32,000 nt of DNA from Crocosphaera subtropica ATCC 51142 (lineage in GTDB: Bacteria; Cyanobacteriota; Cyanobacteriia; Cyanobacteriales; Microcystaceae), in the NCBI RefSeq assembly GCF_000017845.1, contig NC_010546.1:180001-212000 (forward strand), written 5' to 3'. The notes under the pieces are model-generated. The model was not told the DNA's origin. It did no database searches and saw only the letters and a list, made by a program, of their open reading frames with translations. Shown here in pieces: positions 1 through 32,000 of the stretch. Numbering within the stretch: position 1 is the stretch's first letter; every line of letters begins with the position of its first letter. The position numbers and the translations under genes are program-made.

Positions 1-1167
1 TCTAGAGCGGTTGCTGTCAATGCCCCGGCAGTAGATGGTTTAAGTGCAACGGGAGGGCTAGAATTTCAATTACAAAATCGTGGCGGTTTGCCGATGGATA
101 CCATGATTACCGTAGCCCAAAAATACATGGAAGCGTTGAATCAACGGAAAGAACTGCAAAATATCTTTACTCAATTTACGTTTGATACCGATCAACAGGA
201 AATTTCTTTAGATCGAGACAAAATTAATGCGTTGAATATCGACGTTGGGGAAGTCTTACAAACCCTACAAACCTATATTGGCTCAAACTATATCAATGAT
301 TTTGTGTTTAGTAACCGTCAATATCGGGTCTATGCTCAAGTTGCTCCCGAACATCGTGCTAATCCCTCAGACATTAGCCGTTTTTACGTTAAATCCCGTA
401 ATGGTAGCCTAATTCAGTTAAGTAACGTAGTGGCGATACAGGAGATTAATTATCCCCCTACCCTTACCCACTACAATGTCTATCCTTCGATTAAAATTCA
501 AGCAGCCCCCGCATCCGGTTATAGCTCAGGCCAAGCAATTAAGGCGATGGAAGCGGTTGCAAAAGAAACCTTACCTAATGGTTTTGGGTATGAATGGACA
601 GGAAGTGCCTTAGAAGAACTTTCAGCCGAAAATTCTACCATTCTTATCTTTGCGTTAGGATTTGTACTGGTCTTTTTGGTGTTAGCAGCCCAATATGAAA
701 GTTATATTGATCCAACGATTATTATGTTAACGGTTCCTTTATCCACCTTGGGGGCGTTGTTTGCGATTTGGTTTCGGGCAAATCTTCTCCAAGTGGGCGG
801 ATTTTGGCCGATTATCAGTAATGATATTTTTGCTCAAGTAGGGTTATTAATGTTAATTGGGATGGCTTCTAAAAATGCGATTCTCATTGTGGAAACAGCT
901 AATCAATTTCGAGATTTGGGGATGAATGTGACCAAAGCAGCAGTGGAGGCAGCTAAATCCCGATTTCGTCCCATTATGATGACTTCTTTATCAGGAATTG
1001 TGGGTTATATTCCTTTAATGACGGCCGCTGGAGCAGGAGCGTTAAGTCGTTGGTCTATTGGTACCGTTAGCTTTGGGGGATATTTAATTGCCACTATCTT
1101 AAGTTTAGCGATCGCACCGATTTTGTACATCGTCATTAAGACGTTTGAGGATAAGATCCTCAGTTGA
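1..1167 (+). CDS. Efflux RND transporter permease subunit (AcrB/HAE1-type), C-terminal ~388 aa; 5' end lies outside the window
   Basis: Frame 1 is open from nt 1, with no stop before the listed ATG at 88, so the CDS enters from the left edge. A soluble porter/docking-like segment is followed by five hydrophobic helices (FALGFVLVFLVLAAQYESYIDP, MLIGMASKNAILIVE, RFRPIMMTSLSGIVGYIPL). This is typical of the C-terminal half of AcrB-family pumps. Confidence 0.85.
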   Translation, partial: SRAVAVNAPAVDGLSATGGLEFQLQNRGGLPMDTMITVAQKYMEALNQRKELQNIFTQFTFDTDQQEISLDRDKINALNIDVGEVLQTLQTYIGSNYINDFVFSNRQYRVYAQVAPEHRANPSDISRFYVKSRNGSLIQLSNVVAIQEINYPPTLTHYNVYPSIKIQAAPASGYSSGQAIKAMEAVAKETLPNGFGYEWTGSALEELSAENSTILIFALGFVLVFLVLAAQYESYIDPTIIMLTVPLSTLGALFAIWFRANLLQVGGFWPIISNDIFAQVGLLMLIGMASKNAILIVETANQFRDLGMNVTKAAVEAAKSRFRPIMMTSLSGIVGYIPLMTAAGAGALSRWSIGTVSFGGYLIATILSLAIAPILYIVIKTFEDKILS

Positions 1168-1268
1168 TCGGCTAGTTGGCTAAGGTAGTCTCTGTCTCGT
1201 GATCCATTCTAGAGCCTGCCACAGCCATCTTTCACAGTTCTTTTTCGCTCAATAACTCGATATTTTCT

Positions 1269-2927
1269 ATGACTCAGCCAAAAATGAAACAACGATTTAA
1301 TACCTTAGTCTCTTTAGGAAGTTGGCTAATTGGGACAACGATGGTTTCTCCTGCGATCGCAGCAGAAGAAATTAAATTTTACTATAACAATCTCTCACAA
1401 ACGGTTAAAGTAGAGTCTTTAGAAGCCTTTGCTGCTGATGGAACCGTTAAACCGGATCTGAGAACTATTTTTAATCTGGTTAAGCCTGATGAAGCTGAAA
1501 AAGCTAAATTCCAAGCCATCTTGCTTAAACCCTTCCAACTTAATCCTGTCCTACTGTCTCGACTGCTCAACACCGATGAAGGCGATCGCTTATTAACGAG
1601 ACTAGGTGACTTAATAGAAATACAAGGAGGAACCAATGGCAAATCAGTCTTGCGAGGATCGATGATTCAAGCAGCAGCAAAACCGAAAGGCTTAACGATC
1701 CTTAATTTTCTGCAAACCCTACCCACCAATATGCAGATTAATGTGCGTCGAACCTTACAACAAGCCAAAAATGCCGATTTTTTAGTTAAGACAACGGGAG
1801 AACTGGTGGACACCACAGAAAGGTTATCCCAGGAAGAAAGCAAAGCTGACCCATTATCTGTTGATTTTAGCCAACTGCCTAACCCTGGAGACAAGGGTTC
1901 AGTTTCTTTTACCCGTGAACGTTGGGACTTGAGAGATGAAAATCGGGAGAGAGCCTTTTATGTGGAGGTGTATCGCCCAAAACTCCCTCCCTCTGCTAAA
2001 ATGCCTGTAATTGTCTTGTCCCATGGCTTAGGAGAACGGCCTGAAACCTATTATGAAACTGGGGAATTATTAGCTTCTCATGGGTTTTTGGTAGCGATGC
2101 CACAACATCCTGGTAGTGATACAAAACATAAACAAGCCTTGTTGGAAGGGTTGGCACGGGACATCTTTTCCTTGAATGAATTTATTGATCGCCCCTTAGA
2201 TATTAGTTATACCCTAGATGAACTGGAAAGACGTAACCAACAGGAGTTTGGGGGACAGTTAAACTTAACCAAGGTGGGAGCATTTGGCCATTCTTTTGGC
2301 GGTTATACTGCTTTAGCCGTAGCGGGGGCAACCATTGATACTAAGCACTTGGACAAGGACTGTGCTTCAGACATTGGTGGGTTCAATCAAGCTCTCCTCT
2401 TGCAGTGTCGTGCGCTAAAACTGACCCAACCCCTGCCGATGGTGAAGGATGAGCGCATTGGTGCAGTATTGGTCTATAATCCTGTCAATGCTAGTATTTT
2501 TGGCCCCCAAGGACTCGCTCAGGTTGAAGTTCCCGTCTTTGTAGGAGCAGGAAGTTATGACTTATCCACCCCTTTTATTTTTGAACAGGCAAGATCCTTT
2601 CCCTGGTTAGTAAATGCCCACCAAAGCTATCTACTCCTACAACAAGGGGATAGTCATGTCAATATTATTAAATTAGGTGCAGGAAGTTATGCCATTGCCA
2701 CCTCTTTACTCAAATTAACCTTACCCGATGAAAACTTAAGACAGTATTATGCCAGGCCTTCTATTGTGGCTTTTGCTCAAGTTTATGTCGCTAATAACCA
2801 GGAATATCTCTCTTATTTACACCCTTCTTATGACGCATATTTGAGTGAAGGGCAAGAATTTAAAGCTTTTTTAATTACGGGTAAGTCTGCTCCTATTTTA
2901 AACCAAAGTTTTCCTGGAACAAAATAA
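1269..2927 (+). CDS. Secreted alpha/beta hydrolase with an N-terminal DUF1400-like domain
   Basis: There is an N-terminal signal-like segment (LGSWLIGTTMVSPAIAA/EE). The ~150-aa N-domain resembles the cyanobacterial DUF1400 module as I recall it. The C-terminal part has the nucleophile elbow GHSFGG (GxSxG) and a HG-type motif (VLSHGLG). Confidence 0.7.
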   Translation: MTQPKMKQRFNTLVSLGSWLIGTTMVSPAIAAEEIKFYYNNLSQTVKVESLEAFAADGTVKPDLRTIFNLVKPDEAEKAKFQAILLKPFQLNPVLLSRLLNTDEGDRLLTRLGDLIEIQGGTNGKSVLRGSMIQAAAKPKGLTILNFLQTLPTNMQINVRRTLQQAKNADFLVKTTGELVDTTERLSQEESKADPLSVDFSQLPNPGDKGSVSFTRERWDLRDENRERAFYVEVYRPKLPPSAKMPVIVLSHGLGERPETYYETGELLASHGFLVAMPQHPGSDTKHKQALLEGLARDIFSLNEFIDRPLDISYTLDELERRNQQEFGGQLNLTKVGAFGHSFGGYTALAVAGATIDTKHLDKDCASDIGGFNQALLLQCRALKLTQPLPMVKDERIGAVLVYNPVNASIFGPQGLAQVEVPVFVGAGSYDLSTPFIFEQARSFPWLVNAHQSYLLLQQGDSHVNIIKLGAGSYAIATSLLKLTLPDENLRQYYARPSIVAFAQVYVANNQEYLSYLHPSYDAYLSEGQEFKAFLITGKSAPILNQSFPGTK

Positions 2928-2958
2928 CGTTGTTCAAAAAAGTTTTTACAATTTTTTG

Positions 2959-3342
2959 CTAAATCCTTTTTACAACAATTAAACCGATAAAAGTTCCAGC
3001 AAACCCCCACAATAAACTCATCAATGTATAAACGAATAATAAAAAATATTCTTGATTTCTTAATAATAAATTATTCTCCAAAGAAAAAGATGAAAATGTC
3101 GTAAATCCTCCACAAAACCCTGTCACTAATAACAGTCCCCAATAAGGATGAATGGGATATCTTTCAATTAAACCAATTATTATACCAATAACTAAACAAC
3201 CGATTAAATTAACCGTTAACGTTCCCCAAGGAAACATCGTATCAATTTGTTCATTAATAAGTAAACTTATTAAATAACGGCCACAACTACCTAAACCACC
3301 TCCTAAAAATACGATTAACCAAGACAAAAACTCCATACCCAA
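2959..3342 (-). CDS. crcB: Fluoride ion channel CrcB/FluC
   Basis: This is a 127-aa protein with four TM helices. It carries family hallmarks GGGLGSCGRY near the N-terminus and GFCGGFTTFSSF in TM3. Confidence 0.85.
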   Translation of the reverse strand: MGMEFLSWLIVFLGGGLGSCGRYLISLLINEQIDTMFPWGTLTVNLIGCLVIGIIIGLIERYPIHPYWGLLLVTGFCGGFTTFSSFSLENNLLLRNQEYFLLFVYTLMSLLWGFAGTFIGLIVVKRI

Positions 3343-3446
3343 AAACGATCAATTGTTAATTATTAATTACTTTAGTATCAATTTCTACGAAATCGGTGAC
3401 AAAAATAAGATAAGGTTAAGATAACAAGATATAGACAGCCTTATCA

Positions 3447-4406
3447 ATGCGAATTGAGCAACTACAAGCATTTTTAGCGATCGCAGACACGGGCAGTTTT
3501 GGACAGGCAGCAAGTCAGTGTGGGATCACTCAATCGACTATTAGCCGACAAATACAAGCCCTAGAAGGGAACTTAGGGGCTTTATTGTTTCACCGCTCCA
3601 CTCAGGCTAAATTGACGGTAGCAGGGGAAAAATTGTTGCCAAGGGCCAAGAAAATCTGTCAAGAATGGGCAACCGTTGGGCAAGAAATCAAAGATTTACA
3701 AGCAGGAAAACAACCAGAATTATGTGTAGCTGCCATTCATTCGGTTTGCTCCCATTTTTTGCCCCCTATCTTACAACAATTTTGTTTAGATTATCCCCAA
3801 GTCCAGTTACGAGTCACAGCCTTAGGCAGCGATCGCGCGCTAAAAGTGTTACGGGATGGTTTAGTGGATATTGCGATCGTCATGAATAATCGTTTTTTGA
3901 CCACTAGCCCAGAAATGACCGTCGATTTATTATACGAAGAAAAAATTGATGTTTTAATGGCAGTTAATCATCCTTTAACTCGCTATGATCAGGTTCCTCA
4001 TACCGAATTAAGCAACTATCCCCATGTGGTGTTTAAAGATGGGTATGGAATGCAACGATTGCTGCAAGAATGGTGCTCTATTCATAATTTAAGCATCAAT
4101 GCAGTAATGGAATTGAATACCTTAGATGCTTTTCGGGGAGTGGTTCGACAAGGAGAAATTATTGCTTTATTGCCAGAAACAGCATTACTGGAAACCAGAC
4201 AAGATAACCGTTTAGCCGTTCGTTCTTTAGCCCCCATTTGTGATAAATCTAATCAAAAATCTCCCACCCTGCTAACCCGTCAAGTGGTTTTAGTATCTAC
4301 GAGCGATCGCATTACCATTCCTCCCATTGCTCATTTTTGTCATCTTGTGCGTCAGGGAGTGACTCGCTTTAATGAACAAACCATTAGTAAATCTCTTTCG
4401 GCTTAG
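3447..4406 (+). CDS. LysR-family transcriptional regulator
   Basis: The N-terminal wHTH is MRIEQLQAFLAIADTGSFGQAASQCGITQSTISRQIQALEGNLGALLFHR, followed by a ~200-aa substrate-binding domain. The gene is divergent from crcB. The specific subfamily was not recognised. Confidence 0.85.
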   Translation: MRIEQLQAFLAIADTGSFGQAASQCGITQSTISRQIQALEGNLGALLFHRSTQAKLTVAGEKLLPRAKKICQEWATVGQEIKDLQAGKQPELCVAAIHSVCSHFLPPILQQFCLDYPQVQLRVTALGSDRALKVLRDGLVDIAIVMNNRFLTTSPEMTVDLLYEEKIDVLMAVNHPLTRYDQVPHTELSNYPHVVFKDGYGMQRLLQEWCSIHNLSINAVMELNTLDAFRGVVRQGEIIALLPETALLETRQDNRLAVRSLAPICDKSNQKSPTLLTRQVVLVSTSDRITIPPIAHFCHLVRQGVTRFNEQTISKSLSA

Positions 4407-4507
4407 TGGTGTAGCAGCAGTCCTCTTTTTGCATTTAAAATAGGAGAGATTGACCAAGTAAGCGATCGCATAGCAAAATTAGACTGAGAACAAACTGAAT
4501 AACATAG

Positions 4508-5584
4508 ATGACTGCAACCTTACAAGCACCTCCAAAAACCCATCGCGTTGTATTTCCCTTTACAGCTATTGTGGGCCAAGAAGAAATGAAATTGGCCTTA
4601 CTCCTCAATGTCATTGACCCGAAAATTGGCGGTGTGATGATTATGGGCGATCGTGGGACAGGAAAATCGACGACGATCCGAGCTTTAGCCGACTTACTGC
4701 CTGAAATTGAAGTGGTAGACAACGATCCCTTTAACTCTCATCCCTCTGATCCGGATTTGATGAGTGACAATGTCCGTCAAGCCTTAGAGGAACAAGGATC
4801 GTTACCCGTTGCTCACAAAAAAGTGATCATGGTTGACTTACCCCTTGGTGCAACCGAGGATAGGGTGTGTGGCACCATTGATATTGAAAAAGCTTTATCC
4901 GAAGGGGTTAAAGCATTTGAACCAGGTCTATTAGCTAAGGCAAACCGAGGGATCTTATATGTAGATGAAGTTAACCTCCTTGACGATCACTTAGTAGACG
5001 TATTATTAGACTCTGCGGCCAGTGGTTGGAATACGGTAGAAAGGGAAGGGATTTCCATTCGTCACCCGGCTAGATTTGTGTTAGTGGGGTCAGGAAACCC
5101 CGAAGAAGGAGAGTTGCGGCCGCAATTATTGGATCGTTTTGGAATGCACGCAGAGATCCATACGGTTAAAGAACCCAACTTACGAGTACAAATTGTAGAA
5201 CAACGATCAGAATTTGATCGTGATCCTCAAAAATTCTGTGAAACTTATCAATCTCAGCAAGAAGAGTTACAAAACAGTTTAGTAAAAGCGCAAAATCTAT
5301 TGCCTTCGGTTAACATCGATTATGATTTACGGGTAAAAATCTCCGAAGTTTGTTCAGAATTGGATGTGGATGGACTACGGGGGGATATTGTAACCAACCG
5401 TGCATCAAAGGCGTTAGCAGCGTTTGAAGGCCGTACAGAGGTGACGGTAGATGATATTCGACGGACAATGGTGTTATGTTTGCGTCACCGACTCAGAAAA
5501 GATCCCTTAGAAACCATTGACTCAGGTTACAAAGTAGAAAAAGCTTTTAATCGTGTTTTTGGACTAGAAACTGAGGAAAATTAG
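4508..5584 (+). CDS. chlI: Magnesium chelatase ATPase subunit I (chlorophyll biosynthesis)
   Basis: The N-terminus is highly characteristic: [41 protein letters not shown] (Walker A). Walker B is [16 protein letters not shown], the arginine finger region is PQLLDRFG, and the length is 358 aa. Confidence 0.95.
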
Positions 5585-5598
5585 GGTAATTTATAGAT

Positions 5599-5634
5599 GT
5601 AGGATCAATTAAAATGAGTTGATCCTACTTTTTA
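5599..5634 (+). terminator. Intrinsic terminator after chlI
   Basis: A perfect 10-bp stem pairs GTAGGATCAA (5599-5608) with TTGATCCTAC (5619-5628) around a 10-nt loop. It is followed by TTTTTATT and starts 15 nt after the chlI stop. Confidence 0.6.
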
Positions 5635-5655
5635 TTATTAAGTATTTAACATATT

Positions 5656-6729
5656 TTAACTGTTTTCTTTTTCTGCTTCTAATTTTGGAGTTAAATAAAG
5701 ATTTTGTAATAATACACCGGCTCCAGCAACCCACGGAGGAAGAATTAAAGCCCCAATAATTCCTAATAGTTGAACACCACTTAAAACCGCTAATAATTGA
5801 TACAATGGAGGAACATTAACCGACGAACCCACTAACAAAGGATCAAGTACATAGGTTTCTAGATTTTGAATAATTACAAATAATAAAAGCACCCAAAGAA
5901 ACAGCCATCCCCCTTGAGCAACCGCTACAATTAAAGCAGGAATCGACCCTAAAACTGGACCAAAGAAAGGAATTAAATTCGTCATTCCGGCAATGGTTCC
6001 TAACCCTAACGCAAACTCCCCTATTCCTAAAAATTTTAAGCCTAAACTAACCGCTAAACCTAAAATAAAAGACACTAATAATCTGCCTTGAATATACCCT
6101 CCCATTCTTTGACTAACGGGTATAACTTGGTCTTTTAATTTTTGATCCCAAGGGGTAGGAAATAAGCTAACAATACCATCAATTAATTTTTGTGAACCTG
6201 ATAGCATATAACCTGATAATAGGATAGCTAAAAACACATTTAAAACGCCTCCTACAATCCCCCTTGTTAGTCCGCTTACTCCAATTAGTAACTGTTGACT
6301 AGAACGAAATGTCCAGGAAACAATGGATTGTAAATTAAATTGTCTGTTAAGAAACTCTAGGATTTCGGGTTCTGTAAATCCCTTTTCTGTCATAAAGAAT
6401 TGAATTTGTTTACCTAAAATTTCTATATATCCTGGTAATTTTTCTAGTAACCGTTGCAGTTGAGCGATAATTGTAGGTCCTAATAATAAGCCAATTCCTG
6501 TTAACAATAAAACTAGAAGTAAATAAACAAAAATCACTGAAAACCAACGGGGTAATCCCATTCGTTCTACACTGCCCACTAAAGGACTAAGGGTGGATGC
6601 AATAACAATGGCAATCATGAGAATAATAATTAATCCTTTCAGTTGCCACAATAATAATAGTAAAAAGGCAGCACCACCAATGAGAAATAAATTAGATAAA
6701 GATAGGGCTATTTTTCGTTTAGGAATCAT
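5656..6729 (-). CDS. AI-2E family transporter (PerM/UPF0118-type permease)
   Basis: This is a 357-aa polytopic membrane protein with ~8 hydrophobic helices. The C-terminal half pattern (GMTNLIPFFGPVLGSIPALIVA) is typical of the family. Its start overlaps the upstream peptidase stop by 11 nt, which suggests an operon. Confidence 0.75.
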   Translation of the reverse strand: MIPKRKIALSLSNLFLIGGAAFLLLLLWQLKGLIIILMIAIVIASTLSPLVGSVERMGLPRWFSVIFVYLLLVLLLTGIGLLLGPTIIAQLQRLLEKLPGYIEILGKQIQFFMTEKGFTEPEILEFLNRQFNLQSIVSWTFRSSQQLLIGVSGLTRGIVGGVLNVFLAILLSGYMLSGSQKLIDGIVSLFPTPWDQKLKDQVIPVSQRMGGYIQGRLLVSFILGLAVSLGLKFLGIGEFALGLGTIAGMTNLIPFFGPVLGSIPALIVAVAQGGWLFLWVLLLFVIIQNLETYVLDPLLVGSSVNVPPLYQLLAVLSGVQLLGIIGALILPPWVAGAGVLLQNLYLTPKLEAEKENS

Positions 6730-8656
6730 AATTTAAAATATTGATAGGCTCTAAATTGTCAGCAGGGGTAAAGTGAAAAATACGAGAATAAAAATAAAAT
6801 TCGCTATCTAAAGCATATTTTATATTATCAGCTTGTCTGAATCCATGTTGTTCCCCTTCAAAAGCAATATAGGCAACAGGAATTTCTTTATTTTTAAGAG
6901 ATTCTACCATCATTTCTGCTTGACTCGGAGGCACGACTTTATCCTCTAAACCTTGAAAAAATATTACAGGACAATTTAATTGATCCGTAAAATTAATCGG
7001 CGATCGCTCTTCGTAAATTTCTTTTTCTTCAGGATATTGACCAATTAATTTATCTAGGTAACGAGATTCAAATTTATGGGTATCTTTTGCCAATGATTCT
7101 AAATCACTCACTCCATAATAACTCGCTCCTGCTTTAAATGTATCATGAAACGTTAAGGCTGCTAAAGTTGTATAACCGCCAGCACTTCCCCCAGAAATAG
7201 CCAAGCGATCGCCGTCTACTTTTCCTTGTTTGACTAAATAGTTTGCCCCATTAATACAGTCATTAACATCAACTAGACCCCAATTTTTTTCTAACCGTTG
7301 ACGGTACGTTTTTCCAAATCCTGTACTTCCCCCGTAGTTAACATCTAGATAACCAAAACCTCGGCTTGTCCAATATTGAATTTTTAAGCTAAAACTAGGG
7401 GTAGCTGCTGCAGTAGGGCCTCCGTGACTTTTTACTAATAAAGGGGGTAACTCTTCATCAGGAAATGTATAATCTTTGTTCTGAGGAGGATAATACCAGC
7501 CATACGCTGTTAAGCCATTTTCTGTGGGAAACTCTATTAATTCGGGTTGAGAAAAATATCCCGAATCTACATCAATCTGACAAGCAGTTTTTAATACTTT
7601 AGTTTGACTCAAATTCAAATCTAAATGAATAACTTCTGTTGGTTCGATAGTCGATGAACCAAGGAATACAACCTCTTTACCATGACTATCAAGAGAAGCC
7701 ACATTACTGTAAGGAAGCTCTAAAATACTGAACTGTCGATTGGGGATATTTAAACTGCCTAAATACCAACGTCCGTCTTGAGTAAAACCGCAGATAATTT
7801 TCTGTTTTGAGACAAACGTGTAAGTCGATAATCCAAACACCCAATGAGGATAAGAAAATTCAGCCGTAAAAGGGAATATAGGTACGTTATTTACATTAGC
7901 TTTATAACAATAAAGATTCGACCAACCGGATTGATCGCTGACATAATATAACTGACCATCTGGGGCCCACTTCGGTTCACTAATAGACTCATCTATATCC
8001 CCTGCAATCCATTTTATCTCCTTTAAAGAGCCATCACTTTCGATATTTCCTAACCATAATTTTGTGCCATCCCAAGGCATATTAGGGTGGTTCCAACTAA
8101 TCCAAGCGAGTTGTGTTCCATCAGGACTTAAACGAGGAGAGGAATAAAAATCATCTCCTTCTATTAAGGTTGTTATGTCTCCTGTCTTAATATCAATAGC
8201 AACAATTTTATTTTCACATTCCCTATCAGTCTGACTATGATCTTCACACACACTAATTAAGCGATTATAGTTAGGATCTAGAACAAAATCGGCATAACGA
8301 CATTGATTTTCAGAGGTTAAAGGTTTGGGTGCTTCATTGGGTAACTGTTGATAAAGACGTTGATCTTGATAATTAATAAAATAAACAACACCATTCTTAA
8401 CTAAAAAAGACCCTCCCCCATATTCATGAACCCGACTACGAACATTAAAAGGTTGAGGGGTGATTTCAGTCATTTGACCATCAGGACTGTATTTAACCAA
8501 TACATTACGTCCTTTTTCTTGGGGTCTTCCTTCTAACCAGTAAATATTATCATTATCAAAAACAACAGTCCCTAATTTAATACTTTGGGCAACAATTAAA
8601 TCAGATGTGATCGGCGATTTCCAAGAACCAAAGGGAGCTATTATAGGAGATAACAT
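6719..8656 (-). CDS. S9 family serine peptidase (prolyl oligopeptidase / acylaminoacyl-peptidase type) with an N-terminal beta-propeller
   Basis: The C-terminal alpha/beta hydrolase domain has the nucleophile motif GGSAGGY, an acidic LEDKVVP region and a GEQHGF His motif. The N-terminal ~400 aa has repeated SPDG/APDG propeller-like blades. Confidence 0.8.
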   Translation of the reverse strand: MLSPIIAPFGSWKSPITSDLIVAQSIKLGTVVFDNDNIYWLEGRPQEKGRNVLVKYSPDGQMTEITPQPFNVRSRVHEYGGGSFLVKNGVVYFINYQDQRLYQQLPNEAPKPLTSENQCRYADFVLDPNYNRLISVCEDHSQTDRECENKIVAIDIKTGDITTLIEGDDFYSSPRLSPDGTQLAWISWNHPNMPWDGTKLWLGNIESDGSLKEIKWIAGDIDESISEPKWAPDGQLYYVSDQSGWSNLYCYKANVNNVPIFPFTAEFSYPHWVFGLSTYTFVSKQKIICGFTQDGRWYLGSLNIPNRQFSILELPYSNVASLDSHGKEVVFLGSSTIEPTEVIHLDLNLSQTKVLKTACQIDVDSGYFSQPELIEFPTENGLTAYGWYYPPQNKDYTFPDEELPPLLVKSHGGPTAAATPSFSLKIQYWTSRGFGYLDVNYGGSTGFGKTYRQRLEKNWGLVDVNDCINGANYLVKQGKVDGDRLAISGGSAGGYTTLAALTFHDTFKAGASYYGVSDLESLAKDTHKFESRYLDKLIGQYPEEKEIYEERSPINFTDQLNCPVIFFQGLEDKVVPPSQAEMMVESLKNKEIPVAYIAFEGEQHGFRQADNIKYALDSEFYFYSRIFHFTPADNLEPINILNYDS

Positions 8657-8731
8657 AATAAGTATTCTAGGAGTTAGGATTTACATACTGTACCTTAGTC
8701 TAAGATTTTTTTGCTTTTTTTACCACCAATT

Positions 8732-8758
8732 AAGGGGGCATTTGGCCCCCCTTTTTTT
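8732..8758 (+). terminator. Orphan plus-strand intrinsic-terminator-like hairpin between two minus-strand genes
   Basis: The sequence is aaGGGGGC-atttg-GCCCCCc followed by TTTTTTT (8752-8758). The stem pairs 8734-8739 with 8745-8750. The U-tract exists only on the plus strand, and on the minus strand the hairpin is followed by ttaattggtgg. Confidence 0.45.
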
Positions 8759-8902
8759 AGGGTTGCTCTGCGGTATCCTTAATTTCCAAGTTAAACGGGT
8801 CAAACGCCTCGTTATACAATTGATAATTAGGGTTTGCTGATGAAAAAGTTTCTACGAAATTTATGTGGCCAAAAAAGGAACTCTATCTGGGTCTTGATAA
8901 TT

Positions 8903-10081
8903 TTACTTAGCAATGACTAATTGTGGCATCAAACGATTTAAAACTTGTTTTAACACCATTGCTGTCCAGTCAATATCTTCTCGGGTGGTATTCTGTCCCA
9001 AGGTTAACCGAATCCCTTTTATGGCTTCTTTTTCAGAGTAACCCATCGCTAATAGAATAGGACTGGGACTTAATTTACCACTATGACAAGCAGAACCAGC
9101 ACTAATGGCAATGCCGGCTAAGTTCATTTGACGAACGATCATTTTACCAGTAATTTTTTCTGTTTCACTGGTTTGAAAAGGATCGTTAATCACAAAACTA
9201 ACATGATGAGGAAGACGATATAATCTATCCCCTGTGGGAATCACATAAGGACAATCAGCCATTAAATCAAACAAGCGATCCCGTAATCCTATCAAGCGAG
9301 AACTTTCAGTTGCCATTTCTCTTACTGCTAATTCGGCCGCCAGTCCAAATCCGCCAATAATCCCTACTGATTGGGTTCCTGAGCGTTTTTTTCCTTCTTG
9401 GCCGCCTCCCAAGAGTAAGGGATCGATGTCTACCCCTGGACGTACATATAATGCCCCTGCCCCTTGAATTCCGTAGATTTTATGTGAGGAAATAGATAAT
9501 AAGTCAATGGGAAGCCGTTGCACATCAATGGACAGTCTACCTGCGCTTTGCACTGCGTCAGTATGGAAGAGAATGGCATGATCGTGAGCAATGTTGCTTA
9601 ATTCTTCAATCGGTTGTACCGTTCCTATTTCGCTTTGGCCATAAATAATGGAAATCAGCACTGTATTAGATTGAATAGCAGCTTTTAAGTCCCAAGGATT
9701 AATTCTGCCTTGACCATTGACAGCTAAACGAGTGACTTCCCATCCTTGTGCTTCTAAACAAGCCACTGGTTCACTAATAGCCGGATGTTCGATACTAGAA
9801 ATAATTAAATGTTGGGGTGTACTATACTGTCTAGCGATTCCTAAAATAGCCAAGTTGTCTGCTTCTGTTCCCCCTGACGTAAAAATAATTGACTCAGGTT
9901 CCCTAGCATTGACAAGGGAGGCAACTTGTACCCTGGCAGTTTCTATGACCATGGCAGCCCGTTGTCCCCATTGATGCAGACTAGAAGGGTTACCCCATTC
10001 CTCTGTCAAAAGTTGACTAACATAAGCAACTACCTCTGAACGAGGGGGAGTTGTAGCACTATGATCTAAATAAATTTGCAT
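8903..10081 (-). CDS. Cysteine desulfurase, NifS/IscS-like (class V aminotransferase fold)
   Basis: The N-terminus IYLDHSATTP is typical. The PLP-lysine motif is SISSHKIYG, the active-site loop is SAGSACHSG, and the length is 392 aa. Confidence 0.85.
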   Translation of the reverse strand: MQIYLDHSATTPPRSEVVAYVSQLLTEEWGNPSSLHQWGQRAAMVIETARVQVASLVNAREPESIIFTSGGTEADNLAILGIARQYSTPQHLIISSIEHPAISEPVACLEAQGWEVTRLAVNGQGRINPWDLKAAIQSNTVLISIIYGQSEIGTVQPIEELSNIAHDHAILFHTDAVQSAGRLSIDVQRLPIDLLSISSHKIYGIQGAGALYVRPGVDIDPLLLGGGQEGKKRSGTQSVGIIGGFGLAAELAVREMATESSRLIGLRDRLFDLMADCPYVIPTGDRLYRLPHHVSFVINDPFQTSETEKITGKMIVRQMNLAGIAISAGSACHSGKLSPSPILLAMGYSEKEAIKGIRLTLGQNTTREDIDWTAMVLKQVLNRLMPQLVIAK

Positions 10082-10170
10082 TATGATATAAAAAGAACGT
10101 TCTGGTCAGGAAGTAGCTAATCTTAGGCAACAAGTGGACAAGATAAAAATAGATAATCTAGTAGTCTATT

Positions 10171-10551
10171 TTATTGGCCTGGCTTACATACATTATAATC
10201 TTCATGGGAAACAACCGCTTCTGGGGTTAAAAAACTGCCATGATCACGACAAATTAAGCGATAATGTCGAGTCACAGGAATGCTGATAATAAAGCGATCA
10301 TGCCTTAGTCGTTTTCCGTAGAAACTTCGGTAATCTTGCTGATTAGCTAGTCCTTTGAGAATTTCACGGGCTTTCAGAACAACATTTTTAGGAAAGGGTC
10401 TTAGATCAATGGGATCTTTATTGAAGGTTTCTTCCCAAGCATTTTTCTGTTGTTGCTTTCGTTCCCAGGCCGTTTGTTCTTGGGCGCAACGATGGCAAAT
10501 TTTACCATACCCTTTATGACCACAGGGAAAACTCTTTTTTCGTCTCGACAT
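10171..10551 (-). CDS. Hypothetical protein with an N-terminal CxH...CxxC zinc-ribbon-like motif and a tentative RelE/ParE-like C-terminal segment
   Basis: The 126-aa product starts MSRRKKSFPCGHKGYGKICHRCAQ. Next comes a Q/K/E-rich helix, then LKGLANQQDYRSFYGKRLRHDRFIISIPVTRHYRLICRD....VVSHEDY. The last part resembles the G.L...(D)YRLIY....V..HR.dY core of RelE/ParE toxins. This assignment is from memory only. Confidence 0.45.
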   Translation of the reverse strand: MSRRKKSFPCGHKGYGKICHRCAQEQTAWERKQQQKNAWEETFNKDPIDLRPFPKNVVLKAREILKGLANQQDYRSFYGKRLRHDRFIISIPVTRHYRLICRDHGSFLTPEAVVSHEDYNVCKPGQ

Positions 10552-10963
10552 AATAACCTGTTATCTATAAAATGCTTGCGATCATGCCATATATCCAGAA
10601 TACAGGGTGAGATGATACCCTAGCAAAATAACTTGAAAAAACGCAACAACATTAACTTAATTTTCTCAACTAGAATAAAAAAACTTAATAAATAATTTTT
10701 CTATAATCTGTATCATTATCGAAAAAAATATATTTTTATGAAGAATTTGCTGAACTTTTTTTAGTTTGGTTGAAAAAAATAAGTAAAAATACAAAGCTGC
10801 TCTATTTTATGTTTATAGTTTATAATGCTTTTTTGTAAAATTACATAGATATACAAAGAATATATATTAAGTATTTTTCAGCGTGTTTACTGGCTATTAT
10901 CTAGATAAAAATTACAATTACCGAAATACACGGATGTAAAAAACTCATTATGAAAGTTATTTT

Positions 10964-12904
10964 ATGGTAAGGATTTCAAATTATATTACTATGTTTACTC
11001 AATTAAGAAAAAACACGAATTACTCAATCAATTATTCAAAAAATGACACTTTAAAAAGTGTTCCCATTAATCCAGACTTTAACTTAGTCAATCTTCTCAG
11101 GAAACGAGCGATTAATCAGCCGCAACAAACCGCCTATACATTTTTAGAAAATGGGGAAACAGAATTAATTAACTTAACCTATCAAGATTTAGATTTAGAA
11201 GCAAAGAACCTTGCAGCAAAACTTCAAGCTTTAAAATTTAGAGGAGAAAGGGCGTTACTTTTATATCCACCAGGAGTTGAGTTTATTTCTGCCTTTTTTG
11301 GCTGTTTATATGCTGGAGTGATTCCCGTTCCCCTTTACCCACCAAAACGAAACCAAAATCTATCAAGATTACAATCGGTGATAGCTAATGCTGAAGCTAA
11401 ACTGGCTTTAACAACAGAACTTGTCCTAGAAAATATTGAAAAACATTTTAATAGCACCCCAGATTTAGCTGCCCTAACCTGGTTAACCACTGACAATGAT
11501 CAAGAAAATCTAGTCCATCAATGGCATCTTCCCGAAATTTCAGCAGATGCGATCGCCTTTTTGCAATACACATCAGGTTCAACAGGAAATCCGAAAGGGG
11601 TCATGGTTAGTCATGGTAACTTAATCCATAATGAGCGTATGGTTCAACAAGCCTTTGGACATACAGAGCAAACAATTTTTGTAGGTTGGTTGCCTCTATT
11701 CCATGATATGGGATTAATTGGTAATGTCTTACAACCTCTATATTTGGGTATCCCTTGTATCTTAATGTCTCCTGTCGACTTTTTACAAAAACCCTATCGT
11801 TGGTTAAAAGCCATTTCTGACTATCGTGCTACCACTAGCGGAGGTCCCAATTTTGCCTATGACTTGTGCGTCAATAAAATCACCGATGAACAAATTCAAA
11901 CCCTTGACCTAAGTAGTTGGGAGGTAGCTTTTAATGGGGCTGAGCCGATACGGGCTGAAACCCTAGAAAAATTTGCCCAAAAGTTTTCCCCGTGTGGTTT
12001 TCGCAAAGAGGCATTTTATCCTTGTTACGGTATGGCTGAAGCGACTTTATTTATCACTGGTGGGGTATCTTCTGAACCACCGATGGTTAAAACAGTGGAT
12101 GAAAAAGCTTTAGCAGAAAATCGAGTTGTTGAAGTAGTGAAAGAACAAAATCAAGCCCAGTCCATAACTTTAGTGGGTTGTGGTAGACAATGGCTCGGAC
12201 AAATAGTAAAAATTGTCGATCCTCAAACGTTAACTGAATGTAACAATAATCAGGTGGGAGAAATTTGGGTATCAGGAGATAGTGTGGCTAAAGGCTACTG
12301 GCGAGAACTCCAAAAGACTAAAGCTACGTTTGAAGCTTATTTATCCGATACCCACAAAGGTCCTTTTCTACGGACGGGAGATTTAGGATTTTTCTCTACT
12401 GAGGGAGAGTTATTCGTCACTGGTAGACTCAAAGATGTCATTATTATTCGAGGACGTAATCACTATCCTCAAGATATTGAAATCACAGTTGAAGAGTGTC
12501 ATGAAGCTATTGTTAATCATCGTAGTGCTGCGTTTACGGTTCAGGTTGAGGGAAAAGAGCAGTTAGTGATTACGGCCGAACTAGAACGTCGTTATCATAA
12601 ACGTCGTCAGCAACCCTCTCAGGTTCCACCCCATCCAGAAAGACGCAAGGGCGATCGCCGTCAAGAATCTGAAGATCCAGGGTTTGAAGTCACGCCAACA
12701 CCTTCACAGCCACCAATTTTTGACGAGATTATCAGTAGTATTAAACGGGCTGTTTGTCATCATCACGGATTACAAGTTCATCGTATTATTTTGTTGCGAG
12801 TGGGAACCATTCCTAAAACTTCTAGCGGTAAAATTCAACGTTATGCTTGCCGTGAAGGGCTGTTTGATCATTCTTTGAATGTGGTTTATGACAGTAAACC
12901 GTAA
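10964..12904 (+). CDS. Fatty acyl-AMP ligase (FAAL) / AMP-dependent synthetase
   Basis: The adenylation core motifs are FLQYTSGSTGNPKGVMVSHGNL (A3), YGMAEATL (A5), RTGDLGF (A7), GRLKDVIIIRGRNHYP (A8) and the C-terminal PKTSSGKIQR (A10). The FAAL-type N-terminus is LVNLLRKRAINQPQQTAYTFLENGE. The start could instead be the ATG at 10991 (MFTQ...). Confidence 0.8.
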   Translation: MVRISNYITMFTQLRKNTNYSINYSKNDTLKSVPINPDFNLVNLLRKRAINQPQQTAYTFLENGETELINLTYQDLDLEAKNLAAKLQALKFRGERALLLYPPGVEFISAFFGCLYAGVIPVPLYPPKRNQNLSRLQSVIANAEAKLALTTELVLENIEKHFNSTPDLAALTWLTTDNDQENLVHQWHLPEISADAIAFLQYTSGSTGNPKGVMVSHGNLIHNERMVQQAFGHTEQTIFVGWLPLFHDMGLIGNVLQPLYLGIPCILMSPVDFLQKPYRWLKAISDYRATTSGGPNFAYDLCVNKITDEQIQTLDLSSWEVAFNGAEPIRAETLEKFAQKFSPCGFRKEAFYPCYGMAEATLFITGGVSSEPPMVKTVDEKALAENRVVEVVKEQNQAQSITLVGCGRQWLGQIVKIVDPQTLTECNNNQVGEIWVSGDSVAKGYWRELQKTKATFEAYLSDTHKGPFLRTGDLGFFSTEGELFVTGRLKDVIIIRGRNHYPQDIEITVEECHEAIVNHRSAAFTVQVEGKEQLVITAELERRYHKRRQQPSQVPPHPERRKGDRRQESEDPGFEVTPTPSQPPIFDEIISSIKRAVCHHHGLQVHRIILLRVGTIPKTSSGKIQRYACREGLFDHSLNVVYDSKP

Positions 12905-13322
12905 AGAATTGAGTCATAAAACAACTGACAGGGTAAAGATGCAGTTAAATATTATGCCACTTCTTAAAACTTAAGAAAATTCTTGACGGCTATCAAAAAG
13001 TGATTGCAGAATAAAGGTGGTTGTGAGGAATATTTTGATTTCTCCATATCCTAATTAACTTTGAGAGTTTTAGGAGCATATAGAAGTTTATCTGAAACCG
13101 ATAGATTATTATTCGTTGGTGTGAAATAAGCTCCTATATAAGTTTGAATCAAAAATAAGAAGAGTTGGTTTAATCAACTGATTCATCCGTTCGTTCTGTA
13201 ATTAATTAAAGCCATGTGCTACAGGAAAAGGAATCACCTTGTTAGGTGATGTAGTTCTGTTTTTCTGGAGTTACGGTAAAGATAAATAGACTAACAGTTC
13301 AGGGATTTTTAAGAGACAAATC

Positions 13323-13826
13323 ATGTTATTTAACAAATCATTTTTACCCTTAGTTACTCCTCTTTCTTTATTGTCATTGAGTCTTATTTCTAGTTTAGGT
13401 ATTCTCCATAGTCGCCCAACCCTAGCCACTGAAAAAGGGATTGAGAGAAATCAAGGAGAATTATTAGCACAAACTGTAAGCAGAAATAGGTTACCTAACG
13501 GTTCTTATTTATATGGCAGTTCCCCTCAACCTGATGAAATTGGACAAGAATATATGGTGTTTCAAGTCCATCAGGGAGAGGTCAAGGGGGCGGTTTATAT
13601 GCCACACTCAGAGTTTAGTTGTTTTACAGGAACTTTTGAGGGCAATCAAATGAGAATGTCTGTTATTGACCCTTATGATGGGACTCGTTATGATTACTCT
13701 GTTGCCTTGCAAGCTCCTTCTACGGTTGCCAGTAATGGTCAATGGTCTGATATTGGCTTAGAAGGTTACTATCGTCTTGATGATATGAGTCGTAATGATC
13801 AAAAAATTCTTGACACTTGTTCATAA
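13323..13826 (+). CDS. Hypothetical secreted protein
   Basis: The 167-aa ORF has a clear hydrophobic signal peptide (FLPLVTPLSLLSLSLISSLGIL). No family was recognised. Confidence 0.5.
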   Translation: MLFNKSFLPLVTPLSLLSLSLISSLGILHSRPTLATEKGIERNQGELLAQTVSRNRLPNGSYLYGSSPQPDEIGQEYMVFQVHQGEVKGAVYMPHSEFSCFTGTFEGNQMRMSVIDPYDGTRYDYSVALQAPSTVASNGQWSDIGLEGYYRLDDMSRNDQKILDTCS

Positions 13827-13832
13827 TTAAAA

Positions 13833-14789
13833 TTAGTGATTAATCTCGACTAAAACTTTTAATATTCCTTGCTTTTGTGCTATTTCAAAGGCTTCAAGTC
13901 CTTCTTCAAGGGGATAACGCCCATGTATTAAAGGCTTAACGTCCACTTGTTCTTGTTCTAATAATTTCAAAGCCGGAGCAAATGGACCGCAACGGGAACC
14001 GATGACAGTAATTTCGTCAACCACTAACGTTGAAGCGTCTAGGGTCAATTTTCCTACATAGGTACTTTTTAAGACTAAAATCCCACGGGGATAAAGTGAA
14101 CGACGAGCTAAGTCAAACCCTTGAGGATTTCCAGTACATTCTACAGCAATATCAAAACTTCTCTCTGTTACCTCTGTTTCTAACCCTGTTTTAATCCCCC
14201 TAGCAGCAAGATTAGCTAATTTTTCCTGGTGACGACCAATTACCCATAAATCACATCCAGTTAACGCTAAGGTTTGAGCAACTAATTGGCCTAACTTACC
14301 ATCTCCCACCACTAAAACTCGTTGAGTGGCATTAATTGATATTTGTTGTTGAATTTCTAAAGCAGCGGCCAGAGGTTCGGTAAAGGTGGCCACATCGTTA
14401 CTAACGTTATCAGGCACTCGGTGTAAATTATCAACAGGTAAGGTTAAATAATCAGCAAACGCACCGTTACGGTTAACAATACCTAAAACACTACGATTTT
14501 CGCAATGGGTAGGAGAACCCCCTCGACAAAAACGACAGTGACCACAAACGGCGTTAATTTCTCCGACAACCCTTTGATTGATCAGATGTTGGGGACCTTG
14601 TTCAACAACACCGACAAATTCATGGCCTAACACCCCCTGATAAGGATAATAACCTCGCAATAATTCTAAATCAGTATTACAAATACCGGCTTGCAAGACT
14701 TTGACCAAAGCTTCATCTTTTTTAGGTTCAGGAATGGGTAAATCGGCTTTTAATTGTAATTGTTGATTTTCTAACCAAAGTCCTTTCAT
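13833..14789 (-). CDS. Zinc-dependent alcohol dehydrogenase family oxidoreductase (MDR superfamily)
   Basis: The catalytic-zinc motif is GHEFVGVV, the structural-zinc cysteine cluster is CGHCRFCRGGSPTHC, and the Rossmann motif is VLVVGDGKLGQLV. Confidence 0.8.
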   Translation of the reverse strand: MKGLWLENQQLQLKADLPIPEPKKDEALVKVLQAGICNTDLELLRGYYPYQGVLGHEFVGVVEQGPQHLINQRVVGEINAVCGHCRFCRGGSPTHCENRSVLGIVNRNGAFADYLTLPVDNLHRVPDNVSNDVATFTEPLAAALEIQQQISINATQRVLVVGDGKLGQLVAQTLALTGCDLWVIGRHQEKLANLAARGIKTGLETEVTERSFDIAVECTGNPQGFDLARRSLYPRGILVLKSTYVGKLTLDASTLVVDEITVIGSRCGPFAPALKLLEQEQVDVKPLIHGRYPLEEGLEAFEIAQKQGILKVLVEINH

Positions 14790-14894
14790 AATTTTATATT
14801 TTCGGGTGTCTCATACTGTGATGATACAATGTAACAGCACAGAATTAACAAAGGTTTATTTAATAACTGACTTTTTTTCGAGTTTATTTTACTT

Positions 14895-15356
14895 ATGACC
14901 TCACCCCAAATTTTTGAACAAACCATTTTAATTAAAGCAAGTGCAACTATCGTTGAACGTTGTTTTACCGATTTAGAATTAATGCACCGTTGGTTAAACC
15001 CGGCTTTAAAGTGTGAACCCATTCGAGAATGGAATACAGATATTGGGGGAAGAAGTCGTTTTATTATTAAAATTCCTCCCATTAATCCGACATTAATTAG
15101 TCATGTGGTTGAACGGGAACCTGGGTTAATTGTTTGGCAATTTACTGGATTTTTTAAAGGACGCGATCGCTGGGAATGTCAACCTATTAGTAAAGGAACA
15201 AAATTAATTAATCGTTTTGAATTTGATGTTCCTAATCCTTTAATAAATTGGGGGTTTAATCAATTTGCTGCTTCCTGGACAAAAAAGGATATGAAAGCAC
15301 AATTAAGACGATTGAAACGGGTAGCAGAAGAGATTTATCAGTTAGAATGTAGTTAG
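14895..15356 (+). CDS. SRPBCC (START/polyketide-cyclase-like) family protein
   Basis: The 153-aa size and N-terminal pattern (ILIKASATIVERCFTDLELMHRWLNP) are typical of cyanobacterial Polyketide_cyc2-type proteins. This assignment is from memory. Confidence 0.55.
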   Translation: MTSPQIFEQTILIKASATIVERCFTDLELMHRWLNPALKCEPIREWNTDIGGRSRFIIKIPPINPTLISHVVEREPGLIVWQFTGFFKGRDRWECQPISKGTKLINRFEFDVPNPLINWGFNQFAASWTKKDMKAQLRRLKRVAEEIYQLECS

Positions 15357-15416
15357 TTAATTATAGGGTACTGTTATTTAAGTAGTGAAACTTAATCTAA
15401 GTTGATAGCATTTCCT

Positions 15417-16457
15417 CTAATAAAGGGTCATAACTTCAGTAATCGGTAAACGAGATTGTACCCCTAAGTTCCATGAAGAAATATGACCTTTTTTTAGGTG
15501 ATCACAAGCAGCACAAGCAATCATAGCTGCATTATCGGTACACAGTTTTAACGGGGGAAAATGAACGGTTAAATTGCGTTTTTTAGCTGCTTCTTGAAGA
15601 TGATTTCTTAGTCCACTATTAGCAGCAACACCACCCCCAACAGCAATATGACTAATATGATGATCTAGGGCGCAGGTGATGGTTTTTTTCGTCAATGAAC
15701 GGGCTACTGTTTCTTGGAAACTAGCAGCTAAATCGGCAATTGGTAAGGGTTCAGTCTTTTCTTGTTTGAGTTTTTCTACTAATCGTAAAACGGCTGTTTT
15801 TAAGCCACTAAAACTAGAGTCATAGGGATGATAACCTCCTTGGGGTAAGGAGACTTTTCCTTCTGGTAAATTAAATCGTTTGGGGTTGCCTTGAGTAGCT
15901 AATTGATCAATAATAGGACCCCCCGGATAGCCTAAATTTAATAATCTAGCTACTTTATCAAATGCTTCCCCTGCAGCATCATCACGAGTGGTTCCTAATT
16001 GTTCGTAAACACCACAATCTTTAACATGGATAAGACTGGTATGACCTCCTGATACTAATAAACATAAAAATGGTGGTTTCCAATCAGGTTCACTGAGATA
16101 AGTTGCATAAATATGACCTTCTAAATGATGAATTCCTAAGAAGGGTTTGTGATGAATCATGGCTAAAGTTTTAGCTGCGGTTTCTCCTACCATTAAAGCC
16201 CCAATTAATCCGGGTGCAACGGTGGCAGCAATACCATCAATATCATTCCAGGTTAATTTTGCCGTTTGTAATGCTTGTTCAATACAAGGGTTAATGGTCA
16301 AAAGATGTTGACGGGAAGCTTCTTCAGGAACGACACCACCATAACGTTTATGTAGGTCAATTTGGGAAGCAACAACACTACTACAAATCCTTCGATTATT
16401 AACAATAGCAACTGCAGTTTCATCACAACTGGTTTCAATTCCTAGTACGGTTGTCAT
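15417..16457 (-). CDS. tsaD: tRNA N6-adenosine threonylcarbamoyltransferase TsaD (Kae1/Gcp)
   Basis: The hallmarks are [16 protein letters not shown], the metal-binding motif [15 protein letters not shown] and GYPGGP. The length is 346 aa. Confidence 0.93.
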
Positions 16458-16464
16458 AAACTTA

Positions 16465-18189
16465 TTAACTTTCTTTTTTTGTTGTCTTTTTTGATTGTAT
16501 CTCGTTATTTTTATCTTGAACAGTATGATGATTAGAATTGGTTTCTAGCCACATGGCTAAACGATTGGATAAAGTCGTTAAAGAATTAATCAGTTCAGGG
16601 GAAAGACTTTGTGAGGGTAAATCACTGGAACGAAAATGAACGTCTCTTTGAGGGAAAGGAATTTCAATTCCTTCTTGCCTAAATTGAGTATCAATCTTGA
16701 AATAAAGATCGCTTTTAATTTGAAATTGTTTATAAGGTTTACTAATCCAAACTAATAAATTAAAATTTAAAGAGCTATCACCAAACTCAGAAAAAAAGAC
16801 TTGAGGAGATGGCATCGATAAAATATCTCGGTGATTTTTAGCAGTATCAATCAAGACTCGTCTAACCGCTTCTAAGTTAGAACCATAGGCAACCCCCACA
16901 GGGATTTTTAAGCGAGAAATGGGACTAGAATGACTCCAATTAATTACTTCTGATTCCAAGAAACGAGAATTCGGTAAAATAACAGAAATCTGATCCAATG
17001 TTCTTATTTCCGTACTTCTGACACTAATTCTTTCTACTGTTCCCATTAATTGATCCACTTCTACAAAATCTCCAACTTGTATGGGACGCTCAAAAATCAA
17101 CACTAACCCACTAACAAATTCTTTCGCAATTCCTTGAAGTCCTAAACCAATACCGACCCCTAAAACACTGGCAAAAACCGTTAAAGAACTTAAGTCTAAT
17201 CCCCAAACTTGCAACACAACAATAGTGCCTAAAAATATTAGAGCATAATTAACAATTAAAGCAGTGGTATCTTGAACAGCACGATTGAGTCCCGTGGCAC
17301 TTAATAACTTGGATTTTAGGACACGGCTAACCATACGAGTTAGGGTGACTACAGCAGCTAATAAACCGACTAATATAAAAAAGTCAAGCACGGAATATTT
17401 TTGATTTCCTAAAGGAAAAACATCGGTGATTAAACTAACTTGTAGAATCTCAAGAAGAAAATCACTCCATTGGCGAGTTTGAGGAAATAAACGACTAATA
17501 TAACCTAGGGCAACAATCCAAATAAGTCCCCGAATAATGGTTAATAAGACTAATAATCCGACTAATTGGAAATTAAAAGAAGATTCACCAGTATTCGCTG
17601 TTAATGGCTGATTAGAAGTGGTTGATGTTAGAGGATTAGGATCAGTTTTCGTTGTACTGAGAGGTTTTAGCCAACGTTGCCAAATTTTTCCCAATTTCCA
17701 AGATAAAATAACAGCTAAGAAAATAATGGCGATCGCAATAACAATGGCTTTAATATAATATTGTGGCGTTCTTTCGTATTCTGATTTTCTAATAGCAATT
17801 TCTAAGGCATTTTTCCAAGCTAACGCTTGTCCTTGTAAGCTTTTTCCAATGGGAGCATCATTATAAGTAACCGATAAAAAATAACGATCATTAATAGTAA
17901 TAACAGGAACCTCTTGATCAGTATCAATTTCAACTGAAATAGGAGATTCACTCTCTGCTACAATTTTTTCTAAATGATTATTTGCTTCCCTTGCCCTTTG
18001 TTGTGCCGTATATTGTCCTGACTCGCTCACATAAAATAAGGTTTTTCCTTCTAACATGATAGGGGCTGTTGGCCTTTCTTGCCCTAAAATTGGAGTCATC
18101 CAACTCACAGAACTAAAAGCAATAAAAATTGTTAAAATCCAGGAAATGAAGGAAATGATGAAATTTCGGTTTTTGCTCCAATAAGACAT
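16465..18189 (-). CDS. Mechanosensitive ion channel (MscS family) with an extended N-terminal periplasmic/TM region
   Basis: The MscS pore helix and beta-domain are present: [72 protein letters not shown]. The gene lies 7 bp upstream of tsaD on the same strand. Confidence 0.85.
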
Positions 18190-18420
18190 ATAAACTTAAC
18201 AAATAGAGGTTAAAGATTAGATACTATTTTTAGAGGTTAGCTTGATTATTATTCCTATCATAAGCTTTAACCGGTAGTGTAGCAGGGGTTTTGAAGCCGA
18301 CATTTTGAGATAAAATTAGAATGGTTGATTAATCTTTGGTGACGATTACACCAAACACAATCAACTAAACTCCCTACTTTACCTGGGGAATGCACCTGCC
18401 CATCGAAATTACCCTAGATT

Positions 18421-19395
18421 ATGGATATTAAAGAAGGCTTTGTTGGCACTGTTGGTAATACACCCCTTATTCGACTTAAAAGCTTTAGTGAAGAAACAGG
18501 CTGTAATATTTTAGGCAAGGCAGAATTTTTGAATCCTGGGGGTTCAGTCAAAGATCGGGCTGCTTTATACATTATCAAAGACGCAGAAGAAAAAGGACTG
18601 CTCAAACCTGGGGGAACGGTAGTAGAAGGAACTGCTGGCAATACAGGCATAGGATTGGCCCATATTTGTAATGCTAAGGGTTATAAATGCCTGATTATTA
18701 TCCCAGAAACCCAGTCTCAAGAAAAAATTGACCTGTTGAGAACGTTGGGGGCTGAAGTTCGCACCGTTCCTGCGGTTCCTTACAAAGATCCCAATAATTA
18801 TGTCAAAGTCTCAGGAAGAGTTGCCGAAGAATTAGACAATGCTATCTGGGCCAATCAATTTGATAATTTAGCGAACCGACAGGCCCACTATGAAACTACT
18901 GGGCCCGAAATTTGGCAGCAAACAGATGGGAAGGTGGATGCTTGGGTATCGGCCACCGGAACCGGCGGAACCTACGCTGGTGGAGCGTTATTTTTTAAGG
19001 AAAAAAACCCTAATATTAAATGTATTGTGGCTGATCCCATGGGAAGTGGCTTATACAGTTACGTCAAAACTGGAGAAATTAACCCCAAAGGAAGTTCCAT
19101 CACTGAAGGGATTGGTAATAGTCGTATTACGGCCAATATGGAAGGGGTTCCCATTGATGATGCCATTCAAATTGACGACCATGAGGCATTAAGGGTTATT
19201 TATCAGTTACTGTACCAAGATGGCTTATTTATGGGGGGATCGGTCGGCATTAATGTAGGTGCGGCCGTGACCTTAGCTAAAGAAATGGGACCTGGCCATA
19301 CTATTGTCACGGTTTTATGTGATGGTGGGGCCCGTTATCAGTCTCGTATCTATGATAAGGAATGGTTAGCGTCTAAGGGGTTATCCGTTCCCTAG
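18421..19395 (+). CDS. cysK: Cysteine synthase (O-acetylserine sulfhydrylase) family, PLP-dependent
   Basis: The motifs are VGNTPLIRL, the PLP-lysine motif KAEFLNPGGSVKDRAA, the Asn-loop TAGNTGIGLA and GTGGT. I cannot separate CysK from CysM or a CBS-like paralogue by eye. Confidence 0.78.
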   Translation: MDIKEGFVGTVGNTPLIRLKSFSEETGCNILGKAEFLNPGGSVKDRAALYIIKDAEEKGLLKPGGTVVEGTAGNTGIGLAHICNAKGYKCLIIIPETQSQEKIDLLRTLGAEVRTVPAVPYKDPNNYVKVSGRVAEELDNAIWANQFDNLANRQAHYETTGPEIWQQTDGKVDAWVSATGTGGTYAGGALFFKEKNPNIKCIVADPMGSGLYSYVKTGEINPKGSSITEGIGNSRITANMEGVPIDDAIQIDDHEALRVIYQLLYQDGLFMGGSVGINVGAAVTLAKEMGPGHTIVTVLCDGGARYQSRIYDKEWLASKGLSVP

Positions 19396-19452
19396 TTAAT
19401 GCTTTAAACACAATAGTTCAGCGCAGTCCCCATCCCCACCTAAACCCCCCAT

Positions 19453-19480
19453 GTCCCTCCTAGTAGGGGGGACTTTGTTT
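19453..19480 (+). terminator. Intrinsic terminator after cysK
   Basis: An 8-bp stem pairs GTCCCTCC (19453-19460) with GGGGGGAC (19466-19473), including one G-U pair, around the loop TAGTA. It is followed by TTTGTTT and starts 58 nt after the cysK stop. Confidence 0.6.
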
Positions 19481-19909
19481 GTAGTAAAATGGGCAAGTCA
19501 TGGGCAGTACATTAATTTGGATCATGTCTCGTTTTCCTTAATTCGAGATAAGCTCAAAGGTTAATAAAATCGTTGCCTAAAACACCCATTATTTCGTTTC
19601 ATATGCTCTAATCTGACCTCCGAACTCAGGTTAAGTAACATTTTTCACAGTAAAAATTGGATAAATAAGATTCTAATACCTGTCTCAAATTTTAACTGAG
19701 TTCGCTACTGTCAATATCCCTATCAAACATAATAATTCTTAATTTTCGGTAAATACCTACCCTTCTATAATAATATTGCGTTAAACTAATAGAAATCTGG
19801 GAAATCACCTACTTTTGCTGATGTTCATCTATCAATACTTATGATAATTATTCGTGTAATCACTGAGTTACTTTAATCTTTGTGACACCCACATTTTAAA
19901 CTAAAACCT

Positions 19910-20632
19910 ATGACTGAAAATCAACAGCAAAAAAATTTAAGTTATTATTGTGAAAGTTTTACTAATCTGAACGTTCGGACTAAATATCAACATTTCGAGT
20001 TTAAGCCTGGTGTTAAAAAAGAATTGATAACTATTAATGAGTCTATTGCAAAGTTAAAACAAGCAGTTGAATATGTTTTATTAGATCAAGAATTATTTCA
20101 ATTTCTTAAAGACCCAGAAAGTAGAAAAGAATTAATCGACACTTTAATTAATGTTTGGTTTTCTTCTGCTCAGAAAGAATTACAAGAAATTTTAGACATT
20201 AATCAATCATTTGAAGAAGCAGGAAATGAAGAAGTAGAAGAAACAGAAACCACCAAAAAATTTTATATGAGAAAGTCTTTATTAAGGGATTCTTTTTTTC
20301 GTAAGGCAGTTATTCATGCCTATGACTATCGTTGCTCATTATGCCAACTAAGAGTAATTAAATCATTATCCCAAAGTATTGTAGATGGGGCGCATATTAA
20401 ACCGTTTGCACAGTTTTATGACAACAAGATAGATAACGGTATTTCATTATGTAAAAATCATCATTGGGCTTTTGATAAAGGGATTTTTAGTATTGATGAT
20501 AATTATCAAGTTCTGATTTCTGATAATTTCTCTGAAGACTCATCCAATATGAAACCTATTAGGGACTTTCAAGGTGAAACTATTTTATTACCAAACTCAC
20601 AAACATATTTTCCGAGTTTAGAAGCAATTTAA
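19910..20632 (+). CDS. HNH endonuclease (HNH_2/restriction-type beta-beta-alpha-Me finger) with an uncharacterised ~125-aa N-terminal domain
   Basis: The C-terminal region reads YDYRCSLCQL....VDGAHIKPF......NGISLCKNHHWAFDKGIFSID. This gives a Cys pair, the catalytic DGAH histidine, and the Asn and HH of the HNH motif. The gene ends 62 bp upstream of dndC on the same strand. Confidence 0.75.
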   Translation: MTENQQQKNLSYYCESFTNLNVRTKYQHFEFKPGVKKELITINESIAKLKQAVEYVLLDQELFQFLKDPESRKELIDTLINVWFSSAQKELQEILDINQSFEEAGNEEVEETETTKKFYMRKSLLRDSFFRKAVIHAYDYRCSLCQLRVIKSLSQSIVDGAHIKPFAQFYDNKIDNGISLCKNHHWAFDKGIFSIDDNYQVLISDNFSEDSSNMKPIRDFQGETILLPNSQTYFPSLEAI

Positions 20633-20694
20633 TGGCATCGTCAAAACATTTTTAGATAATAGTTATTTAAGATTTTGAGAGGAGATGAACAAAC

Positions 20695-22275
20695 ATGACC
20701 AATATTCAAACCACATTATTTCCACCCCGTACTGTTCCAGAACTCATTAAAGATATAAAAAGATTAACCGAAGAGATACAAGAATTATATTGCGCTGATA
20801 ATATACCCCTTGTTATTGGCTATTCAGGGGGTAAAGATAGTAGTGCTATTGTACAGTTAATTTGGAATGCTATTTCAGAACTACCGTTAGAAAAAAGACA
20901 TAAAAAAATCTATGTTATTACCACTGATACGTTAGTAGAAAACCCTTTCGTTTCTGCATGGGTTAATAAGTCTATCGAAAGGATGAAAAAACAGGCTAAA
21001 GAAGAACAGTTACCTATTGAACCTCATTTGCTGACCCCAGAAGTTTCACAAACTTATTGGACTGGTTTAATAGGTAAAGGATATCCTGCCCCTCGTCATA
21101 CCTTTCGTTGGTGTACACCTCGTTTAAAAATTGATCCATCTAACCGTTTTATTCGTAATGTTGTTAGAGCAAATAATGAGGCTATTGTAGTTTTAGGAAC
21201 TCGTAAAACAGAAAGCCAAAACCGTGAAGCGATCATGACAAAACGAGAACAGGGAAGAGTACGTGATCGCCTTTGTAAACATCCTCATTTACCCAGTTCT
21301 TTGTTATACACTCCCATCGAAGACTGGCGAACCGATGAAGTCTGGTTATATTTAATGCAATGGGAAAACCCTTGGGGACATAGTAATAAAGATTTATTTG
21401 CTATGTATCGAGGGGCAACTGCTGATAATGAATGTCCTTTAGTCATTGATACTTCTACCCCCAGTTGTGGAAGTTCTCGCTTCGGTTGTTGGGTGTGTAC
21501 CCTAGTTGACAGCGATAAGTCTTTAGCAGCAATGATCCAAAATGATGAAGAAAAAGAATGGTTACAACCCTTGATAGATGTTCGTAAGGAGTTAGATATA
21601 CAAAATGATCGAGAGAAAAGAGACTTTAGACGTATTTGGGGGACTGTTCATCTTTTTGAACGTAATATTGATGGTCAGACTTCCATTGAACCGGTACCAG
21701 GTCCCTATACAAAATATTGGCGAGAACATTGGTTAAGACTAGTATTAGAAGCGCAAGTTAAAGTGAAAAAAAATGCACCAGACGATATGAAAGATATTAC
21801 CTTAATTACCCAAGAAGAACTTAGCGAAATAAGACGAATATGGTTAGAAGAAAAACACGAATTTGATGATAGTTTACCTCGCATTTATGAAGAAGTCACA
21901 GGGGAACCGTTTATTGATAGCCGTCCAGGAGTGGGTCATAGTTTACTAGGTAGCGATGAATGGGACATTTTATCAGAGGTGTGTGGAGAGGATACAATGC
22001 ACTTAGAATTGATGGCCAGACTATTAGATACCGAAAGACAATTTTATACTAAGTCTCGTCGTGTCGGTATCTATGGTGACTTAGAAAAATGCTTTGAAAC
22101 CAGTTCCCGTTCTCAAAATGATGCTATTGATAATGCACACCAAAAACGCAACCTAAAAAATGCGATCGCAAAAGAAGATATTAATCAAGTTAAAAGAGAA
22201 CTCAAGAAAACATTAAACCCCGAAGACAGACAACCCCAACAACAATTATCCTGGGGAAAAATTAAATTTGGTTAA
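20695..22275 (+). CDS. dndC: DNA phosphorothioation sulfurtransferase DndC (PAPS-reductase/PP-loop ATPase family)
   Basis: The PP-loop is VIGYSGGKDSS, followed by TDTLVENP, GYPAPRHTFRWCTPRLKIDP and LGTRKTESQNR. The Fe-S cysteine cluster is ECPLVIDTSTPSCGSSRFGCWVCT, followed by DREKRDFRR and VPGPYT. At 526 aa the match to the DndC family as I remember it is close. A GAGGAG motif lies ~12 nt upstream of the ATG. Confidence 0.9.
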   Translation: MTNIQTTLFPPRTVPELIKDIKRLTEEIQELYCADNIPLVIGYSGGKDSSAIVQLIWNAISELPLEKRHKKIYVITTDTLVENPFVSAWVNKSIERMKKQAKEEQLPIEPHLLTPEVSQTYWTGLIGKGYPAPRHTFRWCTPRLKIDPSNRFIRNVVRANNEAIVVLGTRKTESQNREAIMTKREQGRVRDRLCKHPHLPSSLLYTPIEDWRTDEVWLYLMQWENPWGHSNKDLFAMYRGATADNECPLVIDTSTPSCGSSRFGCWVCTLVDSDKSLAAMIQNDEEKEWLQPLIDVRKELDIQNDREKRDFRRIWGTVHLFERNIDGQTSIEPVPGPYTKYWREHWLRLVLEAQVKVKKNAPDDMKDITLITQEELSEIRRIWLEEKHEFDDSLPRIYEEVTGEPFIDSRPGVGHSLLGSDEWDILSEVCGEDTMHLELMARLLDTERQFYTKSRRVGIYGDLEKCFETSSRSQNDAIDNAHQKRNLKNAIAKEDINQVKRELKKTLNPEDRQPQQQLSWGKIKFG

Positions 22276-22431
22276 CCTAAAGATAACACAGAAAACGAGA
22301 ACAATCTATGATAAATTATGCCTTAAATCTTGATATTGTGGGTAAACGGACAGACGAAACCTTTTATCCACTCTGTCGTAGTTTAATAGCATTATAAAAA
22401 TAATAAATAACTTTATTTCTTTACTTAACTT

Positions 22432-24435
22432 ATGTTGTTTACTGAATTAGTCCTACAAAACTTTGGTCCTTATGCTGGTAAAAACATTATTAATCTACAC
22501 ACGGAAAAAAATAAGGAAACTCGTCCTATTATCCTTATTGGAGGAATGAATGGAGGAGGAAAAACAACCCTTATGGATGCCATTCGTCTCGCATTATACG
22601 GGCAACGGGCCCAATGTTCAACTCGGAATAACCTCAGTTACAGCGACTTTTTAATTCAAGCAATTAATAACCAAACTCCATTAGGAGACGAAACCAGAAT
22701 AGAATTAGCATTTGAACATTTTATTGATGATCAATGGAAGCAATTACGCATTGTTAGACGCTGGAATAAACAACTAAAAGATGGCAAAGATAGCTTGGGT
22801 ATTTTAGAAACAGGTGGGCCCAATAACTATGACTGGCCCGATAAAGCATTAACAGATACCTGGGATGAATTTATCGAAACTGTGTTACCTTTAGGCATTT
22901 CTAACTTATTTTTATTCGATGGGGAACAGGTTAAAGAATTAGCAGAACAAGATATCCCACCCACTAGCGTTATTGAAGCAATACAGTCTTTACTTGGATT
23001 AGAATTAGTTGAAAGATTAGCCGTAGATTTAGACGTTTTGGTGAACCGTAAACAGAAAAAACTAGCGAGTCAATCTCAACTCAAAACCATAGAAGATATT
23101 GAAGATAAATTAAACCATTATAAGCAAGAAAAAGAAAATGCAGTAGAAGATTTTACTTCTATTAGTAACCAACTTAAATGCGCTAATAAAAAAGTACAAG
23201 AAGCATCTGAACGCTTTAGAATAGAAGGGGGGAAAATAGCCTCAGAAAGTAGTACCCTCAAAAAAAACATTAATGAGTTAAAAGAGAAATTACAACAGCA
23301 ACGCAATGAACTGGTAAACTTAGCAGCAACCAGTTTACCTTTAGCTTTAATTACTCCCTTACTCACCGAAGCAAAAAAACAAGGTGAAATAGAAATTAAA
23401 CAACAACAAGCTATCCTAACTAAAACTGTCTTACAACAACGAGATCAAAAGTTACTTGATTATTTAGAAAGCTTAGAACTCACTCAAGAAAAATTGCACA
23501 AAATTGAAACATTTTTATCACGAGAATATGAAAGCATTGATCAAGATTCTAAAATGAACCTTAATTATACTATAGGAATAACAGAAGAGGATTTAAACCA
23601 ACTTAATACATTATTAGACTATAAATTACCATCCCAACTTAATACTGCTAAACAACAACTCGATACCTTACAAAAATTAGAAGTTGACTTAGATAACAAT
23701 GAGAGAAAGTTACAAGTTGCTGCATCTCCAGAAGACTATCAAAAACTTAGTGATGCACTCACCAATGCACAAAAAGAAGCTGCTAAGTATCAAAGCGAAT
23801 ATAACCTCGCAGAAAAACGTATTAGAGAAGCAGAGAAAGCAGTACAAATGACTATCAAAGACTTGAAAAGTTATACCGATGAAGCATTAGAAAAACAAAA
23901 TAACGAACACATTATTAAATCGGCAGCTAAAGTCCAAACTACGCTAAAATTATTTAAAGAACGATTAACCCTAAAAAAACTCAATAAACTAGAAGGGGAA
24001 GTTACCGAATGTTTCCGTTATTTACTTCATAAATCTGATCTTGTTCATCGAGTAGCTATTGATACCTATAATTTTAGTTTATCTCTTTATGATCCTCAAG
24101 GGGAAACCGTCCCTAAACATCGTTTATCCGCAGGAGAAAAACAACTTTTATCCATCGCATTTTTGTGGGGGTTAGCAAGGGTTTCCGGTCGCAACTTACC
24201 CATCGCTATTGATACCCCGTTAGGTAGACTTGACTCTTCTCATCGGAATAACCTAGTTGAACGTTATTTTCCCACCGCTTCCCATCAAGTTATCTTACTG
24301 TCTACGGATACGGAAATACGACAAGAGGAGTTCCAGCAACTCACGGAACAAGATGCGATCGCTCATACTTATCTACTAGAATATGATACCAGTGACCGTC
24401 AAACTACCGTTCACTGCGATCGCTATTTTTGGTAA
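22432..24435 (+). CDS. dndD: DNA sulfur modification protein DndD (SMC/ABC-like ATPase)
   Basis: The N-terminus is MLFTELVLQNFGPYAG... with Walker A GGMNGGGKTTLMDAIRLALYG, followed by LFLFDGEQVKELA. A ~350-aa coiled-coil lies in the middle. The ABC signature is RLSAGEKQLLSIAF and the Walker B/D-loop is PIAIDTPLGRLD. The length is 667 aa. Confidence 0.88.
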   Translation: MLFTELVLQNFGPYAGKNIINLHTEKNKETRPIILIGGMNGGGKTTLMDAIRLALYGQRAQCSTRNNLSYSDFLIQAINNQTPLGDETRIELAFEHFIDDQWKQLRIVRRWNKQLKDGKDSLGILETGGPNNYDWPDKALTDTWDEFIETVLPLGISNLFLFDGEQVKELAEQDIPPTSVIEAIQSLLGLELVERLAVDLDVLVNRKQKKLASQSQLKTIEDIEDKLNHYKQEKENAVEDFTSISNQLKCANKKVQEASERFRIEGGKIASESSTLKKNINELKEKLQQQRNELVNLAATSLPLALITPLLTEAKKQGEIEIKQQQAILTKTVLQQRDQKLLDYLESLELTQEKLHKIETFLSREYESIDQDSKMNLNYTIGITEEDLNQLNTLLDYKLPSQLNTAKQQLDTLQKLEVDLDNNERKLQVAASPEDYQKLSDALTNAQKEAAKYQSEYNLAEKRIREAEKAVQMTIKDLKSYTDEALEKQNNEHIIKSAAKVQTTLKLFKERLTLKKLNKLEGEVTECFRYLLHKSDLVHRVAIDTYNFSLSLYDPQGETVPKHRLSAGEKQLLSIAFLWGLARVSGRNLPIAIDTPLGRLDSSHRNNLVERYFPTASHQVILLSTDTEIRQEEFQQLTEQDAIAHTYLLEYDTSDRQTTVHCDRYFW

Positions 24436-24485
24436 TTCTTTTTTGATTAAATCTTGAAAAAAATCGAAAATTCTTGCTTAAAACC

Positions 24486-24524
24486 TTGCCAAAGCTTTCA
24501 CTTAATGATAATTTATGTTAGAAT
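24486..24524 (+). promoter_or_regulatory. Sigma70-like promoter candidate inside the dndD-dndE spacer
   Basis: An extended -10 TGtTAGAAT (24516-24524) has TTCACT 16 nt upstream (24497-24502). An alternative pairing is TTGCCA (24486-24491), a 17-nt spacer and TAATTT (24509-14). The site lies ~240 nt upstream of the dndE ATG. This is sequence pattern only. Confidence 0.3.
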
Positions 24525-24765
24525 ACTTTGTGCAAACAATTATAAAATTTTGTCTTAATATTTCCATCTTTAAACTCACATTTTTAATCTTTACACAAAT
24601 TTCGTCCAAAAGCAACTCCCTCTTTTTTAACATTCCCAATCTTGGGGTGGATTAGACGGCTATAATTAAGGTAATCACAGTAACCCACTATCTTAATCAG
24701 GTGAGCAAAATCAACAAAAAATAGAAAAGTCAAAATAATTATCAAATTAGTCCACTCTAGATGGA

Positions 24766-25155
24766 ATGATTATGGAATCACCGATCAAACAAATACGGTT
24801 ATCCCAAACTGCAAAAGACCAACTAATTAAACTGAAAAGATATACCAAAATAGAACAGTGGAATATTTTATGTCGATGGGGGTTTTGTCGTTCGTTAGCT
24901 GAACCGAGTATTCCCTCTCCTGTCCCCATTATCCTCGATAGTAACGTAGAAATGACTTGGAGAGTGTTCGGGGGAAATATGGCCGATTTATTATTAATTG
25001 CTTTAAAGCAACGCTGTTATAAAGATGGTTTAGGAACTGATAAAGAGACCTTAATCACTCAATTTAGATTACATTTACACCGAGGAATTGGCTATTTAGC
25101 AGGAGATATGAATATCAAAAAAATTGAACATTTAATTGAATTAACTACAAAATAA
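24766..25155 (+). CDS. dndE: DNA sulfur modification protein DndE
   Basis: The small protein (129 aa, or 127 aa from the ATG at 24772) has the DndE-like N-terminal pattern IRLSQTAKDQLIKLKRYTKIEQWNILCRWGFCRSL. It sits downstream of dndC-dndD. An in-frame TAG at 24748-24750 prevents a longer N-terminus. Confidence 0.75.
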   Translation: MIMESPIKQIRLSQTAKDQLIKLKRYTKIEQWNILCRWGFCRSLAEPSIPSPVPIILDSNVEMTWRVFGGNMADLLLIALKQRCYKDGLGTDKETLITQFRLHLHRGIGYLAGDMNIKKIEHLIELTTK

Positions 25156-25168
25156 AATTAGAAATCAC

Positions 25169-25389
25169 ATGCATGACTTATATGAAGAAGATTATAACCT
25201 TTGGACAGATCAACAAATTGAAGCCTTAAAAAATAGAGATATTAAAGCATTAGAGTGGGATAATTTAGCTTAAGTGCAGTTAGTTTGATATTACGTCATG
25301 GCAAAGCGAAAAAAGCTGAGGTTAAATTTCCAGATACTTGTCCCTTTACCTTTGAGCAAATTATTAAAGAAGGATGGTATCCCAACTAA
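25169..25389 (+). pseudogene. Decayed DUF29-family gene (N- and C-terminal fragments in different frames, middle ~85 codons missing)
   Basis: 25169-25273 encodes MHDLYEEDYNLWTDQQIEALKNRDIKALEWDNLA*, the DUF29 N-terminal signature LYE.D...W...Q...L......W.N. A different frame ending at 25389 encodes ...KAEVKFPDTCPFTFEQIIKEGWYPN*, the DUF29 C-terminal signature FP...PFT.E..L. Intact family members are ~140 aa as I recall. Confidence 0.55.
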
Positions 25390-25471
25390 AATTTTTCTCT
25401 AACTCATCAGATCAAAATCTGCTATAATGGCCATTTTGGAGTATATTGTGTTTTAGGAGAAAATTGCTTAT

Positions 25472-26080
25472 ATGTCTCGTTATAGAGGACCTCGCCTCAG
25501 AGTGGTGCGAAGACTAGGAGAACTACCAGGGTTAAGCAGAAAAACCCCCCGTCGGGCTTATCCCCCTGGTCAGCATGGTCAAGGCCGCCGTAAACGTTCA
25601 GAATACGCCATTCGACTCGAAGAAAAGCAAAAGTTATTGTATAACTACGGTGTTACCGAAAAACAGTTAGTTCGTTACATGAAAAAAGCCCGTCGGTCTA
25701 CCGATTCTACGGGACAAAAATTGTTAGAACTGCTAGAAATGCGCTTAGATAACACTGTCTTTCGTTTAGGGATGGCAGGAACCATTCCAGGGGCCCGTCA
25801 ATTAGTCAATCATGGTCACGTCATCGTGAATGGCCGTGTGGTTAATATTGCCAGTTATCAGTGTCGTCCTGGGGATGTTATTTCTGTTAGAAATAAGGAT
25901 AACTCTCGTCGCATGGTAGAAACCAATATGCAGTATCCAGGGTTGGCTAACCTTCCTGATCATTTAGAATTTGATAAAAATACCCTAACTGGTAAAGTCA
26001 ATGATGTTATTAAACGGGAATGGGTAGCATTGCAAATTAATGAACTACTGGTGGTTGAATATTATTCTCGGAAAGTGTAG
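25472..26080 (+). CDS. rpsD: 30S ribosomal protein S4
   Basis: The sequence starts [21 protein letters not shown] and continues ...[20 protein letters not shown]. The S4 RNA-binding domain is [31 protein letters not shown]. The length is 202 aa. Confidence 0.95.
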
Positions 26081-26088
26081 TCAGTATT

Positions 26089-26122
26089 GGACAACTATTA
26101 CGGTTGTCCTCTCTTTAAATTT
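26089..26122 (+). terminator. Terminator-like hairpin directly after rpsD
   Basis: GGACAAC (26089-26095) pairs with GTTGTCC (26103-26109) around a 7-nt loop, followed by TCTCTTTAAATTT. Confidence 0.45.
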
Positions 26123-26146
26123 AGTAGTGGATATCAGAATTCAACC

Positions 26147-26183
26147 CCTAGAAAAAGCTTAGCCCGTTTTCTAGGCTTTTTTG
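26147..26183 (+). terminator. Second terminator-like hairpin downstream of rpsD
   Basis: CCTAGAAAA (26147-26155) pairs with TTTTCTAGG (26167-26175) around an 11-nt loop, followed by CTTTTTTG. Confidence 0.5.
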
Positions 26184-26240
26184 TAGCGGTCAACCTTGGC
26201 TTAATTGTGATCACATTTTGATCCAGAGAAACTTCTGCTC

Positions 26241-26267
26241 CCAATTCTCAAAAGTTACTAGAGACTT
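26241..26267 (-). repeat. Copy A of a short dispersed repeat (27 nt, inverted relative to copy B)
   Basis: 26241-26260 (ccaattctcaaaagttacta) is the exact reverse complement of 30729-30748. The overlapping 26259-26267 (tagagactt) is the exact reverse complement of 30665-30673. Confidence 0.8.
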
Positions 26268-26671
26268 ATATAAATATTCTTTTTCCTATATCCCCCCTGC
26301 TTCCTCTGCTCACCTCAACTAATAATCTCTATTGTTTATCAAAAGAATTGGTATGACCTCCTTAAATTCCTGTGTTCGTCCCAGAAGCTTAACTGGCAAA
26401 ATTAATATTAATAATATCTCACTATTAGCAATGATCGACTATAATTTAATAGTGATATGATAAAGAATCTGTATCCTGAAACTGATTGAACAAATTACAC
26501 TCAATCTTCTAAGATCGTCCTTGTCGCCTTGGGTGAGAAGGATATTCTTCGTGGCAGTTCATTGGCTTAGGGAAAGGCTCTTGTGGTTCTGACCCCCTAG
26601 AATTGGAAACTGTACATAAACAGGAGGCACCGCCAACTATTGGAGATTCAGATATAGGAAAACAAAAGTAC

Positions 26672-27682
26672 ATGGTAACTCAGAAAACAACAACAAAAGA
26701 CATAGGTTTCACGCACGAAGACTTTGCGGCTCTGCTCGACAAATACGATTATCATTTTAGTCCTGGGGATATTGTGCCTGGGACGGTTTTCAGTATGGAA
26801 CCGAGAGGAGCATTAATTGACATTGGCGCAAAAACGGCTGCTTATATTCCCATCCAAGAAATGTCAATTAACCGAGTGGATGACCCTGATGAAGTCCTCC
26901 AGTCCAACGAAACAAGAGAATTTTTCATCCTCACCGATGAAAACGAAGATGGGCAGTTAACCCTATCCATTCGTCGTATCGAGTATATGCGAGCTTGGGA
27001 ACGGGTGCGTCAACTACAGGCAGAAGATGCCACCGTGCGTTCTAATGTCTTTGCCACTAACCGAGGCGGTGCCTTGGTGAGAATTGAAGGGTTACGGGGC
27101 TTTATTCCTGGATCTCATATTAGTACCCGTGAAGCTAAAGAAGATTTAGTCGGGGAAGAATTGCCCTTAAAATTTTTAGAAGTGGATGAAGAGCGCAACC
27201 GCTTAGTTCTCAGTCACCGTCGCGCACTAGTAGAACGGAAGATGAACGGCTTAGAAGTGGGTCAAGTGGTCATTGGTTCTGTCCGTGGTATCAAACCCTA
27301 CGGAGCATTTATCGATATTGGCGGAGTTAGTGGACTGCTACATATTTCTGAAATTTCCCATGATCATATTGATACCCCTCACAGTGTCTTTGGGGTCAAC
27401 GATGAATTAAAAGTTATGATCATTGACCTTGATGCTGAGAGAGGCCGCATTTCCCTATCGACAAAACAACTAGAACCGGAAGCCGGTGATATGTTAAAGA
27501 ATCGGGATTTAGTCTTTGAAAAAGCAGAAGAAATGGCTGAAAAATATCGTCAGAAGCTGTTAGCTGAAGCACAAGGACAAGAAATGCCCACAGAGGAGAA
27601 TTTAGAGGAAATTCCTACCGCCTCTGATAATGATGAATCCCAAGAGGAATTAGCTGCCACTGCTAGTACAACCGAAGAATAG
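26672..27682 (+). CDS. rpsA: 30S ribosomal protein S1 (cyanobacterial short form, three to four S1 domains)
   Basis: MVTQKTTTKDIGFTHEDFAALLDKYDYHFSPGDIVPGTVFSMEPRGALIDIGAKTAAYIPIQEMS matches the conserved N-terminus of cyanobacterial S1 as I recall it. Repeated S1 OB-fold motifs follow (GSV...KPYGAFIDIGGVSGLLHISE). I prefer the ATG at 26672 over the TTG at 26603 used by the ORF track. Confidence 0.9.
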   Translation: MVTQKTTTKDIGFTHEDFAALLDKYDYHFSPGDIVPGTVFSMEPRGALIDIGAKTAAYIPIQEMSINRVDDPDEVLQSNETREFFILTDENEDGQLTLSIRRIEYMRAWERVRQLQAEDATVRSNVFATNRGGALVRIEGLRGFIPGSHISTREAKEDLVGEELPLKFLEVDEERNRLVLSHRRALVERKMNGLEVGQVVIGSVRGIKPYGAFIDIGGVSGLLHISEISHDHIDTPHSVFGVNDELKVMIIDLDAERGRISLSTKQLEPEAGDMLKNRDLVFEKAEEMAEKYRQKLLAEAQGQEMPTEENLEEIPTASDNDESQEELAATASTTEE

Positions 27683-27697
27683 ATAAGCTTATCGTAA

Positions 27698-27755
27698 GAC
27701 CGCAACAAAACTACAACTTTATTTAACATCGTTAGGTTGTAGATAAATTGCGGTC
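27698..27755 (+). other. Extended 58-nt imperfect hairpin in the rpsA 3' region
   Basis: The outer stem pairs GACCGCAA (27698-27705) with TTGCGGTC (27748-27755). The inner stem pairs CTACAAC (27711-27717) with GTTGTAG (27736-27742). A symmetric 5/5 internal loop separates the stems, and the terminal loop is 18 nt. No U-tract follows. Confidence 0.4.
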
Positions 27756-27815
27756 TACCTATGATAAAGTTAACCTACAAACCAAAGGAACTCAACCTAA
27801 ATTATTGAATAGATG

Positions 27816-27841
27816 AAGAGGAAATATGACCTCTTTTTTTT
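27816..27841 (+). terminator. Intrinsic terminator downstream of rpsA
   Basis: AAGAGG (27816-27821) pairs with CCTCTT (27830-27835) around an 8-nt loop, and the second arm runs into a T-run through 27841. Confidence 0.55.
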
Positions 27842-28136
27842 ATCTTTACTTAACATCAAGATTCAAATCGTCTCAGAAGATAAAAATATATAAACCTATC
27901 GTGAGAATTGTAATTAATTGTAAGGGATCAAGCCTTCTAAAGTAAAAGTAAGGACAGATTGATTAAAATGGGGAAAGGCATATTCTCTCGTCTCCAGATT
28001 ATGAACAGCACAAGGATGAAAATTAACCTTGAACGTTGCTCAGTCTATACCAGACCCATTACGAAAAACAACAGTTCTAATTTAACCGAGTCAGACTATC
28101 GATATTCTTTGCCAAACCACTTCTCCCATAGCTTCA

Positions 28137-30644
28137 ATGCTTACCCTCAAACAATTTCTATATTCAGTCCCTATCTGTACCCCTCCTATTACCTATCAAA
28201 AACTACGAAACCTATTTCAATTGAGTCAGCAGGGTCATGATAGGGTAGTCGTTGTTAATGCACAGGGAATTCCTTTAGGTATCATTTTTAGTCATGATTT
28301 CCTGCTAACCCTTCTGGATGAGGCTGTGGTCACTTCCTCCTCAAGTAAGACTGAAATGTCAAGGTGGAGACATTCCCTTGGGTCAGGGGTTCAGTGGAAT
28401 TGGGAAACTTGTGTGACTCCTTTAACCCTGATTCCGTCTCATCTCAGGGTTTCTGATTTTGCTCATTTTCTCAACACTAATCCACAACTAGCCAAACCAC
28501 CAACCTATGGACTGGTCAATGAATGTGGGCAATTTTTAGGATTATTAGATAGTTGGCAAATCCTTCGAGCGGTTTTAGTCGAGAATGGTAGTCCTCAACA
28601 AGAGTTAGCATCAGCTAAAAACTTAATCAAAGAACTCTTAGAAGAACTACCTTTACCTGTGATGCTACAAACTCACCAGGGAGAGATTATTCAACAAAAT
28701 CGAACGTGGCGGGAGCAAATTGGGGAATTGCTTCCGCCAGATAATGCAACGGCCTGTCCTTTGCCCCACGAAACCATGAATCGGCTAGAAAACAAAAAGA
28801 TGAGTTCAGAGCATAACGATGATCTCAATCATAAGATGGCTTCCATCACGGATATGGCTTGCGATCAATGGTTAAACCCACCAACTGATAATTGGGACTT
28901 TCCTCTTTCTTCCCTTCCCAATGATAGCCCTGAAAGTTTCGTCGATGAGGATAGTTTAGACATTCAACCCTCACCGATTCCTGATCAAGATAAGGTTTGG
29001 CAATTTATTAAATGTCCTTTAACAACAGATAAACTGCCTATTCCCATTTCGATTTTTGTTGCGACTGATGTCACCCAACAACAGCAATTGTGCCAAGAAT
29101 TGGCCGCTAAAAACGCCGATTTAGTCCAACTCAATCGACTCAAAGATGAATTTCTCGCCTGCATTAGCCATGAACTTAAATCACCATTAACTGCAGTAGT
29201 GGGATTATCAAGCCTTCTGCAAGAAGAAAAAATTGGTGATCTGAACCCTCGTCAAGTTCACTACGCTCAGTTAATTTACCGCAGTGGTCGTCAACTGATG
29301 ACTTTGGTTAACGATCTATTAGATTTAACACGGTTAGAAACAGGACAATTAAAATTATCCTTTAGCCCCGTCAATATTCAAGAAATTTGTCACCGGGCTT
29401 ATCATTCGATTGCTGAAAAATATAAAGGTAAATCCGATAAACCTCTTGATTTTAGTTTAGATATCGAAGTAGGGTTACATCAGTTATTAGCCGATGAATT
29501 ACGACTCCATCAAATGTTGGTGCATTTGTTGGATAATGCCATGAAATTTACCCAAACCGGCGGAAAATTTGGGTTAAAAGTCAGTCGTTGGGAAGATTGG
29601 CTGGCTTTTACCGTGTGGGATACGGGAATTGGTATTCCTGAAGAATCTCAACATTTAATTTTTCAAAAGTTTCAACAATTAGAAAATCCCCTAACACGAC
29701 AATTTGAAGGAACAGGATTGGGGTTAGTTTTGACTCAACGCTTAGCCAGGGCTCACGGAGGAGATATTTCTTTTGTCTCTAAAGCTGGTCAAGGAAGTCA
29801 ATTTACCTTGCTATTACCCCCATCTCCCAACCGAGAACAGCGATCGCTGCCTCTTCAGTCCTCTAATCCTGTCATCCTCATTGTTGAGGCTATTCCTCAA
29901 TCCATTGAGGCTCTAATGGATAAGTTGACCCAATTAGGATATCGTGTGGTGATTGCTCGCACAGGAACCGAAGCGGTGGAAAAGGCAAGGCAACTCAGAC
30001 CTTATGCAATTTTCTTGAATCCCTTATTACCTCTGTTATCAGGATGGGATGTTTTGACTTTATTGAAATCTGATCTTCAAACCCGAAATATTCGGGTTTT
30101 TGTCACACAAACCCAAGGTAATCAATTACTAGGAGAACACCGTTGCGCCGATGGATTTATCAAGGTTCCCTCTGATTTAGAAACCCTTAAACAATGTTTA
30201 AAACCCGTACAAGCGCTCGTTAACCCTGAAACTCGTTCTTTAACCATTCTGAGTTTAATTCCTAATGTGTCGCAAGGGGATACAGAAACGATACCCCTGA
30301 CCTCTAGAGTAGAACGGACTTTAATTGCTCAATTATCTCAGTTCAATCACCGTATATTAGAAGCCGACGATCTTGAACAAGCTTGTCTGTTAGTCAGTGT
30401 CTGGGATATTGATGTGATCGTTTTGGATGGACAATTTTTAGATCATCCTCAAGATTATCTGCGATCGCTGGCTCAAAATCCCGACATCTCAACGTTACCC
30501 TTAGTCATTTTAGATGTTCCTAGCGCACAGGCAGCTAATACTATAGAAGGGTTATCAGTATTTCCTTGTTTAATTTCTGATAGTAAGCAGCAAATTTCTC
30601 AACTTTGGCAAGTGATTGCTATTGCTGCTGATCACCATAATTAA
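28137..30644 (+). CDS. Hybrid sensor histidine kinase: CBS pair, PAS-like region, HisKA, HATPase_c, degenerate receiver and a second receiver-like C-terminal domain
   Basis: The CBS-like segments are RVVVVNAQGIPLGIIFSHDFLLTLL and GLVNECGQFLGLLDSWQILRAV. The H-box is FLACISHELKSPLTAV, the N-box LLDNAMKFT, G1 VWDTGIGIP and G2 GTGLGLVL. A receiver-like fold starts at PVILIVEA. The start codon is not certain. Confidence 0.85.
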   Translation: MLTLKQFLYSVPICTPPITYQKLRNLFQLSQQGHDRVVVVNAQGIPLGIIFSHDFLLTLLDEAVVTSSSSKTEMSRWRHSLGSGVQWNWETCVTPLTLIPSHLRVSDFAHFLNTNPQLAKPPTYGLVNECGQFLGLLDSWQILRAVLVENGSPQQELASAKNLIKELLEELPLPVMLQTHQGEIIQQNRTWREQIGELLPPDNATACPLPHETMNRLENKKMSSEHNDDLNHKMASITDMACDQWLNPPTDNWDFPLSSLPNDSPESFVDEDSLDIQPSPIPDQDKVWQFIKCPLTTDKLPIPISIFVATDVTQQQQLCQELAAKNADLVQLNRLKDEFLACISHELKSPLTAVVGLSSLLQEEKIGDLNPRQVHYAQLIYRSGRQLMTLVNDLLDLTRLETGQLKLSFSPVNIQEICHRAYHSIAEKYKGKSDKPLDFSLDIEVGLHQLLADELRLHQMLVHLLDNAMKFTQTGGKFGLKVSRWEDWLAFTVWDTGIGIPEESQHLIFQKFQQLENPLTRQFEGTGLGLVLTQRLARAHGGDISFVSKAGQGSQFTLLLPPSPNREQRSLPLQSSNPVILIVEAIPQSIEALMDKLTQLGYRVVIARTGTEAVEKARQLRPYAIFLNPLLPLLSGWDVLTLLKSDLQTRNIRVFVTQTQGNQLLGEHRCADGFIKVPSDLETLKQCLKPVQALVNPETRSLTILSLIPNVSQGDTETIPLTSRVERTLIAQLSQFNHRILEADDLEQACLLVSVWDIDVIVLDGQFLDHPQDYLRSLAQNPDISTLPLVILDVPSAQAANTIEGLSVFPCLISDSKQQISQLWQVIAIAADHHN

Positions 30645-30664
30645 TCAATGCTTCTACTTTGAAG

Positions 30665-30748
30665 AAGTCTCTAAGCTCTTAAGCATTCAATTTAATTTTA
30701 GAATATGTCGTTTAAATGTTGGTTAGCTTAGTAACTTTTGAGAATTGG
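30665..30748 (+). repeat. Copy B of the short dispersed repeat, interrupted by a 55-bp segment flanked by TA
   Basis: aagtctcTA (30665-30673), then 55 bp (30674-30728, beginning and ending AGCT), then TAgtaacttttgagaattgg (30729-30748). Together the flanks equal the reverse complement of the contiguous 27-mer at 26241-26267, with the TA dinucleotide present once in A and twice in B. Confidence 0.75.
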
Positions 30749-30914
30749 TATGATTAAGTATCTAATCGTTAAGATAATTTTTACTCAAAAAATTTGTCTT
30801 AATTAATTGAAAAAAGTAATTTTTTTCTGACTTTAGGTAGAGTGGTGGCTTCTAAATACTTGTTTAGATGGGAAGTAAGAAAATTTACTTTGTTGTCATT
30901 ATTTATAACCGTCT

Positions 30915-31310
30915 ATGTCACCAGAAGCAAAACCCCCCACAGTAAACCAAACAAGTCTTGAACAAACTCTTCCTATTCCCCCTGAGCAACAAATGCCAGT
31001 GTCTAGCCCTCAAGCTCTGAAACAACGCTTAGAATGGGGTGAACCTGCGTTAACGATTCTCGATGCTCGTGATAATGAATCATTTTTAGAAGAACATATT
31101 ACAGGGGCAATGCTACTGGAATTTGTCGAAGATAGTCTTTCTTCTATGTCTGATGATCGGGATATTTATGTTTATGCAGACGGAGAAGAAAATGCGAAAC
31201 AAGCAGCCGAAAAATTGCGAAATAAAGGTTTTAACCGTGTTTCTCGCATTGAAGGCGGTTTAGCAAACTGGAAAAGCATTGCCGGGCCGACAGAAGGGAG
31301 AGCAGCATAA
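30915..31310 (+). CDS. Rhodanese-homology domain protein lacking the catalytic cysteine
   Basis: The rhodanese pattern is ILDARDNESFLEEHITGAM .... IYVYADGEENAKQAAEKLRNKGFNRVSRIEGGLANW. The 131-aa translation contains no cysteine at all. The active-site loop position reads ADGEENA instead of CxxGxR. Confidence 0.7.
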   Translation: MSPEAKPPTVNQTSLEQTLPIPPEQQMPVSSPQALKQRLEWGEPALTILDARDNESFLEEHITGAMLLEFVEDSLSSMSDDRDIYVYADGEENAKQAAEKLRNKGFNRVSRIEGGLANWKSIAGPTEGRAA

Positions 31311-31457
31311 TTTTCAGTAGTGGTTTGAATCAACCAAATACTATTAGAAGAATTGGGTTAGGTTTTGACTGAATAATTAATAATTCAGGTTTAAAGCCTC
31401 CCCTTTTAATAATTCTCAGTAGCTCAGTGACCAGTGACCGAAAACTAAAGAACATTC

Positions 31458-32000
31458 ATGGAAGAACTCACAGGAAAAAATATTTTAGTGACCGGAGCGA
31501 CTTCTGGTATTGGACAGGCGATCGCAGCGCGTTTAGTGGCTGAAGGTTCTAATGTTGCTTTAAACTATCGTAACGATATTAATAAGCTTGACGATACAAA
31601 AAAGATGATAGAAAAAATGACTTCTAAAATGGATAATAAAGGAGGTCAGTATCTACCTGTGGAAGGGGATGTTTCTGAAGAAAAAGATATCTTGAGAATG
31701 TATGATGAAGTGATAAAAAAATGGGGAAGTTTAGATATTTTAGTTAATAATGCAGGGATTCAAATTTATGATCCCTCTGAGCAAGTGGAAACCGATGATT
31801 TTGATAAGGTAATTAATGTTAATCTTCGGGGGGCTTATCTATGTGCTAGAGAAGCCATTCAACACTTTTTAAACACAGAAAAAAAGGGAATTATTCTTAA
31901 CGTTTCGAGTGTCCATGAAATCATTCCTAGACCTCAATATGTCAGCTATGCTATTAGTAAGGGTGGGATAAAAAGTATGACCCAAACTTTAGCATTAGAA
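31458..32000 (+). CDS. Short-chain dehydrogenase/reductase (SDR; glucose-1-dehydrogenase/FabG-like), 3' end outside the window
   Basis: This ORF is not in the supplied track because it has no stop inside the window. The ATG at 31458 opens a frame that stays open for 181 codons to nt 32000. It encodes MEELTGKNILVTGATSGIGQAIAARL (TGxxxGxG), LVNNAGI, VSSVHE and the YAISK (YxxxK) catalytic motif. Confidence 0.8.
   Translation, partial: MEELTGKNILVTGATSGIGQAIAARLVAEGSNVALNYRNDINKLDDTKKMIEKMTSKMDNKGGQYLPVEGDVSEEKDILRMYDEVIKKWGSLDILVNNAGIQIYDPSEQVETDDFDKVINVNLRGAYLCAREAIQHFLNTEKKGIILNVSSVHEIIPRPQYVSYAISKGGIKSMTQTLALE

What the first reader, a model, noticed from the sequence alone, without database searches (positions are those of the whole stretch)
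19910..25155. HNH nuclease gene in the dndB position of a minimal dndC-dndD-dndE phosphorothioation cluster with no dndA, dndB or dndFGH
Four co-directional genes form the only clearly accessory block in the window.

Seen directly in the sequence:
- DndC has the PP-loop GYSGGKDSS and the cysteine cluster CPLV..PSCGSSRFGCWVCT.
- DndD has Walker A GGMNGGGKTT, a long coiled-coil, the signature LSAGEKQ and the D-loop IAIDTPLGRLD.
- DndE is small and begins IRLSQTAKDQLIKLKRYT...NILCRWGF.
- A 240-aa HNH protein (DGAHIKPF...NGISLCKNHHWAFD) ends 62 bp upstream of dndC.

Established knowledge: in the characterised loci (Streptomyces lividans, Salmonella enterica Cerro 87, E. coli B7A), dndBCDE form the modification operon, with dndA or iscS supplying sulfur. 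Restriction is provided by dndFGH or pbeABCD. DndB is a DGQHR-type regulator encoded directly upstream of dndC.

In this window no DndB-, DndA-, DndF/G/H- or Pbe-like ORF exists anywhere in the 32 kb, and a nuclease occupies the dndB slot.

Inference: the HNH protein may be the effector arm of a compact phosphorothioate (PT)-based self/non-self system, cutting DNA that lacks PT. Alternatively it may be a nicking accessory of the modification machine. I do not recognise this four-gene combination as a described system, but I cannot verify novelty without a literature and database search.
Basis: partly seen in the sequence, partly recalled or inferred. Interest (0 to 1): 0.8.

Follow-up and report, generated by a model that had tools for sequence, protein, structure and literature searches.

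The report
Decayed sulfur-sensing nuclease beside intact dndCDE
The "HNH nuclease in the dndB slot" is a broken copy of a phosphorothioate-binding SBD-HNH nuclease that heads the DNA-sulfur-modification (dnd) operon in about 60% of the cyanobacterial loci sampled; here that nuclease gene and the neighbouring dndB gene have both decayed, while dndC, dndD and dndE remain intact.

Summary
The four ORFs and all quoted motifs are present at the stated coordinates. DndC, DndD and DndE pass their curated models.

The 240-aa HNH protein is not a new partner replacing DndB. It is a damaged copy of a 307-339 aa cyanobacterial SBD-HNH protein of the ScoMcrA/SprMcrA/EcoWI type, which binds phosphorothioate (PT). 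Two lesions are present:
- a 183-bp in-frame deletion that removes the core of the sulfur-binding domain;
- a CAA-to-TAA nonsense codon that removes an invariant W-H-R tail.

A stub of a divergent dndB-family gene survives at 19473-19730 (minus strand), so "no dndB" is wrong.

In 78 of 78 evaluable species, intact SBD-HNH genes lie 2.5 kb or less upstream of dndC. About 60% of cyanobacterial dndC loci carry the nuclease. *Crocosphaera watsonii* shows a parallel, independent decay of the nuclease and dndB.

However, the nuclease is a PT reader, its link to dnd loci has been partly noted in print (Lutz 2020; Rakesh 2024), and this copy is most likely non-functional. The locus is best read as an orphan PT-modification module.

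The parts
19453..19473 (+). Terminator-like hairpin downstream of cysK. It marks the left breakpoint of the deletion that removed most of the dndB block.
   Evidence: One search found the hairpin followed by a T-run. Homology to the relatives' dndB gene starts at 19473.
19473..19730 (-). Pseudogene stub of the divergent DGQHR/DndB-family gene. It covers about the first 61 codons and carries a nonsense codon at codon 13, an insertion of about 92 bp (19540-19631) and a frameshift.
   Evidence: tblastn with the 401-aa DndB-family protein of C. chwakensis (L005) gives E = 5.7e-13. The DNA is 88-93% identical to L005 and L019.
19731..19909 (.). Conserved divergent intergenic and promoter region between the dndB stub and the HNH gene.
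   Evidence: Window 19632-19991 aligns to L005 9722-10082 at 88% identity.
19910..20632 (+). Damaged SBD-HNH gene (240 aa). All HNH catalytic and zinc-binding residues are kept. The sulfur-binding-domain core and the C-terminal tail are lost.
   Evidence: The AlphaFold model of this product has pLDDT below 50 over most of residues 1-56. The same region scores 79-93 in the intact relative.
19989..19992 (+). Junction of the 183-bp (61-codon) in-frame deletion. It removes the equivalents of ScoMcrA P118 to W175, including the Y164-P165 sulfur pocket.
   Evidence: L005 bases 10083-10263 have no counterpart in the window. The junction lies between the imperfect repeats AAATATCAAC and AAATTATAC.
20630..20659 (+). 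Premature TAA (20630-20632, replacing ancestral CAA/Gln), followed in frame by the ancestral tail WHRQNIFR and the original stop at 20657-20659.
   Evidence: W and H of the tail are invariant in 80 of 80 species, and R is present in 77 of 80.
20695..22275 (+). dndC, intact (PP-loop ATP pyrophosphatase / sulfurtransferase).
   Evidence: TIGR03183 scores 686 bits with full-length coverage. dN/dS against C. chwakensis is 0.07.
22432..24435 (+). dndD, intact (SMC/ABC-type ATPase).
   Evidence: TIGR03185 scores 661 bits and covers positions 1-650 of 650. dN/dS is 0.16.
24766..25155 (+). dndE, intact.
   Evidence: TIGR03184 scores 134 bits and PF08870 scores 150 bits. dN/dS is 0.03.
8903..10081 (-). 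NifS/IscS-type cysteine desulfurase. It is a candidate trans-acting sulfur donor and is not part of the cluster.
   Evidence: PF00266. It falls below the NCBIfam NifS, IscS and DndA cut-offs. It matches the PADLOC DndA and SspA models over their full length, at about 406 bits.

Best explanation
The block is a cyanobacterial dnd phosphorothioation locus, from a Crocosphaera-like organism, caught in partial decay.

Ancestral layout. Close relatives have divergent DGQHR/DndB-family gene(s), then an SBD-HNH gene, then dndC, dndD and dndE. The SBD-HNH protein has an N-terminal sulfur-binding winged-helix domain that reads PT in DNA and a C-terminal HNH nuclease.

State in this genome. The modification core dndCDE is intact. 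It most likely still writes PT, using a housekeeping cysteine desulfurase, and so behaves as an orphan modification module (inferred).

Both accessory genes are disabled (shown):
- dndB is reduced to a 258-bp stub.
- The SBD-HNH gene has lost 61 codons covering the sulfur pocket and the hydrophobic core of the SBD.
- The SBD-HNH gene also carries a nonsense codon that removes an invariant W-H-R tail.

The leftover 240-aa product cannot read PT. It is probably inactive, or at most a weak non-specific nickase (inferred).

Function in intact relatives (inferred). The nuclease is never found without dndC, whereas dndC is often found without the nuclease. This is the asymmetry expected if the nuclease depends on the host's own PT marks, as a PT-sensing effector or guard arm would. 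It is not expected of a stand-alone enzyme that attacks PT DNA.
For: Lesions:
- The homologues are 307-339 aa and have the SBD-HNH architecture.
- The alignment shows the 61-aa gap and the missing tail.
- The DNA after the stop still encodes WHRQNIFR.
- Breakpoints are mapped against L005 and L019.
- Four independent assemblies agree with the window.

SBD identity:
- PDB 8H0L (SBD bound to PT-DNA) matches at E = 3.6e-17.
- Foldseek gives target-normalised TM 0.80-0.83.
- NF045808 aligns end to end.
- The precomputed Pfam domain is PF26340, DNA-SBD_ScoMcrA.

Residue conservation in 80 species:
- P165-equivalent 80/80; Y164-equivalent 79/80; Lys at the R117 position 79/80.
- HNH and zinc-binding residues 80/80; tail W-H 80/80.

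Linkage:
- 78 of 78 evaluable loci have dndC downstream, and all 80 HNH ORFs are intact.
- In the reverse survey, 38 of 62 fully evaluable dndC loci have the nuclease.
- Rippkaea PCC 8801 has dndB and dndCDE with no trace of the nuclease.

Parallel decay: in C. watsonii-type L099 the HNH gene is frameshifted, DndB is truncated to residues 1-280 of 401, and two DGQHR genes are missing. Crocosphaera relatives with intact HNH keep every DGQHR gene their contigs cover.

dndCDE integrity.
Against: - dN/dS of the HNH remnant is 0.18. The intact pair L005/L019 gives 0.195, so no relaxation of constraint is visible. The lesions may be very recent, or the remnant may still be selected.
- The deletion is in frame. 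The start codon, upstream region and all HNH catalytic and zinc-binding residues are retained, so residual nuclease activity cannot be excluded.
- PT has not been measured in this or any related strain.
- The roles assigned to the intact SBD-HNH and DGQHR proteins rest on gene-neighbourhood logic, not experiment.
- The one probably related enzyme that has been assayed, Mae9806I, showed weak PT-stimulated cleavage, not PT-inhibited cleavage (PMC7461809).
- Co-decay of dndB and HNH rests on two Crocosphaera lineages only.
Confidence: 0.85

Rival explanations
1. One reading: in this window the HNH protein is the working effector arm of a compact four-gene system and cuts DNA that lacks PT.
For: - The gene is co-directional with dndC and 62 nt upstream of it.
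- All HNH catalytic and zinc-binding residues are intact.
- dN/dS is 0.18.
- The family is tightly linked to dndC.
Against: - The only module that could sense PT has lost its pocket and hydrophobic core.
- An invariant tail is removed by a nonsense codon.
- All 80 species representatives and 29 of the 31 metagenomic copies not cut by a contig end are full length, so this form is an outlier.
- Without a sensor there is no evident way to spare self DNA.
Confidence: 0.07
2. The truncated protein has a new function as a PT-independent nickase, for example helping DndCDE gain access to DNA. Engineered SprMcrA-S, which lacks 87 N-terminal SBD residues, is a comparable non-specific nickase.
For: - Lutz et al. 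2020 (PMC7461809) showed that truncating the SBD converts SprMcrA into a non-specific nicking enzyme.
- The window allele is in frame, keeps its start codon and catalytic residues, and shows no excess of non-synonymous change.
Against: - The additional nonsense mutation removes a W-H-R tail that is invariant or nearly so in 80 species.
- The AlphaFold model of the product is poor: mean pLDDT 55.6 against 74.2 for the intact relative.
- dndCDE loci work without any such gene in many bacteria, and the nuclease is absent from about 40% of cyanobacterial dndC loci.
- An unregulated nickase would be expected to be toxic.
Confidence: 0.08
3. This rival concerns the intact family. The SBD-HNH is an ordinary type IV PT-dependent restriction enzyme aimed at foreign DNA whose PT sequence context differs from the host's. 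It is merely co-located with dnd in a defence island. The copy here was inactivated because it caused autoimmunity, for example after loss of dndB raised PT levels.
For: - All characterised SBD-HNH enzymes bind PT DNA and cut near it (PMC6224610, PMC7461809).
- The sulfur pocket is conserved in the cyanobacterial family.
- Lutz et al. proposed differing specificities to explain dnd-adjacent cases.
- DndB represses dndCDE (PMC4507180), and here and in C. watsonii the nuclease and dndB are damaged together.
Against: - A nuclease that does not need host PT should often occur without dnd. In this clade 0 of 78 evaluable loci lack dndC.
- The nuclease stays joined to dndC, with a 5-nt gap, even where dndD-dndE have moved elsewhere.
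- HNH and DndC have been co-inherited.
- Only the 80 best of at least 562 relatives were examined.
Confidence: 0.25
4. The adjacency of the HNH gene and dndC is accidental.
For: None beyond the single window.
Against: 78 of 78 evaluable loci across about 25 genera and three different gene layouts keep the linkage. The Mantel test gave 0 of 999 permutations reaching the observed correlation.
Confidence: 0.01

Closest known systems
SBD-HNH PT-dependent restriction endonucleases (SprMcrA, EcoWI, Mae9806I; NCBIfam NF045808)
   Same: - The intact relatives have the same two-domain architecture.
- Their N-terminal domain matches solved SBDs (8H0L, 7CCD, 5ZMO) in sequence and predicted fold.
- The sulfur-pocket residues are conserved, and the HNH has a Cys/His zinc site.
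- Mae9806I is probably from Microcystis. This is inferred from its REBASE-style name and accession WP_004160581.1, and was not verified.
   Different: - Scores are below the NF045808 cut-off: 118-127 bits for intact relatives and 88.5 for the window, against 180.
- This clade is obligately linked to dndC, whereas under 3.6% of SBD-HNH homologues overall lie near dnd (PMC7461809).
- The window copy lacks the SBD core and the C-terminal tail.
wHTH(SBD)+SAD(SRA)+HNH nucleases encoded in Dnd modification loci (Rakesh, Aravind and Krishnan 2024, PMC10853773)
   Same: - A PT-binding winged-helix domain is fused to an HNH nuclease and embedded in dnd modification neighbourhoods.
- These loci mostly lack DndFGH.
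- The authors proposed the nuclease as an alternative restriction component.
   Different: - The cyanobacterial proteins have no SAD/SRA domain. Pfam finds only HNH_2, and the linker of about 60 aa has no room for one.
- They lie upstream of dndC rather than downstream of the modification genes.
- Cyanobacteria are not mentioned in that paper's main text.
ScoMcrA (SBD-SRA-HNH type IV enzyme of Streptomyces coelicolor)
   Same: It shares the SBD fold and the sulfur-pocket logic: H116/R117 and Y164/P165 correspond to Y/K and Y/P here.
   Different: ScoMcrA has an extra head domain and an SRA domain, lives in a dnd-negative host, and is lethal when combined with dnd (PMC3009677).
PT-sensing effectors DndI, SspE and DndFGH
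   Same: Functional analogy only. These are nucleases or nickases encoded with PT writers that use a hydrophobic pocket to sense self PT and avoid autoimmunity (PMC11662687, PMC9646914).
   Different: All of them couple PT sensing to an NTPase or translocase. The SBD-HNH proteins have no NTPase domain. There is no sequence relationship.
Canonical dndBCDE with trans-acting IscS (Salmonella Cerro 87, E. coli B7A), and solitary dndBCDE clusters
   Same: - dndC-dndD-dndE order and orientation.
- No dedicated dndA.
- A DGQHR/DndB-family gene upstream in relatives.
- Absence of dndFGH, as already reported for Cyanobacteria (PMC8569181).
   Different: Here dndB is divergent and degenerate. Relatives carry one to three DGQHR paralogues, none of which reaches the DndB equivalog cut-off, plus the nuclease gene.
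SprMcrA-S (engineered N-terminal truncation of SprMcrA)
   Same: It is an HNH module with a crippled SBD, and became a PT-independent, non-specific nickase (PMC7461809).
   Different: The window allele arose naturally, has an internal rather than terminal deletion, and also lacks the conserved C-terminal tail.

Membership tests
Dnd phosphorothioate modification module (DndCDE) | DndC equivalog (TIGR03183) with PP-loop and Cys cluster | tested here: met
   686 bits against a cut-off of 290, with full-length coverage. SGGKDS and CPLV...CGSSRFGCWVC are present in the translation.
Dnd phosphorothioate modification module (DndCDE) | DndD equivalog (TIGR03185) with Walker A, ABC signature and D-loop | tested here: met
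   661 bits against 246, covering positions 1-650 of 650. The motifs are in the translation.
Dnd phosphorothioate modification module (DndCDE) | DndE (TIGR03184 / PF08870) | tested here: met
   134 bits against 72, and 150 bits against 25.
Dnd phosphorothioate modification module (DndCDE) | Dedicated DndA cysteine desulfurase (TIGR03235) | tested here: not met
   The only class-V aminotransferase (8903-10081, minus strand) scores 312 against a cut-off of 480. It is generic NifS/IscS-like, although PADLOC's DndA model matches it over the full length.
Dnd phosphorothioate modification module (DndCDE) | Intact DndB / DGQHR regulator | tested here: not met
   Only a stub of about 61 codons, with a stop, an insertion and a frameshift, remains at 19473-19730 on the minus strand.
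Dnd phosphorothioate modification module (DndCDE) | PT actually present in genomic DNA | not testable with these tools
   Needs iodine or Tris-peracid cleavage, or LC-MS/MS of PT dinucleotides.
DndFGH / PbeABCD restriction modules | DndF, DndG, DndH or PbeA, PbeB, PbeD proteins in the neighbourhood | tested here: not met
   No such hits among the window's other ORFs of 90 aa or more (Pfam; PADLOC, ten ORFs). The 'PbeC' PADLOC hit is to DndD itself.
SBD-HNH PT-dependent restriction endonucleases (NF045808; SprMcrA / EcoWI type) | N-terminal sulfur-binding domain with pocket residues (H/Y, R/K ... Y-P) | tested here: not met
   In the window protein the equivalents of P118 to W175 are deleted. 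Intact relatives meet the feature: 8H0L at E = 3.6e-17, TM 0.80-0.83, and the pocket proline conserved in 80 of 80.
SBD-HNH PT-dependent restriction endonucleases (NF045808; SprMcrA / EcoWI type) | C-terminal HNH catalytic core with Cys/His zinc site | tested here: met
   PF13391 at E = 2e-10. D159, H162, N176, C142, C145, C181, H184 and H185 are all retained.
SBD-HNH PT-dependent restriction endonucleases (NF045808; SprMcrA / EcoWI type) | Curated NCBIfam score cut-off (180 bits) | tested here: not met
   The window scores 88.5 bits over profile positions 135-271 only. Intact relatives score 118-127 bits end to end.
SBD-HNH PT-dependent restriction endonucleases (NF045808; SprMcrA / EcoWI type) | PT-dependent DNA binding and cleavage | not testable with these tools
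   Needs EMSA and nuclease assays on PT-positive and PT-negative substrates.
wHTH+SAD+HNH nucleases of Dnd loci (Rakesh et al. 2024) | SAD/SRA domain between the wHTH(SBD) and HNH domains | tested here: not met
   Pfam finds no SRA domain in the window protein or in P0001, P0003, P0025 or P0089. The model shows only a helical linker of about 60 aa.
wHTH+SAD+HNH nucleases of Dnd loci (Rakesh et al. 2024) | Encoded inside a Dnd modification gene neighbourhood | tested here: met
   78 of 78 evaluable loci. The gene is upstream of dndC, not downstream as that paper describes.
PT-sensing NTPase-nickase effectors (SspE, DndI) | NTPase domain whose activity is modulated by PT | tested here: not met
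   No P-loop or NTPase family was detected in the window protein or intact relatives.

The most novel reading that the evidence does not exclude
The cyanobacterial SBD-HNH, possibly acting together with the DGQHR/DndB-family paralogues, is the missing restriction or guard arm of cyanobacterial Dnd systems. These systems have so far been described as lacking any PT restriction component (PMC8569181). Under this reading the protein is a single-polypeptide, NTPase-free PT sensor. SBD binding to self PT restrains or releases the HNH nuclease, and PT-free invading DNA is nicked. This would be a different mechanism from DndFGH, DndI, SspE and PbeABCD. Repeated loss of the nuclease together with dndB in Crocosphaera would then reflect the autoimmunity cost of such a system.
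Probability: 0.3. Interest if true: 0.7.

Novelty: new member of a known kind. Interest (0 to 1): 0.4.

Why it matters
For this window the result is corrective. An apparently novel "HNH-dndCDE" system turns out to be a decaying copy of a known class, a PT-reader nuclease embedded in a dnd locus, and should not be reported as a new four-gene system.

The survey made to reach that verdict has some value of its own:
- In Cyanobacteria, where PT restriction components were reported absent, a conserved and apparently active SBD-HNH nuclease is obligately linked to dndC. The linkage holds across about 25 genera and three gene layouts, and even where dndD-dndE have moved elsewhere.
- That sharpens a paradox noted only in passing in the literature: why does a nuclease from a family that cuts PT DNA live next to the enzymes that make PT?
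- Natural knock-outs (this strain and C. watsonii) alongside intact close relatives (C. chwakensis, Crocosphaera MAGs) give a ready-made comparison for testing it.

Tried and rejected
- **dN/dS as a test for pseudogenisation.** The HNH value (0.18) is no higher than for an intact pair (0.195), so the test is uninformative. It only says the lesions are recent or the remnant is still constrained.
- **Rippkaea PCC 8801 small ORFs.** I tested whether the two small ORFs in the HNH slot are nuclease relics. There is no homology.
- **Placing Mae9806I (WP_004160581.1) in this family.** The accession is not among the cluster members listed, and the sequence is not in the held supplement text. The link remains an inference from its name.
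- **Rakesh et al. supplement.** I searched it for cyanobacterial taxa, but the held file is too small and returned nothing.
- **Possible repeat at 19540-19631.** Three Logan contigs break there, so I looked for a second copy of the ~92-bp insertion. None exists in the window.
- **Promoter and terminator scan of the cluster.** Counts are not above shuffled controls. Only the cysK terminator-like hairpin was useful.
- **ORF-integrity script.** My first version used the first Met and mis-measured genes with alternative start codons. I replaced it with stop-to-stop and HSP-based scoring. Two loci that still listed as damaged (L116 and L142) I reclassified by hand as cut by a contig end.
- **PADLOC labels.** The "PbeC" best hit for DndD and the "MTase_II" hit for DndC are model-labelling artefacts, not evidence of Pbe or a methyltransferase.
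- **AlphaFold on the 240-aa product.** The low confidence is consistent with loss of the SBD fold but is not decisive.

Full report
**1. The observation**

All quoted motifs are in the translations, and the gap between the HNH gene and dndC is 62 nt.

Curated models confirm three of the genes:
- DndC: TIGR03183, 686 bits against a cut-off of 290.
- DndD: TIGR03185, 661 against 246.
- DndE: TIGR03184, 134 against 72; PF08870, 150 bits.

The first ORF carries an HNH_2 domain (PF13391, E = 2e-10). G+C falls to about 0.30 at the 5' end of the block. The flanking genes are housekeeping: cysK upstream, rpsD and rpsA downstream. None of the window's other ORFs of 90 aa or more is a DndF, DndG, DndH or Pbe protein; Pfam covered 20 of them and PADLOC covered ten.

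**2. What the HNH gene really is**

Its best curated match is NCBIfam NF045808, "phosphorothioated DNA-binding restriction endonuclease". Only the C-terminal half of that model is matched, and the score is below the cut-off (88.5 against 180).

A search of the protein universe found 413 relatives. Nearly all of the best 120 listed are 310-340 aa long and cyanobacterial, and many carry PF26340 (DNA-SBD_ScoMcrA) as well as HNH_2. Evidence that the intact relatives are two-domain SBD-HNH proteins:
- They align with NF045808 from end to end (118-127 bits).
- Residues 12-144 match the solved sulfur-binding domain SBDHga in complex with PT-DNA (PDB 8H0L, E = 3.6e-17).
- An AlphaFold model of the closest intact relative (P0001, Crocosphaera chwakensis, pLDDT 74) superposes on 8H0L with target-normalised TM 0.80-0.83. 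SprMcrA and ScoMcrA SBDs appear further down the list.
- Pfam finds no SRA domain and no NTPase domain.

The family therefore has the architecture of SprMcrA and EcoWI.

**3. The window copy is damaged in two places**

The window protein is 91% identical to P0001 over aligned columns, starting from the first residue, but it differs in two ways.

*Internal deletion.* It lacks 61 residues between "...VRTKYQ" and "HFEFKP...".
- At the DNA level, 183 bp present in C. chwakensis (L005 10083-10263, allowing for a 2-nt overlap) are missing.
- The junction lies between the imperfect direct repeats AAATATCAAC and AAATTATAC.
- Mapped onto ScoMcrA (PMC6224610), the deletion removes the equivalents of P118 to W175. 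That is the floor and lid of the sulfur cavity (Y164, P165), A168, and most of the hydrophobic core.

*Nonsense codon.* The ORF ends at a TAA where relatives have CAA (Gln). The next nine codons still read WHRQNIFR-stop in frame.

Across 80 species representatives:
- the pocket proline is present in 80 of 80, the tyrosine in 79 of 80, and the lysine at the R117 position in 79 of 80;
- the HNH catalytic and zinc-binding residues are present in 80 of 80;
- W and H of the tail are present in 80 of 80;
- every ORF is full length (307-339 aa).

The window allele keeps the nuclease core but has lost both the sensor and the tail.

The lesions are not assembly errors, because four independently assembled read sets are 100% identical across them. 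An AlphaFold model of the 240-aa product is poor (mean pLDDT 55.6, below 50 over most of residues 1-56). That is consistent with loss of the SBD fold but not decisive.

**4. dndB is not absent; it is a stub**

On the minus strand, 19730 to 19473 still encodes the first ~61 residues of the divergent 401-aa DGQHR/DndB-family protein of C. chwakensis (E = 5.7e-13). The stub has a nonsense codon at position 13, an insertion of about 92 bp and a frameshift. Homology ends at 19473, directly beside a terminator-like hairpin downstream of cysK.

In C. chwakensis and in a Crocosphaera MAG whose DndC is 95% identical to the window's, three DGQHR/DndB-family genes (401, 267 and 537 aa) lie upstream of an intact SBD-HNH-dndC-dndD-dndE array, followed in C. 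chwakensis by rpsD. The window is therefore a deletion derivative of that layout. The nuclease does not stand in for dndB.

**5. Is the nuclease coupled to dnd?**

Yes, and the coupling is asymmetric.

*From the nuclease side.* I scanned one genome per species and kept the 80 best of at least 562 relatives. All were cyanobacterial and spanned about 25 genera. In 78 of the 80 loci dndC lies on the same strand, 2.5 kb or less downstream. The other two contigs end before dndC could appear. Three layouts occur:

| Layout | Approx. number of loci | Arrangement |
|---|---|---|
| Direct | 22 | HNH directly upstream of dndC, DGQHR genes further upstream where the contig reaches (Crocosphaera, Microcoleus, Planktothrix, Coleofasciculus) |
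| Nostocales | 48 | a ~520-aa DGQHR gene on the opposite strand between HNH and dndC |
| HNH-DndC pair only | 8 | no dndD, dndE or DGQHR gene in the flanks held (Microcystis, Hydrococcus, Spirulina) |

In the third layout the gap between HNH and dndC is 5 nt. In Microcystis and Hydrococcus a DndD-DndE pair was found on a different contig. HNH and DndC divergences correlate strongly (Spearman 0.83; 0 of 999 Mantel permutations reached this).

*From the DndC side.* Among the 80 metagenomic loci closest to the window's DndC:
- 38 have the nuclease upstream;
- 24 have at least 3.2 kb of upstream sequence and no nuclease;
- 15 have only 1.1-3.2 kb upstream and no nuclease;
- 3 are not evaluable.

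Rippkaea orientalis PCC 8801 has DGQHR genes and dndCDE with no trace of the nuclease.

So the nuclease is never seen without dndC, while dndC is often seen without the nuclease.

**6. Decay recurs, and takes dndB with it**

The C. watsonii-type locus (L099, 99.4% identical to the 168-aa WH8501 fragment P0068) has its SBD and HNH halves in different reading frames. Its 401-type DndB gene is truncated to residues 1-280, and the other two DGQHR genes are gone. Crocosphaera loci with an intact nuclease keep every DGQHR gene that their contigs cover. One further metagenomic locus (L110) retains only the last 48 codons of the nuclease.

The three loci whose DndC is most similar to the window's (95%) have intact nuclease genes, so the window's lesions are specific to its lineage.

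The Crocosphaera branch, including the window, has Gln instead of Lys at the R117-equivalent position. The R117Q substitution weakened PT-DNA binding in ScoMcrA (PMC6224610). This suggests PT reading may already have been weakened in this branch, but that is inference.

dN/dS of the HNH remnant (0.18) is no higher than for an intact pair (0.195). dndC (0.07), dndD (0.16) and dndE (0.03) are clearly constrained. The lesions are therefore recent, or the remnant retains some function.

**7. How it most likely works**

Shown:
- dndCDE is intact.
- The nuclease has lost its sensor and its tail.
- dndB is a stub.
- A generic NifS/IscS-type cysteine desulfurase lies 10 kb away.

Inferred:
- The locus now acts as an orphan PT-modification module. 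Such solitary dnd clusters are known, and IscS can replace DndA (PMC4507180).
- The 240-aa product cannot read PT. It is probably inactive, or at most a non-specific nickase like the engineered SprMcrA-S (PMC7461809).
- For the intact family, the asymmetry in section 5 is what restriction-modification logic predicts if the nuclease depends on the host's own PT marks. It is not what is expected of a free-standing enzyme that attacks PT DNA.
- The simplest mechanism is PT sensing through the SBD that restrains or releases the HNH nuclease on self DNA. This resembles SspE and DndI in outcome (PMC11662687) but works without an NTPase.

Against this, every SBD-HNH enzyme assayed so far cuts PT DNA. 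That includes Mae9806I, which is probably from Microcystis (weak activity, 2-4-fold preference for PT DNA; PMC7461809). The rival reading therefore keeps substantial weight: a type IV enzyme with a specificity different from the host's, inactivated here because loss of the DndB repressor raised PT levels.

**8. Comparison with what is known, and novelty**

- Jian et al. 2021 (PMC8569181) state that PT restriction components are absent from Cyanobacteria, and the paper does not mention HNH.
- Lutz et al. 2020 counted 72 of 279 first-round Mae9806I homologues as dnd-adjacent "outliers". They suggested inactive partners or differing specificities as explanations.
- Rakesh et al. 2024 (PMC10853773) reported wHTH(=SBD)+SAD+HNH genes in Dnd loci of 698 taxa, 197 of which have DndFGH, and proposed them as alternative restriction components.

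The general association is therefore published. The cyanobacterial form differs in having no SRA domain, lying upstream of dndC, and staying with dndC in split loci. I found no explicit description of this form.

The window itself is a degenerate member of this known kind. I rate it "new member of a known kind", interest 0.4.

**9. Limits**

- No PT chemistry or enzymology is available for any of these strains.
- Only the best 80 loci of each survey were examined.
- Species are phylogenetically related, so the 78 of 78 figure is not 78 independent events. The three layouts and the split loci do show that linkage survived rearrangement.
- The co-decay of dndB and the nuclease rests on two lineages.

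Noticed in passing
window 8903-10081 (-), 18421-19395 (+), 30915-31310 (+): Three sulfur-metabolism genes lie around the dnd locus. One is a NifS/IscS-type cysteine desulfurase that matches PADLOC's DndA and SspA models over their full length (about 406 bits) but falls below the NCBIfam DndA, NifS and IscS cut-offs. The second is cysteine synthase A, directly abutting the locus. The third is a rhodanese-domain protein. They could supply sulfur in trans, or the arrangement could be coincidence.
   Followed up: partly
L007-L010, L014-L018, L020 (Microcystis); L022 and L095 (Hydrococcus); L023 (Spirulina); L094: These are split dnd loci. The SBD-HNH gene stays joined to a DndC gene (5-nt gap), with no dndD, dndE or DGQHR gene in the flanks held. 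In Microcystis and Hydrococcus a DndD-DndE pair sits on a different contig. When the cluster breaks, the nuclease stays with DndC, not with DndD-DndE.
   Followed up: partly
L024-L090 (Nostocales loci), e.g. L039 10964-12529 (-): In about 48 Nostocales species a DGQHR-domain gene of about 520 aa sits on the opposite strand between the SBD-HNH gene and dndC. The spacing between dndD and dndE in these loci varies from about 40 bp to more than 1 kb.
   Followed up: no
L099 4008-5965 (C. watsonii-type contig Ga0064013_1010): This is an independent decay of the same accessory genes. The SBD and HNH halves are in different reading frames (this corresponds to the 168-aa WH8501 fragment). DndB is truncated to residues 1-280 of 401, and the two other DGQHR genes are absent. 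dndC, dndD and dndE are still present.
   Followed up: yes
L110 2225-2368: Only the last 48 codons of the SBD-HNH gene remain upstream of dndC in this metagenomic contig. The 537-aa-type DGQHR gene upstream is intact.
   Followed up: partly
window 19985-19990 (codons Y26-Q27); P0001, P0003, P0004: The Crocosphaera branch has Gln where 79 of 80 species have Lys, at the position equivalent to ScoMcrA R117. That residue makes the electrostatic contact with the sulfur, and R117Q weakened binding in ScoMcrA. C. chwakensis also has Ala where all 80 others have His (the A168-equivalent).
   Followed up: partly
window 22432-24435 (DndD): PADLOC's best model for this DndD is labelled 'PbeC' (993 bits, against 788 for the best DndD model), and DndC also hits a model labelled 'MTase_II'. 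Automated defence-system callers could mislabel this locus. Rakesh et al. 2024 argue that PbeABCD is a DndD/DndE-like CxC-ATPase system.
   Followed up: partly
window 19540-19631: An insertion of about 92 bp lies inside the dndB stub. Three independent short-read assemblies break at exactly 19569 within it, which suggests a dispersed repeat elsewhere in the genome. There is no second copy inside the window.
   Followed up: partly
window 10171-10551 (-): A small protein combines a zinc-binding DUF7682 domain with a ParE-like toxin domain. No partner antitoxin was identified.
   Followed up: no
L096 5046-5778 (Rippkaea orientalis PCC 8801): Two small unannotated ORFs (111 aa on the minus strand, 127 aa on the plus strand) occupy the position between the DGQHR genes and dndC where other cyanobacteria have the SBD-HNH gene. 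They show no homology to it.
   Followed up: partly
window 13323-13826 (+): A 167-aa ORF has no match in Pfam, NCBIfam or PADLOC.
   Followed up: no
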